A DNA stretch of 64,000 bases, taken from NCBI GenBank assembly GCA_965228855.1, contig CBDDIJ010000002.1, forward strand, positions 1,344,001 through 1,408,000, given 5' to 3'. Position 1 is the first letter of the stretch. Each line of letters opens with the position of its first letter. Shown in pieces: positions 1 through 64,000 of this stretch. The translations under genes and the position numbers were made by a program. The stretch comes from Candidatus Obscuribacterales bacterium. GTDB lineage: Bacteria; Cyanobacteriota; Vampirovibrionia; Obscuribacterales; Obscuribacteraceae. The notes beneath the pieces were generated by a model. It searched no databases. It was not told where the DNA came from and saw nothing but the letters and a program-made list of their open reading frames with translations.

Positions 1-108
1 GTCGTAGGTCGCATCATAGACTTTGCTGTAGCCGGTATTCTCCTGAGCCAGGGCTGGCTGACAGACCGTTGCGGCTGTTAAGAGCAATGCTGCAATCGTA
101 GCTTTCAT
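1..108 (-). CDS. 5' end of a secreted protein (runs off the window start)
   Basis: ATG at 108 preceded by AGGAAGGAA. Translates MKATIAALLLTAATVCQPALAQENTGYSKVYDATYD, a Sec signal peptide with an ALA cleavage motif. Confidence 0.7.
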   Translation of the reverse strand, partial: MKATIAALLLTAATVCQPALAQENTGYSKVYDATYD

Positions 109-157
109 ATTTCCTTCCTGTGTTGGAATCTCAGTGAGTAGATTTATCCTACTGCGG

Positions 158-1150
158 TCACCTTTGTTTTAGGCGATGTACGATGTTTCTCAATTTCCAA
201 AAGCGGCTTCGCTCCAAATTCTGCAGTTTCTCTTCGGTGTGAAATAGTTGGCTGCGCACATCATATAGAGTTCTGTTGACGCTTTTCAATTCTCTCTGGG
301 AATTTCTTGCATTGGACCATTCGTTGAGAAAAACTTCCGCGAGGTCGGCATCGGATATGGTGGCAGTAGGGAGTTTTAACTCCTCGCCGCCAAGGGTGTC
401 TGAGCGACGCAGAAGCTCTTCGTAAGTAGACATGCATTCCGGAAAAAATTTCTGAATGATCAGTGCCTGGTTTGCTTTCGTCGAGGTGCGTTCAATTAGT
501 TTTTCATCGAAAATATCAGTTGCCGGTTTCTCCAGACCAAGTGAAAATCGTTCATTTACTCGGTCAACAAACGCACCTGGATTATCGACGATTGTTTGCA
601 GCGCAGCTACGAAACCGCGATCGCTGTTTTTATCCATGAAATTTAAAATGGCGCGATTGTAGCTGGTCCAGGTATCGACAGCGAGTCGGGGTGAATCTTG
701 AAACTCCTGGTCCCCCCTTCGGTAGAGCGAATCTATAACCTCCCATGGTGCGCGATGAACGAATACGAAGTTGGCTTTCGGTAGTCGTTTTGCCCAATAG
801 GGAAGGAACAGCGTTGTACGAGGATCTTTCCAGCCCCACGGCGATGTCGATGCGCTTGTTTCAATTAGCTGGTCGGCTGCGGAACTGAACGACTCTGGCG
901 GTTCGATATCAATTTTTGTGGTCCATCCGAAACGGCTTACTCCGAGAGATTCAAGAACCTGTTCGTGAAAGCGAACAAAGTCGAGGTTCTCGTAAAAGCC
1001 TTTGGCATTTATGCTCTCATGGGCTTCCATGAGTTGCTTGCCGACATCCAGACCGGCTGAATGCAGAATCGACGTCACCAGTGACGTGCCCGAGCGGTGC
1101 ATGCCGATGATTATTAGAGCATTGGAGCCGTCTGTGATTGTCTTCGCCAT
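158..1150 (-). CDS. PAPS-dependent sulfotransferase family protein with C-terminal coiled coil
   Basis: 5'-PSB loop GMHRSGTS, WGWKDPRT, 3'-PB region HRAPWEVIDSL. Heptad-rich tail ending SRFWKLR. Confidence 0.85.
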   Translation of the reverse strand: MAKTITDGSNALIIIGMHRSGTSLVTSILHSAGLDVGKQLMEAHESINAKGFYENLDFVRFHEQVLESLGVSRFGWTTKIDIEPPESFSSAADQLIETSASTSPWGWKDPRTTLFLPYWAKRLPKANFVFVHRAPWEVIDSLYRRGDQEFQDSPRLAVDTWTSYNRAILNFMDKNSDRGFVAALQTIVDNPGAFVDRVNERFSLGLEKPATDIFDEKLIERTSTKANQALIIQKFFPECMSTYEELLRRSDTLGGEELKLPTATISDADLAEVFLNEWSNARNSQRELKSVNRTLYDVRSQLFHTEEKLQNLERSRFWKLRNIVHRLKQR

Positions 1151-1457
1151 TAGGTTTTTCGGGGTCTAAGCTTTTTCTGTCAGGCTCGAGAATTTCGCAC
1201 AGCCGGCTAGTCAAGCATTCGCGATTGGTCGCGAAACGGATTTCATGGGGGATAGTCTACCTGTATAGAGGTCCCATAACTTGAAAAGATTTTTCAATAT
1301 CATGGAGCGAGAGCGCCGCCTGGTCAGGCTCCAGCCGCCTCCAGTGGCAGCATTTGCGTGGTTTGCAGTATTATAGTTCGGCTTACGTTCTTGTCAGCGG
1401 CTAACTGGCAACTCGCCGCTGGTCATTTATTCACAATTTTGAAGTGAGAAACAGACT

Positions 1458-2342
1458 ATGGCGATTTCGTGGAAAAACAAGTCACTGCATTTGACCGAAG
1501 AGCATCGATTCACTGTCGAAGGCGGTTATGTCGAAGATGCGCTGCTCGTGTCGGGGAGCGGATCGGACACGCAGTTCGGCGGATTGTATTATGTGAAGAA
1601 AAGCGGCTGGATGGGCGGTGCGGAAGTCTGGTGCATTGACCGCTTGGGCTCTCGTGGAGTGGACGTCTCTTCTGATATGGTGGTGCGCTCTATCAAGGCG
1701 GAGAGTCATATGATCGCCACTATATATGGTGAGAAAACCGCCAGGGTCGTGGTCAGTGAAAAGGCATCAAACGTTCATGACATGCGTATATTGAACGGTA
1801 AGATTTATGCCGCTTCTACTGGAACCAATGAAATACTGCAACTGAACGAAGATGGCAGTATTGCGAAGACCTGGTCTTTCGGAAGCGGAAAAGACTCATG
1901 GCATATTAACGGTTTAGATATTTGGGACGGCAAGCTGGTGGCGTGTGCGTTCGGAAAGTTCGATGGCGACGGCGCTTACGAAGGGAAAACTAAAGGCGCT
2001 GGTTTGGTATTCGAAGTCGAAACTCAAAAGGACGTCTGGACCGGGCTTTCGGGTCCGCACACCCCTCGATCCGACAGTAAAGGGAATAAATATATCTGCG
2101 ATAGCGGCAGCAATAGACTTGTAATCAATCGGTCTGTTTCCGAGCGCGTTATCGAGTTCCCTGGCGCTTTTCCACGGGGGCTGGCCTTCGGGAAGAATTC
2201 GGTATATGTTGGATTGAACTATCTCAGCGGGCAATCGGGCAACTGCAAAATTGCTGTCCTCGACAATTCTACTTTTGAGAAGACCTCTGAGATTCAGCTT
2301 GATATTCCGGAAATTTACGACCTGGTCGCTACTAACGACTAG
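1458..2342 (+). CDS. DUF4915/TIGR03032-like beta-propeller protein
   Basis: Motifs VHDM, DSWHINGL, GLSGPHTPR, FPRGLAF and EIYDL resemble this family, which is often found in glycan and sulfotransferase loci. Confidence 0.6.
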   Translation: MAISWKNKSLHLTEEHRFTVEGGYVEDALLVSGSGSDTQFGGLYYVKKSGWMGGAEVWCIDRLGSRGVDVSSDMVVRSIKAESHMIATIYGEKTARVVVSEKASNVHDMRILNGKIYAASTGTNEILQLNEDGSIAKTWSFGSGKDSWHINGLDIWDGKLVACAFGKFDGDGAYEGKTKGAGLVFEVETQKDVWTGLSGPHTPRSDSKGNKYICDSGSNRLVINRSVSERVIEFPGAFPRGLAFGKNSVYVGLNYLSGQSGNCKIAVLDNSTFEKTSEIQLDIPEIYDLVATND

Positions 2343-2440
2343 GCTCCTTAGAAATAGCAAGCATTCGGAAATCGCATTAGCGGTACAATGAACCGGCAGC
2401 CAACCTGCTGCGGTCGGATGACCTCGTTAGCCGCGATAAC

Positions 2441-3346
2441 ATGACTGACAGAAAAACTTTTCCGAATTTCCTCGGTATAGGGGCACAGAAAGCCGGCACA
2501 AGCTGGTTGCACGAATGTTTGAAAAAACATTCCGAGATCTGGTTGCCACCCGAAAAGGAAATTCACTACTTTGACCGAAATCCTAAATACTCGACTCCGA
2601 ATTTCTTGCATCCGGATCAGCCTATACTGCGCTTCTTTGGTAAGGAGATGTGGAACGGGATTTATCGAAACAAGTGCAAAGACGTTTTTAAAGATCATCG
2701 AAAAAATCCGGAGATTTTTAGGTGGTACCTGAAGTACCTCTATCTTCCTTGCAGTGATGACTGGTACGCGTCTTTATTCGAACAGGGGAGAAGCAAAATC
2801 AGGGGCGAAATCACTCCTGCGTACTCCGTTCTTGACGCTCAGGACGTGCAGCATGTGCGGGACTTGATGCCGGACTGCAAGATAATCTTCATTCTTAGAA
2901 ATCCCATAGAGCGTGCCTGGTCTCAATTCCGTTTCCTCGTGCGCATGGGAAGAATGAATCCCGATGCGTCATTCGATGAATTCAAAACATGGGTCGATAG
3001 TCCCGACCAGAAAGATAGAAGCGCCTATCTGGATACTATCGATAAGTGGACAGGTGCGTTTTCCAGCGCTCAGGTTTTAACCTGCTTCTATGATGATATC
3101 GTAGCGCAGCCGCAGAACCTGCTCCGCTCTACACTGGAGTTTCTCGGCGCAAAATCTGATGACACTACTATCGGTGCTATATTGCAGCGTGGTCGAGTCA
3201 ATGTCTCTCCGGAAATTGATATACCGGACGAGTTTAAGAAGTACCTCCTGGAGGTCTACGCCTCGGATCTGGTACGGCTCGCCGACAGATTGGGTGGGCC
3301 GGCAACAACCTGGTTGGATGAAGTTCCGAAATCCTTGAGAGTTTAG
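2441..3346 (+). CDS. Sulfotransferase (heparan-sulfate-ST-like Sulfotransfer_1/3 fold)
   Basis: GIGAQKAGTSWL, KEIHYFD, GEITPAY, ILRNPIERAWS. Confidence 0.9.
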   Translation: MTDRKTFPNFLGIGAQKAGTSWLHECLKKHSEIWLPPEKEIHYFDRNPKYSTPNFLHPDQPILRFFGKEMWNGIYRNKCKDVFKDHRKNPEIFRWYLKYLYLPCSDDWYASLFEQGRSKIRGEITPAYSVLDAQDVQHVRDLMPDCKIIFILRNPIERAWSQFRFLVRMGRMNPDASFDEFKTWVDSPDQKDRSAYLDTIDKWTGAFSSAQVLTCFYDDIVAQPQNLLRSTLEFLGAKSDDTTIGAILQRGRVNVSPEIDIPDEFKKYLLEVYASDLVRLADRLGGPATTWLDEVPKSLRV

Positions 3347-3360
3347 AGTTGGTAACTTCA

Positions 3361-4248
3361 ATGAACACCAGAGTTTTGAATTTCCCTGCGTATTCCGTTG
3401 GTCGGCTGTATGTTGACGACGCTCTTGTAGGACAGCGGTTTCTCTGCGAGGCTCGCGATGAGGTTCGCTTTGGCGAACAGGTAAACGTGTGCTTGAAACT
3501 TGCCGCCGAAGCGGTACTTGACCTGTCGTTCTTCAACCGGGCAGGCTTCGAGCATCTAACCGAATTGCATTTACCGGCTGTTGTTGTTTCTCCCGCTCAG
3601 CTTCAATTTGTTTCCTCGCTTGGCTCGCTAAAGCGGCTTAAAATGAGCTATTCTCGTGTTGCCGATGATGCGTATTCGTTTATCTTCAACCTCAAAAACT
3701 TGGAAGAACTCCGGGCCAATTGGACTGACTTGGGAGATGCAGCGCTTGAGAGTATCGGTAAATTGGCACGTCTTGCCGTTCTCGATCTGAGCAAGTCCCG
3801 CGTCACGGATTCCGGCATCATTCACTTGAAGAGCATCCGCGGCTTGAGGACGCTGGTTTTGTGGGATACGAAAGTGAGTGGTGCAGGCTTCGAGGCCCTT
3901 CGTGAAAATGCGCTGCTTTCTGAGATCTGGTTGAGCAGAAGTAAAATTTGCGACCAGCATCTCGGTCAGGTAGCTGCCTTGCCTGGCCTGATCGCGTTGA
4001 GGTTGGCCGAAACCGAAGTTGGCGATGACGGATTGGCGCAGCTTTCGAATGCTGCTCTGTTGACTGATTTGGATATCAGTGACACGCGTGTGACCGATGA
4101 ATGCATTAAATATCTTTTGAAAATCAAAACTCTGAAGCGGCTGCTATTGCGGGATAGCGGGGTCTCGGCGTCGGCAGTGGCGGAACTGCAAAAGCAGCGT
4201 GCGGATCTTGAAATTACCTATCGACCTAGACCGCGATTGACCAGATAG
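3361..4248 (+). CDS. Leucine-rich repeat protein
   Basis: Repeated ~24-aa LxxLxLxxTxVxDxGLxxL units. ATG at 3361 (TTG at 3349 is an alternative). Confidence 0.85.
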   Translation: MNTRVLNFPAYSVGRLYVDDALVGQRFLCEARDEVRFGEQVNVCLKLAAEAVLDLSFFNRAGFEHLTELHLPAVVVSPAQLQFVSSLGSLKRLKMSYSRVADDAYSFIFNLKNLEELRANWTDLGDAALESIGKLARLAVLDLSKSRVTDSGIIHLKSIRGLRTLVLWDTKVSGAGFEALRENALLSEIWLSRSKICDQHLGQVAALPGLIALRLAETEVGDDGLAQLSNAALLTDLDISDTRVTDECIKYLLKIKTLKRLLLRDSGVSASAVAELQKQRADLEITYRPRPRLTR

Positions 4249-4523
4249 CTAAGTGAGAGTGCGTCAATCCTGTTGCAGTTGATCGGTCTTCGTGTCCTGG
4301 TAACAGGTAACAGTCCGCTCGGCGGTTGTTTGTGGGGTGCGATTATGTGCACCGCAGGTGGTGCCGCGAGGAACGATGGCGCGGAAATCCATTCTCCAGT
4401 TGCGCTGAATGTCGATCTGATTGACAAAGCTGGTTTCAACCCAAATAGTTTGCTCTCTGAGCCGGAATCGCTATATGAAGCGATTAAATTATTATGGAGA
4501 TCCAGACTGGACTTCAGGATACA

Positions 4524-5546
4524 ATGTCAAATTCATGGAATTCGCCTGTTTTCAGGCTTATTCCAGGCGGAAAATTTGTTGATTCTAAACTCTGGTTCAC
4601 AAAGAAGATTATGTCGAATTCGATCATCTCGCAAAGCTCCAAGCTGATAAACAAGCTGCTCTCACGCAATCCACGCAACGAAGAAGTGCTGGAACCTCCG
4701 GTGGAGACGGATCCGCAAAAGATTTATCAGGACCTGGACAGTCAGTTTGTCCCTCGCGACCAGGAATACATTAAGCGAACTAAAAACCTGAGACTGCTTC
4801 CCCTTGAACCTTTCCGCAGGGGCGGCAAATATTCGTACGCTGAGTGGTCGCACGTTGTCGGAATTTTTCAGACCATAATGTACATGCATCTGGAAAACAA
4901 ACAGAATAATCGCGTTCTCGATATCGGCTGTGGAACAGGAATCCTGGGAATCGCTGCTGAACCTTTTCTTGGCGAGAGCGGGCATTATGTCGGGATCGAC
5001 GTTCTTAAAGAGGACATCGAATTTTGTACCGAACATTTCCCGAAAGAAACCTATTCATTCCAGCATCTTGATGTGCACAACACCGTTTACACACCAGAGC
5101 AAGCAAGCAAGCACTTGCCGTGGGACCAGCCGGACAACAGTTTCGATCTGGTAACCGCTTTGTCGGTTTGGACACATATGACTGAAGAAACGGCGTTCTA
5201 CTACTTCAAAGAAGTAGCGCGAGTCCTGAAGCCGGGCGGAAAGGCGTTGATTACGTTCTTCCATCTTGATGATTATTACGAGAAAAGCCTGTCACTTCGC
5301 AAAGAAGGCGAAAAGGGCAGATATCACATGACGCCTCAGTCTCGCTGGGTTTTTAAAAATTCGGCATATGAGTCTAAGTATTTCTTTTGCGTTGGAAAAG
5401 TTCCGGAAAATGCAATCGGCATAAATGTCGAGGGTATGGAAAAAATGCAGAATGAAGCCGGTCTCAAGCGAATCGCATACTATCCAGGCAATTGGAAAGA
5501 AATTCCGGGGGCGTACTTTCAAGACGTGATGGTTTTTCAAAAATGA
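4524..5546 (+). CDS. Class I SAM-dependent methyltransferase
   Basis: VLDIGCGTG, FDLVTALSVWTH, RVLKPGG. ATG 4524 follows AGGA. Stop overlaps the next ATG (ATGA). Confidence 0.85.
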   Translation: MSNSWNSPVFRLIPGGKFVDSKLWFTKKIMSNSIISQSSKLINKLLSRNPRNEEVLEPPVETDPQKIYQDLDSQFVPRDQEYIKRTKNLRLLPLEPFRRGGKYSYAEWSHVVGIFQTIMYMHLENKQNNRVLDIGCGTGILGIAAEPFLGESGHYVGIDVLKEDIEFCTEHFPKETYSFQHLDVHNTVYTPEQASKHLPWDQPDNSFDLVTALSVWTHMTEETAFYYFKEVARVLKPGGKALITFFHLDDYYEKSLSLRKEGEKGRYHMTPQSRWVFKNSAYESKYFFCVGKVPENAIGINVEGMEKMQNEAGLKRIAYYPGNWKEIPGAYFQDVMVFQK

Positions 5547-6580
5547 CATCGAGCGCTGAAAAGTCGGATCAGAAGCTGGAATTCGTGAGTGATCAGAAGG
5601 TTGGACCCGTACTGATCATTGGCGGAATGCATAGATCGGGAACATCATTTGTTGCCTCAATGCTTAAGGAAGCTGGTCTGCACGTCGGCGAAAGGCTGAG
5701 CCCAGGCGAGGAAGGAAACACCAAGGGCTTCTTCGAGAATACCGATTTCGTTCATTTGCACGCGCGCATTCTCAAGCACTTTGGTTTTAACGCCTGGAGT
5801 CTTGAGAGTTTTGAAACACTGCCGGATGAGCAGTTGAAGCAGGTTCACGAGGCTGTGAAGGCAAACGCGCAGCCCGGACCGTGGGGGTGGAAGGATCCGA
5901 GAACAACTTTGTTTTTGGAATTTTGGTTGAAAGTTTTTCCTGATGCGAAATTCTTATTCGTCTACCGTGCTCCGTGGGAAGTAGTGGATTCGCTCTTCCG
6001 CCGAGGAGATCAAACTTTTCAAGACGACCCGGTTTTGGCGCTGAAGGTTTGGGATCACTACAACCGTCTTTCTCTCGATTTCTACAATGCTCACCCTGAG
6101 CGCTGTTTGCTCGCGCATGTCGACGCCGTGACCGATGATCCGGCGCCGCTTGTTTCGGCTTTAAACGAGCGTTTCGGTTTGTCGCTGAAAGTTCCGCACT
6201 CGACTTTTGATGAATCGATGCTCGTCAGGGATAAGAAGAAGTCCGGACGCCCTGCACTGATTCGCTCGTGTTTTCCGGAAACATACAAGCTCTGGCTGGC
6301 GCTGGAAGATCAGGCAGATTTGAAACGCAAAGGCGTGCCGCAGGACACGGTCATGCAGACTGTGATTACAGAAACCTCGCCTGAGTTTGCCGAGCAAGTC
6401 TTCAGCGACTGGATGGAAATGCGCAAAGCTCAGCTCGAAGTGAAACGCATGAACAAGACACTGGAAGCCGTTCGCAAAGATCTGGAACAGTCGAACGAGC
6501 ACATCAACTGGATCGAGCAAAGCAGGGTCTGGAAAATTCGAGGTAAGCTCAATGCAATTCGTGAGCTGCTGTCGAAGTAG
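5543..6580 (+). CDS. PAPS-dependent sulfotransferase with C-terminal coiled coil (paralog of 158..1150)
   Basis: GMHRSGTS, WGWKDPRTTLFL, RAPWEVVDSL. Tail ends SRVWKIR. ATGA coupling to the methyltransferase. Confidence 0.85.
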   Translation: MTSSAEKSDQKLEFVSDQKVGPVLIIGGMHRSGTSFVASMLKEAGLHVGERLSPGEEGNTKGFFENTDFVHLHARILKHFGFNAWSLESFETLPDEQLKQVHEAVKANAQPGPWGWKDPRTTLFLEFWLKVFPDAKFLFVYRAPWEVVDSLFRRGDQTFQDDPVLALKVWDHYNRLSLDFYNAHPERCLLAHVDAVTDDPAPLVSALNERFGLSLKVPHSTFDESMLVRDKKKSGRPALIRSCFPETYKLWLALEDQADLKRKGVPQDTVMQTVITETSPEFAEQVFSDWMEMRKAQLEVKRMNKTLEAVRKDLEQSNEHINWIEQSRVWKIRGKLNAIRELLSK

Positions 6581-6655
6581 AGTCCATGCCGTTCTTGGTG
6601 AACGGGAGCGTGGAGCAGCAAAAGGTTAGACACGTTCGAAAAGGCAAATCAACCG

Positions 6656-8128
6656 ATGAGCAACGAAGATGTACGCGTAATATGTTTCTACCTTCCGCAG
6701 TTTCATCCGATTCCGGAAAACGACGCGGCGTGGGGCAAAGGCTACACTGAGTGGCGACGAGTTGTTCAGGCTCGCCCGCATTTCGCGGACCATTATCAAC
6801 CTAGAATTTCAGCCGATTTAGGTTTCTACGATCTTCGTTTAGAAGAAACGCAAATCGCGCAGGCGGAGCTGGCTAAACAGTACGGTGTCGCAGGTTTCTG
6901 TTACTACTATTTCTCGCTTGGTGGCGGTCGGAAACTGTTGGAGCGCCCTATCAATCAGATGTTCGCTAATAAGAAACCAGATTATCCATTTTGCGTGGCA
7001 TGGGCTAACCATCACTGGCGCGCCAATTGGATCGGTAGCGCTGAAGCGATCGCGATGCAAACTTATTCGGAAGAAGATGCTCGCGATTTGATTGATGATT
7101 TGATTCCGATGTTTAAAGACGACCGATACATCAAGGTCGATGGTAAGCCGCTCTTCGTGGTCTATGACACTCGTGCGCTGCCCGACCCGCTCAAGTATTC
7201 CGAGATTTATCGTTCTCGCGCGAAGGCTGCCGGTCTCGATGACCTGTATTTGTGCCGGATGGAGAAGGAAGCAGTTCTCGATCCGAAATCTATCGGCTTC
7301 GATGCTTCAATCGAATTTCCTCCAAGTGGCGTTCGCTCCGTAACTCTAGATGTGGAACCGCTCGATACTACTAGCGGTTTCAAGGGGCGCGTAAATGACT
7401 ACGAGCAAACTGCCTTCTATGCAATCAATCGCGCGGATATCGGTTTTGATCTGATTCGCGGTGTGATGCCGTCGTGGGATAACACCGCGCGTCGCCCCGC
7501 CGATGATGCCACCATATTTCACAACGCTTCGCCGGAAGCCTACGAAAGCTGGCTTGCAGAGGCTGTTGACTGGACTAAGAAAAATCGCAAGGGCGAGGAG
7601 CGCCTTGTGTTTGTTAACGCGTGGAACGAGTGGGGAGAGTCTGCGTATTTGGAACCAGACCTCCGGCATGGGCATAAATACCTGGAAGCGACGCAACGGG
7701 TTTTAAAAGGACAGAGTGGAGATCGTTTTAAATCGATCAGCAACGCGTCCTATGAGTTAAATAAGACAGAACTAAGACACTTATCCGGCAAAACATTACA
7801 GCCTTCTAAGAAAATTGTCGGTTCAATAGATCAGATTGAAAAACGTGACGACAAAATTTGTATCTCCGGCTGGGGATGTGACCAGGAAGCTGCCAGTGAG
7901 CCTTTACACGTTTTGATATTTGAAGATTCAAAACCGATTACGGTCGATCGAACATTTGTATATCGTCCGGATGTGGCCAAGTCGGTTGCGCCGTGCGCCA
8001 CCAGAGCGGGTTTCTACGTCGAGTTCAAGCTTTCCATGCTGTCGCGCCCAGACTGCGCCAACCTTAAGGTGGTTTTGGTTTCGCCTCCTGGGAAGTTCGC
8101 GCTGCTGCCTGTTCCGGCGAAGGTCTAA
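6656..8128 (+). CDS. WbsX-family / GH99-like glycan-processing protein with a C-terminal Ig-like extension
   Basis: FYLPQFHPIPENDAAWGKGYTEW, LGFYDLR, PSWDNTAR, NAWNEWGESAYLEPD. C-terminal GSID..ISGW..RPDV..GF module. Confidence 0.85.
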   Translation: MSNEDVRVICFYLPQFHPIPENDAAWGKGYTEWRRVVQARPHFADHYQPRISADLGFYDLRLEETQIAQAELAKQYGVAGFCYYYFSLGGGRKLLERPINQMFANKKPDYPFCVAWANHHWRANWIGSAEAIAMQTYSEEDARDLIDDLIPMFKDDRYIKVDGKPLFVVYDTRALPDPLKYSEIYRSRAKAAGLDDLYLCRMEKEAVLDPKSIGFDASIEFPPSGVRSVTLDVEPLDTTSGFKGRVNDYEQTAFYAINRADIGFDLIRGVMPSWDNTARRPADDATIFHNASPEAYESWLAEAVDWTKKNRKGEERLVFVNAWNEWGESAYLEPDLRHGHKYLEATQRVLKGQSGDRFKSISNASYELNKTELRHLSGKTLQPSKKIVGSIDQIEKRDDKICISGWGCDQEAASEPLHVLIFEDSKPITVDRTFVYRPDVAKSVAPCATRAGFYVEFKLSMLSRPDCANLKVVLVSPPGKFALLPVPAKV

Positions 8129-8229
8129 ATGTTGTTAATTGTTGAGCCCGTCGTACTTTGCACTATTTTCATGCAGTGCCCCGGGCGTGCGTGATAGCAT
8201 CTTGGAATCTCGAGGACCTTGTCTCACTT

Positions 8230-9123
8230 ATGTTAGAACTGGCAACACCTGATACCCAAAATAGCGAAAAGCTCGCGCCACCACCAGAGGTGCGCGTCGT
8301 GACGGAAACCGTTGCGGAGCGTGGAAGCACCCTCAAAGGTTTTTTGAACCTGTGGAACCACCGCCACCTGGTGGCGCTCATGGTGCAACGCGATTTCCAG
8401 GGACGCTACAAAGGCTCCTTGCTGGGCGCATTGTGGCCGCTGCTCAATCCGGCTGGACACATGGTCATCTATACGTTCTTGTTCAGCGTAGTGCTGCAAG
8501 TTCGTTTCAACACCAATGGTGGCACCGGTGATTTCGCGCTGTATCTGATGTCCGGCTTCTTGCCCTGGACCGCGATGTCTGAAGCGGTTTCACACGCTAC
8601 GACGAAGATTCTGGAACTTCCCAACCTGGTCAAGCGATGCGTATTTCCACTTGAGACTCTTCCTCTCATCGTCGCAATTTCGAGTTTCCTCACCGGCTCC
8701 ATCGCGGTCGCACTACTAATTGTGTTTGCTGCGTTTCGCCAGGGCGGAGTCTCAAGCACAGTCTGTTTGGTTCCATTGATTGTTGTGCCACACTTCCTGT
8801 TCACCTGTGGTCTATCCTGGCTGTTCGCAAGTCTCGGCGTGTTCGTTCGTGATTGCCGTCACTTCATCTCGCTCGGTCTTTCCGCGTGGATGTACATGAC
8901 GCCTATCTTGTATCCGCCCGAGCGCATGCCCGAGCACCTGAAGTTTCTCCTCTATATCAATCCAATGGCAGGAATCATCACTGATTACCGCCACGTGATT
9001 CTCGAGAACAAGATGCCTAACTGGGAGTGGTACGGCATCTATACCGCGCTATCCATCGTGGTTTGCTATCTCGGTTTCAGCTTCTTCTACAAGACTAAAC
9101 ACGGCTTCGCGGATATCGTCTAA
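8230..9123 (+). CDS. wzm: ABC-2 polysaccharide export permease
   Basis: RDFQGRYKGSLLGALW, YMTPILYP, NPMAGII, six TM segments. ATG 8230 follows GAGGA. Confidence 0.9.
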   Translation: MLELATPDTQNSEKLAPPPEVRVVTETVAERGSTLKGFLNLWNHRHLVALMVQRDFQGRYKGSLLGALWPLLNPAGHMVIYTFLFSVVLQVRFNTNGGTGDFALYLMSGFLPWTAMSEAVSHATTKILELPNLVKRCVFPLETLPLIVAISSFLTGSIAVALLIVFAAFRQGGVSSTVCLVPLIVVPHFLFTCGLSWLFASLGVFVRDCRHFISLGLSAWMYMTPILYPPERMPEHLKFLLYINPMAGIITDYRHVILENKMPNWEWYGIYTALSIVVCYLGFSFFYKTKHGFADIV

Positions 9124-9905
9124 TGAGCAAAGATTTTTTTCCAATCGAACTCGAGAACATCTCGAAGAGATACAACATCTACGATCGGCCGATCGACCGA
9201 TTGAAAGAATTTGTGCAACGCAATAAGAGCTACCACAGAGAATTCTGGGCGCTGAAAAACATCAATTTTCAGTTCAAGCAAGAAACAACAGTGTTGCTTG
9301 GAAGAAACGGAAGCGGTAAGTCCACGCTACTTCGCGTGATTGCTAACGTTCTACAACCCACCAGCGGCAAGGTTACATGCCGGGGTCGTGTCACCGCGAT
9401 TCTCGAACTTGGTGCCGGCTTCCAGCCAGAGTATACGGGCCGCGAAAACGCCCTGCTTAACGGGATGTTGCTTGGTATCGAGAAAAAAGAAATGCTCGGG
9501 CTGCTCGATGAAATAGCTGAATTCGCTGAGATTGGCGAATTCTTCGATCAGCCAATTTCAACTTATTCAAGCGGTATGGTCGTGAGACTTGCCTTCGCCT
9601 GCGCTACCAACGTCGATCCCGACATTCTCATTGTTGACGAAGCATTGGCTGTCGGCGACATTCGTTTCGAAAAGAAATGCCGTAGAAGAATGGAAAACCT
9701 TCGCGCTGCAGGGAAGACGATTCTGTTTGTTTCTCACAACATGGGCATGGTCAAATACTTCTGCGATACCGCGGTATTGTTGAATAACGGTGAGATCGTG
9801 GCTACTGGTCCGGTTCTCGATATCGTTCCGCAATACGAAGAAATCATGGAATCGGAAGAAGGTTTCGGCGCGAAACGCGCGTTTGAAGTGCCTAGTTTGG
9901 TTTAG
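9123..9905 (+). CDS. wzt: Polysaccharide export ABC ATPase (no C-terminal carbohydrate-binding domain)
   Basis: GRNGSGKST, YSSGM, ILIVDEALAVGD, VSH. 260 aa. TAATG coupling to wzm. Confidence 0.92.
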   Translation: MSKDFFPIELENISKRYNIYDRPIDRLKEFVQRNKSYHREFWALKNINFQFKQETTVLLGRNGSGKSTLLRVIANVLQPTSGKVTCRGRVTAILELGAGFQPEYTGRENALLNGMLLGIEKKEMLGLLDEIAEFAEIGEFFDQPISTYSSGMVVRLAFACATNVDPDILIVDEALAVGDIRFEKKCRRRMENLRAAGKTILFVSHNMGMVKYFCDTAVLLNNGEIVATGPVLDIVPQYEEIMESEEGFGAKRAFEVPSLV

Positions 9906-9954
9906 AGTGGCTCCACAAAGCCATTAAGACAGACGAAACTGATCTGAACTTAGG

Positions 9955-10176
9955 TCAACTTTGCGGCTTCGCAGAGCGATAGGCTTGCATTCGTTGCTCG
10001 TCATCGGCGTGCCACGGGCGCTTTGCTGGTTTGCCTGACGCCTTGGCCATTGACTGATTCACCATCTGTAGGCGAACCAAATCGACGAGTTTCTTGTCAA
10101 ACGACTCATTAGCTCGTTTCTTGCGAAACTTGGCTTTAGCGCTAATAATTTTGGGGCTTATCTCGTCACTCATCAT
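9955..10176 (-). CDS. Small basic hypothetical protein
   Basis: 73-aa ORF with a helical basic segment AKAKFRKKRANESFDKKLVDLVRLQ. Confidence 0.55.
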   Translation of the reverse strand: MMSDEISPKIISAKAKFRKKRANESFDKKLVDLVRLQMVNQSMAKASGKPAKRPWHADDEQRMQAYRSAKPQS

Positions 10177-10196
10177 CTAGCTTCCGTTTCCATGCT

Positions 10197-10316
10197 TTAA
10201 GCACCTATGGTGGGCTTTTTGATGATGCCCTCGGTCTCCAACTGATTGATGATGCGGAGCGCTGGAGCCAATACTGGCAGGTCGTCTACGGAATGTTTGT
10301 GAGGTTCGGGGTCCAT
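10197..10316 (-). pseudogene. Probable truncated nucleotidyltransferase-like gene
   Basis: 39-aa ORF MDPEPHKHSVDDLPVLAPALRIINQLETEGIIKKPTIGA stops where a minimal-NTase IGG motif would begin. Family resemblance is recalled, not searched. Confidence 0.4.
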
Positions 10317-10554
10317 TTTCCGAATTTCATTTCGCTCTGACTAAAGGATACTCTAGCATTGCTGTCTAATGTTCATCTTAGCTGGAAAATAGCGGTAATT
10401 GTCTAGAAATCTCCTAAACAGCTTTTCGGTTGGAACTTTACCAATTGTGGTCCTGGCTATCTGTCGGGGCCACTAGCCGTTCAACCTCTTGCTCAGAAGT
10501 GTTAATTCGTTCTTCGCTGATAAGACTTCCCATCCGATCCAAGGGGCGAGACGT

Positions 10555-11268
10555 CTACTTTATTAGCGGCTTCTTGAAACTGTAGTCCAGAAGCGAAGAT
10601 TCGCTCTCCAGCGGTCCGGACTTTGCGGCGGTTTTAACCAAGCCTATCCAGGGAGCGTACCAGTAGGTCATGTTGATTGGCTGTCCGCCTTGTGTTCCAG
10701 TGACCGAGACTTTCATCGCTGAAAACTTTCCGGCTGGAGTAACGACCTCTTCCGGACCTGAAACGACTGATGTATTGTCAATCTCGACGCCCATGTTGCC
10801 TTTGCCTTTGAAAGGCCAGGTATCGTCTTTCTTCGGTGGATTGGTCAGCAGCACGCGTTCCGGATCGTACTGAACCAGCATGGTCGCCTCGTCCCCGAAT
10901 TGCTCTTTGAACCAAACGACCTTGCCTTTTTGTTTGATGTACCACTCGTGAATGGTCTTCGTCATCGACGGGCTCGTCGTGTCAATCTTCCAGTGGACGG
11001 ATTGATCTGGCTGTTTCTCTTCGGCAACGACTTGCAGTTTGAAATCGTCGGGTTTCTTTTCGATTGGGTTGCCGTTCAGTTTGTAAGTCGTGTAGGTGTA
11101 CTTCCACCACCAATCGATTTTGTTTCCTTTTGCGTCGTAGAGGCGAACTGGAAAGTAGTCCGGCGGTGGCGGTTCTTTCTTCGGCGCTGCTTTGGTCGCG
11201 GCGTCCGCGGCGCCGAGAGTTGAGAGAAGGGCGAGTGTACCGACTGAAAGGAGAAGGTTTTTGATCAT
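10555..11268 (-). CDS. Secreted beta-rich protein (DUF3108-like)
   Basis: Signal peptide, DYFP, EEVVTPAGKFSAMKV, YWYAPWIGLVK. Confidence 0.65.
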   Translation of the reverse strand: MIKNLLLSVGTLALLSTLGAADAATKAAPKKEPPPPDYFPVRLYDAKGNKIDWWWKYTYTTYKLNGNPIEKKPDDFKLQVVAEEKQPDQSVHWKIDTTSPSMTKTIHEWYIKQKGKVVWFKEQFGDEATMLVQYDPERVLLTNPPKKDDTWPFKGKGNMGVEIDNTSVVSGPEEVVTPAGKFSAMKVSVTGTQGGQPINMTYWYAPWIGLVKTAAKSGPLESESSLLDYSFKKPLIK

Positions 11269-11709
11269 TACGACGCCACCTGAATTGAAAACACCGGATG
11301 TAATTTTAGAGCTTGGCGAAACAGGATGACCAGCGGAGGAGATTAATAAACGCTCCGCGTTAAAAAGGGAGCCAAGCTGAGCGTTTCATATGATGGCTTT
11401 TGAACGCTGAGGGTGTACGATGAGGATGTGTAATTTATGGTCAATTAGCATGAGTGATCTATCCAAGTTTAGAGGAAATCTGCGGCTGAGCTATCTAGAG
11501 TTTTTGGGGATGATTCCAATTATTGACTCTAAGTCTCCAAGTCGATCCGTCAACTCATGCGCACTACTGGGCTCCGTTCATAGCAATGGTGACTTAGACG
11601 CTACCAGTAGTGAATTGGCGATAGAGTTTGACGATGCAATCAATGAAAGCGCGAACTTGCTTCTGAGTAGCTAAAGCTTGCGAACAACATTGAAACTAAA
11701 ACCTCGGAT

Positions 11710-12957
11710 TTAGCCATGACTTGCGATTGGAACGGCAGGTTCTAGAGGGGTTTCGTTGCCGTAATGGAAAGCGTCGAGACCAATTTGTTGCTCTTCTTCG
11801 GTCACAGTGAAGTGGAAGATTTTATCGACGACCTTCGCAATCACATAGGTGGAGACGAATGTGAAGGCCCCAACTGCCGCAACAGTCACCAACTGGGCGT
11901 AGAGAAGACTCCAGTTTCCATGAATCGCGCCGTCTACACCGGCCGGGTTCACTGATTTGCTGGCGAAAATTCCGGTGGCGACTGCGCCCCAGGCACCGCC
12001 CATACCGTGGCAGGCACCTACATCTAGAGGATCTTGTATCTTCAGTTTTCCGGCCAGTTTAATTGACGAATAGGAAACAAACGCTCCTATTACACCAATG
12101 ATTATCGAAGATGGGATGTCGACGAAGCCGCATGCCGGCGTGATTGCAATCAATCCAACGACGGCTCCGGTTGCGGCGCCGACTGCTCCAGGTTCACCAT
12201 CCATGGTGCTCAAAACCATCCAGGTCAATGCGGCGGCCGCTGCGGCGAGGTTGGTGGTGACCAGTGCTTGAGCCGCGATGCCGTTTGCAGCAAGTGCGCT
12301 TCCACCATTGAAACCGAACCATCCGAACCAGAGTAAGACGGCGCCAAATAGTGTGAGGGGAACGCTAACCGGCATGAATCGACCGTCTACGGCTCTAGGT
12401 TTCTTTCTCAGAGCTAAACAAATTGCCAGTGCCGCGACACCTGATGTGATGTGAACAACCGTCCCACCCGCGAAGTCGATCGAACCAATCGCGCGCAACC
12501 AGCCGCCTTCGCCCCATACCCAGTGAGCTACCGGATCGTAAACGAGTGTAGTCCAAATCAAAGCAAAGACAATGAATGCGCTGAATCGAACTCGATCAAC
12601 AAAAACTCCCGTTATAAGAGCCGGAGTGATGATCGCGAACTTCATCTGGAAAAGCATGAAGGCAAGGTGCGGAATGTTCGACGCATATGTGCCGGCTGCC
12701 TGTCCGACTCCGGATAACGCGAACCACTGTAGCCCGCCGATAAAGTGTCCGATGTCGGGACCGAATGACAGTGAGTAACCGACGAGAACCCACTGAACAG
12801 TGACTACTAGCAAGGCTGCGAAACTCAGCATGATTGTCGACAGCAAGTTCTTCCGTTCGACCATGCCACCATAAAACAACCCGATCGCTGGCGTCATAAG
12901 CATCACCAGGGATGAGGAAACGAGTACCCAAGCCGTGTCGCCAGCGTTCAAATTCAT
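11710..12957 (-). CDS. amtB: Ammonium transporter
   Basis: FQMKFAIITPAL, DFAGGTVVH, LWFGWFGFNGGS, DPLDVGACHG. GGAG Shine-Dalgarno. Confidence 0.97.
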   Translation of the reverse strand: MNLNAGDTAWVLVSSSLVMLMTPAIGLFYGGMVERKNLLSTIMLSFAALLVVTVQWVLVGYSLSFGPDIGHFIGGLQWFALSGVGQAAGTYASNIPHLAFMLFQMKFAIITPALITGVFVDRVRFSAFIVFALIWTTLVYDPVAHWVWGEGGWLRAIGSIDFAGGTVVHITSGVAALAICLALRKKPRAVDGRFMPVSVPLTLFGAVLLWFGWFGFNGGSALAANGIAAQALVTTNLAAAAAALTWMVLSTMDGEPGAVGAATGAVVGLIAITPACGFVDIPSSIIIGVIGAFVSYSSIKLAGKLKIQDPLDVGACHGMGGAWGAVATGIFASKSVNPAGVDGAIHGNWSLLYAQLVTVAAVGAFTFVSTYVIAKVVDKIFHFTVTEEEQQIGLDAFHYGNETPLEPAVPIASHG

Positions 12958-12968
12958 TACTGATCTCC

Positions 12969-13011
12969 AAAAAGGACAAAACCCCGGGACTGGAATGACG
13001 TCCAGCCGGAG
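12969..13011 (-). terminator. Terminator-like hairpin in the amtB leader
   Basis: Minus strand CTCCGG-CTGGA cgtcat TCCAG-tc-CCGGGG followed by TTTTGTCCTTTTT, immediately before the GGAG RBS. Confidence 0.5.
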
Positions 13012-13104
13012 CTGTTTGCGGTTTGAAAGGATATTAGCAGCATCCCGGCCGCATGGGAATCAATTATTAAGGAAACCTTGCGGTGTGTGAATCAAACCAT
13101 CTAT

Positions 13105-14568
13105 TTACTTGTCGTTTTTAGAAACGCCGAGAAGTTGGTTTAAGAAGCCTTTGCGTTTGCCGCTTGATTGTTGGGTCTCTGATGAACTCGTTTCTGAAAC
13201 GGATTCAGTTGGTGCTTTGGATTTGCTTATGAGCTTAACAACGCGAACGTTTAAAACGGGGTTCGCCGGCAGAAGTCCTTTGTGTTCGAACTTCAATAGC
13301 AGCTTGTTGAGGGGACCTTTGAACGTGGGCTCGTTTCCGACGTGAGTTAAACGAAGCACTGTGCAATGTTGTCCTGGGTCATACTGTTTTGAAACTTCTG
13401 AGGTGGTGCTGAAGTTGAAATCAGAAGAACCGCTTGTCCAGCCTGTCGCAAGAGAGCCGCCGAAGTTGCCGGACACCGCAATCCAGAGTTCCAACACCTC
13501 GTCCATTGGGATGTCGTTCATCTTCAGTTCAAGTGCAATTTCTTTGGAACCTGCTCCCGGAGTCAGCTTCAAACCATCTGCTGAGAGGTTGGTGATGGAT
13601 GCACCCTCGAGATTTGCAATTCGGGCTTTCAACGACTCGGAATCGGAGGCTGTGAAATCGATGTTCATACCGCCTGTTGCGCGGGAAGTTTCATATCCCA
13701 TCTCTGTCAGAATGTCGAACAGGATTTCATCGAAGATGTTCAAAACCTCTTGGTCCAGAGGTTCGCGTTTCCACCTCGCGATCGATTGCTCTATGGAACC
13801 CGAGGTGCGGTGGTCCGAGAACGAGTTTTCATCCTTAAGTGGAGAGATTTGCATTCCTGTATGAGAAACCAAATCGGATAGTGTTGATACCGGATTCAGT
13901 GCCAGGTCTTCGTATTTTGTGCAACTGGTTTTACCGCCCAGAGCTTTGAAGACGCGATAGTTTTCAAACCGCTGCAAGAACTTGAATGCAAGCGTGATTG
14001 CATGATCGCGGTCCGAGTCCTGTTGGGTTCTTCCGAATGCCAGATAGCCACGTTTTGAATTGAATTTGTTTGCGGAAATAAACAGGTCTCGCGGGTCTCT
14101 GAACATATAGATCGCGTAGGTATCGATGTACGGAGCCAGGAACGAGGGCAGCCACTCGACGGTTTTCTCACCATAAAATCGCGCGTTTGGTTTTCCAACC
14201 CGCGCTGCCGCCGTGAACTGTTTCCACATCGAAAGTAGAACGTCTCCGCTTTGCGGGATGTTCAGCAGTTTCGCCGCAGATCCAGTTCCTGCATCCTGCT
14301 CGACCGTATTGCGAAGAACGATTGGATTGTTGCCTAGAACGCTTTGATAAGCCGATGCTGTTTGACCGTAATCCGCAAATGTCCAGCCTTGCCATTGCGC
14401 CGCAAAATGAGTGATCAAGCTCAGGTATCTACTTTCGAGTGGATAAACTTGATCGAACACGCAGGTTTGGTCGGTGCCCAAAAGCTGCATGGCGAGCGTC
14501 GAGCCGGAGCGTCCCATTCCGGAGACGAGAATCGGCGTCAGTAACTCTGGTGTTTCTTGAAGTGGCAT
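13105..14568 (-). CDS. Sulfotransferase family protein with an extra C-terminal beta domain
   Basis: GMGRSGST, YGEKT, FRDPRDLFIS, KYEDL, SIARWK. About 190-aa C-terminal extension. Confidence 0.8.
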   Translation of the reverse strand: MPLQETPELLTPILVSGMGRSGSTLAMQLLGTDQTCVFDQVYPLESRYLSLITHFAAQWQGWTFADYGQTASAYQSVLGNNPIVLRNTVEQDAGTGSAAKLLNIPQSGDVLLSMWKQFTAAARVGKPNARFYGEKTVEWLPSFLAPYIDTYAIYMFRDPRDLFISANKFNSKRGYLAFGRTQQDSDRDHAITLAFKFLQRFENYRVFKALGGKTSCTKYEDLALNPVSTLSDLVSHTGMQISPLKDENSFSDHRTSGSIEQSIARWKREPLDQEVLNIFDEILFDILTEMGYETSRATGGMNIDFTASDSESLKARIANLEGASITNLSADGLKLTPGAGSKEIALELKMNDIPMDEVLELWIAVSGNFGGSLATGWTSGSSDFNFSTTSEVSKQYDPGQHCTVLRLTHVGNEPTFKGPLNKLLLKFEHKGLLPANPVLNVRVVKLISKSKAPTESVSETSSSETQQSSGKRKGFLNQLLGVSKNDK

Positions 14569-14737
14569 AAAGCGCTAACAGACTGCCTTGCGAGGGTTGA
14601 TGACAAGATACGATCCTAACATTAGAGCAGACGGACTTTATGATTGCGGGCTCAGGAACGCGCTTGGGGCGAGCGCGGTCCTGACGAAAGCGGAACGTTC
14701 ACCCGTTTTCGCTCAAAGCTGTTGCACCTGGCATGCC

Positions 14738-14782
14738 AAGAATAAACCCGCCCAGATGGCTTCTGCCAGAATTGGGCGGGTT
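14738..14782 (-). terminator. Intrinsic terminator
   Basis: AACCCGCCCA/TGGGCGGGTT stem with an inner TGGC/GCCA stem, followed by TATTCTT on the minus strand, downstream of 14844..15497. Confidence 0.65.
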
Positions 14783-14843
14783 CCAGTTCACACATTTGAG
14801 TAATCAGACTTCCGGCTGTTTCCAGCGTTGAAACGATTGAAGA

Positions 14844-15497
14844 CTACTCAGATTTTGTCTCTTCTGTTTTGGTTTCTTCGGTCTTAGCTGCGTCATCGCC
14901 TTTAGCCGCGTCGTCGGTCTTGGCTGCATCGTCAGTCTTTGCTGCATCATCGCCAGCGCCGTCTTTCTTCATTTTCGACTTGTCGATGGCAGCAACTTGT
15001 TTGACTTTGTCCGATTTGGGCTCAACTAAGATGAATTCGCCGACGAAGGTTTCACCAGCATCGTATTTCTCGATGCCGACGTCGGTGTTCTTCGCGTCAT
15101 CAGCTCTCAAGGTGGGCTCGCTAGCTGCCGTGGGAAGCATTTTCTTAAGCGTATCGAGTGCTTGTTCTTTGGTGATCGGCTCTACATAGATCGCTTCTAG
15201 TCTGAAGCAGTTGCCGTCTTTGCATTGAGCTGAGAACTGACCGCCCTTGCTGTCTTTGGTGCGGCTCAAGTAAACATTTCTGCCGCCTGCTTTTGCTGCG
15301 GGTGCTTCGTCGAGTACGAATGTCAGAACAGCATCTTTGATGATGCTCTCCGGAACTCCGACTTTGAGGCCTTCGACGTTGACGGTACCTTGTTTTTGAA
15401 CTCCGGTACCCTCTCCGCCACCGCAGCTCTGCGGTAACAAACAAGTGAGTGCCAGTGCTAGGTACAACATCGGACGGCCAATGCGTGCAGGTATCAT
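14844..15497 (-). CDS. Putative lipoprotein with an acidic repetitive tail
   Basis: Hydrophobic N-terminus then QSC-GGG (weak lipobox). C-terminal repeats. Confidence 0.65.
   Translation of the reverse strand: MIPARIGRPMLYLALALTCLLPQSCGGGEGTGVQKQGTVNVEGLKVGVPESIIKDAVLTFVLDEAPAAKAGGRNVYLSRTKDSKGGQFSAQCKDGNCFRLEAIYVEPITKEQALDTLKKMLPTAASEPTLRADDAKNTDVGIEKYDAGETFVGEFILVEPKSDKVKQVAAIDKSKMKKDGAGDDAAKTDDAAKTDDAAKGDDAAKTEETKTEETKSE
14853..14954 (-). repeat. Coding tandem repeats: 4x (T/G)DDAAK and 2x TEETK
   Basis: Visible in the translation as 18-nt and 15-nt degenerate units. Confidence 0.85.
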
Positions 15498-15635
15498 TGC
15501 AAATCTCCATTCTCTAGTAACCGGAGGGCAGTTTAGCGCACAGAATGCTCCTGCTGCAAGGTAATATCGGAAGGTAACTTAAGTCTATTTAACGGCTTGG
15601 AATGCTGAGATCGAGTGATTTCATCTGCGCGGATT

Positions 15636-16718
15636 TCAATTCATCTTCGAGCCGAGTCGCTGTAAGACATTGCGGACAGCGCTGCTTGCTCTGGTAACGG
15701 GACTGTTTACAAGATTAGAGAGTTTTTCTTCGTTGGCGAAAAGCTCCGATTCAATGTCCTTTACCAGAGACTCGGTTCGCAGTTTCTCAGAGGTTAGTCG
15801 TTTAAGGGACAGCATAGATGCATATCTGATGGCTTTCAAAATACGGGCCATGGTTTCCGGATCGTAGCTATCGACGTTCGTTAAGTCCGACGAATCCGGC
15901 TCTCTGAGACCTTCGTCATCAACCATCGAATAGACCCATGGGCTAATAGTCTCGATCATTCGCTCCCAGTACTTCTCTCGCGTCACGCCTCTTTGCTCGA
16001 GGAACTCTTGATACTTATCACCGAGATAACCGAGGTCGACAATAAAGTTCATCGAGCGCATGTTGCGCCTGGTCGCGCTTCCTTCGTGGCGCCGGAATGA
16101 GCAAAGTGGTGTAGTCGAATAGAAGAGTTTTCCGTTCTCCAGCAGTCTATACCAGTATTCAACATCGCCATAGTGAAACAGAATGGTATCGAATCCGGTG
16201 CTGCGAAATTTCGTAGGGAAGGATACGCAACTGGGCTCGCCAACCCAATTGCAATAGCGAGTCAGGTTGGACTCAATAACCTCATCACCAGAGATGAGCT
16301 TGTCTTCGTCAAATTCACCCAGGACTTCAACCAGTTGGCCGCTATCACTGATGATGTTGCGAGAGCAGGTGACCATAGCTACTTCGGGATGCCGATCGTA
16401 AACCGCAAGGTGAGCTTCCAGCGAGGTCGGCATGAACAAATCATCTTGAGCGAACAGTTTTACATACTCGCCCGAGGCACGTTCTATGCAAGCGTTGTAG
16501 TTTGCGAATAGACCGAGATTTGTTGGGTTTTTCCAAACCACAATGCGACTGTCACGCTTTGCGAGTTCCTCCGCGATTGCTAGAGAATCGTCGGTGGAGC
16601 AATCGTCGGCGATAAGCAGCTCAAAGTCTTTATGTGTCTGCGCGAGGACTGTTTCAATGGCTGCTCGGAGAAATCGACGACCGTTGAAAACTGGCAGGCA
16701 AACTGAGACTTTAGCCAT
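15636..16718 (-). CDS. Glycosyltransferase family 2 with a C-terminal coiled coil
   Basis: VSVCLPVFNG, IADDCSTD, FAQDD, GEPS. ATG 16718 immediately follows the cysNC stop. Confidence 0.9.
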   Translation of the reverse strand: MAKVSVCLPVFNGRRFLRAAIETVLAQTHKDFELLIADDCSTDDSLAIAEELAKRDSRIVVWKNPTNLGLFANYNACIERASGEYVKLFAQDDLFMPTSLEAHLAVYDRHPEVAMVTCSRNIISDSGQLVEVLGEFDEDKLISGDEVIESNLTRYCNWVGEPSCVSFPTKFRSTGFDTILFHYGDVEYWYRLLENGKLFYSTTPLCSFRRHEGSATRRNMRSMNFIVDLGYLGDKYQEFLEQRGVTREKYWERMIETISPWVYSMVDDEGLREPDSSDLTNVDSYDPETMARILKAIRYASMLSLKRLTSEKLRTESLVKDIESELFANEEKLSNLVNSPVTRASSAVRNVLQRLGSKMN

Positions 16719-16719
16719 C

Positions 16720-18630
16720 TTAGCGAACTGGCGCTTCCTGCGGTGCCACGGCCGCAACTTTAACATCGCCTTTGACGATGCCATTCTCCACCAGAAGATC
16801 GATGACCGCGGTCACTTCTTCACGAGTGGTCATCTTACTGGAATCGAGACGCAATGCCGGATTTGCAGGAGGCTGATACGGAGAGCTCATGCCTGTAAGG
16901 TTCGAAACTTGACCGGTGGTGACCTTTTTGTACAGTCCCTTTGGATCGCGGCTCTTGCAGACTTCGAGCGGGCAGAACATGAAGATCTCGTTGAAGTCTG
17001 CATCTCCTATCGTCTTGCGAGCTTGCTCCCGGTCTTGCTGGAAGGGCGAGATTGCTGCGACGACTGTGATGAAGCCTGTCTCAAGGAAGACCTTTGCCAG
17101 ATGCGAGATGCGGCGGATGTTTTCCGTTCTATCCTCAGGCGAGAAACCAAGATCGGCGTTCAAACCGGTTCTCAAATTGTCGCCGTCGAGAACGACAACT
17201 TTATATCCAGAATTGAACAGATAGTTTTCCAGTGATTTTGCAAGTGTGCTTTTGCCTGCGCCGGAGAGACCGGTGAGCCAGAGCACGGTGCCTTTGTGCC
17301 CGTTCTGCTCTTCACGTTGAGCGCGCTCTACGTATCCTTGTTCCCAAACAACGTTCGGGTCGGCGATCGGTGTTTCAACCTTGCGACCGGACTTGTGATT
17401 TACGACACCGGCTGCGACTGTTTCATACTTGCTGCAAATGACCAGTTTGTTGAGATTGGCTGAGGCCAGCGTTCTATCGAATGCGATTTGACGCTCGGCG
17501 GTGATTTTGACGTCGGTAATGTCACCGTTGTTAAGCACCGTAACTGGTGCTTTGTTAGCACCGGGTTTGGTGACAACTTCAACGCGGCATTTAACTTCGT
17601 TGGTTCCAATCTTCAGAAGGTATTCATTGTCGGGATTGAAAGGTTCTGCCGCAAGCCAGACGACGCGAGCGCTGAGCTCCGTTTCAACCTCTGGAACTTC
17701 TTTCGTTGATGAAATAACTTCGCCGCGTTCGACGAAGATTTGCTCCGACAAGCAAAGCGAAATCGACTCGCCTTTGAAGGCTTTTTGTCTTGTGCCCTGT
17801 GGAAAGGTTTCGATTGACGACACTGTTGAAACCTTGCCGGATGGGGAGAAGAACACTTCGGTCCCAACTGCGATTTCACCGGACATTACGCGACCAGCGA
17901 AGTAACGTTTATCGTTGAATTTGTAGACATCCTGGAGGACCATTCTGAATGGTTCGCTTCCGGTCGTGAAGTCGAGGGTCTCTTCTTTCACTTTCAGGAT
18001 GAACGGCAGGAGCGGAAGTCCGTTGTACCAGGACATATTTTCGCTGGGTTTGGTGATGTTTTCGCCGAGCAACGCGGAGATCGGTACAACCTTCAAACAC
18101 TTCAGACCTTCGCCATCAGCCAGGTCTGCGAGGTCTGCCGCGAGCTTGTTGAAAACACTTTCGTCGTATCCAATCTTGTCGAGTTTATTAACCACGATAA
18201 TTACTTCGCGGATACCGAGGATTGAGAGCACTTTCAAGTGGCGGCTGGTTTGAGCGCGAATGCCCTCGACGCAGTCAACCATGACGATACCTTGTTGCGC
18301 TTCCGAAGCGCCGCTCGTCATGTTTTTCAAAAACTCAATGTGACCGGGAGCATCGATAAGCAGGAAGCGGTGACCGTCAAATTCGAAGTTGACGCGAGTG
18401 GTATCAATACTGATACCTTGCTCCTGTTCTTCCTGCAGTGCATCGAAGAAGAATGCCGGTTCAAACGGAACGCGCTTCTCTTCGCAGGTTTTGCGAACAT
18501 GCTCGACTTTGTCGGCTGGAATTTTTCCCGTGTCGAGAAGAATTCTGCCGAGAAGCGTCGATTTACCGTGGTCGACGTGACCAACTACGACGATTTTTTT
18601 GACATCAGGTTCGCTGTAAACTTCAACCAT
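16720..18630 (-). CDS. cysNC: Bifunctional sulfate adenylyltransferase large subunit / APS kinase
   Basis: GTPase motifs GHVDHGKST, DAPGH, NKLD. C-terminal kinase motifs WLTGLSGAGKST, LDGDNLR, RDPKGLY. Confidence 0.96.
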   Translation of the reverse strand: MVEVYSEPDVKKIVVVGHVDHGKSTLLGRILLDTGKIPADKVEHVRKTCEEKRVPFEPAFFFDALQEEQEQGISIDTTRVNFEFDGHRFLLIDAPGHIEFLKNMTSGASEAQQGIVMVDCVEGIRAQTSRHLKVLSILGIREVIIVVNKLDKIGYDESVFNKLAADLADLADGEGLKCLKVVPISALLGENITKPSENMSWYNGLPLLPFILKVKEETLDFTTGSEPFRMVLQDVYKFNDKRYFAGRVMSGEIAVGTEVFFSPSGKVSTVSSIETFPQGTRQKAFKGESISLCLSEQIFVERGEVISSTKEVPEVETELSARVVWLAAEPFNPDNEYLLKIGTNEVKCRVEVVTKPGANKAPVTVLNNGDITDVKITAERQIAFDRTLASANLNKLVICSKYETVAAGVVNHKSGRKVETPIADPNVVWEQGYVERAQREEQNGHKGTVLWLTGLSGAGKSTLAKSLENYLFNSGYKVVVLDGDNLRTGLNADLGFSPEDRTENIRRISHLAKVFLETGFITVVAAISPFQQDREQARKTIGDADFNEIFMFCPLEVCKSRDPKGLYKKVTTGQVSNLTGMSSPYQPPANPALRLDSSKMTTREEVTAVIDLLVENGIVKGDVKVAAVAPQEAPVR

Positions 18631-18672
18631 GGGATCTCCAGACCTTCTTGACCAATAGACCAGAATAAAAAC

Positions 18673-19479
18673 TTACATATATCCGTCTTTACGCAACTTC
18701 TGCATTGCGTAAGTATCTTCTCTATCCTGAGCTCGTCCAGCTCGTTCGGTCGTTTCAGTGGTGCGCAACTCGGTGATGATGTCATCGAGATTTTTCGCAC
18801 ACGATTCAATACTCGAGGTACAGGGCGCGCAGCCGAGACTGCGATAGCGTCTGCCTTCTCCGTTGTCGAAATACAACGGCATAATGTCTAGATTTTCACG
18901 TTGGATGTAATCCCAGATGTCGGTTTCCGTCCAATGCAGGATGGGATGCACTCTTACATGGACATCGTCCGGTACGTGCAAATTGTAGTAGTGCCACATT
19001 TCAGCGGGTTGGTTTTTATATGACCATTCCGAGTTGCTCGAACGAGGCGACACAACACGCTCTTTACCGCGCGAACCTTCTTCGTCGCGACGGATACCGA
19101 GCATGAGACCACCGAGCTTATGCTCTTTGACTGTGTCCAGGAGCGCCTGGGTTTTCAAAGCGCCGCAGCAAACCAATCTGCCTTTATCCGGTCCCATGCC
19201 GTCGGCCAGAGCTTGTTTGTTCTGTCCTACGATCAATTTAAGATTGTGTTTTTTCGCGTATTCGTCACGCCAGGTGATCATCTCCGGAATTTTGTAACTC
19301 GTATCGATATGTACGAGTTGCATCGGCACCTGACCGAGGAATGCTTTCCGAACCAGATGAAGCAAGACCGTGGAGTCCTTGCCCATGGACCAGAGCAGTG
19401 CGAGGTTTTTTGTTTTGTTAAAGGCTTCGCGAATTATGAATACGCTTTCATTCTCGAGCCAATCTAAGTAAGAACTCAT
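18673..19479 (-). CDS. cysD: Sulfate adenylyltransferase small subunit
   Basis: WSMGKDS, LKTQAL, GIRRDEEGSRGKER, YRSLGC, terminal KDGYM. Confidence 0.96.
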   Translation of the reverse strand: MSSYLDWLENESVFIIREAFNKTKNLALLWSMGKDSTVLLHLVRKAFLGQVPMQLVHIDTSYKIPEMITWRDEYAKKHNLKLIVGQNKQALADGMGPDKGRLVCCGALKTQALLDTVKEHKLGGLMLGIRRDEEGSRGKERVVSPRSSNSEWSYKNQPAEMWHYYNLHVPDDVHVRVHPILHWTETDIWDYIQRENLDIMPLYFDNGEGRRYRSLGCAPCTSSIESCAKNLDDIITELRTTETTERAGRAQDREDTYAMQKLRKDGYM

Positions 19480-19726
19480 CTAGTTGTCCAGCGCGAAACG
19501 CAGTAGGGATGACCTTATTGGGAGGAACTATTATTCGCACTGGATTATACAGGAGCGTGCCAAGTGCTTACTTGAAGTTGCATTCAGGTTGTAATACAGA
19601 AGTCGCTCGGCGACTGTCCGGAAAGAGTCGAAGCTCCACCCCTGCCGGTTTTGTGGGAGCGAGCGCTTTAGTTAGCATATTTCTTAAAGGGTATATCTTC
19701 AGCAGAAAAGTCGATTGGAGATGAGA

Positions 19727-22700
19727 ATGTTCGGGAAAGACCAGTCTGATTGGAAGGAAGCCTTGAAACACCCGCCCGCAAAGGCTCTGGCAAAGATACG
19801 GGAGTTTTTTGACAGGTCTACAAACAATAAGCGGATTGAGGCGATGGTTGGGATTGGTCGGCTTGCTGCTGACGGAAAACAGGAAGCACAATTCATAATA
19901 TCTGAGATGCGAGGCGGTGACTTTTCCGAAAGGCTGCTGGCTTTGCACTCGTGTCATGGAAGCCGCGATGGCGGGCACATGCTTGCAGCTGTTTCAGACA
20001 AGTCGGAAACCATCAGAGCCGTTGCCCGGCGGTTGATAACTATATATGGAACTGATGAGGAAACTGTCGGCGCGTTCGCTCTGTTGCCGCGATGTGCGCG
20101 TAAGAGTTTTCTCCGGCAAATGCGCCTGCGCAAACGGTTTGAACCGCTCGATCGAATTCTGGCTGAACTTGCCGATAGTGATGTTCAGGACTTCAGGTCT
20201 TATCTCCCGTACGGTTCAGAAGATTTTGTTCGGAAACATTGGGCGCCGGTCGAAGTCGACACAAGCGTTATGGATTGGGAGCGTCTTGCTCGAAATAGGC
20301 GCGAGTATGCGTCGGAAAGACTGCTTCAGTTGTTGTCGGCACTGGATTCGTTCGAGCCCAGAAGCATCTGGATTGCCAATTCTGTTCTGGCTTTGCTTGC
20401 GAAGAATCGGGTTGATTCAACGATGGACGTGGTCGACGAGATGCTCCGAGTGTGCTCGTTGAATCAAATTCGTCTCAAGGAAGTTGTGCGCGCGTTTCCG
20501 GTCGCTGTTGCCAAAATTTGTGAGGCAAGCGAGGATCGGGCGAACATTGATTTTTATGATGCTTTTCACAAGCTTGACGGCGACTTGCTAATTGAGATTT
20601 TGCGCAGATACCCCCCGCGTCATGGGATCGTGAAGATCTTAAGCCGGCTACCTGTATCTACGCGACTGGTTGTTTATGAAAACCTAGCGGCGGCTTGGCG
20701 CAGTGATTACCAGGGCATGATCGATGACGGCATTGTCGAACAGATGCCCGCAGATATCCGTGAGCGGGAGGCTTTAACGCATCTTGCAATGGACTCGCTG
20801 CTTACGAATCCGCAGTTGAGAATGAAGTATGTTCCATTCTTACCATTCGACAAGGTCAAGGAATTTGTAAAAACGCCAATTTCTGATCCTGCCCCAGAGC
20901 TTCGCGGAGTGGCTTGGTCTGCCCTGATCGGAGCCGTGAGGTTTAACAAGAATGAAATCGCGTATGTTTTAGAAGAACTGAAAAAGAAGAAACGTGAGCA
21001 AGATCCGGTTCGACAGGTTATCGCGCAATCGCTCTCGACGTTGCCACCATCCGTATTCAAAGAAGCTCAATTGGCAGACCTCGGGCAGCTTGTGAAAGAT
21101 GCTCTCGAGTCTCGAGACCTATCTTCTACAACTACATATTATTTTGAAGTATTGATACTGCAATTGGTGCCGTTCTATCCAGCGTGGGCTTCAGAATGTC
21201 TCGCACTCTTCTGGCGTGAACGTGGGCGTGCCTCGGTTCCGGACTTTGAAGTTCGTATAAATGATCGAGAAGCCATAGCGATGGAACCGGCGATAGCTGC
21301 CGTTCTGAAGCAATGGACCAAAAAAGAATATGAATTTGCTGCCGTCACGACTGCTCGTCTCTTTGGGCGTCGGCTCAAAGTTATGAAGCAAATTATTGTG
21401 ATGCTCGAGGACATTGTTTTAAACAGTCACAATTTCGAGTATGCCGATGATGCTTTCGAAGTTTTGAAAAAATTCGCGCATGCATCGCTTGCAGGGCTGG
21501 TTCCGCGCATGCTCAAGAAGGATGCTTCCTGGGGGACTCAACCGGCAGTGGTGGATTATCTTCTCAAATACAGACAAGATTTATTGACGCCTTTTCTTGG
21601 ACAAGTTGCGCATCGGGGGCGCTTCAGCTCCGGCAAACGCGCTGTAGTGCCTCGTCTGTCTAAAGGTTTGTCGCGTCTGACCTCGGAGCAGCTTAAAATT
21701 TACGCAAAGTCTCTGAATGCGATGGCGAATGATAAGGAGAGTCATGGATATGAGAAAGCGTTTGCCGTCACTTATTTGTCGAAAATTCCAAGTTGCCCAA
21801 TCGACTATTTGAGCCAATTTATCGAGAACCCGAAGTTCGGGACTTATGAACGCCACCTTGCGTTTACAGAATTGTCTCGTCTGGACGAGGGGCAAGGTAT
21901 ACCTGTTCTATTGAAGGCCCTCAGTGATCCAGAGCAAGCATATGCCGCCATTTACACTCTTCGCACGTCTCTTATGAAGATGCCGGGAGAGCAAGCTTTC
22001 GAAATACTGGACAACGTTTCATCGAAGCAAATAACTGTTGAGAAGGAGGTTGTACGCCTGTTGGGAGACATCCGATACGAGGCGGCGCTGCAAAAGGTTT
22101 TCATACTGGCGAACGCTGAACTGCATCGTGACGTGCGAGTAGCGGTTGTAGGGGCTCTCTGGCGAAATCTGGATCGTGCTGAGAGTTGGGATATTCTGTC
22201 GAAGTTGATTGATGGCGAGGAAGAAGCCGTTGCATTCGCCGTGATTCGGACGCCCTCCGAGCGCCTTAATCCAAACGGGCAAAAGTTGTTGGTAGGTCTT
22301 TTGCTTCGAGGTTTGAAGCACGACTCTATAAGAGTTCGAATGAAAACTCTGGAGCGACTCGGGTTCTCTCCTGTTAGTGACATAGAGATGGAGCTGTTAG
22401 GTGGTGTGATTGATTCTCTGTCTTCTGAATCTCAGGATGAGTGCAGAATGGCTGCCAGAGCCATGTTGCAGCTCTATGGGCACACAGCGTTGTCCGCTTT
22501 CCCGAAGGCTGCGCTGGCTGTCGTTGCGAAGCGGCGCAACATCGTCATCTTGGTGGAGCAGTTGGAAACGGCTCTAATATCGCAGCGCTCAAGGCTTGCT
22601 GCTGCGACGTTTGCAACGATTTCCGCTCTCGAAGCCGACCCTCTGACGCTAAGCTTGCGGGCGCGTCTCGCAATTGCGAGCATGCCGTGGGGAGAGCTTA

Positions 22701-23026
22701 CGCAGTGGTTGGAAGAGGTAGTGGCAAAGCAGTTGCTGCACCCGGATCTTCTGTTTGAGATAGGAAACCATTTGACTCGCACGCAGAGGCGCGACGTCGG
22801 GGGTCTGGAGGAACTCGAGTTAGCGCTTTCTAGGTCCGATTCTGAAAACTTAAGACGCATCGCGCTTTACGCACTGGTCGCTCAATCGGGTGGCTATCGA
22901 GGGTGGACGGAGGAACGTTTTGATCGGTTGGAAGCGTTTCGAAATGATCGCTCGCCTTTTATAGCCGAAGTTGCGCAGTTCACGCTGCCTTCGGAGGAAG
23001 AGGCGGTTAAGGCCGCGCGCAGATAA
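19727..23026 (+). CDS. Large (~1100 aa) alpha-solenoid HEAT/ARM-like protein of unknown function
   Basis: Long helical ORF with HEAT-like units (VEKEVVRLLG, LHRDVRVAVVGAL). GGAG lies 6 nt before ATG 19727. Confidence 0.7.
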   Translation: MFGKDQSDWKEALKHPPAKALAKIREFFDRSTNNKRIEAMVGIGRLAADGKQEAQFIISEMRGGDFSERLLALHSCHGSRDGGHMLAAVSDKSETIRAVARRLITIYGTDEETVGAFALLPRCARKSFLRQMRLRKRFEPLDRILAELADSDVQDFRSYLPYGSEDFVRKHWAPVEVDTSVMDWERLARNRREYASERLLQLLSALDSFEPRSIWIANSVLALLAKNRVDSTMDVVDEMLRVCSLNQIRLKEVVRAFPVAVAKICEASEDRANIDFYDAFHKLDGDLLIEILRRYPPRHGIVKILSRLPVSTRLVVYENLAAAWRSDYQGMIDDGIVEQMPADIREREALTHLAMDSLLTNPQLRMKYVPFLPFDKVKEFVKTPISDPAPELRGVAWSALIGAVRFNKNEIAYVLEELKKKKREQDPVRQVIAQSLSTLPPSVFKEAQLADLGQLVKDALESRDLSSTTTYYFEVLILQLVPFYPAWASECLALFWRERGRASVPDFEVRINDREAIAMEPAIAAVLKQWTKKEYEFAAVTTARLFGRRLKVMKQIIVMLEDIVLNSHNFEYADDAFEVLKKFAHASLAGLVPRMLKKDASWGTQPAVVDYLLKYRQDLLTPFLGQVAHRGRFSSGKRAVVPRLSKGLSRLTSEQLKIYAKSLNAMANDKESHGYEKAFAVTYLSKIPSCPIDYLSQFIENPKFGTYERHLAFTELSRLDEGQGIPVLLKALSDPEQAYAAIYTLRTSLMKMPGEQAFEILDNVSSKQITVEKEVVRLLGDIRYEAALQKVFILANAELHRDVRVAVVGALWRNLDRAESWDILSKLIDGEEEAVAFAVIRTPSERLNPNGQKLLVGLLLRGLKHDSIRVRMKTLERLGFSPVSDIEMELLGGVIDSLSSESQDECRMAARAMLQLYGHTALSAFPKAALAVVAKRRNIVILVEQLETALISQRSRLAAATFATISALEADPLTLSLRARLAIASMPWGELTQWLEEVVAKQLLHPDLLFEIGNHLTRTQRRDVGGLEELELALSRSDSENLRRIALYALVAQSGGYRGWTEERFDRLEAFRNDRSPFIAEVAQFTLPSEEEAVKAARR

Positions 23027-23089
23027 ACTTAAACTCAAATTCCTCATGACTACTTGTCATATAATACGCGCGTATTTTTGGACGGCGTC

Positions 23090-24793
23090 ATGACCACTTC
23101 ATCGCGTTGCGAAAAGTTAGTGCCGGCGGGCTCGGATAAGACTTCGCCCGAGGGAAACGGTAGCCCTTTATTTTTTGCTGTCGCGGTCGGTATCGCCGGC
23201 GGTGCTCTTGCGTTGTGGTGTGCGTTCGATCACGCTGTTCCGAGTTGGGATGCTGCCGGGCATCTTCTCAACGGTTTGTCCTATCGCGACTTATTCAGGC
23301 ACGCGAAACCGTTTGATTTGCATTGGTACCATCAACTTCTTACCGTTAACTGTTTCTATCCGCCCTTGACCTATGTTCTTGCAGGCGCCGTTAAGACAGC
23401 TTTGGGGACCAGTCTTTGGACTGATTCACTGATGAAGGTTTTCTATCTCACGGTGTTGAACGTGAGTGTCTATGGGTTAGTTTCAAAACTAACTAAAGAC
23501 CGATTGGCTGCTGTCTTCTCGTTACTGGTCGTCAATCTATATCCAGAAGTTGCAGCAGAAAGCCATAAGAGTATGCTCGACTTTCCGGTCATGTCGATGA
23601 CTGCTCTAAGTTTATTTGCTTTAGCTAGTTGGAACGAGAAGCGTGACTGGAAACGTGCATCGCTTGTGGCTCTTGCCACAGCAGCTGCTCTGATGACGAA
23701 ACAAGTTTGTGCTGCATTCTTGCTTTTGCCGTTTGCCTTTTACGCCGTTGGCGCTGTCAGGGAAAAGCGGTGGAACCAGGTTGGAATGCTGGTATCGAGC
23801 GGTTTGGCTGCTGGAGCGGCCTTGATTCCCTGGATGCTTGTATCGGCTCCGACGATCAAGAAAGTTGCAGCTGAAATTCAAGTCGCGCTGGGGAACAAGC
23901 AGGTCTCCGACGTTTTCTTCAGCAATATTGTTGCCTACATTGGTTTCATTCCAGCGATGGCGACGCCGTTTCTTCTCATCGTCGCGATTGCGAGCGTGTT
24001 TCTTCTGAGGAGGGAGCGGCATAAGCAGCTTGCGGTGTTGTGGCTGTCGGCGCTATCCGGTTTAATCGCCTTGAGCACGCTGACCTGGCAGTATGCGTTG
24101 CCGCGGTACTTTATTTCAGCCTTGATCGTTCTTGCTGCGTACACCGGATGTGCGCTGGCAACATTATGGCGAGCGGAGGGGCTCTCGAAGCGCGCTGCAG
24201 GTGCGACAGAGGAACGGAGGAACCTGCTCAGAGGACGCGCAGTGGTTGCCGCACTTTTACTGACCGGCGCAGTTGGATACACGGCTATAAATTTCTCTCC
24301 GTATCCCCTCGCTGAGAATCGGGGGCTTGATTTTGTGCGTGCGGTTGCCTTGCGACCGGTTACTAAAGGAACTAAAGACAGGTTCGAACACCCTTGTCCT
24401 GACGAGGATTGGGGGATCGGTTGGGCGCTCTGGGAAATTAAGAACAGGGATGGTGATGCGCCTGTCTGGTTGAATGTCTTACCGAGCACGCAGCAAATAA
24501 ATGTTCATGCTTTCGAATATTTCGCACGTCATGGTAGCTTCCAAGTTAAACCAACCACGTCTCGCTCATGGTCGGCTGCAGGCGACTCTTCGAAGTTTCA
24601 CGAAGAAGATGCTTTGCACTACCAGTGGTATCTGTTGAAGACAGGCGAGCAAGGCTTCAAGTTCCACGACCATCACAGTCGGGTTGGATTCAATCAGTTA
24701 GTCAACTTCATCGAGACCGGCGGAAAGTTTCAGCTGATCTCTGAAAAGAGTCTTCCTGACGGTAGTATCGCGTCTCTCTATCGACAACGATGA
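23090..24793 (+). CDS. GT-C membrane glycosyltransferase (ArnT/PMT-like)
   Basis: PSWDAAGHL, FYPPLTY, MLDFP, LMTKQ, PRY and many TM helices. Confidence 0.8.
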   Translation: MTTSSRCEKLVPAGSDKTSPEGNGSPLFFAVAVGIAGGALALWCAFDHAVPSWDAAGHLLNGLSYRDLFRHAKPFDLHWYHQLLTVNCFYPPLTYVLAGAVKTALGTSLWTDSLMKVFYLTVLNVSVYGLVSKLTKDRLAAVFSLLVVNLYPEVAAESHKSMLDFPVMSMTALSLFALASWNEKRDWKRASLVALATAAALMTKQVCAAFLLLPFAFYAVGAVREKRWNQVGMLVSSGLAAGAALIPWMLVSAPTIKKVAAEIQVALGNKQVSDVFFSNIVAYIGFIPAMATPFLLIVAIASVFLLRRERHKQLAVLWLSALSGLIALSTLTWQYALPRYFISALIVLAAYTGCALATLWRAEGLSKRAAGATEERRNLLRGRAVVAALLLTGAVGYTAINFSPYPLAENRGLDFVRAVALRPVTKGTKDRFEHPCPDEDWGIGWALWEIKNRDGDAPVWLNVLPSTQQINVHAFEYFARHGSFQVKPTTSRSWSAAGDSSKFHEEDALHYQWYLLKTGEQGFKFHDHHSRVGFNQLVNFIETGGKFQLISEKSLPDGSIASLYRQR

Positions 24794-24846
24794 ACAGCTA
24801 GCCGGTTGCGTAGTAGGTGGCCGTTCTTCGCTGTTGAAAACCAGTT

Positions 24847-26139
24847 CTATTGAAACGGCCAGCGAATCGGAAGCGAGCCGACAGTCGTTTTATTCTTCAT
24901 CGAGCGCGCGGCGAGTTCCCGATCTTTGCCTATTTCTTCTGCGACATAGCTGAACACGCGAGTTCCGCCCTTTCCGTTTAAGTGCACGGAATCTTCAAAG
25001 TCTTCTGTTGTGAATGTGTGCTTGTCCAGCGGCTTCACTACCTTGGCATCATATTTGGTGGCAAGCATTTCTACTTTCTTTTCGAAGCGTGCTTTTATGT
25101 CGTCCGGCAACAGGGCTAAATTCTCATTGGTGACCGGCATCTCGACGAGAACGACAGGAATCTCATGCGACTGGGCGAGCGCTAAAAATTTGTCGAGATA
25201 GCTCATCTGGGTTTTGAAAACTTGATTGTTCACCGGTAAGTAAATGCGTCGATATTCTTTTAGATCGAAGAGATTGTTCTTCCGTGCCTCGTAAATGGGT
25301 TTGGAGTTGTCCAGCACGCCGCTGTCATTTTTCGGTTCTGCAATCAGATCCGCGGTGGGAACCGATGCCGTTGCGGCTGCTGCCTTTTCCATTTCCTTAG
25401 TAGCGTTGTAGAGGTCGACAGGATGCCCGGTGACGCGCGCGGTGTAGCCGGTCAGGAACGTTTTATAATCGCCTCTGTTTTTATACACATCCGAGAAATA
25501 TCCCAGAGCGAAATTCGTAATTGATTCCTTCGACCGCTTCTGCTCGAAGAGATCCTTTATGCAAGTGAGGTCAGCGAGAATCGAATAGGTGGGAGTCTTT
25601 TCAGGGTCCTGGCGCAGGTTATCGAGGAAGTCCCGAGGCGCGATTCCCAGGACGATCATCTCAGGTGACTTTCCGCTGTCCAGATATTTTTTGAGGATCA
25701 AATACTGGTCGGACATGATACTAGCCGCGACTGCTAAATCCAATACGTTGCGTTGCTTTCCTGACTCGCGGGCAAGTTCGTTTTGAAAGAAGTCAGCCTT
25801 AGTGTATTCATCGATGACGTTGCGATAATACCAGCGGTCGTATCGAGTTTTCCGCTTATAGAAGTCGTCATCGCAGCGGACGGATGGAACGAGGACTAAT
25901 GATGAGCCAAGGAGCAAAACTTGCGGGTTCTCGTGCGCAGACATACACGGAGGTAGTTTTGCCACCAGGAAGTTTTGATTGATCGTAGTCAGACCTGTGT
26001 GGTTAAACAGTCGCAGGGGCTTCACTTCCTTGATGACCGCCTCCGCCGCAATGAACATGCCGATCATCAGAATGGTCGTGCTGCCGGCGATGGTGGTCGC
26101 TAGCCGCTTTAGTTTTCCTGGTGTGGTTCCGTTTGTCAC
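24847..26139 (-). CDS. SGNH-like periplasmic acyl-transfer partner (DUF1574/AlgJ/DltD-like)
   Basis: N-terminal TM anchor, LLGSS, C-terminal FEDSVHLN (DxxH). Directly downstream of the MBOAT gene. Confidence 0.7.
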   Translation of the reverse strand: MTNGTTPGKLKRLATTIAGSTTILMIGMFIAAEAVIKEVKPLRLFNHTGLTTINQNFLVAKLPPCMSAHENPQVLLLGSSLVLVPSVRCDDDFYKRKTRYDRWYYRNVIDEYTKADFFQNELARESGKQRNVLDLAVAASIMSDQYLILKKYLDSGKSPEMIVLGIAPRDFLDNLRQDPEKTPTYSILADLTCIKDLFEQKRSKESITNFALGYFSDVYKNRGDYKTFLTGYTARVTGHPVDLYNATKEMEKAAAATASVPTADLIAEPKNDSGVLDNSKPIYEARKNNLFDLKEYRRIYLPVNNQVFKTQMSYLDKFLALAQSHEIPVVLVEMPVTNENLALLPDDIKARFEKKVEMLATKYDAKVVKPLDKHTFTTEDFEDSVHLNGKGGTRVFSYVAEEIGKDRELAARSMKNKTTVGSLPIRWPFQ

Positions 26140-26195
26140 TGCTGTGGATTGCCGTTTCAGAGAGTTGCTGCTTTGCTTGTTTCGCTCGCGAATAA

Positions 26196-27653
26196 CTAGA
26201 ACTGGAAGTATATAAACGGTTTGGAATCGTCCGGTGTGAATGTGATGATTGCAAACAGAAGAGCCGTGCAGAATACGGCTTTGACAGGAGCAGGGAGCTT
26301 CTTGAAGTATTGCTTGGTGTTCAGGTAACTCACCGGCAAGTTTTGAATCAACAGCAAGGCTACCATCGCCATCACCACGGGCACTACCACAGGCATGTTC
26401 TCCTTAAGAACGAAGAACTGACCCTGCTCTGCCGCAGCGTAGATTGGTTTGAAAAACACCATGCGTTTTACAATCGAAAATGCGGTGCCGATGTTTTCGA
26501 CACGGAAGAAAACCCAACCGACGCAGACTACGTGGAAGGTCAAGAGAAGCGACATTACGTGAAATACTTTCGTCTGCGCAAACGATTTAAGCCATTCGAC
26601 TTTGTCACGGATAAATGTGAATTCGCGGTGAATGATCAGGGCTAGACCGTGATATACGCCCCAGACGACGAAGCTCCAGCTTGCTCCATGCCACAAACCG
26701 CCAAGTGCCATTGTCAAAAATAGGTTGCGATTTGTCATCCAGCGACCGCCGCGTGAGCCGCCCAGCGGAATGAAAAGGTAGTCTCTGAGCCAGGTTGAAA
26801 GCGAGATGTGCCAGCGATGCCAGAAGTCGGAAATATTGCTGGCGATGTACGGCATGTTGAAGTTGATCGGGATTTTGTAGCCGAACAGCATCGCCGAGCC
26901 TCGTGCGATGTCGGTATAGCCGGAGAAATCGAAGTAAATCTGAAATGCGAATGCATAGGCGAAAAGCCAGAGTTCCGGCGCGCCGTAAGAAGACGGTTCT
27001 TGCAGACCCATTTGCACGAGGACCGCCAGGTTGTCGGCGAAAAGGACTTTCTTTGCGAGACCAATCAGGATAAGAGGAAGACCGTCATCGAACATCTTTA
27101 GAGTTGGATGCTTCTCTCGATGCGAGAGCATTTGCGCCACGAAGTCCGGATAACGTTTGATCGGACCGGCTATTTGAGTTGGGAAGAAGGCTGCGAAGAG
27201 TGAGAACAAAACGAAGTTATCGACCGGTTTATTGCCACGGTAAACTTCGAATAGATAGTGGATGAATTCGAATGTGAAGAACGAAATCGCCAGGGGCAAG
27301 ATGATATTCACGTGCCAGTCCGGCGTCTGATGTGTAACCAGACCGACTACCGAAGCTGCGCTGGTAACGAACAGGGTTGCGTATTTGAAGACGCCGAGGC
27401 AGAGCAGGTTGGCGGTGATGCCGATGCCGAAGATAAGTTTGCGGTGGCTCTGAGCGTTGTGGAGAATGTTGCCCAGCATGTAGTTAGCGGCTGTCATGCC
27501 GACGATGAGCAGAATGAATGCTGGGTTCCAGCACATGTAGAAGAACCAGCTCGCCGCGAGCAGCATGGGCAAGCGGAACTTCAGCGGCAGCACCCAGAAG
27601 AGCGTGACCACCACCGGTAAAAACAGCAGGTAATCGAGGCTAGTGAAAAGCAT
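26196..27653 (-). CDS. MBOAT O-acyltransferase (AlgI/DltB family)
   Basis: LPLAISFFTF, QIYFDFSGYTD, FWHRWHISLSTWLRDYLFIPLGG, GLWHGA, terminal FIYFQF. Confidence 0.95.
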   Translation of the reverse strand: MLFTSLDYLLFLPVVVTLFWVLPLKFRLPMLLAASWFFYMCWNPAFILLIVGMTAANYMLGNILHNAQSHRKLIFGIGITANLLCLGVFKYATLFVTSAASVVGLVTHQTPDWHVNIILPLAISFFTFEFIHYLFEVYRGNKPVDNFVLFSLFAAFFPTQIAGPIKRYPDFVAQMLSHREKHPTLKMFDDGLPLILIGLAKKVLFADNLAVLVQMGLQEPSSYGAPELWLFAYAFAFQIYFDFSGYTDIARGSAMLFGYKIPINFNMPYIASNISDFWHRWHISLSTWLRDYLFIPLGGSRGGRWMTNRNLFLTMALGGLWHGASWSFVVWGVYHGLALIIHREFTFIRDKVEWLKSFAQTKVFHVMSLLLTFHVVCVGWVFFRVENIGTAFSIVKRMVFFKPIYAAAEQGQFFVLKENMPVVVPVVMAMVALLLIQNLPVSYLNTKQYFKKLPAPVKAVFCTALLFAIITFTPDDSKPFIYFQF

Positions 27654-27850
27654 AGCGGTTCCGGCTAATCAACCTATACGGAGGTCCGATGGTAGCATGA
27701 AACCTCTTGTCATTCCGGTCAGTTATCTAAGGTAGGCGAGTTTAAAACTATTTAGCCATCTATTGACTACCCGGCGATAGGCATGGGTTCGCTGGTTTGA
27801 AGAATGTGCCGAAGAATGATCTCGGTTTAATTCCGGGGTTGGATGAATCT

Positions 27851-28417
27851 TTATTGCTTACTAGTTTTCGCTAGATTCAAGCGGGAAATCGCGTAGCTGT
27901 TAATCGCGAGCACGCTAAGCGCATCCGTAATTTCACCAGCTGCCACCATCTGCAGTGCTTCATTAAAGTGAACGCGTTTGGTTGCCAGCTCTTCAGTGCC
28001 ATCCGGTTGTGCAACGCCTTGCGTCAAGCCGGTTGCGAGAAACCAGAATGCTTCTTCGTTCGATACTGAGTTAGATAAGTGCGCGGTTCCGAGAAGCTCC
28101 CAGGTCGAGGCGGATAAACCGGTCTCTTCCAGCAATTCTCTCTGTGCGGCCTCCAGTGGCTCCTCTCCTTCCGGGCATCCGCCTTCTGGAATCTCCCATG
28201 AATAGAGGTCCAGCGGGTATCTGTATTGACCGACCAGGTAAATGAAGCCCTCGTCGTCAATTGGCAAAACGCCGATCGCTTTGTTCTTGTAATGAACGAT
28301 GCCGTAAATCCCTGGACTTCCATCGGGTCGAATGACATTGTCTTCGCGCACTCTGATCCAGGGATTCTCGTAAACAACGCTCTTATCTACTGTGGTCCAG
28401 GGGTTTGCAACTTTCAT
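27851..28417 (-). CDS. NUDIX hydrolase (ADP-ribose pyrophosphatase-like)
   Basis: Nudix box GGCPEGEEPLEAAQRELLEETGL and QYRYP. ATG 28417. Confidence 0.92.
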   Translation of the reverse strand: MKVANPWTTVDKSVVYENPWIRVREDNVIRPDGSPGIYGIVHYKNKAIGVLPIDDEGFIYLVGQYRYPLDLYSWEIPEGGCPEGEEPLEAAQRELLEETGLSASTWELLGTAHLSNSVSNEEAFWFLATGLTQGVAQPDGTEELATKRVHFNEALQMVAAGEITDALSVLAINSYAISRLNLAKTSKQ

Positions 28418-28553
28418 GAGAACTTCGGCCGGTAAGGAAAGGGCGATTTTATCAGTCTGACCTTCCGATAGTAATGACCGCCGGCTCATGTCCGCGAAAC
28501 ACTGCCTGCAAAAGGGCATAGCAGTATTTAGTCTTCTGCTATGTTGAATCGAT

Positions 28554-29858
28554 ATGATTCCCAGTCTGCTTCTGGCCGCATTACTAATTTCAGTCAACGC
28601 ATTCTATGTGGCGGCTGAGTTCGCCACAGTAGCAGCAAGGCGTGCGCAGATCCGGAGACTTGCCCATGATGGAAATGCTGCAGCAGTTCGATTGCTCGAG
28701 ATAATCGAAAAGCCGCGCGAGCTTGACCAGTACATAGCGACCTGTCAGATAGGCATCACCTTCTCCAGTCTCGTCAACGGCGCATATACTGAAGCTAATC
28801 TGGCGCCGATTATTTCGGCTATTTTGATTGATGTTTTTAATCTCGAACCGGCGCCCGCTCTTTCAATTGCAGCTTTTTTCATACTTACGGGGCTCACACT
28901 CACGCAAATTCTCTTTGGTGAGTTGTTCCCTAAAGCCGTTGCACTCACTTATTCTGATCGAATTGCGCTCGCGATGTACTGGCCGTTGACCATATCATCT
29001 AGAATTTTTAAACCGTTTATCTGGTTGCTGAACGGCAGTGGGACTGGATTGCTGGCGTTGTTCGGTGTTCCCGCTTCATCACATAAGCATATTCATTCGC
29101 TCGATGAAATCGAGTTGCTGCTTGCCGACAGTAAGGATGGTGGCTTGCTGGAGCCGGAGGAGCATGAGCGTTTGCATCACGCCATCGAGTTGAGTCAGGA
29201 AACTGCCCGGCAGATTATGACACCGCGGACGAAGCTCACCGCGATGAGCATTCGTGGGGGACTCGAGCAGTGTTATACCCTCGCTCTGGAAAGTCCGTTC
29301 ACTCGTGTTCTGATTTATGGAGAAACCATCGATGACGTTCTCGGTATCGTCAACGTCAAAGATGTTGTATTAGCGCGTATAAACAACAAGGCGGCGGATG
29401 GCATAGAACCGTTAATTCGTCCGATTCCAATCGTGCCGGAAAACTTGAGTATGGACCGGCTTATGAAGGAACTCAAGGACCATCACTCGCGTTGTGCGGT
29501 TGTGATGGATGAGCATGGTGGCACTCTCGGTCTGGTTACGGTTGGCGATATACTCGGCGAACTCATGGAAGAGACTGCGGTAGACGAATTCAAGCGCGAC
29601 ATCAAGGTGGAATTTCTCGAAGATGACAGCGTGTGCTTGTCCGGTGCTTATAAGCTCAAGCGTGCCGGCAAGTTTCTCGGTGAAGTCCCTGATACCGATG
29701 CTGATACCATAAACGGGTTGGTGATTGAAACATTGGGGCGCGTTCCCTCACCTGGCGAAATCGTTGAGCTGAAAGATGTGACCCTCGAAATCGAGGACGT
29801 TGAGCATAATGCCGTAACTTACCTGATAGTGCGCAGGAAGGAGGGCGGCGGTGTTTGA
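28554..29858 (+). CDS. CNNM/HlyC-CorC family transporter (DUF21-CBS-CorC)
   Basis: NAFYVAAEFA, CQIGIT, GELFPK, IMTPR, DEHGGTLGLVT. Confidence 0.92.
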   Translation: MIPSLLLAALLISVNAFYVAAEFATVAARRAQIRRLAHDGNAAAVRLLEIIEKPRELDQYIATCQIGITFSSLVNGAYTEANLAPIISAILIDVFNLEPAPALSIAAFFILTGLTLTQILFGELFPKAVALTYSDRIALAMYWPLTISSRIFKPFIWLLNGSGTGLLALFGVPASSHKHIHSLDEIELLLADSKDGGLLEPEEHERLHHAIELSQETARQIMTPRTKLTAMSIRGGLEQCYTLALESPFTRVLIYGETIDDVLGIVNVKDVVLARINNKAADGIEPLIRPIPIVPENLSMDRLMKELKDHHSRCAVVMDEHGGTLGLVTVGDILGELMEETAVDEFKRDIKVEFLEDDSVCLSGAYKLKRAGKFLGEVPDTDADTINGLVIETLGRVPSPGEIVELKDVTLEIEDVEHNAVTYLIVRRKEGGGV

Positions 29859-31161
29859 AATTGCTATAATTCTGATTCTGATTGTTTTCAACGCTATGTT
29901 TGTTGCGTCGGAGTTCGCCATCGTCTCTGCCCCGAAAGTTGCAATCGAAGGGAGAGCAGCTGCCGGTTCTAAGCGGGCAAAGCGGGTTCTCGATGTTCTT
30001 AAAACTCCTGCGCTCCAGGATAGATACATCGCGACGGCCCAGGTTGGTATCACAATCGCCAGTCTCGGTTTAGGTATGTACGGTGAGCAAGTTCTGGCGC
30101 ACTGGCTGGAGTCGTTGCTCGAGCATAGCACGCTTATCCAGGTTGCTTCGATTCACGGTATCGCGAGCATGACCGCTCTTCTTGTCCTCACCTATTTCCA
30201 CATTGTTCTTGGCGAAATGGTGCCGAAATCCCTGGCTCTGCAAAGATCGCAGTTGTTTCTAACATGGCTCGTGGTGCCGATGTCGTTTTTTACGAAGCTG
30301 TTTTGGCCGATAATATGGCTGTTAAACAGTTTCAGCAATTTGCTGTTGAGAAAACTGCTGGGAATCGACCGAGCCAAATCCAGCTTTGCCGCATTTACTC
30401 CTGAGGAAATCGAATTTATCGTTCAAGAGAGTGAAACCGAAGGCATCCTCAGTGACGAGATGGGCACGGTGATAAAGGAGTTGTTCGATTTCGGTGAACG
30501 CATAGCCGAAGACATCATGGTTCCTCGTGTTCACATGGTGGCATTGCCGATGCGCACTACTGGCATTGAGGTGCGCAAGGTGTTGAACACGTCGTTGCAT
30601 ACCAGGTATCCGGTTTTTCAGGGCGACAAGGATAACATTGTCGGCTCGGTCCATATCAAAGACCTGGGTTCGATAGTGGATGCGGATGGAATGGTTTCCC
30701 TGCCACTACGGCCGGTGCCATACCTTCCAGGCTCGGCCCCGATTCAGGCGGTACTCGACTCGATGAAGGAGTTCAGTACCCATATCGCCATCGTGCTGGA
30801 TGAATATGGCGGTACGGCCGGCTTCATCACCATTCAGGATGTGTTCGAGGAAGTGCTGGGAGATTATGAAACTGAGAATGCGCATCAAATCGAAAAGATG
30901 ATTGATGGTTCGTTGCGTGCGGCAGGCACGGTTCGGCTCGACGAAATCGCGGAGCTCTTCGAAATAGATCTGGAGCACGAGGAAGTCACAACCGTGAGTG
31001 GTCTCGTGCTCGATCAGTTGTCGCGACCCCCGCGAGTCGGCGATCAGATAAGGTATGAATCGGTTTCAATCACAGTCGTGCGTGTTCTTGGGCGGGGTGT
31101 GCACACCTGTACCATTAAGAAGGTTGAGAAGCCTGAAACCGCCGCAGCAGAAGAAGATTGA
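29851..31161 (+). CDS. CNNM/HlyC-CorC family transporter (second paralog)
   Basis: NAMFVASEFA, AQVGIT, GEMVPK, HTRYPV, DEYGGTAGFIT. GTG start overlaps the previous stop. Confidence 0.92.
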   Translation: MFEIAIILILIVFNAMFVASEFAIVSAPKVAIEGRAAAGSKRAKRVLDVLKTPALQDRYIATAQVGITIASLGLGMYGEQVLAHWLESLLEHSTLIQVASIHGIASMTALLVLTYFHIVLGEMVPKSLALQRSQLFLTWLVVPMSFFTKLFWPIIWLLNSFSNLLLRKLLGIDRAKSSFAAFTPEEIEFIVQESETEGILSDEMGTVIKELFDFGERIAEDIMVPRVHMVALPMRTTGIEVRKVLNTSLHTRYPVFQGDKDNIVGSVHIKDLGSIVDADGMVSLPLRPVPYLPGSAPIQAVLDSMKEFSTHIAIVLDEYGGTAGFITIQDVFEEVLGDYETENAHQIEKMIDGSLRAAGTVRLDEIAELFEIDLEHEEVTTVSGLVLDQLSRPPRVGDQIRYESVSITVVRVLGRGVHTCTIKKVEKPETAAAEED

Positions 31162-31220
31162 ACGTTTGTTGATGTCAAGGATTGCCTGGTGGGCGTGCAC
31201 CTGTCAACATATTTGCGTTC

Positions 31221-31245
31221 AAAGTTGACTAAGTTAGTCGACTTT
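31221..31245. promoter_or_regulatory. Palindromic Rrf2-type operator overlapping a TTGACT -35 element
   Basis: AAAGTTGACTAA-G-TTAGTCGACTTT (11 of 12 arm positions match), 48 nt before the Rrf2 ATG. Resembles the IscR type-1 GACT-N5-AGTC motif. Confidence 0.75.
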
Positions 31246-31293
31246 ATCTAAAACTCACATTGAACAGGTACAGGAGTGGTTCACCACTAAGTC

Positions 31294-31704
31294 ATGAAGG
31301 TTTCCCGGCGGGGTGAGTACGCGATAAAAGCCTTAATGTATCTGGGCGCTAAAGACGCCCCTTCTGGTGCGACCACATCGGAGATAGCTAAACATGCTCA
31401 AATTCCGGAACCATTTCTCAACCAGATTCTGCTTGTCCTCAAGAACGGCGGGTTGTTGCGGAGTCGTCGAGGAGCGAATGGGGGCTATGTGCTCAACAAG
31501 CCCAAGGGAGAAATCACTATCGGTGAAATCTCCAGGCTTATGGACGGACCGCTTGCGCCGATTCCGTGCGCATCGGTGACGGCTTACGAGCCCTGTCCGA
31601 GCTGCCCGGAGCCTGAGAGTTGTCGTCTAAGTCTGTTGATGAGAAAGGTGCGCGATTCAATTTCCGATATTCTCGATAACACGACATTAGAAGAGTTGGT
31701 TTAA
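31294..31704 (+). CDS. Rrf2 family transcriptional regulator with four Cys
   Basis: GEYAIKAL, IPEPFLNQIL, SRRGANGGY, C-x8-C-x2-C-x5-C. Confidence 0.93.
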   Translation: MKVSRRGEYAIKALMYLGAKDAPSGATTSEIAKHAQIPEPFLNQILLVLKNGGLLRSRRGANGGYVLNKPKGEITIGEISRLMDGPLAPIPCASVTAYEPCPSCPEPESCRLSLLMRKVRDSISDILDNTTLEELV

Positions 31705-31720
31705 GGAGTTCCTTGTTTTT

Positions 31721-32533
31721 ATGTTCGAGATATTTGCAGACCCGAATCTGTGGTTCTTTGCGATTGCCGGATTTATCGCGCAACTGATAGACGGCACGCT
31801 CGGAATGGCCTACGGCGTGAGCTGCACAACTCTGCTGCTGTTTCTCGGCATTGCGCCGGCGACTGCAAGTGCGAGCGTTCACACGGCAGAGCTTTTCACG
31901 ACTGCCGCGTCTGCGTTTTTTCATTTCAAGGAAAAGAATATTGATTTTTCGTTCCTGAGAAGGCTTGTAATTCCTGGTGTCGCGGGTGGTATCTTTGGTG
32001 CGTATGTCCTGAGTAGTTTTCCCGGCGAAGTCATTAAACCCTGGGTTTCCGTTTATCTTCTAATTATGGGAGGAGTTATCCTCTGGAAGGCGTTTAGAAA
32101 AGTTAGCGGTGAGCCCAAGGAAGCGAAATTGGGACCGCTCGGTTTCATCGGCGGGTTTGTCGATGCCGTTGGTGGTGGCGGTTGGGGACCGGTCGTGACA
32201 TCGACTCTGGTCGCCAGCGGTAAAAGCCCTCGTTACGTTATTGGGTCTGTTAACGCGGCAGAATTTTTTGTTGCTCTTGGGACTTCCACCGCGTTCTTTG
32301 TAGCGCTGGGAAGCGTCTATCTGACCGCCATTGTCGGGCTCGTCATGGGCGGTTTGGTGGCTGCGCCGATTGCAGCGAGCATGTGTAAGCACGTTAAGCC
32401 GAAACCAATGATGGTGGCAGTTGGTTGTTTGATCGTCCTTATCAGTTGTCGAAACATTCATCATATTCCAGGTCAAATCGCGCAGGTGCACTCGGCGTTC
32501 ATCGCCGCAACTCAGGGCACTCCGGTTCAATAA
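31721..32533 (+). CDS. TauE/SafE family sulfur-oxyanion transporter
   Basis: AQLIDGTLGMAYG, ASASVH, DAVGGGGWGP, GSVNAAEF. Confidence 0.9.
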   Translation: MFEIFADPNLWFFAIAGFIAQLIDGTLGMAYGVSCTTLLLFLGIAPATASASVHTAELFTTAASAFFHFKEKNIDFSFLRRLVIPGVAGGIFGAYVLSSFPGEVIKPWVSVYLLIMGGVILWKAFRKVSGEPKEAKLGPLGFIGGFVDAVGGGGWGPVVTSTLVASGKSPRYVIGSVNAAEFFVALGTSTAFFVALGSVYLTAIVGLVMGGLVAAPIAASMCKHVKPKPMMVAVGCLIVLISCRNIHHIPGQIAQVHSAFIAATQGTPVQ

Positions 32534-32617
32534 ACCTGAGACCGGCTGGTTGAAACCGGCGTAGCGGTTCGAAAAACAAACAAAGTTAAATGATAAAGCG
32601 CTTAGAAGGGCTTCGCC

Positions 32618-33289
32618 ATGCGTTTGATTTTTACTGTCATTTTGATATTCACCGGTTTAATCACCACGGCATCGCCGGCGGTGGCGGTTCCCGGGCTGGA
32701 GCAGATATGGTTGCACGCCCCCACTCAGTACAAGGTGACCGAGAAGACCAGCTTGATTGGCGATTTGAGCCCTCGATTCGGTACCGACGACGGGCAATTG
32801 GATCAGATGATTTTGCGAACAGGTGTGCAGAGAAAACTGACGCGAAATGTTTCCGGCACGCTTGGATTCGATTCGGTCGACAACTACGATCCCTCGAGGA
32901 ACCACGAGAATCGAATTTGGCAGCAGTTACAGGCGCAGCATCGTATCAAGTCTTACACTTTCACGTCACGGATCCGTATGGAGGAGCGCCACTGGAACGG
33001 TACGCCGGGTAGCTCGGTTCGGTGGCGCATGATGATGAAATCTGCCCAAAGAATCGGTGCCTCTCGATTTAGCGTAATTTATTCCGATGAGTTGTTTCTG
33101 ACACTAAATACGATGCCGGACGGACCGGCAGCAGGAGTTGATAGAAATCGCTTGTTCGCAGGGATGGGTTATGCTATCGACAGGAACAAAAACCTGGAAG
33201 CGGGTTATCGGGTCGAATACATTAATAAAACGGATACCGATGATGAAACCAGGCGTCAGATTGTTGTGCAGATGGCCAGTATGTTTTAA
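32618..33289 (+). CDS. DUF2490-like outer-membrane beta-barrel protein
   Basis: Signal peptide, ENRIWQQ, RMEER, DELF, DRNRLFAG, LEAGY, terminal Phe. Confidence 0.8.
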   Translation: MRLIFTVILIFTGLITTASPAVAVPGLEQIWLHAPTQYKVTEKTSLIGDLSPRFGTDDGQLDQMILRTGVQRKLTRNVSGTLGFDSVDNYDPSRNHENRIWQQLQAQHRIKSYTFTSRIRMEERHWNGTPGSSVRWRMMMKSAQRIGASRFSVIYSDELFLTLNTMPDGPAAGVDRNRLFAGMGYAIDRNKNLEAGYRVEYINKTDTDDETRRQIVVQMASMF

Positions 33290-33326
33290 CGCCGGGCTGA
33301 TTTTCGTCGTTTAGACCTTTGTTTTC

Positions 33327-34157
33327 TTACTCGCAGATAAACCAGGGGTTCAACAAATCTTGCTTGTTGTAAACCAGCTCTTCATCCTTGCCATACTGGA
33401 TCACGCGCTTTCCGCTTTCGTTGATCACAATGTGTCCGGCGGCGGTGTCCCACTCGGAAGTTGGAGCGAGGCGAGGATACATGTCTGCGGTTCCGTCTGC
33501 GACGAGGCAGAATTTCAGAGCGCTTCCCGACTTTACAAAGTCTATCTGACTGCGAGTTTCTTGAAGCTTATTCATGTAGTCGACCATCGCAGGTGACTGG
33601 TGCGAACGGCTGCCGACTACTTTGATCGGTCCATCGACAGGAATTGGATTAGCCTTGATTTGCAGCGGCTCTCCACCATCTTTGATCTTGAAGGCGCCCT
33701 GCTCTCGGCTGGCAAAATAAGTCACTCGCAGTGCCGGAGCATGCACCACCCCTAGTATCGGTCGATTATTCTCTACCAGCGCAATATTGATCGTAAATTC
33801 GTCTGTGCGATTCACAAACTCTTTTGTGCCATCGACGGGATCGACACACCAGAGGTATTCCCAGGATTTTCTCTCTTCCCATTCAACCAGTGATTCTTCA
33901 GAGAGTATCGGTATGGATGGGGTTAAGTGAGCGAGTCCGGCTTTGATAATTCTATTTGCCGCCAGGTCAGCCTCTGTAAGCGGGCTGGCGTCTTCTTTAT
34001 GCTGAACTGCGAAATCGGTTTTGTAAATTTCCATCACGGCATCGCCGGCTTCGAGCGCGATAGCCACGACTTTCATTGGATCGAATGAAACACCGATTTT
34101 CTCGATCGCGAAGATTGGCGCGCCAGCAGGTTTTACCTGGTTACCGATTAGACTCAT
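33327..34157 (-). CDS. cysQ: 3'(2'),5'-bisphosphate nucleotidase (PAP phosphatase)
   Basis: KEDASPLTEAD, ILSEE, VDPVDGTKEF, GSALKFC, EWDTAAG. ATG 34157 follows AGGAG. Confidence 0.95.
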   Translation of the reverse strand: MSLIGNQVKPAGAPIFAIEKIGVSFDPMKVVAIALEAGDAVMEIYKTDFAVQHKEDASPLTEADLAANRIIKAGLAHLTPSIPILSEESLVEWEERKSWEYLWCVDPVDGTKEFVNRTDEFTINIALVENNRPILGVVHAPALRVTYFASREQGAFKIKDGGEPLQIKANPIPVDGPIKVVGSRSHQSPAMVDYMNKLQETRSQIDFVKSGSALKFCLVADGTADMYPRLAPTSEWDTAAGHIVINESGKRVIQYGKDEELVYNKQDLLNPWFICE

Positions 34158-34343
34158 CTGTATCTCCTGGGCGCTGCTGCGCCATCTTTCATCTCCTAAA
34201 ATGATATGTTGCCGTCTCGGTGCCAACATTTGACCGATTTAAGGCGATTGTGTTTCTAAAAAGGTGAATCGCGGCGACGCCCACCGGTGCCTCTTATGAA
34301 CTTTCGCTAAAGGAAACAGAGCTTGTCTTTTGGTAAAGTTGAC

Positions 34344-34369
34344 AACCAGATCAGTACTCTGATCTGGTT
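34344..34369. promoter_or_regulatory. Perfect inverted repeat next to TTGACA
   Basis: AACCAGATCAG-tact-CTGATCTGGTT. TTGACA at 34339-34344. Confidence 0.5.
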
Positions 34370-34389
34370 TAGAGAAACGGTTGCGCATA

Positions 34390-36240
34390 ATGCAATTAGC
34401 GGATCCGGCGACTGGCACCGAATACGGTGCGGTGCCGGGAGTGAGTGAAGACGAGAGAGAAACCCCGGCGGAAAACGGCTGGACTCGCCTCTGCGCGCGC
34501 CGCCCCTGGGTGTCGGGAACGATTGTATTTGCACTCATCGTGGGGCTTGAGGTCGTGTTATTCGGCTCGTCGCTGAAGAAGACTGGCTTTTACCTCGATG
34601 ATTGGTTGATGCTAAAACAGTTGGCGTTCGGTCCGCAAAACTACGCCGACATGGTCTATACGTATCTGACCACCGATCCGCGAGTGATCATCCGTCCAAT
34701 CGAGGCTTTGCATTTTGGAACGGTCTTCTTCTTCAGCGGAACAGATCCAGTCGGCTGGCGCCTGTCCAACATGGTGATGGAGGTGTTGTCCGCATTCTTC
34801 GTCTACCTGGTCGTCGCCAGATTGTCAGCCAGCCGCCTGATGGGATTTTTCGCCGCTGTTTTCTTCATGGCTTACCCGGTGCACGACTCTACCCACTACT
34901 GGGCTGTTTGCAGCTGCGTATCACTGAGTTTGACGCTATATCTCGCCAGTCTCTGGTCCACGTTGAAGGCTGCGGTCGCGTCTTCCGGAATGTACAGAAA
35001 CGTGTGGCTCGCGTCGGCATACGTTTGCTTCGCCTTGAGCATTTACGGTTATGAACCGTTTCTTCCGCTCTGCGCCCTGAACGCTGCTGTATTTGTTTTG
35101 CTGACCCGTGGTTTCAAACCATTTGCACCTGCCGCACTGAATGTTTTTCTTCACAGCGTTCCATACGCGCTTATCATCGGCAGTTTGCTGCTGTACCAGA
35201 GAACCATCGTGCCGTTGGTTTTAAAAGCTGCTTTGCACAAAATTCATTTTGAACCCGGATTGATCGCGGGCACGATTTTGGAAGGTTTTCGGGTTACTTC
35301 GCCTATTGCGATGGGACCGTTTATTTCGCAGCAGGTGAACTCCTTCGCATCTAGTGGCGAGCTAAACGGTGGTGCGATAATTCGACTGTCAGCCCTGGCA
35401 ATCTTAATAGTGGGCGGCGTGTTCGTTTCCCTTAACGACGCAAACCGCTTGAGTCGAAGGTCTGCTCTGGTTCTCATGACTATCGGTTTGCTAACCGTCG
35501 CTGCCTCGTATTCGATTTTTGGCTTGAATCCCGAGTACACGCCAACCCTGATAACGCTGGTAAACAGGATAAATACCGGTGCCGCTTTTGGTTTTTCCAT
35601 CTTTGTCGCCGGTCTTCTTTCGCTGTTTCTCGCGCCGTCGCAATCGAGTTCACCTGGGCTTGCAAAAGTTTCAATCACCACGTTTGTTTTCACGGGATTT
35701 ATCGCACTGTTCACCATGGTGAACTGGAATCTCGGCAAACCATGGGAGATTTCATGGTCTGTGCAGGAGAGAACTTTTGACGCCTTCCACGCGAGAAAGG
35801 AAGAGTTTAAAAACGCTAAAAGCGTTGTTTTGATGAACTGCCCTCGGTATGTCGACGCCACGCCGGTCTTCGACGGTCCCTGGGATTTCGAACAGCAGCT
35901 GCACCTCGCCTTGCATAGAACTGATGTCACGGGCGGTGTCGTCTCCGAACGCCTTATTGTTGGTCCTGATTCGGTGCAAGATGTCACCATGAATTTTGCC
36001 TGTGCTGAATACCCGTTTAAAGACCTGGTTCTCGTAACTCCGGGACTCACCGCAGTGGCTCCTGTCTCGTCGCCAACTCAATTCATCGATGTGGTCGAGC
36101 GAGAGGGGCGGCAGTTTGGTCTGTCGGAAGAAACGATTGAAAGCTGGAGAGCTCAGGTTGAGAATGGTGTTCGCCGCAAGAAGAATGGCGTGCTGGAGCC
36201 GTTGAAAAAGAAACTTTCGTTTTCATCGGCGGAGAAGTAG
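34390..36240 (+). CDS. GT-C-like polytopic membrane protein
   Basis: GFYLDDW after TM1, IRPI, YEP, more than 10 TM helices, periplasmic C-terminal domain. Confidence 0.7.
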   Translation: MQLADPATGTEYGAVPGVSEDERETPAENGWTRLCARRPWVSGTIVFALIVGLEVVLFGSSLKKTGFYLDDWLMLKQLAFGPQNYADMVYTYLTTDPRVIIRPIEALHFGTVFFFSGTDPVGWRLSNMVMEVLSAFFVYLVVARLSASRLMGFFAAVFFMAYPVHDSTHYWAVCSCVSLSLTLYLASLWSTLKAAVASSGMYRNVWLASAYVCFALSIYGYEPFLPLCALNAAVFVLLTRGFKPFAPAALNVFLHSVPYALIIGSLLLYQRTIVPLVLKAALHKIHFEPGLIAGTILEGFRVTSPIAMGPFISQQVNSFASSGELNGGAIIRLSALAILIVGGVFVSLNDANRLSRRSALVLMTIGLLTVAASYSIFGLNPEYTPTLITLVNRINTGAAFGFSIFVAGLLSLFLAPSQSSSPGLAKVSITTFVFTGFIALFTMVNWNLGKPWEISWSVQERTFDAFHARKEEFKNAKSVVLMNCPRYVDATPVFDGPWDFEQQLHLALHRTDVTGGVVSERLIVGPDSVQDVTMNFACAEYPFKDLVLVTPGLTAVAPVSSPTQFIDVVEREGRQFGLSEETIESWRAQVENGVRRKKNGVLEPLKKKLSFSSAEK

Positions 36241-36243
36241 TTG

Positions 36244-37635
36244 ATGAAAGCAGCAGGCGATACCATTCAATTGCAGATGTCGAGTCCCGGAGAACCACTC
36301 GGTTCCGACTCAATTGCGACAATTGAAACCTCTACGAGCAATCGTTCCAGTTCATCCGGAAACTCTTCAGCTATCATCGAAATTCTGGTGCTCGTCGCGT
36401 TGACGTTGGCTGTTCGCGTTCCCTGGATTTTTATGACCCCCATCAGCCAGGCTCCTGATGAAGGCGCGCATTACTGGGTGATAGATTTCATTCGCGCGAA
36501 TCTGCGTTTGCCCGAATTGACGGATATGATGAAGGAGCCGAACTCCGCTTACTACGGCGCCTTGATGCCGTTCAGCTATTTCCCGCACGTACTCTGCGGA
36601 CTTCTCATGCCCTGGTTTCAACCCGCTCTGGCCTATCGTTTCGGTAGTCTCTTCATGGGCGTTGTCAGTGTGGTCGCTGCTCGTGGTATCGGGTATGAGC
36701 TATTTCCAAAATCGAAACTGGTGGCGCTGGCGGTGCCGCTGTTTTTAGTCTTCCATGCTCAGCTTGCTTTCGTTAACGGCTATTCGAACAATGATTCGAC
36801 CTCGATGGCCGTTTCCACGCTCGCATTGTATGCGGCGTTGATTGCAGTAAGGCGAGGCATTTCTTTTAAATCCTCGATTGCTTTCGGCATCATCGGAGGT
36901 CTGCTTGCACTGAGCAAACCTACCACCTATTGCATCGTGCCTGTGTTGTTTCTAGCTCTCGCAATGTCGCCGTTCTTCAATCGCGAATCGGTACGTTCAT
37001 ACGCCAGCAAGCTTGCCACCATGTTCTCTGTCGCGTTGGTTATCGCGCTACCATTTTTTGCTCGAAACTGGTTCTGCTTCAACGGTGACTTGCTCGGCAT
37101 GCGAACCATGCTCGATCTCTGGTGGTCGCACTATGGAAAACCTGCGCAGCTTTATCGTTGGCCTGTCGTGGATAACGCTGATTGGCGTTATTGTGCGTAC
37201 GTGAGTTACATTGGAAACCTGGGCAATATGGATCGCTTGCTGCCCTCGAGAATCTACAAGCTATTCTCGCTCGGTATCACGCTGTCGACTGTCGGCTGGG
37301 TGATTGCTTCTGTCTGGTCCTTCGTGCGCAAGTCTGCTGTGCAAGCTACGGAACGCAATCTATCGATTTGTTTGTGGTCGTTGGTCGGTTTGTCTTTTCT
37401 TTTAAACTTCCTCGCGCTGATCGCGGGCTCCGCATCCCTTAATGCCACCGGTCCGCCGCAAGGGCGATATCTGTTTCCCTCAGAAGCGGCTATAGCTGCG
37501 CTTCTAATAGGTGGTTTGAGTAAGGTGGGTCGGCTTGCGGTGGTGTTGTTTATCGCACTGAATATGGTGGCAACCATCGTTAGTTTAAACATGCTGTATC
37601 CGGTCTGGCATTTTGACGTGAACATTTTCCGCTAG
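36244..37635 (+). CDS. GT-C-like membrane glycosyltransferase (DUF2142/GT39-like)
   Basis: QAPDEGAH, SNND, LSKPT, QGRYLFP. Confidence 0.75.
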   Translation: MKAAGDTIQLQMSSPGEPLGSDSIATIETSTSNRSSSSGNSSAIIEILVLVALTLAVRVPWIFMTPISQAPDEGAHYWVIDFIRANLRLPELTDMMKEPNSAYYGALMPFSYFPHVLCGLLMPWFQPALAYRFGSLFMGVVSVVAARGIGYELFPKSKLVALAVPLFLVFHAQLAFVNGYSNNDSTSMAVSTLALYAALIAVRRGISFKSSIAFGIIGGLLALSKPTTYCIVPVLFLALAMSPFFNRESVRSYASKLATMFSVALVIALPFFARNWFCFNGDLLGMRTMLDLWWSHYGKPAQLYRWPVVDNADWRYCAYVSYIGNLGNMDRLLPSRIYKLFSLGITLSTVGWVIASVWSFVRKSAVQATERNLSICLWSLVGLSFLLNFLALIAGSASLNATGPPQGRYLFPSEAAIAALLIGGLSKVGRLAVVLFIALNMVATIVSLNMLYPVWHFDVNIFR

Positions 37636-37752
37636 TCCTGGGCGCTCGTGAACGTTTACATCTCCGAAACAGCCTGATGTCGGTTTTCCGGCGCAGCGAT
37701 CAACAGTCGCTTTGCGCGTGTATACTTACGGACCACTGCGAAGGAGAAAGTC

Positions 37753-38736
37753 ATGAGCACGCCAAGCAAAGGCATAGAGCCGACCACGCTGAAATTCCTG
37801 GATACTGTTAACGCCAGCACCGACCCGCCTATTTACAAATTGCCACCCGCAAAAGCTCGGGAGGTGCTGGAAGGCGCGCAAAAAGGCGATGTCGAGAAAA
37901 TGGCTGCCGACATCGAGGATATAAAAGTTTCCGGCGGCCCCAATGGTGATATCGCAGTCAAAATCGTCCGGCCGAAGAATTCCAAAGATGCGCTTCCTGC
38001 TGTTATTTACGTGCATGGCGCCGGATGGGTTTTAGGCGGTTGGTCTACGCATGACCGCTTGGTTTTGGAACTGGCAAATCAAGCCCAGGTGGCGATGGTT
38101 TATGTCGACTACAGTCGCTCTCCCGAGGCGAAGTATCCGACCGCGATTGAAGAATCTTATCTGGTCACCAAGTATATTGCTGAGAACGCGAAGAAGTTGA
38201 ACATCGACTCGTCGAAGCTTGCTATTGCCGGCGATAGTGTTGGTGGCAACATGGCGACTGCTGTTTGTATGTTGGCTCAGGAGAGAGGTGGGCCGCGGAT
38301 CGATCTGCAAGTTCTGTTTTACCCGGTAACGGACGCGAATTTCGACAGTGAGTCTTATCGAAAGTTTGGAGAGAAGCACTTTTTGACGACGGAAGCGATG
38401 AAGTGGTTCTGGGATCAATATACGACTGATGAGACGGACCGCAAAGCGCCTACCGTTAGCCCCTTGCAAGCACCGCTGGACTTGTTGGGTAAACTGCCGG
38501 CTGCGGTCGTGATTACTGCGGAGAATGACGTTCTTCGCGATGAGGGCGAGGCGTATGCGCATAAGTTGATTGAAGCTGGTGTTCACGTAACAGCAATGCG
38601 CTGTCTTGGTACCATCCATGATTTCGTAATGTTGAATGCTTTATCCGGGACGCCCGCTGCTAGATTGGCGATTGAAACCGCTTCTGCCGAGCTGAAGAAA
38701 CATCTGCACCCGGCGCTTGCCGGAGTTCGCAAGTAG
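37753..38736 (+). CDS. Alpha/beta hydrolase (HSL-family esterase)
   Basis: HGAGW, GDSVGG, DVLRDEGE, HDF. Confidence 0.93.
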   Translation: MSTPSKGIEPTTLKFLDTVNASTDPPIYKLPPAKAREVLEGAQKGDVEKMAADIEDIKVSGGPNGDIAVKIVRPKNSKDALPAVIYVHGAGWVLGGWSTHDRLVLELANQAQVAMVYVDYSRSPEAKYPTAIEESYLVTKYIAENAKKLNIDSSKLAIAGDSVGGNMATAVCMLAQERGGPRIDLQVLFYPVTDANFDSESYRKFGEKHFLTTEAMKWFWDQYTTDETDRKAPTVSPLQAPLDLLGKLPAAVVITAENDVLRDEGEAYAHKLIEAGVHVTAMRCLGTIHDFVMLNALSGTPAARLAIETASAELKKHLHPALAGVRK

Positions 38737-38740
38737 GTTT

Positions 38741-39808
38741 TTAAACAGCTGCTATACCGCTGAGGACCGGCTCGGGTGCAACGCTCTCTCCGCAGAGCAT
38801 CCGGGCTGGATTTTTCACCAGAAGCTGCTCGATGATCGAATCATCGATGCCTGCCTTTTTGAGGCGTGGAACGATCGCTCGCAAAATATGAGCGTAGCCA
38901 TATCCACCAAATTCAACCAAATGAATCTTGTTGCAAACGTCCTGCGAAATTAGAATGCGGTCCTGAAGCCCGGCTTCGATAAGATCTACTAGCAGATCGA
39001 CGCGCTCCCAATCCATCGGTTCGCGAGAGCCGCGCTCTCCAAAGGCGAATTCTGAACCGAATGTGTCGAGCTCGACATATGCGCCTCGTTGTGCGAGTTC
39101 CTTGACGTACTGCAGATCGTTGCTTTCGTCTACGTGACTCAGAACGACTCGATCGAGTGACGCGCCTTCTGTTTCCAGGTGAGTGAGAACGTTGTGACCG
39201 GCACGCGCGAAAATAGATAGGTGAACATTGATTGGAAGATTTGTCTGTTTTTGAACGCGAGCCGCAGCAGATAGCACTTTCAGCTCATTCTGATCGAGCG
39301 GTTCGCTTGTTCCCAGTTCTCCAATAATTCCAGCACGGACGTCTGTGTTATCGATTCCTTCCAGAATTTCCTTCAGCATAAAGTCTGCAATCTTTTCGAC
39401 GCATGCGTCCTCAATCCACTTGGGGTGCGCCTTGTTGACGTAGAAACCGGTGGAGGCAATGATATTAAGTCCGGTATCAGTCGCAATCTCGCGAAGCGCT
39501 TTTGGAAACGGTCCGATGTTTCTCGATGTCAAATCAATTACAGTTTTTCCGCCCAGCGCACTGAACTGTCCGAGCTCTCGAGCCGCCAGTTTCTTATCCG
39601 ACAGAACGAGGTTGTCTTTGGAGTGATAGGGATCGCTCATTAATTCGTCGCGCAGATCTTTCGAGACTAATTTGTCCGCGAGGTGTTTCCTTGCCGGATT
39701 GCGTGTTTGTGAAAACAAGCACTGCAAGTCGATCATGATGTGCTCGTGAACCAAAGTAATGCCAAGTTCACTTGCGTCGATCTGACCAGTTACTGTTTGA
39801 ATTTTCAT
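38741..39808 (-). CDS. Phosphotriesterase-related metallohydrolase (Php-like)
   Basis: TLVHEH, STGFY, GIIGELG (Glu at the bridging position), VH, SH, SQD, NPAR. Confidence 0.9.
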   Translation of the reverse strand: MKIQTVTGQIDASELGITLVHEHIMIDLQCLFSQTRNPARKHLADKLVSKDLRDELMSDPYHSKDNLVLSDKKLAARELGQFSALGGKTVIDLTSRNIGPFPKALREIATDTGLNIIASTGFYVNKAHPKWIEDACVEKIADFMLKEILEGIDNTDVRAGIIGELGTSEPLDQNELKVLSAAARVQKQTNLPINVHLSIFARAGHNVLTHLETEGASLDRVVLSHVDESNDLQYVKELAQRGAYVELDTFGSEFAFGERGSREPMDWERVDLLVDLIEAGLQDRILISQDVCNKIHLVEFGGYGYAHILRAIVPRLKKAGIDDSIIEQLLVKNPARMLCGESVAPEPVLSGIAAV

Positions 39809-39952
39809 TCGAAGTGTTTTGTCTGTAGGATGCCTTGGGTCGCAGCTCTGTTTGACGGCAGACCTCGCTCCCAGATTACATGGTCAACCTTGCGAACTGT
39901 TTTCGTTTTAGCTATCCTACGAAATTGTTTAAAATCCCAGCCTGGGCGGGAA

Positions 39953-41758
39953 TTGAGCTCTTCTGAACCAACCTCGATAAAGCAAAGAATTATTCTGACG
40001 TCAATCGTAGTCGGGATAGGGCTTTTGTCGTACCTGCCCTGTCTTGCTGAGCCCGCGATGGTCGCCTATTATTCAAAAAAGCTCCTGCCTGAAATGGCTT
40101 CATTTATTCCGGGTGCGCTTTTTCGATACAGCTGTTGGCTCGGGGCTGTAACTCTGGTTTTTGCAGTTTTTCACGACAAGCTCATATACGGTCTGCGTGA
40201 TCTCTCGTTTCGATCTAGAATCGTGACTTTGTCTGTCTTCGCGTTGCTGATGAACATTATGGTTCTGACACGCACCTGGCAGTTTCCATATTGTATCGAC
40301 GATGCCTACATCATCTTTCGATATGCAGACAACATGCTGCGTTTTGGAGTTCCCGATTACGACGTCGGCAGTCACGTCAACACAATTAGTTCACAACTTC
40401 ATTTCGCGATACTGGTGGCAACAGGGTTTCTGACCGGGCAACGTGATCTGCCTCTGGTGTCGCAGGGGATAAACCTTGGTCAAGAGCTTATCAGTTTGTG
40501 CTTGCTGTATGCGGTCATCAAACGTGGATTCAATTCGACGAAATTGGCTCTCTATGGCTGTGCGCTGCATGTCATGTCCGCCTACGCGATTCTCGAAGTT
40601 ATGCGAGGCAAAGAAGGACCTCTCGTCATCATGATGGTGTATCTCCTCATGTGGGCTCAGTTGTTTCAAAAGAAGCTCCTCGCCGTTTGGGTCTCGGCAT
40701 TGATGTGCCTGGTCCGGCCCGAGGGTGTTTTAGTGGCGATGACTTCGTTTCTCTTCGACGCCCGGGAACACGTGCGCTCTCCGGTCAAGATGCTAGTAAC
40801 GTGGGCGCCTCCATTCATGCTTGTTGTCATGGTCTTCATCGGTTGTTATCTGTATTACGGAACAGCGATGCTGCAGGGAATTCTTGCAAAGTCCGTTATT
40901 TATCATGCACCACCGATGGTGTGCATTGCGAGTTTGTCTTCGCAGCTAACTACGTCGCTGGCGGGATTGCCCTATTGGGCTTACGACTTGCTTGGTCCGT
41001 TGATTCTGATGTTCATTTATGGACTTACGGTCGTGCTTTTATGGCGATATGAATTTCTGCGCATTTATATCGTCTCGATCTTTCTGCTCACCGGATTTTT
41101 CGGTGCCGGAAATGCATTTATGAATGCCTTCCCCTGGTATATGTCCTGGTGGGCGCCGCTTGTGCCGCTGCTTTATGTCGGTCTTATCAGTTTTTTGAAA
41201 GAGCAGGGCAAAGGCGATTCCACAAAAATTGTCCAGAGTATTGTAATCGCTTTCAGTCTGGTAGTTGTTCCTCTTCGATCTTATCTCTGGGCACCGTTTT
41301 CAGAGGTTGTTTCTCCTCTGCCAATCTTTTATTGGGACAACATCGATGACCGGCTTCGCATATATGAGGTGGCGCGCAAATATTTGAATAAGGTAGCGAA
41401 GAAAACCGACACCTGTGCAGTGGTGGAGGTTGGCGTGATTGGCTACGGTTGCGATAGCAAAATCTTCGACTTGCTTGGTCTGGTTTCACCCGACGCGTTG
41501 AAACTATATCCGGTGCCAAAAGATAAAAGAGCGGAATGTGGTTTGTCCATACCACCTCAGTATGCCAGGCTTTACAAGCCGGAGCGCATTCTGTTTCTCG
41601 ACTGTTTTGGTCGGAATGGGATTTTGGAAGATGAGTATTTTAAACGAAATTACACGCTCGAATGGTTCTGGGAAAACAATGCGTTTGGCAGTCTGGGTGT
41701 GGTTCTTTATAAACGAATCCCTACCGATTCGCCGCCGAAGCAGGCTGAAAATCGATAG
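39953..41758 (+). CDS. GT-C-like membrane glycosyltransferase (AftB-like DDAY motif)
   Basis: IDDAYIIFRYADN, GKE, VRPEG, FPWY, GVIGY, DLLGLVSP. Start uncertain (TTG 39953 or ATG 39830). Confidence 0.7.
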   Translation: MSSSEPTSIKQRIILTSIVVGIGLLSYLPCLAEPAMVAYYSKKLLPEMASFIPGALFRYSCWLGAVTLVFAVFHDKLIYGLRDLSFRSRIVTLSVFALLMNIMVLTRTWQFPYCIDDAYIIFRYADNMLRFGVPDYDVGSHVNTISSQLHFAILVATGFLTGQRDLPLVSQGINLGQELISLCLLYAVIKRGFNSTKLALYGCALHVMSAYAILEVMRGKEGPLVIMMVYLLMWAQLFQKKLLAVWVSALMCLVRPEGVLVAMTSFLFDAREHVRSPVKMLVTWAPPFMLVVMVFIGCYLYYGTAMLQGILAKSVIYHAPPMVCIASLSSQLTTSLAGLPYWAYDLLGPLILMFIYGLTVVLLWRYEFLRIYIVSIFLLTGFFGAGNAFMNAFPWYMSWWAPLVPLLYVGLISFLKEQGKGDSTKIVQSIVIAFSLVVVPLRSYLWAPFSEVVSPLPIFYWDNIDDRLRIYEVARKYLNKVAKKTDTCAVVEVGVIGYGCDSKIFDLLGLVSPDALKLYPVPKDKRAECGLSIPPQYARLYKPERILFLDCFGRNGILEDEYFKRNYTLEWFWENNAFGSLGVVLYKRIPTDSPPKQAENR

Positions 41759-41785
41759 GGATTGTTTGAATCAGTTGAAAGGCTT

Positions 41786-42277
41786 TTAGCGAAGATTCTT
41801 CAGCAGACCTACGCCCAAACCGACTGCAGCACCGGCGACAGCCGTCTGGGTCGTCTTCTTCGCAGTGCCGTGCCCTCTGTGCGTGGCCAGTCCCAAGCCT
41901 GCGCCGACCAGGGTGCCCTGGGCTACGTCTTTCATTACCGGATGGCGTTTCATCGTCTCGCTCGATTGAAGCAATCCGACACCAGTGCCTGTTCCGGCGC
42001 CAAGTGCAGCTCCTCGGAGCACGCCTTTGCCGGTAACTAAACCGCCGACCGCTCCTACTCCTGCGCCGACTCCAGCGCCGATGGTCGCGCTTTTAACTTT
42101 AGGGTGAGCGTTAAAATACTGTTTGGTTGCACTGGTCTTTGCCGTGCCTTTCGATGCCGAACCGCTCAAATACTTGGTTTGCGCATCTGCCGGGCTCAGA
42201 GTAAATAGACCTGCTACCAGAGCCGCAATGGCGGTCGCTGAAATTTTGCTTGTGAGAGTCATCGTTGCCACTTTCAT
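41786..42277 (-). CDS. Secreted glycine-zipper protein
   Basis: AGGAGG RBS, signal peptide, repeated GAxxGAxxG zippers. Confidence 0.75.
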   Translation of the reverse strand: MKVATMTLTSKISATAIAALVAGLFTLSPADAQTKYLSGSASKGTAKTSATKQYFNAHPKVKSATIGAGVGAGVGAVGGLVTGKGVLRGAALGAGTGTGVGLLQSSETMKRHPVMKDVAQGTLVGAGLGLATHRGHGTAKKTTQTAVAGAAVGLGVGLLKNLR

Positions 42278-42504
42278 TCGTCCTCCTGACTAGCAGGTTC
42301 ACCCTGCCTTACCCGCTGAGGGATTTTGACGATACTATGATTTTTTCGTTCCGCAGTGGGAATCAACGCGGGCGATGAGACGCTCTTAATCTTGTCTGCT
42401 TGACTGCTGTAAACCTTGATGAATAGCTGTTTTTGAGTCAGTGTTCGATCTGGAATTCATCTGTCAGCCGGAACATATTTATAGGCAATACTATATGATT
42501 TACC

Positions 42505-42630
42505 GGTTGGATGTTGCTGATAATCAGCCGCATCCAGGGTTGTCTCTGTGAGACACCGCCTCGCGACGAGTTTGATTGCGAGTAGCCAGCGCGCCGGTCT
42601 CTCAGTGGCGACGCGGCGAAGCATCCATCC
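42505..42630 (+). ncRNA. Structured rod-like RNA: short 6S-RNA-like gene or gcvT leader switch
   Basis: Nested pairings: GGTTGGATGTT/AGCATCCATCC, GCCGC/GCGGC, GTTGTC/GGCGAC, CTG-GAGAC/GTCTC-CAG, CTCGCGA/TTGCGAG. TATGAT -10 at 42494-42499. Confidence 0.5.
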
Positions 42631-42655
42631 TAAGCCTCTTTTCGGAGCCAATAAA

Positions 42656-43774
42656 ATGACCACGACAAGCCTGAAAGAAACCCCTCTGGTCGACGCCCAC
42701 CGCGCCCTCAACGGCAGGATGGTCGATTTCGCCGGTTGGAATATGCCGGTTCAATACAAATCAATTGTTACTGAGCACATGGCGACCCGCACCAATGTGG
42801 GTTTGTTTGATGTTTCGCATATGGGCGAGTTTCTGATCGAGGGCGATAGAGCAGGTGAATTTCTGCAATATCTAGTTCCGAACGATGTTTTGAAACTGAC
42901 GCCGAATAAGGCTTTATACACGCAAATGGCGCGGGAGGATGGTACCACCGTTGATGACCTGATCATCTATAGGCAGGATAAACCGAATCGCCCAACCTAT
43001 TACATGGCGGTCGTTAACGCTTCGAACATCGATAAAGACTGGAAATGGTTTAACCAGGTAGTTAAAAAGTTCGATGGCGTTACTCTGAAGAATATTTCTG
43101 ATGATATGGGTTTGCTTGCATTGCAGGGACCAAAAGCTATTGAGATGTTCGCTGAGATTGCTGGTGCGCAGGTCAAAGAGCTGGGATCGTTCAACTACGG
43201 TGAAGCCACTATCGATGGTATTACGATTGGGTTCGGACGAACAGGCTACACAGGAGAAGACGGTTTCGAGATTTTTGTAGAAGCGGCTAAGACCGAGTGG
43301 CTATGGAAGCTGCTGCTTGATAAAGGGGCTAAATACGGGATCGAACCGTGCGGTCTGGGTGCACGTGATACCCTCCGGCTCGAGGCCGGTTTGCCCCTTT
43401 ACGGTCATGAACTGACCGACGAAATCAGCCCTGTGGAAGCCGGTCTCGAGTGGAGTGTCAAGTTCAAAAAAGGTGACTTCCTCGGACGAGATGTAATGTT
43501 GAAGCAGAAAGAAGGTGAGATCACTAAAAAGGTCGTTTGCCTCAAAGCCGAAGGAAAAGCGCTTCCCCGTCAAGACTATGATGTATACGATGGTTCGAAG
43601 CACGTCGGGAAGGTGACGAGCGGCAGCCAGGGAATTTTTGTTGGATACCCAATCGCATTCGCGCTCGTTGACCCCTCATGCACGCAAATCGGTAAAGAAT
43701 TATCTATCGAGATTCGTGGGAAACAAGTGCCGGCGCATGTAGTGGAGCGTCCATTCTACAAGCGAGCAAAATAG
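42656..43774 (+). CDS. gcvT: Glycine cleavage system aminomethyltransferase T
   Basis: DFAGWNMPVQY, GLFDVSHMGE, RTGYTGEDGFE, GLGARDTLRLEAG, terminal PFYKR. Confidence 0.97.
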   Translation: MTTTSLKETPLVDAHRALNGRMVDFAGWNMPVQYKSIVTEHMATRTNVGLFDVSHMGEFLIEGDRAGEFLQYLVPNDVLKLTPNKALYTQMAREDGTTVDDLIIYRQDKPNRPTYYMAVVNASNIDKDWKWFNQVVKKFDGVTLKNISDDMGLLALQGPKAIEMFAEIAGAQVKELGSFNYGEATIDGITIGFGRTGYTGEDGFEIFVEAAKTEWLWKLLLDKGAKYGIEPCGLGARDTLRLEAGLPLYGHELTDEISPVEAGLEWSVKFKKGDFLGRDVMLKQKEGEITKKVVCLKAEGKALPRQDYDVYDGSKHVGKVTSGSQGIFVGYPIAFALVDPSCTQIGKELSIEIRGKQVPAHVVERPFYKRAK

Positions 43775-46315
43775 TTGAGCGGGAGATTCCACCCGAGCTT
43801 CAAGCACTGGTTTCTCGCGTCTATCGCTTTGATCGGTGTGACGTTTCTAGCTTGGAACAATGCGCTCAGTGGATACTTTATAGCCGATGACGCCTGGCAT
43901 GTGCCGCTTGTCGAGCGTGCGCTCTCGGGTGAACCCGGATTGCTGTTTCGGCAGTTTGTGTCGCCATATTCGTTCCACGAGAGTTTATATAGAATGTATC
44001 GTCCGCTGACGGACTTTAGCTTCGCTCTCGATTGTTTTCTATGGAAGGGAAACGCTTTCGGCTATCACCTGCAAAACCTGATCTGGCACGCGATATCGGC
44101 CTGTCTGGTGTTCGCATTGTCGCGCTCGTTGTTAGTTTATGTCGTACTTCGCGACGTCGATAAATACGATCCACTTGTTTTATGGAAGATACCGCTTATG
44201 GTGTCACTACTGTTTGTGGTCTATCCAGGCCATGCCGAACCCGTGTGCTGGGCGCTCCCTCGTATTGACCTGATTGGAGCTGCCTTCACTTTTCTCTCAC
44301 TCACATGCGTGCTTGAGTTTTTCGAGCGCCCGTACAAAAAAATCTGGTTCATTGCAGCTGTAGTGTCGATGTTTTTCGGCTTGATGATCAAGGAGATGAG
44401 TGCTTCAATTCCGTTCGTCACAGTCGCGTTGTATTTGATTACCAGGCACTCAAGAGGTTCTGAGAGCGGGAATCGTGTGAGACTGTTTTTCACAGACGCA
44501 CTGACAGGCATAAAACTCGTTTGGCCAATGTTTGTCTTGCTTGTTATCTACCTCGCTCACCGCGCCTTCTCTCTTGGTTCACTCATCGGCGGTTATCAGG
44601 GAACTATTGGTGCGAGTTTAAACAGCTCATTTCTGCCGCGCCTGTTTAGCATAGAAGCCTGCTGGCGACTGTTTCATCCTGTCAATGAAAACGTTCTCGG
44701 TTCGAGCAGCACGCAAGATTTTTTGATTCGAGTCATATATCTACTGTTCGCGCTGCTCCTGCTTTTAAGCACAAAGTCGGATTGTTTCCAAACCAGACTG
44801 CGTGGAGCCGGGAAGCTTTTGTTTCTGCTACTTGTAATGGTTTTGCCTTGTTTGCAAATATGGGGCGTGACTGGTGGCTTGATTGGTGCGCGCCACGCGT
44901 ATACGCTCTGTGTGCCGTTCATTCTGGCGGTAATAGTTCTCGTCTATCCAATCACGTCAGAACGCTCTACCAGGATCACTCGTTTACGTCGCGCCGCGAC
45001 TGCGGTTGTCTGGGCAGCGTTCATGCTTTTCCTTTCGATGTCTCAGCAATACGCGAAAGCCTGGAGTGAGGCGACCGGTCAGATAAGTAAATTGAGAAAC
45101 GAAATCGAAGAGCATGCGCTCTCACTGTCAGAAAATCATAAGCTGGTCGTTGCCGGCTTGCCGACGGGCATCAAGGGGTTCTGCGCGTTTTACACTATCG
45201 ACTTTTTACCTGGTCTCTTGATGCCACCACTCTCGAGGCACGATGTTCGCTCGAAGGTCATCTGCATTGATGGCACTCCGACAAACGACACTGTGATTAA
45301 CAGGTCTCTCCTTAAGCATGTCCTCCGGGACGAGTCCTGCGATTTCAACGTCTGGGTTAATAGCGAGCAGCATTTCGTCAGTTTGCACATTCCAATTTTG
45401 GAATATCCCCTGGCTGATCGAAGTCTAGAAATTCAAGAGAGCGGAACATTTGCTCGCCATCGTGAAGTGGCGGACGGTACGACGTTTTTTGGAAATAAAA
45501 CGGCCGGAGATGAATTACAAAGTTTTATTCTCCGGTCCGCAGAGAAAACTGATCCGATGGATTTCGAAGTGCTTGAGTTGAAAGTGACGTGTGAGGATGG
45601 TAAGCCGATTGAGCCAGCTGGCCCGCTTTCCGTTCTCTTCCCTGATGAGCAGAATGTGACTGAGCCTTTTTCTTTGAATAAAAGTACGCTGCTGCGACAG
45701 GGGCGATATGGTTGGGTTTCATGGAGCGGTGCTTTGAACAACCAGGGCGAGAGTGCCCTTCCTGTCTACTTCCCGGTATTTACGGATCAAAAGTCGCGGA
45801 CCTACAAGATCAATTTGACGCAGTATAAAAACTGGTTATTTTCAGGAGCCTCGGATCGATTTCGAATCGATCTGCCGGCTCGCTACGGAAAGTTCAAAAT
45901 AGAGTCCGCCCTGCTAAAACAGGCGAGTGACTACATTCCGGAGCTTTCCTTTGCCGGAAAAGGAAAGCTGGAAACCAACGGACTATATGCAACTTCGGCT
46001 GCGGAAATGTCGTTTTCATATGATGCAACGAAAATCCCCGATGGCAAAAAGGTCCTGGTGGAAGTGTCTCTTCCGTATTATGAATTTCACGTGCAGCCGC
46101 ACACATACAGGGAAAGCGCACGAAGTGAGTATGTGTCGTATACAACTGAATTAGACGAATTATCCGGTACGTTTGTGATGCCACCGCAAGTGGTGAGCAA
46201 GCCGGCGTACTATCAGGTCAGAATCTGCGCGATTGATGGCAATGGCGATCCAATTGGGTCGTTTTCGGATCCGGTCACTGTCTCGAATGTCGTGTTGCCG
46301 CTTGGCTGTTTTTAA
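43775..46315 (+). CDS. GT-C-like polytopic membrane protein with a large periplasmic C-terminus
   Basis: GYFIADD, MYRPL, GYHLQNLIWH, HAEPV, IKE. TTG directly after the gcvT stop. Confidence 0.7.
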   Translation: MSGRFHPSFKHWFLASIALIGVTFLAWNNALSGYFIADDAWHVPLVERALSGEPGLLFRQFVSPYSFHESLYRMYRPLTDFSFALDCFLWKGNAFGYHLQNLIWHAISACLVFALSRSLLVYVVLRDVDKYDPLVLWKIPLMVSLLFVVYPGHAEPVCWALPRIDLIGAAFTFLSLTCVLEFFERPYKKIWFIAAVVSMFFGLMIKEMSASIPFVTVALYLITRHSRGSESGNRVRLFFTDALTGIKLVWPMFVLLVIYLAHRAFSLGSLIGGYQGTIGASLNSSFLPRLFSIEACWRLFHPVNENVLGSSSTQDFLIRVIYLLFALLLLLSTKSDCFQTRLRGAGKLLFLLLVMVLPCLQIWGVTGGLIGARHAYTLCVPFILAVIVLVYPITSERSTRITRLRRAATAVVWAAFMLFLSMSQQYAKAWSEATGQISKLRNEIEEHALSLSENHKLVVAGLPTGIKGFCAFYTIDFLPGLLMPPLSRHDVRSKVICIDGTPTNDTVINRSLLKHVLRDESCDFNVWVNSEQHFVSLHIPILEYPLADRSLEIQESGTFARHREVADGTTFFGNKTAGDELQSFILRSAEKTDPMDFEVLELKVTCEDGKPIEPAGPLSVLFPDEQNVTEPFSLNKSTLLRQGRYGWVSWSGALNNQGESALPVYFPVFTDQKSRTYKINLTQYKNWLFSGASDRFRIDLPARYGKFKIESALLKQASDYIPELSFAGKGKLETNGLYATSAAEMSFSYDATKIPDGKKVLVEVSLPYYEFHVQPHTYRESARSEYVSYTTELDELSGTFVMPPQVVSKPAYYQVRICAIDGNGDPIGSFSDPVTVSNVVLPLGCF

Positions 46316-46687
46316 ATGGTCGCGATTGGCAACGTGACTTATATTATGGAGCCTGCGCAAATTAGTAAGCAGCTCTGGTTAAATGGTGCGTTTCGAGCCT
46401 AGCAGAGAGCGCAATATATGAACATTGCTGTCGATAGAAAAAATCCGCCGAAGGCAAGTGCATCGGACAGTACGGCGCTGCGTCTCATTGTTCGTAACAT
46501 AACTTCCACCTTTCTAGTTGGGTACCTAAGTGATGTTGCTTTTGGCGATTCTGTTCCCAACTTCTTATTTTTGACGTAAGAGTGACTACGTGGGAGACAT
46601 CGGTCTTAGGTGGAAGTCAAGCAGAAGTTTTTCAATGAAAATATCTCTGCGAATTCGTTTTAAAGAGCTGTGATTAATGATCGCACT

Positions 46688-46696
46688 TGCTAAGAT
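46688..46696 (+). promoter_or_regulatory. Extended -10 promoter of gcvH
   Basis: TG-C-TAAGAT about 70 nt before the gcvH ATG, followed by a hairpin at 46707-46726 and an AAGGAG RBS. Confidence 0.5.
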
Positions 46697-46763
46697 CAGA
46701 GTTTATCGGGGCGAGTTGTCGCTCCGTACCCACTGTTCGCCCCATTGAAAGGAGCTAGGCATC

Positions 46764-47150
46764 ATGACCCTTGCGTATCCGTCTCAGCTGAAATACGTAA
46801 AGTCCCATGAATACGTGCGCGTCGAGGGCGACGTAGCGGTAATAGGGATCACCGCATTCGCCGCGGACCAGTTGGGCGACGTGACATTTGTAGAACTGCC
46901 TAAAGTGGGTGACAAGTTCAAACTCGAGCAGAAGTTTGGTGTAATCGAGTCTGTGAAGTCGGTTTCCGACCTGTTTATGCCACTATCCGGCGAAATCACC
47001 GCTATCAACGAGCGCCTCGAAGGCGAGCCGGAACTCGTTAACGTCGACTGTTACGGCGAAGGTTGGATGATCAAGGTAAAGATCTCGGATACCGCCGAAC
47101 TCGATGCTACCTTGACTGCAGACCAATACAAAGAGTTCGTCGTTGAGTAG
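46764..47150 (+). CDS. gcvH: Glycine cleavage system H protein
   Basis: SHEY, GITAFAADQLGD, lipoyl motif ESVKSVSDL, YGEGW. Confidence 0.97.
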   Translation: MTLAYPSQLKYVKSHEYVRVEGDVAVIGITAFAADQLGDVTFVELPKVGDKFKLEQKFGVIESVKSVSDLFMPLSGEITAINERLEGEPELVNVDCYGEGWMIKVKISDTAELDATLTADQYKEFVVE

Positions 47151-47256
47151 AAGCTGATTCAAACTGCTTAACGAGAAAACGAACGAACAATTAATTTCGC
47201 CAGTCCCCCGACAAGTGCGGCTTACAATGCCGTTATTCAGAGTTGGGGGACTCGTT

Positions 47257-47550
47257 ATGAAAAAGGTTGCATTGGCTACGTCGGTATTCACCTTCGCGAT
47301 CTGGCTTGGCGTATCCTCTTTGCTTCTTGCGCCTGTTGTTGAAGCCGCTGCTCAAGGCGACGTTGTCGCAATGAGTTTGGAAGACGAAAAGAAAACCTTC
47401 CGTCCGGTAGAATTCAGCGCCGAAGTGAAAATGGATGAGACTTCTAAAGTCGCAAACAAGATTGAGTTGAACGTCGTTCAAAAACTTGATCGTGCTAAGT
47501 CCGACATGATTCAAGTCTGCGGAAGCCGCAATCCGGCTGCCGTTCGCTAG
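47257..47550 (+). CDS. Small secreted hypothetical protein
   Basis: GGGGGA RBS, MKKVAL signal peptide ending VEA. Confidence 0.55.
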   Translation: MKKVALATSVFTFAIWLGVSSLLLAPVVEAAAQGDVVAMSLEDEKKTFRPVEFSAEVKMDETSKVANKIELNVVQKLDRAKSDMIQVCGSRNPAAVR

Positions 47551-48302
47551 TTGTCATCTTCTTCGAACAAAGGCTTCTCTTCTTCGGAAGCCGCATTCAT
47601 TTCTTCGGGAGTGGCTACATGAGTCGCTCCCGAATCTAGTTTGAGTTTCGATGGCTTGGTGTTCTCTTCCAAAATTTCTTGCGCGAGGTGGAAAAAGCGC
47701 GAGCCGGGAGTGATTTTGCTCAGCTGTGATAGCGCAGCCTGGTCTTCGGAATTTGCCTCGAGTTTAGTCAGCGCATCAAGGTAAAGCGCCTGATTCAACA
47801 ACTCATTCGGATTTGCCCCGACGAATCCCGAGAAGAAATCCGGTACGGGATTCTTTTTCAAGATTGTGATTGCAGCTTTGTAGTTGTGCTGATTGATGCT
47901 TTGTTTTGCCATGTGCGTGATGTAGATGCGCATCAAGCCGGTAGTGAAACCGCCGACGGCAAGCAGCAATCCGATGGCGAGAAATAAATCAAAAAGCATC
48001 GGCTGTTTGAAGCGCCGCTGCGGAGGTACTTGATCCAGTACCGTGTCAAGCATCCTGTAATGGTGTTGAGGCGGTGGTGGCAGGGCACCATCTTCGGTGC
48101 CAAAGAATTCACTTGGTTTGCCGGCAATCGAAGTCGCTTGCTTCTTGCGTTCTTGAATGGACAGTAACTCTTCAGGCGTCAAGGCAATCGGATCGGCAGT
48201 ATCATCCAAACGCGCTACCCCCGGTTTTTCGGAGGTGTTATCGTCTGATTCGATTTTGTTCGCTTCGTCCGTGTTCTCGACCGGCTTGGACTCTGATTCC
48301 AC
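47547..48302 (-). CDS. Hypothetical single-pass membrane protein with TPR-like helices
   Basis: Acidic disordered N-terminus, one TM (LFLAIGLLLAVGGF), helical C-terminal part. Confidence 0.65.
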   Translation of the reverse strand: MESESKPVENTDEANKIESDDNTSEKPGVARLDDTADPIALTPEELLSIQERKKQATSIAGKPSEFFGTEDGALPPPPQHHYRMLDTVLDQVPPQRRFKQPMLFDLFLAIGLLLAVGGFTTGLMRIYITHMAKQSINQHNYKAAITILKKNPVPDFFSGFVGANPNELLNQALYLDALTKLEANSEDQAALSQLSKITPGSRFFHLAQEILEENTKPSKLKLDSGATHVATPEEMNAASEEEKPLFEEDDN

Positions 48303-48407
48303 CGCCTAACCCTCGATACGCGACTCAAGTAGAGGTGTTTTCACGGAGCTGAAGGGTCGCGCTCCGATAACTTCTACATTATCATGGCAATCGGCGGAAT
48401 AAAGACC

Positions 48408-50183
48408 TTAACGGCTGGTATCGTCGATAAAGTCTCGAAGTTTTTGACGTTTATGCACGTTTGGTTCGCTTTTCATGGCCTGGCTTACACTTTCGAGCAC
48501 GTCCTTCTTGTGACCTTTCTTTGCAAGTTCTGATAATGTGTCGAAAGCCTCGCGTTGAGTGGAGACTTCTCGTGCTTTCGTCAGACCAACGACCTTTTCC
48601 AGGTCGGAAACAATTTCGAATGTCGCAACGCCTCGCAGCGCTGTCTTTCGCACATCCGCCGCCGGATCGACGAGAGCGTCGCTCAGTCTAGACTGCAGCG
48701 CCGGAATCAGATCTTTCTTTACTGAATCATCTGCCTCGTCCAGCACGGCTATCAAAGACTCCAGTGCTTGGGCGCGCTTATCCGGCGCGTGGTCACTGGT
48801 CGCCTTGATAAGAAACTCCGCCGATTCTCTGGTTGGTAGCGTGCCGAGTGTTTTGAGAATGAGCCAGTAAGTTTTTGCGCTAGCGCGACTTGGCTCCTGG
48901 ACAGGGTTTAGCTGTTTTGGTAGATTGCTTCGTTCGTCTACGTTTACTTTCGCATTTGCAATTTCGATCAGTTTCATCGTCGCTTCATTTGTGTCCAAAC
49001 GGCTCAGGGCCTCGATCGCATTGTCGAGCAAGGGGTGTTCCGGTTTCAAGATCCGTTGGATCCTGGCACTCTCGGAATTCATTTGATGTTTGGCGGCAAA
49101 GTCTATCGCGCTGCGCAGATCGCTCAGTTTCACAGGATCGGAAATGTCAGTTTCTCTGGTGAGTACCTCGAGCGTGTCGCTGACAAGTTGACGGCAGGAA
49201 TCGGAATTCGAGTATGCGATAACCTTCTCGATGTCGCTTTGAGACGGCGGCGACATCAACAAATAGCTGTGATTATTTTCCAGCCAGTGTGCCAGACGCG
49301 TAGCTGTAGTGGCGACCGTGCAGGTTGGTTGATTCTCGACAAGTCTTGCCAGGTAAGGGAAACACTCGGGTGCACCAAGCTCTACAACAGTTTCCTTATT
49401 GAATGTACCTAGCGATGCGTCGAGGAGATCTGAAACGATCTGGCAGCCTACGGCTATCGACTGCTCATCATCACTTTCGAAAAAGATTTGTGGTCGGAGG
49501 ATTCTGGAAACAGCTACTGCGGTGTAGTCCGAATGAGAATGCTTGTTTATCAAAGCCTTCAACAGATTCGGCGATGGTTGTCCGTTTTCAAACTTAGCGA
49601 GCGCTGCGGCCAGGTCTACTTGAATCCAGGGGTCCTCATCGGAGAGGTACTGCACAAGCGCCTCTTCGGCAGAGGGCGCGCTCAGTTTCCCTAAAGCATT
49701 GGCGATATATGGAAACGCATTGCGGGCACCATTGGCGGTGTCATGCAAACTCTGGATCAGTTTATCAACCGTTTCTGTCGCGTTCAGATGCGCAAGCAAC
49801 ATGGCGGCGTTGGCGCGGACCTGCCAGTCCTCATGGAGAAGCGGCACGTCCTCGTAAGAGAGTGCTTCCTCGTTGACGTCGGGCGCGAGAACTTTGATTA
49901 GAACTGCGTGGTCGGTGTAGTCCGCGAAAATTGTTTTCAGTTTTTCTTCCCACCAGAGTGGCGCCAGTTTGAGTAGCGATGCCACTTGCTGGCTACTCTC
50001 CGACTCAATCGCCAGCTTCATATCTGCGCGCACATCTTTGAATTGACGCTGATTTTCGGGGGATGTCCCGACGAGCCCGTTGTAGAGCATGAAGTGCTCG
50101 AGCTCGAAATCGTCCGGTTTTACGGGCGTTTTTTCAGCAAAAATTGAGGTTATCTTTTTGATCCACTTTGCAAATACCGGCAT
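48408..50183 (-). CDS. HEAT/PBS-lyase repeat protein
   Basis: HEDWQVRANAAMLL, DEDPWIQVDLAAAL, DPAADVRKTAL. ATG 50183 follows GAGGT. Confidence 0.8.
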   Translation of the reverse strand: MPVFAKWIKKITSIFAEKTPVKPDDFELEHFMLYNGLVGTSPENQRQFKDVRADMKLAIESESSQQVASLLKLAPLWWEEKLKTIFADYTDHAVLIKVLAPDVNEEALSYEDVPLLHEDWQVRANAAMLLAHLNATETVDKLIQSLHDTANGARNAFPYIANALGKLSAPSAEEALVQYLSDEDPWIQVDLAAALAKFENGQPSPNLLKALINKHSHSDYTAVAVSRILRPQIFFESDDEQSIAVGCQIVSDLLDASLGTFNKETVVELGAPECFPYLARLVENQPTCTVATTATRLAHWLENNHSYLLMSPPSQSDIEKVIAYSNSDSCRQLVSDTLEVLTRETDISDPVKLSDLRSAIDFAAKHQMNSESARIQRILKPEHPLLDNAIEALSRLDTNEATMKLIEIANAKVNVDERSNLPKQLNPVQEPSRASAKTYWLILKTLGTLPTRESAEFLIKATSDHAPDKRAQALESLIAVLDEADDSVKKDLIPALQSRLSDALVDPAADVRKTALRGVATFEIVSDLEKVVGLTKAREVSTQREAFDTLSELAKKGHKKDVLESVSQAMKSEPNVHKRQKLRDFIDDTSR

Positions 50184-50363
50184 GTAAACAGACTTGACCT
50201 CGTGTAACGCCGAAAACCCGAACAGACTAGCAGTTAGCAAACCTGCTTGATCACAGCATTGTAGAATAGCAGAACATAATAGAAAGTTGCCGCCATATTG
50301 CTAAAATGTAGAGCTTAACCGGGTTTTAGAACGGATTGAATCACTCTTCATCTGGAGGACAAC

Positions 50364-51500
50364 GTGAACACTTTTTTGAGTGCAGAGCAGGACGCATTTT
50401 TGGCTCGTTGCAGAGCCCACGCCACCGAGCATATCGCCCCGTTAGCCGGTGATCTTGATGAAGGAAGGCAGTCCTTCCGTGACGTAGTGTCAGGTCTGGG
50501 TCAGGAAGGTCTTCTTGGATCTTTCGTGGCGAAAGAATACGGTGGTCAAGGCGCGCCTTTCGTGAATCTCGTTCTTCTCGCCGAGGCGTTGTCTGAGTTT
50601 GATCCTGGTCTGGCATTGAGTCTTGCCGCGCACGCGCAGGTGATTGAGCTGCTCTCGAAGTATGGAACCGATACCCAGAAGTCCCGCTACTTGCCACTTC
50701 TGGCGAGAGGCGAGTGCATCGGCGCTTTTGCGCTTAGCGAAGAAACCGCCGGCAGCGACTACGCGGCGATGAAAACCAGTGCCGCCGTCAGCGGCGGAAA
50801 GTGCATTTTGACCGGCGAGAAAAGCTGGGTTGTCAACGGAAGCGTTGCAAACCTCGCTCTGGTAGTCGCTAAAGACGATGCAGCGAAACTTTCGATCTGG
50901 CTCGTGGACCTCGACAACGCCGACAAATCAAAGGTTGAAATCGGTTCAAATCGTAAAAAACTCGGATTGCGCTCCGCGGCGACCAACGATATCAGTTTCA
51001 AAGGACTGGAATTGGCTCAGGACGCAGTTCTCGGCAGTCCCGAAGTTGCGGAAACCGCTATTCGTGAGGCCATGGACGTCAGCAAAGTTCTAGTTGCGGC
51101 AGCCGCGACAGGGCTTATGAACTCCGCAATCACCCATAGCGTCTACAGAGCCCGTACTCGTGAGCAGTTCGGCGGAAACATAGGCAAGCTTCAAGCGATC
51201 CAGTGGAAACTGGCAGACATGTCTGCAGACTCAAGCGCCGCCAAGCTTCTGACCTATCGCGCCGCCTGGAGCAAAGACGAAGCACCGGAAGAGTTCAGCA
51301 AAGACGCTGCCATGTGCAAGTTTTACGCCGCCAAGACCGCTCGGGTTCATAGCGCCGAGGCTGTTCAAGTCTTTGGATCGCTCGGCGTCAGCGATGATGA
51401 GCCGATCGAGAAGCTTTACCGCGATGCTAAAGTTACTGAAATCGCGGAAGGCACTTCCGAAATCCAGAAGAACATAATCGCGAAAGAAGTCGGAGTTTAG
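50364..51500 (+). CDS. Acyl-CoA dehydrogenase
   Basis: AFALSEETAGSD, GEKSWVVNG, REQFG, QAIQWKLADM, YRDAKVTEIAEGTSEIQ. Confidence 0.95.
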   Translation: MNTFLSAEQDAFLARCRAHATEHIAPLAGDLDEGRQSFRDVVSGLGQEGLLGSFVAKEYGGQGAPFVNLVLLAEALSEFDPGLALSLAAHAQVIELLSKYGTDTQKSRYLPLLARGECIGAFALSEETAGSDYAAMKTSAAVSGGKCILTGEKSWVVNGSVANLALVVAKDDAAKLSIWLVDLDNADKSKVEIGSNRKKLGLRSAATNDISFKGLELAQDAVLGSPEVAETAIREAMDVSKVLVAAAATGLMNSAITHSVYRARTREQFGGNIGKLQAIQWKLADMSADSSAAKLLTYRAAWSKDEAPEEFSKDAAMCKFYAAKTARVHSAEAVQVFGSLGVSDDEPIEKLYRDAKVTEIAEGTSEIQKNIIAKEVGV

Positions 51501-51519
51501 CCGCTCTGAAACTTTCAGG

Positions 51520-51557
51520 TCGCGCGCGATGTCTTCGGTGGCAAAGCGCGCGATTTT
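51520..51557 (+). terminator. Probable intrinsic terminator
   Basis: TCGCGCGC/GCGCGCGA stem followed by TTTT, 20 nt after the ACAD stop. Confidence 0.5.
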
Positions 51558-51630
51558 GTCGTTCAATACAATGTATTGTGTTGAATCAGGCGTGGAATAT
51601 TCAACTTGACGTAGTTGCTGGAGATGCAAA

Positions 51631-52989
51631 GTGTCTTACAAAAAATCACTGCACAAAGGGCGAATGCTTTTGTTAGGTCTGGCTCTCGCCGGAGTTGCAA
51701 GCGGTTTCGCCATAGAACCGGCTGACGCCGTGAGCGCGGATTTCATTGAAGGAACACAGCTGTATCACCGGAAACAATACCGCGCGGCGCTTGGGAAGTT
51801 CGCAGCCACGCTGAAAGCCTATCCGGGCGACGGTAGTTGTTACTACTACATGGGCGCTTGTTATCAGAATCTTCGGGATATTCCGCACGCCAAGCAGATG
51901 TACGCGGAGGCGATTAAGTACGGAAAGAGCCAACCTCCCGGTGAAAACGCTCTCAAGGCTTTGCTCGCGATTGATGTCGAGTACGCCAAGTCCGTGGTGC
52001 CGCCATGGAATTGGAAGCTCCAGAAGATGTTGCCTGGTGGTGGTCGATTCGGCAACCCTGATGGCACCGGGCCGATGCAGACGGCGTCTTCGTCATCGTC
52101 TTCAGGCTCCAGTCGCGTGCAGACTTATGCTCGCAGTGCGTCATCATCAGCTTCTTCAACGCAGAGTGCAACCGACGCATCGCTTCCGGCTAACGGCAAA
52201 ATTCCGATCGTTGATAATCCGTTCGGCAACAACATGACCTATGTGACCGGTTATATCAACGGCAAAAAGGTCGATCATATGCTGTTTGATACTGGAGCCG
52301 AGATGGTGCTTTTCGGTCGAAACCATTTGCGCGATCTTGGAATCCCGGAGCCGACCGGACCGGCGACCTCCACTGTCAAAGGCGTGGGCGGTTCGCAAGA
52401 TGCCTGGCGCATGCAAGTTGATTTGCAAGTCGGCAATATTCAACGGCACAATTTTACGATTACAGTTCAACAACAGATGAATGCCGCGCCGCTGCTCGGG
52501 CAGAATTTCTACAAGGACTATCAGTGTCAGGTCGATAAGCCAGGTCGCCAGATTGTTCTGACGCGCAGTGACGTCTATAAGAGTTCGATTGCGAGCGCGA
52601 CTCCGTATGGCAATGTCAACAATGTTCCTTTCACGCGGCAGGGAAATCTGGTTGTAGTTCAAGTCGAAATTAATGGACGGCGCGTGCCGATGGTGTTGGA
52701 TACTGGCGCTGATAAAACTCAGTTTACGAAAGAGCAACTTTCTCAAGCAGCGGTGACGATTCCGCAGGATGTGACTGTTGGTTCGATGAACGGGGTCGGC
52801 GGCCAAACGACATCTGTGATGTTTCCTGTCAGTCGTGTAAAGATGGGACCGATTGATAAGTCCAATTTCCCGATTACAGTGGTGCAGCAGGCGCATATGC
52901 CGTATCCGCTTCTGGGGCAGGATTTCTTTGGTGATTACCGGTACTCTATTGATACGGTCAATAACGCTATCAAGTTTCAGGGGCGCTGA
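51631..52989 (+). CDS. Secreted TPR protein with two retropepsin-like aspartic protease domains
   Basis: Signal peptide, TPR helices, Ser-rich linker, LFDTGA..PLLGQNF and VLDTGA..PLLGQDF. Confidence 0.85.
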   Translation: MSYKKSLHKGRMLLLGLALAGVASGFAIEPADAVSADFIEGTQLYHRKQYRAALGKFAATLKAYPGDGSCYYYMGACYQNLRDIPHAKQMYAEAIKYGKSQPPGENALKALLAIDVEYAKSVVPPWNWKLQKMLPGGGRFGNPDGTGPMQTASSSSSSGSSRVQTYARSASSSASSTQSATDASLPANGKIPIVDNPFGNNMTYVTGYINGKKVDHMLFDTGAEMVLFGRNHLRDLGIPEPTGPATSTVKGVGGSQDAWRMQVDLQVGNIQRHNFTITVQQQMNAAPLLGQNFYKDYQCQVDKPGRQIVLTRSDVYKSSIASATPYGNVNNVPFTRQGNLVVVQVEINGRRVPMVLDTGADKTQFTKEQLSQAAVTIPQDVTVGSMNGVGGQTTSVMFPVSRVKMGPIDKSNFPITVVQQAHMPYPLLGQDFFGDYRYSIDTVNNAIKFQGR

Positions 52990-53762
52990 TGCCACTTTCG
53001 GTTGTTATCGTCGCTCAGGATGAAGAACGTACTATCGGTCGTGTAATCGAAGCGGTTAAACCAATCGCCGATGAAGTCGTGCTTGTTGATTCCGGCTCCA
53101 GCGATAAAACAATCGAAATCGCAACCAGTCTTGGCGCTCGCGTTCTGCACCAGGACTGGCTCGGCTATGCGGGGCAGAAGAACTTCGCTATCGACCTTGC
53201 TAAGAATGACTGGATTCTAAGCCTGGACGCAGATGAGATTTTGACACCGGAGCTGGTGGCGGAGATTAGCGAGGTTTTGAACGATCCGAATGCCACCGAA
53301 TACGATGGCTATAAATTACCGCGGGTGCTCTACATAGGCGATACTCCTATCAAGCACGGTGGTTTCTATCCCGATGCGCAGCTCCGGCTGATCCAGCGTG
53401 GTAAAGGGCGATTCAACGATCGGATGGTTCACGAGGCGATCAAGGTCGACGGGCCTGTGAAGATGTTGAAAAACTGCATGCTGCATTATGCGTACAAAGA
53501 CGTCGCCGGTTTTTCTGCCGCGATGGAAAAATATGCGCAATTGTCTGCGAAAGAATTTGCGAAACGCAAAAAATTCGGGTGGAAAACTCATCCAGTCAAT
53601 GAAGTCTTGCATCCGGCCTGGACGTTTCTCTACCGTTACTTCGCTCGGGGAGGGCTTTTAGATGGCGCGCTTGGTTTAAAGCTCGCGAATATTTACAGCG
53701 ATTATGTGCGCAAGAAAATTCGCTATTTGCGTGAACTCGAAAAGAGCGATGTGCGCTCGTAA
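52989..53762 (+). CDS. Glycosyltransferase family 2 (WaaE/KdtX-like)
   Basis: VDSGSSD, GYAGQKN, WILSLDADE, YPD, VHE. TGATG coupling. Confidence 0.9.
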   Translation: MPLSVVIVAQDEERTIGRVIEAVKPIADEVVLVDSGSSDKTIEIATSLGARVLHQDWLGYAGQKNFAIDLAKNDWILSLDADEILTPELVAEISEVLNDPNATEYDGYKLPRVLYIGDTPIKHGGFYPDAQLRLIQRGKGRFNDRMVHEAIKVDGPVKMLKNCMLHYAYKDVAGFSAAMEKYAQLSAKEFAKRKKFGWKTHPVNEVLHPAWTFLYRYFARGGLLDGALGLKLANIYSDYVRKKIRYLRELEKSDVRS

Positions 53763-53765
53763 CGG

Positions 53766-54323
53766 TTAAGTGTTATTGCTGAAAACCGGTTCTGGGGGCG
53801 CGTCTTCGTGCTCGATTAAAACGAGGTGCCACCAACCGACGTCGTGCCAGTTGCCGAGTTTGTATCCGACCTTTTTGTAAACGCCAACCTTTTGAAATCC
53901 CATTTTCTCGTGTAGACGAACGCTGGCCTCGTTTGGCAATGTTACCCCTGCATAGGCGTTATAGAAGCCGCGCTCACGAAGAATTTCGAACAGATGTGTA
54001 TAGAGTTTCGTGCCGAGACCTTGATTGCGTTTTTTCTCTGAAATATAGATTGAAACGTCGACGCTCCATCTGTACGCCGCGCGCTCCTTATGCGGGCTTG
54101 CATATGCATATGCGTTAATTCCGTCGTCGTCGGCATCTACGAGCCACAAGTGAGTGGAGTTGCATTTTTCGATTCGCGAACGCATCTCTTCCACAGTAGG
54201 CGGAACGAGTTCAAAACTAACGATGCTGTCTTCGCAGAATGGCGCATAGATTTCCAAAATTCCCTGCGCATCACCCGCCGTCGCTTGCCGAATCAATCCA
54301 GCCTCACTACTATATGGTTTCAT
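53766..54323 (-). CDS. GNAT N-acetyltransferase (YncA/Pat-like)
   Basis: SFELVPP, RAAYRWS, QGLGTKLY, PNEASVRLHEKMGF, GYKLGNWHDV. Confidence 0.92.
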   Translation of the reverse strand: MKPYSSEAGLIRQATAGDAQGILEIYAPFCEDSIVSFELVPPTVEEMRSRIEKCNSTHLWLVDADDDGINAYAYASPHKERAAYRWSVDVSIYISEKKRNQGLGTKLYTHLFEILRERGFYNAYAGVTLPNEASVRLHEKMGFQKVGVYKKVGYKLGNWHDVGWWHLVLIEHEDAPPEPVFSNNT

Positions 54324-54494
54324 ATCGATGTTTTTCTGAAAGCCCCGGAGGTGCTTGATTTGGAGATGCCGGCAAAAGATCGGCTTCCAAATTTTTCCGT
54401 TTGTCTACGATGCGATGCCGGATTTCCTGAAAAACGTCATCGTACCATAGACAACAGATCGTTCAAATGCGCGGCTGATTTGCAAATGGGAGGC

Positions 54495-55331
54495 TCAGGT
54501 TTGTATATTTGAAACAGCTGCGTGCTTGCAGTCTAGAATCCAACAGAAGAGCCGGTCATAAACCTCTTGCGCGCATTCGTCTAGATTGTGCGTGCCGATG
54601 AAAAACGCTATTTGCTTATCGCCTTTTGCCTCTTTCCATATTGCCTTTGACCAGGCTGTGGGTTCAATTGGATCCAGCAATCCGGTCATCACAAGCGTTC
54701 TAACATTCATGCTCGATATTCTTTCAGCCCCGTAAGGCTGGCTTGCCATGGGCACAACGCCGACCACGCTCGGCTCAAATGATGAGCCGCCAATCGCTGC
54801 TGCACCACCAAGCGAATGACCGACGACGACAACCTTTTTTATGCCAGTACTGTTTAAATATTGAATCGCCGCGCGAACATCATGGACCGTTTCCGGAAAC
54901 TCCGTTGGATGGCGAAAACATAGATGAACAGTGTGTATTGATTTGCTGGCGCCGGACGTTCCGAGCTTGTGGAACAAACCGCGAGCCGGCGACCAGAAGG
55001 CACCGGATACGCCACCAGCGACAACGACGCCTAACTGTGCATTTTTGACCGGATAATTTCTCAGTTTAATTGCGCCGCGGTTCGACATCAACGTAACGTA
55101 CCGCGAGCCTGCCTCTTCGACTATCTTGCTAATCTGCGGTTCGCTGGTGTCTTTCCAACTATCATCCATCACTTTCGGAATGGGCAGATGTAGGTTTATG
55201 CCATGCTGAAGAAGTGTTTGGTAGAACGGATTGGCGTCGTAAAAGAGCGCCATTCCGAAAAGTAGAAGGTACCAGGGACGCAGTCGGGTGAAAACAGTTC
55301 GAGACTGTTCTTTGGAAGGCTTGCTTTTCAA
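54495..55331 (-). CDS. Membrane-anchored alpha/beta hydrolase
   Basis: N-terminal TM, GHSLGG, GLLD, GTH (Ser-Asp-His). Confidence 0.8.
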   Translation of the reverse strand: MKSKPSKEQSRTVFTRLRPWYLLLFGMALFYDANPFYQTLLQHGINLHLPIPKVMDDSWKDTSEPQISKIVEEAGSRYVTLMSNRGAIKLRNYPVKNAQLGVVVAGGVSGAFWSPARGLFHKLGTSGASKSIHTVHLCFRHPTEFPETVHDVRAAIQYLNSTGIKKVVVVGHSLGGAAAIGGSSFEPSVVGVVPMASQPYGAERISSMNVRTLVMTGLLDPIEPTAWSKAIWKEAKGDKQIAFFIGTHNLDECAQEVYDRLFCWILDCKHAAVSNIQT

Positions 55332-55649
55332 CTGGAAACTCCGCGCGCAAAAACAGGTGCCACCACAGGCGGCATCGCTATGGGAAACAGTTCTGCTAAC
55401 TGAGATCCATCATAGTCGCGGGTACTTCAACTCGCCAAGGTCGCGGGCGGTTTTTGATAAACAATTGGAAACGATATATCTCGTCGAGGTAGTCGATGGT
55501 GTCTACGCCAGAATGCCGAATTTTCGAAAAAGCGTAGCCAGATAGCCAAAGTTGCCCGCAAAAATTGGTCCATTCCGCAAACGCCCGTGTGCCAATCATT
55601 CTGCTGGATGGAGAGGACTGTCATATATAGTAGGAGGGCTGTTGGAGAC

Positions 55650-55955
55650 TTACTCGGAGGATTCGCCGAGGAGTTCGGCTAGGAGGAGGCGGTATTTGCG
55701 CAGGTTTTCTTCGTAGGATTGGGTCGGGGCTGGGCGAACCGCTTCGGTTTCTTTCAGCCAGGGGGCGTGATCGTTCAGCGCCTCTTCGGTTACCCAGCGT
55801 CTGGCCAGCAAAATATCCTCGACATTCATCCCAGTTGCTTCATGGTCTGAAATGACGAGGTTTGCTTGCGCCTGTGAGATCACTTTGCTGTCGACGAGCT
55901 TACTCAACAACTCTTGATCACGGGCATCCAGGTTGTTTTGTTCGGGTGCGACCAC
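55650..55955 (-). CDS. Small protein with a degenerate MshEN/T2SSE-N-like repeat
   Basis: LVDSKVISQAQANLVISDH..MNVEDILLARRWVTEEAL. GTG start overlaps the KH stop (TAGTG). Confidence 0.55.
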   Translation of the reverse strand: MVAPEQNNLDARDQELLSKLVDSKVISQAQANLVISDHEATGMNVEDILLARRWVTEEALNDHAPWLKETEAVRPAPTQSYEENLRKYRLLLAELLGESSE

Positions 55956-56341
55956 TAAGAGACCACTATGTCGACTCGTTTTCCGTAGCGTCCGGCAGCC
56001 GCCTTGATCAGAAATCGCAGCGCCGAGATGGTTCTGCCGTCCTTGCCGATCAAGCGTCCAGTGACTGCAGGATCGCATTTGACGCTCACCCGGCTTCTGC
56101 GTGGACCGAAGCTCTTCCGTTCGAACATGAGCGAATCAGGCTCTTTGGCAAGAACCTTCAATATATACTCGGCCAGATCCTCAGGTGCCTGAGTCTGGAT
56201 TAGCTTTGTCGGGAAGCGCCTTTGGCCGCCGCTGCCCCCGCGGTACCCGCCGCCGGAGCCGCCGCGGTATCCGCCGCCGCTGCCGCCTTTCTTATAAGAC
56301 CCGCTACCGTATCGCTTGGTTGAGCGCCGTTTTTCATCCAT
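55955..56341 (-). CDS. khpA: KH-domain RNA-binding protein (KhpA/YlqC-like) with an N-terminal Gly/Tyr/Arg repeat
   Basis: [25 protein letters not shown] (GxxG loop), usual position after rpsP. The only in-frame canonical start upstream of the KH helix is ATG 56341. Confidence 0.85.
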
Positions 56342-56505
56342 CGGTCAACTGCTTCTCTATCTAATTTGAGTTCTTTAGATCGCGGATTGTAGTATCCGAC
56401 TTCTTCAATCGGTTTGCCATCGCGGCGCGTGCGTCCGTCTACAGCAACGATTCTGTAGTGTGGGGCTTTCTTGGCGCCTATGCGCTTAAGCCGAATCTTT
56501 ACCAC
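56200..56505 (-). CDS. rpsP: 30S ribosomal protein S16
   Basis: [36 protein letters not shown]. Ala-rich tail. Confidence 0.97.
56225..56287 (-). repeat. 24-nt tandem repeat (about 2.6 copies) in the rpsP/KH overlap
   Basis: ggc ggc agc ggc ggc gga tac cgc / ggc ggc tcc ggc ggc ggg tac cgc / ggg ggc agc ggc ggc. Confidence 0.9.
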
Positions 56506-56641
56506 TTGTTGTCCCTCTTGAGTTCTTGCAAGTCACTAAAATTGAATGTGAATCGCTATTTTACCAGGTCTATATGCATATACCGCCAGATCTAGTGTAA
56601 AGCGAGCTTTGCATTAGTTATCGATCGGCGGTTATTGGAGT

Positions 56642-58174
56642 TTACGGCTTGCGCTTTTTCTTGCGCAATTTGCGGCTACGACCGAATCCTGCCGGGTTTA
56701 CGCCGCCTGCGGTCGGTGCTTTGGGGGGTGTTCCAAAGGGGAGGCGCGGCATCCCTCCTGGCATTCCGCCAGGCATTCCACCTGGCATGCCTGGACCCTT
56801 GCCCATTGGTGGCATACCGGGAAATCCACCGGGCATTCCAGGGAAGCCACCGCCTGCGCCACCCATCATCATGGGTCGCATCATATCCATCATCTGTTTC
56901 ATTTTCTGAAAGTCATTTAATAACTGACCGATCTGCGCATCTTTGAGACCGCAACCTTTGGCGATGCGCCGTCTGCGTTTAAAATCGATGAGTTCCGGCT
57001 TCTTGCGCTCCTCTTTGGTCATGGAGTTAATAGCTGTCTCATACATCGACATCATCTGTTCGCCGTGCTCCGCGACGACTTTCTGTTGCGACGAATTGAG
57101 ACCGAACATACCGCCGACGCCCATCATTTTCATGATGTCGCCAATCGGTCCCATCTTCTTCATCATCTTTTGCATCTTGATAAACATTTCGAGCGTAAAC
57201 TCGCCCTTCAGCATGTCCATCGCGACCATCTCGGCTTCCTTCTCGTCGATATTGGCTTGCGCCTTTTCAACGAGTGACAGGACGTCGCCCATGTCGAGGA
57301 TGCGACCGGCCATACGGTCGGGATAGAAGGTTTCAAGATTGTCGAGTTTTTCACCTGTCGAGATAAACTTGATTGGTTTACCTACGATTTCTCTGACGGA
57401 GAGCGCGGCGCCGCCTCTGGCATCACCATCCACTTTTGAGAGAATCAAACCAGTCACGTCCAACTGTGTGTTGAATGTATCTGCGACGTTGACGGCTTCT
57501 TGACCAGTCATCGAATCGACGACGAGCAATTTTTCAATCGGCTCGCAGGCGCGGTCGAGAATCATCAGTTCAGCCATGAGGGCGGTGTCTACTTGCAGAC
57601 GACCGGCGGTGTCCAGAATTACCGGGTGTAGTCCTTCTTTCTTGGCGTGTTCAATTGCCTGTTCGGCGATTTCTTGAACGTCTGTCTGTCCGTGAATTGC
57701 GAAGACCGGGACGTCAATTTGCTTTCCGAGCGTTTCAAGCTGCATGATCGCGGCGGGACGTTGAACGTCGCACGCCACCATCAACGGTTTCATTCCTTCT
57801 TCTTTCAGCTTATAAGCCAGCTTCCCGGTTGCGGTCGTCTTTCCACTGCCCTGTAGACCAAGGAGCATGATTACAGCCGGTTTCCCATCTAAATTAATGG
57901 GGGTGTTCTCGCCACCAAGGATGGTGACAAGCTCGTCATGTACGATTTTGACGAATTGCTGCGTCGGGTTGACGCCCTCGATCACTTCAGCGCCAAGCGC
58001 CTGCTGTCTGACGCGGCTAATGAAGAGCTTGACCACTTTCAAGCTGACGTCCGCTTCAAGCAGCGATTTGCGAACATCGGCGATCGCCTCCTCGATGTTT
58101 TCCGCGGTGAGCTTGGCATCACCTGTAAGGTTGCGGAACGTAGAGTGCAGTTTGTCGGTCAATGTATCGAACAT
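56642..58174 (-). CDS. ffh: Signal recognition particle protein
   Basis: LLEADV, GLQGSGKTT, DTAGR, SKVDGDARGG, RRRRIAKGCG. GGMP-rich tail. Confidence 0.98.
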   Translation of the reverse strand: MFDTLTDKLHSTFRNLTGDAKLTAENIEEAIADVRKSLLEADVSLKVVKLFISRVRQQALGAEVIEGVNPTQQFVKIVHDELVTILGGENTPINLDGKPAVIMLLGLQGSGKTTATGKLAYKLKEEGMKPLMVACDVQRPAAIMQLETLGKQIDVPVFAIHGQTDVQEIAEQAIEHAKKEGLHPVILDTAGRLQVDTALMAELMILDRACEPIEKLLVVDSMTGQEAVNVADTFNTQLDVTGLILSKVDGDARGGAALSVREIVGKPIKFISTGEKLDNLETFYPDRMAGRILDMGDVLSLVEKAQANIDEKEAEMVAMDMLKGEFTLEMFIKMQKMMKKMGPIGDIMKMMGVGGMFGLNSSQQKVVAEHGEQMMSMYETAINSMTKEERKKPELIDFKRRRRIAKGCGLKDAQIGQLLNDFQKMKQMMDMMRPMMMGGAGGGFPGMPGGFPGMPPMGKGPGMPGGMPGGMPGGMPRLPFGTPPKAPTAGGVNPAGFGRSRKLRKKKRKP

Positions 58175-58225
58175 GTTTTCGATTCCTCGTTCTCTCAGGA
58201 CACCTCGGTCGCAATTGCCGAGACT

Positions 58226-59533
58226 TTAGTGAGCCGGTATTAGCTCCTTTATAACCGCAATTTTGTCCTGGATCTCTTCTGGATAGATGAGCCAGGCTGA
58301 TTCGTAATTACCATTTACAAGCGCTTCGATTGCGGGCGCGATTTTAGAAAGTTCCGTAGTTATGCCGCCTTCGGTACGCACGATGATATTCGTTTGTGGA
58401 TGGGCGTCATCCGGTCTGTAGTAATCGTAAGGGCGGAAGCCGGTCGTTTCTATGCCCAGGTAGTAGTCTGGGTCGAGCCCGGCAGCTTTAACAAGTCGGC
58501 TAGCCTCGCTCTCGATATCCTTGCGCAAGCCGGTGTCGCTAGAAGGAATGCGGATCGCCTTGAACAGGCGCCGGTCAAGGAACCTTCTCGACAGATCGGA
58601 GAGAATCGGATCCGGATCTTCGACCCAGCGCTTGATGTGATAGTTGATTTGAATATCGTCGAGCTGTTGATACTCACTGACTTTTAGCTCTTCGCCCATA
58701 AACCACTTTGCTGTTGGTTCATCCACGAAACAAACCGGCCGCGATCTGTCCGCCAAAATTCCTTTGACGCGTTTGATTAAACTCGCCAGTAAAGCTCTCG
58801 ACGCCAGATTCTTACGATGGTAGTAAACCTGTGCGTACATCGAATAACGCGCGAATAAATAATCCTCAACCGCGATCTGTCCCTTTTCACCGACAACGAT
58901 GATGCGGTCGTTCTCCTGGTCAATCTCCAGTGAGCGCAAGATTCTGTGCAACGCAAACAAACCATATTTGGTGCCGGTCATGTAGCTGTCTCGAAGCAGA
59001 TAGTCGAATCTGTCGCAGTCCAATTGGCTCGACACTATGTGCGAGATATACTTCGGTTTGTACGTTTTCTTCAACACCTTGACGATTGTTTCGGCGAGAT
59101 TCGGCATCTCCTTGAAATTGTCCAGCACCTGCCGGACTTGCGTATCACCGGCGATTATTTTGCAGGACCAGTCTTCATGGTCATAGCCCAGGATTTTTTC
59201 CGTTACGTGCGAAAAAGGCCCGTGCCCGATGTCGTGAAGAAGAGCTGATGCAAGGATCAGCGGTCGTTTTTCCGCCATGCCCTCGGTAATTTCCTGCATC
59301 TGTTCTACCAGGTTGGACGCCACATGCATGACACCCACTGAGTGCGTGAATCGTGACCCTTCAGCACCCTGGAAGGTGAAATAGGAAACTCCAAGCTGAT
59401 GAATTCGACGCAGACGCTGGAATTCGGTCGTATCGATCAGGTCGATGATCAGTCTTTCCGCGGGATCCTTCCTGTCAAGAACAATGTCCTGGTGAATCGG
59501 GTCAAGATATGTGCGTTTTTCCGTTCTATGCAT
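58226..59533 (-). CDS. HD-domain phosphohydrolase (SAMHD1/YwfO-like)
   Basis: DPIH, FQRLRRIHQLG, RFTHSVG, LLHDIGHGPFSH, LDCDRFDY, VYYH. Confidence 0.92.
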   Translation of the reverse strand: MHRTEKRTYLDPIHQDIVLDRKDPAERLIIDLIDTTEFQRLRRIHQLGVSYFTFQGAEGSRFTHSVGVMHVASNLVEQMQEITEGMAEKRPLILASALLHDIGHGPFSHVTEKILGYDHEDWSCKIIAGDTQVRQVLDNFKEMPNLAETIVKVLKKTYKPKYISHIVSSQLDCDRFDYLLRDSYMTGTKYGLFALHRILRSLEIDQENDRIIVVGEKGQIAVEDYLFARYSMYAQVYYHRKNLASRALLASLIKRVKGILADRSRPVCFVDEPTAKWFMGEELKVSEYQQLDDIQINYHIKRWVEDPDPILSDLSRRFLDRRLFKAIRIPSSDTGLRKDIESEASRLVKAAGLDPDYYLGIETTGFRPYDYYRPDDAHPQTNIIVRTEGGITTELSKIAPAIEALVNGNYESAWLIYPEEIQDKIAVIKELIPAH

Positions 59534-59686
59534 GTTCTTCCCAAGCGCAGGTCCGGCGCTCCGAGGTTTAACCCCGGCTACCGACCCCGTCGGCTTGCGC
59601 GAACCACTCTTCCGCAGTCAGAAAAGGTATCCTATTATACTTTTTATACTCTGAGCGGCGCAACCGGTGGTGAGTCCATTTCAGTC

Positions 59687-60640
59687 TTGTATCAGTTACC
59701 TCAAAACCCCTCCAGGCTGGGCGATCTCGTCGGTTTGGCCTTCCGTATGTATCGAAAGAACTGGCGTTACCTTTCGGGGCGCCTGCTGGTTCTGTCGCTC
59801 TTAGCAAGTGTCGCTGTCGCCATGATTCAGGTTTCCATACTGAATTTCGGACAGTCGCTCAAGAATAGCGAAGTGATTTCGCCTCTCGATTTCGGCATGC
59901 TTGGCGGCGGTTTGATCATTATTCTGATATGTCAGTACTTTCTCGCGCTTCGTGCGACTGCAATCTATCGGGAAATGTTCGGATTGTCCAAAGACTTTGA
60001 AGCTGGTCTGGCATATGCCAAACGTCGCAGATGGGCAGTTTTCTCCGTTTTCACAGTCGGAGCCTCGGCGCCAATCTTCGTAGCTTTCTATTGTGTGATG
60101 ATTGCACTGGTGATTTTCGGCGCCAGACTTGCATCGCCTTATGTTGGCACTGCTGCGGTGGATACCTTTATCGTTGTCGGCGGTTTCATCATGGTAGTGC
60201 TTATGGTCGTTGCGACGGCGATCACCTTGCTGTTTTCAATGGTTTTGTTCGCAGCGATTTCCAGTGAGGACGAACTGAAGTTTCTCAAAGTCATCGTGCG
60301 TGCAATTGATTTAACCATCCGCTACCCATTTCGCGGCGGCTCCTATATGTGTCTTCTTGGGCTGGCCGTCCTCGCCATTGTGTTCTCGATGAGCATTTTC
60401 TTGATGCCTTTCGAGGCCTGGGAAGCCTACAGGAGCATGAAAAACAGCGAAATGGTCTTGCCTCTTTACCTGCGCTTTCTCGAAACTATTTCGCAGACCG
60501 TCAACAACGTGGTATCGATGGCAGTGGTTTGCGCAGGAGCCGGCCTGTATTACAGAGATGTGCGATTTCGATCTGAAGGCGCCGATCTGGTTGAAAAGCT
60601 GGACAGCATACAGGCGAATAATTCGTTGTCAGGCATTTAG
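59687..60640 (+). CDS. Polytopic membrane protein of unknown function
   Basis: LGDLVGLAFRMYR start, about 6 TM helices, LYYRDVRFRSEGADL end. TTG 59687 follows GGTGGTGAG. Confidence 0.7.
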   Translation: MYQLPQNPSRLGDLVGLAFRMYRKNWRYLSGRLLVLSLLASVAVAMIQVSILNFGQSLKNSEVISPLDFGMLGGGLIIILICQYFLALRATAIYREMFGLSKDFEAGLAYAKRRRWAVFSVFTVGASAPIFVAFYCVMIALVIFGARLASPYVGTAAVDTFIVVGGFIMVVLMVVATAITLLFSMVLFAAISSEDELKFLKVIVRAIDLTIRYPFRGGSYMCLLGLAVLAIVFSMSIFLMPFEAWEAYRSMKNSEMVLPLYLRFLETISQTVNNVVSMAVVCAGAGLYYRDVRFRSEGADLVEKLDSIQANNSLSGI

Positions 60641-60676
60641 AATGGTCGGACATCAGATTTTTGCGAGGATTTGTTC

Positions 60677-62149
60677 ATGCAACTCCACTACATCAATGGC
60701 AAGTTCACCAGGGGTAGTGCCACTGAAAGTATCGACGTAATCAATCCGGCTACGGAAGATTCGATTGATTCCGTCCCTCGTGGAACTGAGAAAGATGCTC
60801 TTGCCGCTATCGACGCGGCGAAAACCGCTTTCAAATCATGGCGGCGCGTGTCTGCAAATGCGCGCGCAGAGATGATGCATGAAGCCTCCCATAAGATGAA
60901 ACAGCATCGCGATGAGATTGTTCGTCTTTTGACTCTGGAACAGGGAAAGCCGGTCCCGGAAAACGAAGAGGAATTCGAGTGGTTGGTAAATACTTTCGAA
61001 TACTATGCGGAACTGGGGCGGCATGAACGCGGTCGTGTCTTGCCTTCCGGAGAGTACAGTCAGTTGAACATGGTGATTAAGGAACCTTTCGGCGTTGCCG
61101 CCTTGATCGTTCCCTGGAACTATCCGCTTTTGTTACTCGCATGGAAACTGGCTCCCGCCCTTGCTGCCGGCAACACTGTAATTATCAAGCCGAGTGAGCT
61201 GACGCCGCTCTCGACAATCTTGCTAATCGAAAAATGCCTCGACCATTTCCCTGAGGGTGTGATTAACCTGGTGAATGGATTTGGTAAGGAAGTCGCTGAA
61301 CCAATGGTTCTTCACCGTGACGTGCCGGTAATCGCTTTTACAGGAAGCCTCGCAACCGGACAACGGATCGCATCACTGGCTGCTCCGATGATGAAGAAAC
61401 TGCACCTTGAGCTGGGCGGAAAGGATGCTTTCGTCATCGCTGAAGATGCCGATCCGGAGCTGGCTGCAAGAGCGCTGTCCTATGCTGCGCTGACAAATGC
61501 CGGACAAGTTTGCACATCGACGGAGCGCATATATTTACCGAAAAAGCGTTTCTCCGAATTCACTGAAGCGATTGTCGCCTTTGTCAAAGATCTTAGATTG
61601 GGCCCCGGTCTAGAGCCGTCAACCGATATCGGACCGATGGCCGGCGCGATTTATCGCGACAAGGTTGAAGATCACGTCAAGGATGCAGTTGCTGCTGGCG
61701 CTAAAGTTCTAACCGGTGGCAGGAGACCGGAAAAGCTTGATAAAGGCTACTTCTACGAGCCAACTGTCATGACGAATGTAAATCACTCGATGCGAATTAT
61801 GCGAGAAGAAACGTTTGGACCGGCCATGCCGCTTATGGAATACGATAGTTTTGAACAAGCCGTAGACTACGTCAACGACTGTGACTTCGGGCTTGGTGCC
61901 TGCCTTCTGACTCAAGACCCGATGCGCGCGAAGATATTTCTCGAAGAAGTGAAAGCTGGCACGATATGGATAAACGATCCACTCACCGATAATTATGCCG
62001 GCCCGTTTGGCGGCATGAAGCTTAGCGGAGGCGCACGGGAGCTTGGTATCGAGGGACTCGAAGAATTTCGCGAGACAAAACACGTGCATTGGGAATTCAA
62101 TTCGGCACCAAAAACCTGGTGGTATCCGTACGGAAAGAACGGGCAGTAG
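60677..62149 (+). CDS. NAD(P)-dependent aldehyde dehydrogenase
   Basis: PWNYP, KPSELTP, FTGS, LELGGK, AGQVC, EETFGP, PFGGMKLSG. Confidence 0.95.
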   Translation: MQLHYINGKFTRGSATESIDVINPATEDSIDSVPRGTEKDALAAIDAAKTAFKSWRRVSANARAEMMHEASHKMKQHRDEIVRLLTLEQGKPVPENEEEFEWLVNTFEYYAELGRHERGRVLPSGEYSQLNMVIKEPFGVAALIVPWNYPLLLLAWKLAPALAAGNTVIIKPSELTPLSTILLIEKCLDHFPEGVINLVNGFGKEVAEPMVLHRDVPVIAFTGSLATGQRIASLAAPMMKKLHLELGGKDAFVIAEDADPELAARALSYAALTNAGQVCTSTERIYLPKKRFSEFTEAIVAFVKDLRLGPGLEPSTDIGPMAGAIYRDKVEDHVKDAVAAGAKVLTGGRRPEKLDKGYFYEPTVMTNVNHSMRIMREETFGPAMPLMEYDSFEQAVDYVNDCDFGLGACLLTQDPMRAKIFLEEVKAGTIWINDPLTDNYAGPFGGMKLSGGARELGIEGLEEFRETKHVHWEFNSAPKTWWYPYGKNGQ

Positions 62150-62283
62150 CTTCGTTTTGATCGGGTCTGAAAACGGTGACGGTGTGCGCGTTTCCGGTCG
62201 CGCGAAGTCGCGATTTGTTTTAAACGATTTGCTCTGTTGGATGCCATCCCGCAGCCCGTCAATGTTTTAGCGATTGGTGTCTG

Positions 62284-62312
62284 TTGACAAGTTTGTGCGT
62301 ATCTACTAAGGT
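62284..62312 (+). promoter_or_regulatory. Sigma70-type promoter
   Basis: TTGACA-17 nt-TAAGGT upstream of the DUF378 gene. Confidence 0.55.
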
Positions 62313-62390
62313 GGTAAGTAAGCATGCAAATCAGCTCCAGGTGCGGAACCTGGCAGTTCTTGCGGATTTGATGCTCAGGTGATCGAATAT

Positions 62391-62597
62391 ATGAAAAACA
62401 TCGAAGTCCTCTTTACGATTTTATTGATCGTTGGTGGTATCAACTGGGGTCTTGTAGGTGCATTCAACTATAACCTGGTGACCAGCCTGCTTGGAGATGG
62501 CACCATGTCGCGAGTTGTTTATGGATTAGTAGGAATAGGCGCGCTCTATCAAGTTATGCATTATCTGAGAGCACGAATGTCCGCTAAAACAACCTAG
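62391..62597 (+). CDS. DUF378 family small membrane protein
   Basis: LLIVGGINWGLVG, SRVVYGLVGIGALY. Confidence 0.9.
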   Translation: MKNIEVLFTILLIVGGINWGLVGAFNYNLVTSLLGDGTMSRVVYGLVGIGALYQVMHYLRARMSAKTT

Positions 62598-62691
62598 GTA
62601 AAAACCCGCTTCAATTGCCATTCTTATCGGCAACTACTTTGTCGCGTTCAAACTGTGGAACGCCGGTCGATTTAAAACGGCTGCGATTGCA

Positions 62692-64000
62692 CTACTTGAT
62701 AGCGGGAATGTGAGAGCCCGGCTGGATGGTTTCGTTAAACGCGTTTTTGTCGCGTATCTGGAATACCGCGGCGCTGCGGGCTTCCATGTGGAATTCCTCT
62801 TCCATATTCCACAGGGTTTTCTTGATATTACCCGTAGTGTCAATCAGCATCTCCCAGACCAGATCGGTTTGGTGGGCGGCAAACGTATTCCAGTAATGTT
62901 CCACTTGATAGAGAGGCAGGCGGAACGGCACATCTTCCCAGTATGAATTGAGCAGAAAGATTAACGTGTTCGATTCAATCGGGTTGCCCTCATCGTCTAA
63001 TTCGTCGACGCAGGCGCCGTCAAAGAGCGCCGCGAACGTGTTGCACCCACCGAAGCTCCAGTCCGCTTCGGTCATTTCGGTGCCGTTTGGAGATATCCAC
63101 ATAATCGCTTTACGTGTCAGATCTCCTCTCTGTGAGCGGGTCACTGAGAACTTTCTCTTTTGCAGAATCGGATTGTTTTTTCTTATCGAAATCAACTTTT
63201 TCGTGAATTTCAAAAACTCTTCGTCTTCATCTGAGAAGTCCCAATTGCACCAGCTGATTTCGTTATCCTGGCAGTAGGCATTGTTGTTGCCGCCCTGGGT
63301 GCGACCAAATTCGTCGCCGCCGCAAAGCATCGGAATACCCCAGGAAAGCATCAAGGTCGTAAGCAAGTTCTTGCGCTGTTTCACGCGAAGCGCTTTGATA
63401 TCGGGATCGTCGGTTGGACCTTCGGCGCCGCAATTCCAGCTTTCGTTGTTGTTGTCGCCGTCGTTATTGTTGTCGCCGTTGGCTTCGTTGTGTTTATCGT
63501 TATAACTGACGAGGTCCTTAAGAGTGAAGCCATCGTGAGCGGTGATGAAATTGATACTTGCGCACGGGCTTCTGCCGCTGGATTGATAAAGGTCGCTGCT
63601 TCCTGCTATGCGTGTTGCAAACTCGCCTGCCTTGCCTTGATCGCCTCGCCAGAACGAGCGCACATTGTCGCGATACTTTCCATTCCACTCGCCCCAGAGT
63701 ACAGGAAAGTTTCCGACCTGATAGCCGCCCTGACCGATGTCCCATGGCTCGGCAATTAGTTTTACCTGCGAGATAATCGGATCCTGTTGAATGACGTCAA
63801 AGAAGGCGGAGAGCTTGTCTACGTCAAACAATTCTCGCGCCAGCGCGCTAGCCAGATCGAATCTGAAACCGTCAACATGCATTTCGACTACCCAGTACCG
63901 CAGGCTGTCCATCAGCAATTGCAGAACTCTCGGATGCATCATATTGAGGGTATTGCCGCAGCCGGTGTAGTCCATATAGTATCGGGCGTCTTTCGGTGTG
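62692..64000 (-). CDS. glgX: Glycogen debranching enzyme (5' part lies outside the window)
   Basis: YTGCGN, HVDGFRFDLA, LIAEPWD, NFITAHDGFTL, GNNNAYCQDN. Confidence 0.95.
   Translation of the reverse strand, partial: TPKDARYYMDYTGCGNTLNMMHPRVLQLLMDSLRYWVVEMHVDGFRFDLASALARELFDVDKLSAFFDVIQQDPIISQVKLIAEPWDIGQGGYQVGNFPVLWGEWNGKYRDNVRSFWRGDQGKAGEFATRIAGSSDLYQSSGRSPCASINFITAHDGFTLKDLVSYNDKHNEANGDNNNDGDNNNESWNCGAEGPTDDPDIKALRVKQRKNLLTTLMLSWGIPMLCGGDEFGRTQGGNNNAYCQDNEISWCNWDFSDEDEEFLKFTKKLISIRKNNPILQKRKFSVTRSQRGDLTRKAIMWISPNGTEMTEADWSFGGCNTFAALFDGACVDELDDEGNPIESNTLIFLLNSYWEDVPFRLPLYQVEHYWNTFAAHQTDLVWEMLIDTTGNIKKTLWNMEEEFHMEARSAAVFQIRDKNAFNETIQPGSHIPAIK

Follow-up and report, generated by a model that had tools for sequence, protein, structure and literature searches.

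A gene for a small KH-domain protein appears to begin inside the coding sequence of ribosomal protein bS16 in the 64,000-nt stretch of Candidatus Obscuribacterales DNA that we analysed (the window, to which all coordinates refer). The arrangement raises the question of whether the shared nucleotides encode two proteins and, if they do, how ribosomes enter the second frame and what the added residues contribute. A preliminary reading of the sequence without database searches had proposed that the KH frame is translated through the overlap, giving the protein KhpA a disordered RGG-type arm. Having compared the locus across its order and with outgroups, we put the probability of the full mechanism, in which internal initiation within rpsP gives KhpA a disordered arm that aids RNA binding, at roughly 0.78.

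The rpsP/khpA locus

The two genes and the elements discussed below all lie on the minus strand:

56200..56505, minus strand: rpsP, ribosomal protein bS16, 101 aa, with a core of about residues 1-75 and an Ala-rich tail (TIGR00002, PF00886)
55955..56341, minus strand: khpA, 128 aa, with an N-terminal basic/Gly/aromatic arm (residues 1 to ~51) and one type II KH domain (PF13083)
56339..56341, minus strand: putative internal khpA ATG, made of the third base of S16 Arg55 (CGA) and the TG of Trp56 (TGG)
56345..56347, minus strand: TGA in the KH frame, two codons 5' of the ATG, which bounds that frame
56287..56341, minus strand: dual-coded core, S16 core against the KhpA N-terminus, with KhpA M1, R10 and K18 invariant
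56200..56286, minus strand: dual-coded tail, S16 Ala-rich tail and stop against the Gly-Arg-Tyr-Phe low-complexity arm of KhpA
56225..56287, minus strand: 2.6 copies of a 24-nt repeat that the KH frame reads as GGSGGGYR, a genus-level elaboration of the arm
56287..56292, minus strand: AGA-AAG, site of the proposed -1 shift, without conservation as a slippery sequence
56198..56202, minus strand: S16 stop TAA overlapping a KH-frame ATC (Ile48) as TAATC, a candidate non-AUG restart, not conserved
55964..56182, minus strand: KH domain, alpha-beta-beta-alpha-alpha-beta, with the GKDG loop at residues 99-102 (56047-56036)
56642..58174, minus strand: upstream co-directional gene, likely ffh (ORF seen; context only)

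The rpsP gene begins with GTG at 56505, and its product matches TIGR00002 over residues 2-75 (E 1.4e-30; 105 bits against a cut-off of 45.3). The khpA ATG lies 164 nt downstream of that GTG, in the -1 frame relative to S16, leaving 142 nt shared (56341-56200, minus strand). The ORF coordinates bear out both the length of overlap first described and the presence of a conserved S16 motif inside it, and we confirmed that no alternative start lies nearby: the next in-frame ATG, GTG or TTG is a TTG at codon 61, within helix 1 (residues 52-65). Contigs from 4 of 4 sequencing runs, from 4 studies, cover the overlap with no gaps and no differences within it, which excludes the assembly indel that the sequence-only reading had wished to see checked; runs X1 and X3 were also gap-free but were left out of this count as possibly the window's own source. 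Of the other runs, X18, the one labelled as RNA, consists of contigs and is probably DNA, and the raw reads of X21 leave the overlap uncovered.

The neighbouring ORFs have features of their own. The upstream ORF (58174-56642, minus strand), which by recognition of its sequence we take to be ffh, encoding the SRP GTPase, carries near its C-terminus a long repeat tail rich in G, M and P (GGMPGGMP...) and then a basic stretch. A small ORF just 3' of khpA (55946-55650, minus strand) has a weak MshEN-like c-di-GMP-binding match (NF053729, E 2.8e-5) that falls below the cut-off.

The KH protein is an extended KhpA

The KH ORF matches the Pfam family KH_KhpA-B (PF13083) over residues 54-126 (E 3e-16; 59.5 bits against a cut-off of 32.1), and its best match among the sequences of solved structures is the KhpA fusion 7xqc (E 3.4e-7). 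The predicted secondary structure is that of a type II fold (H52-65 E71-77 E82-89 H91-98 H100-117 E122-127), with an intact GxxG loop (G99-K-D-G102) whose two glycines are invariant in 54 proteins. Foldseek placed the KH model closest to the KH domains of KhpB, NusA and uS3, none at E<=0.001. At 128 aa, scoring 35 bits with PRK02821 and 32 bits with PRK00468 against a cut-off of 106, the protein falls outside the NCBIfam equivalog (~75-80 aa) in both length and score, and we therefore file it as an extended, divergent KhpA variant.

KhpA and KhpB are a textbook heterodimer pair. A KhpB candidate (L172:1435-2058) is encoded elsewhere in the genome, with an R3H match at E 6.8e-15 and KH scores of 31.7-33.4 bits, around the cut-off; no match to Jag_N was found in it. 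The gene beside it is, by recognition, presumably yidC. The candidate also has an acidic C-terminal tail, which could pair with the basic KhpA arm.

In the portions available to us, three preprints describe KhpA proteins as global RNA binders syntenic with rpsP (10.1101/2025.09.18.676964, 10.1101/2020.07.02.184192, 10.64898/2026.10.12.757534). The protein studied here resembles those KhpA proteins, as so described, in its single type II KH domain with GxxG, its position just 3' of rpsP, and a KH+R3H partner that adjoins yidC. Unlike the KhpA of the other families of the phylum that we compared, that of Obscuribacterales has a long overlap in the -1 frame that builds an N-terminal arm.

The internal ATG and the open frame are fixed across the order

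We searched 107 genomes of the order, identified as Obscuribacterales by named relatives that are mostly labelled Obscuribacterales or Melainabacteria; 99 gave an S16 match, and all 99 loci, this genome included, were examined. An ATG stands at the same place in 99/99 (98/98 in the parsed set, plus L094), and the -1 frame is open from that ATG into the KH domain in 97/99, as a comparison of relatives should find if the overlap were real. Two hallmarks of a true long same-strand overlap, a conserved start and two open frames, are thus present. A KH domain lies 3' of S16 in 98/99 loci, and the overlap ranges from 67 to 154 nt (median 94) and occurs in both families of the order. The two exceptions to the open frame are L078, whose contig ends before the KH domain, and L097. 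In L097 (G084:C3:786500-787720) the A run at the S16 Lys/Arg pair has lost 1 nt, which interchanges the two frames: translation from the ATG would end at the S16 stop, and the KH domain is left without a canonical start. Either an error of assembly or a genuine loss may account for this break. Public protein sets already contain the long ORF, as 'KH domain-containing protein'.

The bases that make up the start are held more tightly than S16 itself. The codon before the Trp ends in A in all 98 loci (AAA 66, CGA 14, AGA 11, CAA 4, ACA 3), compared with genome-wide use of AAA in 41% of K-W pairs and of A-ending codons in 26% of R-W pairs. On a 92-locus tree the A of the ATG changes 0 times while the overlying S16 residue changes 8 times, and nine upstream Lys/Glu sites change 6-19 times. 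Stop codons in the -1 frame are found in 0/98 loci within the 18 codons after the ATG and in 78/97 within the 18 codons before it, and the tree records 164 gains or losses of such stops before the ATG against 0 after. Synonymous resampling of S16 produced both the ATG and a fully open overlap in ~12% of trials per locus (7% for this one), compared with the 97/99 observed among kin that are not independent; because the genomes share ancestry, all of these locus counts overstate independence.

Selection in the KH frame

Comparative data argue for selection on the KH frame throughout the shared stretch, as had been proposed. We compared 35 disjoint pairs, which take in 70 of 92 loci; of 95 full-length loci, 3 had been set aside because of parsing, truncation or the frame break. 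Changes that are silent in S16 and alter KhpA occur in the core at 0.37 (95% CI 0.22-0.52), and in the tail at 0.38 (CI 0.22-0.59), of the silent rate measured upstream in S16. Constraint is stronger on the KH domain itself (0.068 vs 0.37-0.38), and the linker coded only in the KH frame has an N/S of 0.21. The synonymous entropy of S16 drops from 1.32 to 0.72 bits within the overlap.

Single residues tell the same story. KhpA M1, R10 and K18 do not change on the 92-locus tree and are invariant in 71/71 distinct arms, while the S16 residues overlying R10 and K18 change 6 and 12-15 times; M1 and K18 are also invariant across 54 database proteins. At free third positions of S16 codons in the tail, T is used in 42/42 cases where KhpA Phe results (34% upstream), in 35/47 where Tyr results (27% upstream) and in 0/336 where Cys would result (14% upstream), counts drawn from 71 distinct overlaps that are related to one another. 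Codon choice in the KH frame keeps Phe and Tyr and excludes Cys.

Selection had first been suggested by differences between copies of the 24-nt repeat. From 56287 the repeat reads GGSGGGYR / GGSGGGYR / GGSGG in the KH frame and AAAAADTA / AAPAAGTA / GAAAA in the S16 frame. All differences between copies are indeed silent in KhpA and alter S16 (A/P, D/G, A/G); at three codon sites they are too few to count as proof, 28% of single-base changes in the repeat unit are silent in either frame, and AGC/TCC is a two-base change. The case for KH-frame selection is carried by the comparative data, not by the repeat.

The S16 Ala-rich tail is also constrained

The Ala-rich tail of S16 had been thought a possible by-product of selection on KhpA. 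We found that changes in the tail that are silent in KhpA and alter S16 are suppressed about as strongly, at 0.37 (CI 0.19-0.63) of the linker silent rate, with a constraint ratio between the two frames of 0.84 (CI 0.57-1.37). KhpA Gly codons are 80% GGC, which reads Ala in S16, within the tail and 27% GGC just beyond the S16 stop. The S16 tail is therefore not just a by-product. Of 17 tail indels, 15 are multiples of 3 and keep both frames. Alignments of such low-complexity sequence absorb differences as gaps, slippage in GGC repeats can enrich Gly and Ala together, and doubly silent tail sites (8 differences on 14 sites) are too few for use. With these readings of the tail, the sequences indicate that purifying selection acts in both frames of the shared 142 nt.

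A basic, probably RNA-binding arm

Across the order the arm has 35-57 aa, and its net charge is at least +4 (median +8; 71 distinct arms). Its consensus is MD(E/Q/K)xRx(P/S)x(K/Q)Rx(G/S)xx(P/S)(F/Y)(K/Q)KG, followed by a G/R/aromatic stretch; in 27/71 arms the sequence runs on past the S16 stop as a long linker, mostly rich in R and G. AlphaFold assigned pLDDT values of 44-47 to residues 1-40 and 90-95 to the KH domain; low pLDDT is only a proxy for disorder, and the suggestion of a disordered arm stands as a prediction. The RGG repeat fared less well as a conserved feature. YRGG is a genus-level trait, present in 8/8 same-genus loci; among the 71 distinct arms of the order, RGG occurs in 17, RG in 48 and at least two RGG in 5 (this locus has 2). 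What appears to be shared order-wide, judging from the encoded sequences, is a basic R/G/aromatic arm.

RG/RGG-type regions, which are Arg/Gly-rich, aromatic-studded, basic and disordered, add low-specificity RNA affinity. The KhpA arm shares their basic, Arg/Gly-rich, aromatic-studded composition and, by prediction, their disorder, and it is likewise attached to a folded RNA-binding domain. It differs in that strict RGG is found in 17/71 arms, that RNA binding is only predicted, and that the arm is coded in the alternative frame of another gene. Given translation, we lean towards the arm being an auxiliary RNA-binding segment.

The main rival is that the arm is a tolerated passenger, translated from the ATG, kept because that is the only start left, and selected merely to be soluble and stop-free. 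Its variable length and low-complexity sequence fit such a passenger, as do its weaker constraint relative to the KH domain, the existence of canonical short KhpA homologs that have no such arm (L131-L150), and the fact that S16 poly-Ala automatically reads as G/S/R/C in the -1 frame. However, solubility and an open frame do not call for an R10 and a K18 that never change beneath shifting S16 residues, for the choice of Phe at every opportunity and Tyr at three in four, or for a mostly R/G-rich linker that in 27/71 arms extends past the overlap, where N/S in the KH-only linker is still 0.21. A short restart at the S16 stop is, moreover, one mutation away in some loci (TAATC) and is seen in none. 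We judge the passenger reading improbable, and favour an arm that assists RNA binding.

Ribosomes very probably enter the KH frame at the internal ATG

Internal initiation at 56341 was one of two entry routes first put forward, and several lines of evidence point to it: the ATG is fixed in 99/99 loci, its A is unchanged on the tree, and no other start is conserved. Translation from this ATG is, on sequence grounds, very probable, and we infer the start from its conservation. A conserved downstream non-AUG start was tried as a candidate and ruled out: ATC, ATT or ATA overlaps the S16 stop in 10/92 loci, this genome (TAATC) included, and 64/92 have neither another canonical start nor a CTG or ATH after that stop. 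Also ruled out was an internal promoter or terminator in rpsP, within which we found no promoter-like sites, the counts being at shuffle level.

The start sits where rpsP is folded least: its mean MFE is -2.5, whereas the corresponding site in outgroups has -6.8, and it was less folded than a synonymous null in 31 of 36 loci tested. Its Shine-Dalgarno pairing is weak, at -2.9 kcal/mol in this locus and a median of -3.9 in the order, where real starts have -5.2 and rpsP has -6.4. A strong internal Shine-Dalgarno was looked for at the khpA start and not found. The order median for upstream context falls at the median of the genome's 711 heuristic starts, and this locus at the 35th percentile. 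In the part of PMC10666635 available, termination-reinitiation coupling is associated with very short overlaps; with the S16 stop 142 nt away, this favours de novo initiation.

Two further observations concern the start region. At S16 codon -5 (56354-56352, minus strand), 12-14 nt 5' of the ATG, Glu is GAA in 90/90 loci, and E-A pairs genome-wide use GAA in 65%; since GAG there would create a GAGG Shine-Dalgarno core, an A-rich, Shine-Dalgarno-poor start may be selected. The start itself reads ATGGATG (56341-56335, minus strand) in 57/92 loci. The second AUG, in the S16 frame, is an internal S16 Met, dispensable in that it is missing in 35/92 loci, and could yield a short C-terminal S16 peptide.

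The other proposed route, a -1 shift at AGA-AAG just after the S16 core that would yield an S16-linker-KH fusion, did not survive as the main entry to the KH frame. Single-tRNA shifting at CGA-AAG has a precedent in B. subtilis cdd, the site is followed by a GC-rich tract, and S16 codon +16 ends in A in 95/95 loci; that fixed A is explained by the invariance of KhpA Lys18. A shift needs neither the ATG nor the 17 stop-free codons upstream of the site, yet both are fixed. The heptamer varies across 92 loci (A-AAA-AGG 31, A-AGA-AAG 30, C-AAA-AAG 11, A-AAA-AAG 1), with an Arg codon (AGG/AGA) at its end in about half, and the tract 3' of AGA-AAG folds like its shuffles (z 0.15), so that we found neither the conserved slippery site nor the stimulator of a programmed -1 frameshift. 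Among the best 120 homologs listed (70-224 aa searched), none has an S16 Pfam domain or exceeds 132 aa. We regard the shift as very unlikely to be the main route, although a minor S16-KH fusion product may accompany internal initiation.

A restart of khpA at the non-AUG codon in TAATC would give an arm-less 81-aa KhpA and leave the upstream ATG unused. Stop and ATC share bases in the classic -1 arrangement, at least 4 database entries of 73-82 aa among the matches listed are called from later starts, and very short overlaps are those that couple translation (PMC10666635, in the part available). Such a restart is nonetheless hard to credit, as an ATH stands there in only 10/92 loci and 64/92 lack any candidate, and it leaves unexplained both the fixation of the ATG and selection on the KH frame upstream of the stop. 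Two readings that do without a second protein, constraint on a nucleic-acid structure or binding site (in RNA or DNA) and an assembly error, to which the invariant GAA 5' of the ATG and the GC-rich tail might point, are largely refuted by a pattern that follows the -1-frame amino acid (T for Phe and Tyr, never for Cys), the lack of excess folding or of a promoter-like site in rpsP, gap-free contigs from 4 studies and the same geometry in 97/99 genomes.

Origin of the overlap

At 31 loci from other orders of the class there was no KH gene 3' of rpsP within the stretch examined, and PF13083 was above its cut-off in 0/78 genomes of those orders, within which KhpA and KhpB may both have been lost. 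At the homologous place in other orders an ATG is present in 7/27 loci, and a -1-frame stop falls within 18 codons in 23/27.

In 20 loci from other families of the phylum (L131-L150, likely Sericytochromatia, a name that is inferred) canonical starts of khpA lie between -4 and +24 relative to the S16 stop. Four of these (L138, L142, L146 and L147) have, in addition to this usual start, an open -1 frame for which the same S16 Trp supplies a GTG. This GTG is possibly a precursor state of the overlap, the raw material for it. Among likely cyanobacterial loci (L151-L170), khpA lies 3' of rpsP in 19/20, 16 of them in the +1 frame with mostly short overlaps. Candidate starts in L151-L169 are often at -8, -11 and -38/-41, and at -62 in L162, and the encoded proteins have long basic R/P/S-rich C-terminal tails, an extension possibly separate from, and convergent with, the Obscuribacterales arm. 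With canonical starts near the S16 stop or mostly short +1 overlaps in the outgroups, we take the long -1 overlap as a likely derived feature of the order.

A fixed ATG in the rpsP core and purifying selection in both frames suggest that ribosomes initiate de novo within the S16 coding region and that KhpA likely bears an arm that is new, basic and floppy. In this model the ancestral khpA would have begun at the rpsP stop and captured the -1-frame start offered by the S16 Trp, by overprinting, before the split of the order's two families, and the arm and the S16 tail would then have grown jointly by in-frame indels. Present-day initiation would use the A-rich, unusually unstructured patch with its weak Shine-Dalgarno, and would be independent of S16 termination because the stop lies 67-154 nt downstream. 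It would produce KhpA with a ~50-residue Gly/Arg/aromatic basic arm, predicted to be disordered, that adds low-specificity RNA affinity to the GxxG groove of the KH domain, and the partner of this protein would be the KH+R3H KhpB coded elsewhere in the genome.

Discussion

The Thermus rnpA/rpmH overlap also gives an RNA-binding protein an N-terminal extension. As far as its treatment in PMC9841429 goes (citing Feltens et al. 2003), that pair has one shared initiation site with rpmH fully nested, and it is the closest genetic precedent for rpsP/khpA. In both, a ribosomal-protein gene shares same-strand, out-of-frame sequence with the gene of an RNA-binding protein, and the AUGGAUG string recurs in 57/92 of our loci. 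The case differs from that account in that khpA opens 55 codons into rpsP, with sharing limited to the 3' part of the latter; there is no common start site, since rpsP begins at its GTG (56505) with its own Shine-Dalgarno (median -6.4).

Within the available text of PMC2478687, no co-directional overlap was accepted as real among 715 longer than 60 bp, the longest real one being holD/rimI (32-56 bp); rpsP/khpA, at 67-154 nt, order-wide and with indications of selection in both frames, differs from the overlaps accepted there. The available part of PMC2542354 describes 5' extension through a phase-2 start that a Trp codon supplies, and explains why it is rare; khpA appears to have been extended in this way. 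The literature we searched (subscription journals and bioRxiv supplements, KhpA synteny figures included, lay outside its scope) held no account of the rpsP/khpA overlap. The long ORF is already called in databases, and the overlap itself is undescribed in that literature.

More tentatively, and at a probability we would call low, the overlap may also be regulatory. The weak, unstructured start would compete with ribosomes elongating S16, so that KhpA tracks ribosome synthesis; the arm, born de novo in the shadow frame of S16, would be a eukaryote-like RG arm that docks on RNA or the 30S subunit, and a minor S16-KH fusion made by -1 shifting could contribute a form tethered to the ribosome.

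When long overlaps between same-strand genes turn up in bacteria, they tend to be written off as errors of annotation. The one described here is fixed throughout an order and takes in ~20 codons from the conserved core of S16, an essential ribosomal protein. About 100 genomes, together with outgroups that keep the ancestral short arrangement, make it a clean natural case of overprinting and two-frame co-evolution in a cellular genome, and it offers a testable design for initiation within a highly translated gene. Two lineages of the phylum appear to have extended KhpA with basic disordered tails at opposite ends of the protein, which bears on how KhpA acts as an RNA chaperone.
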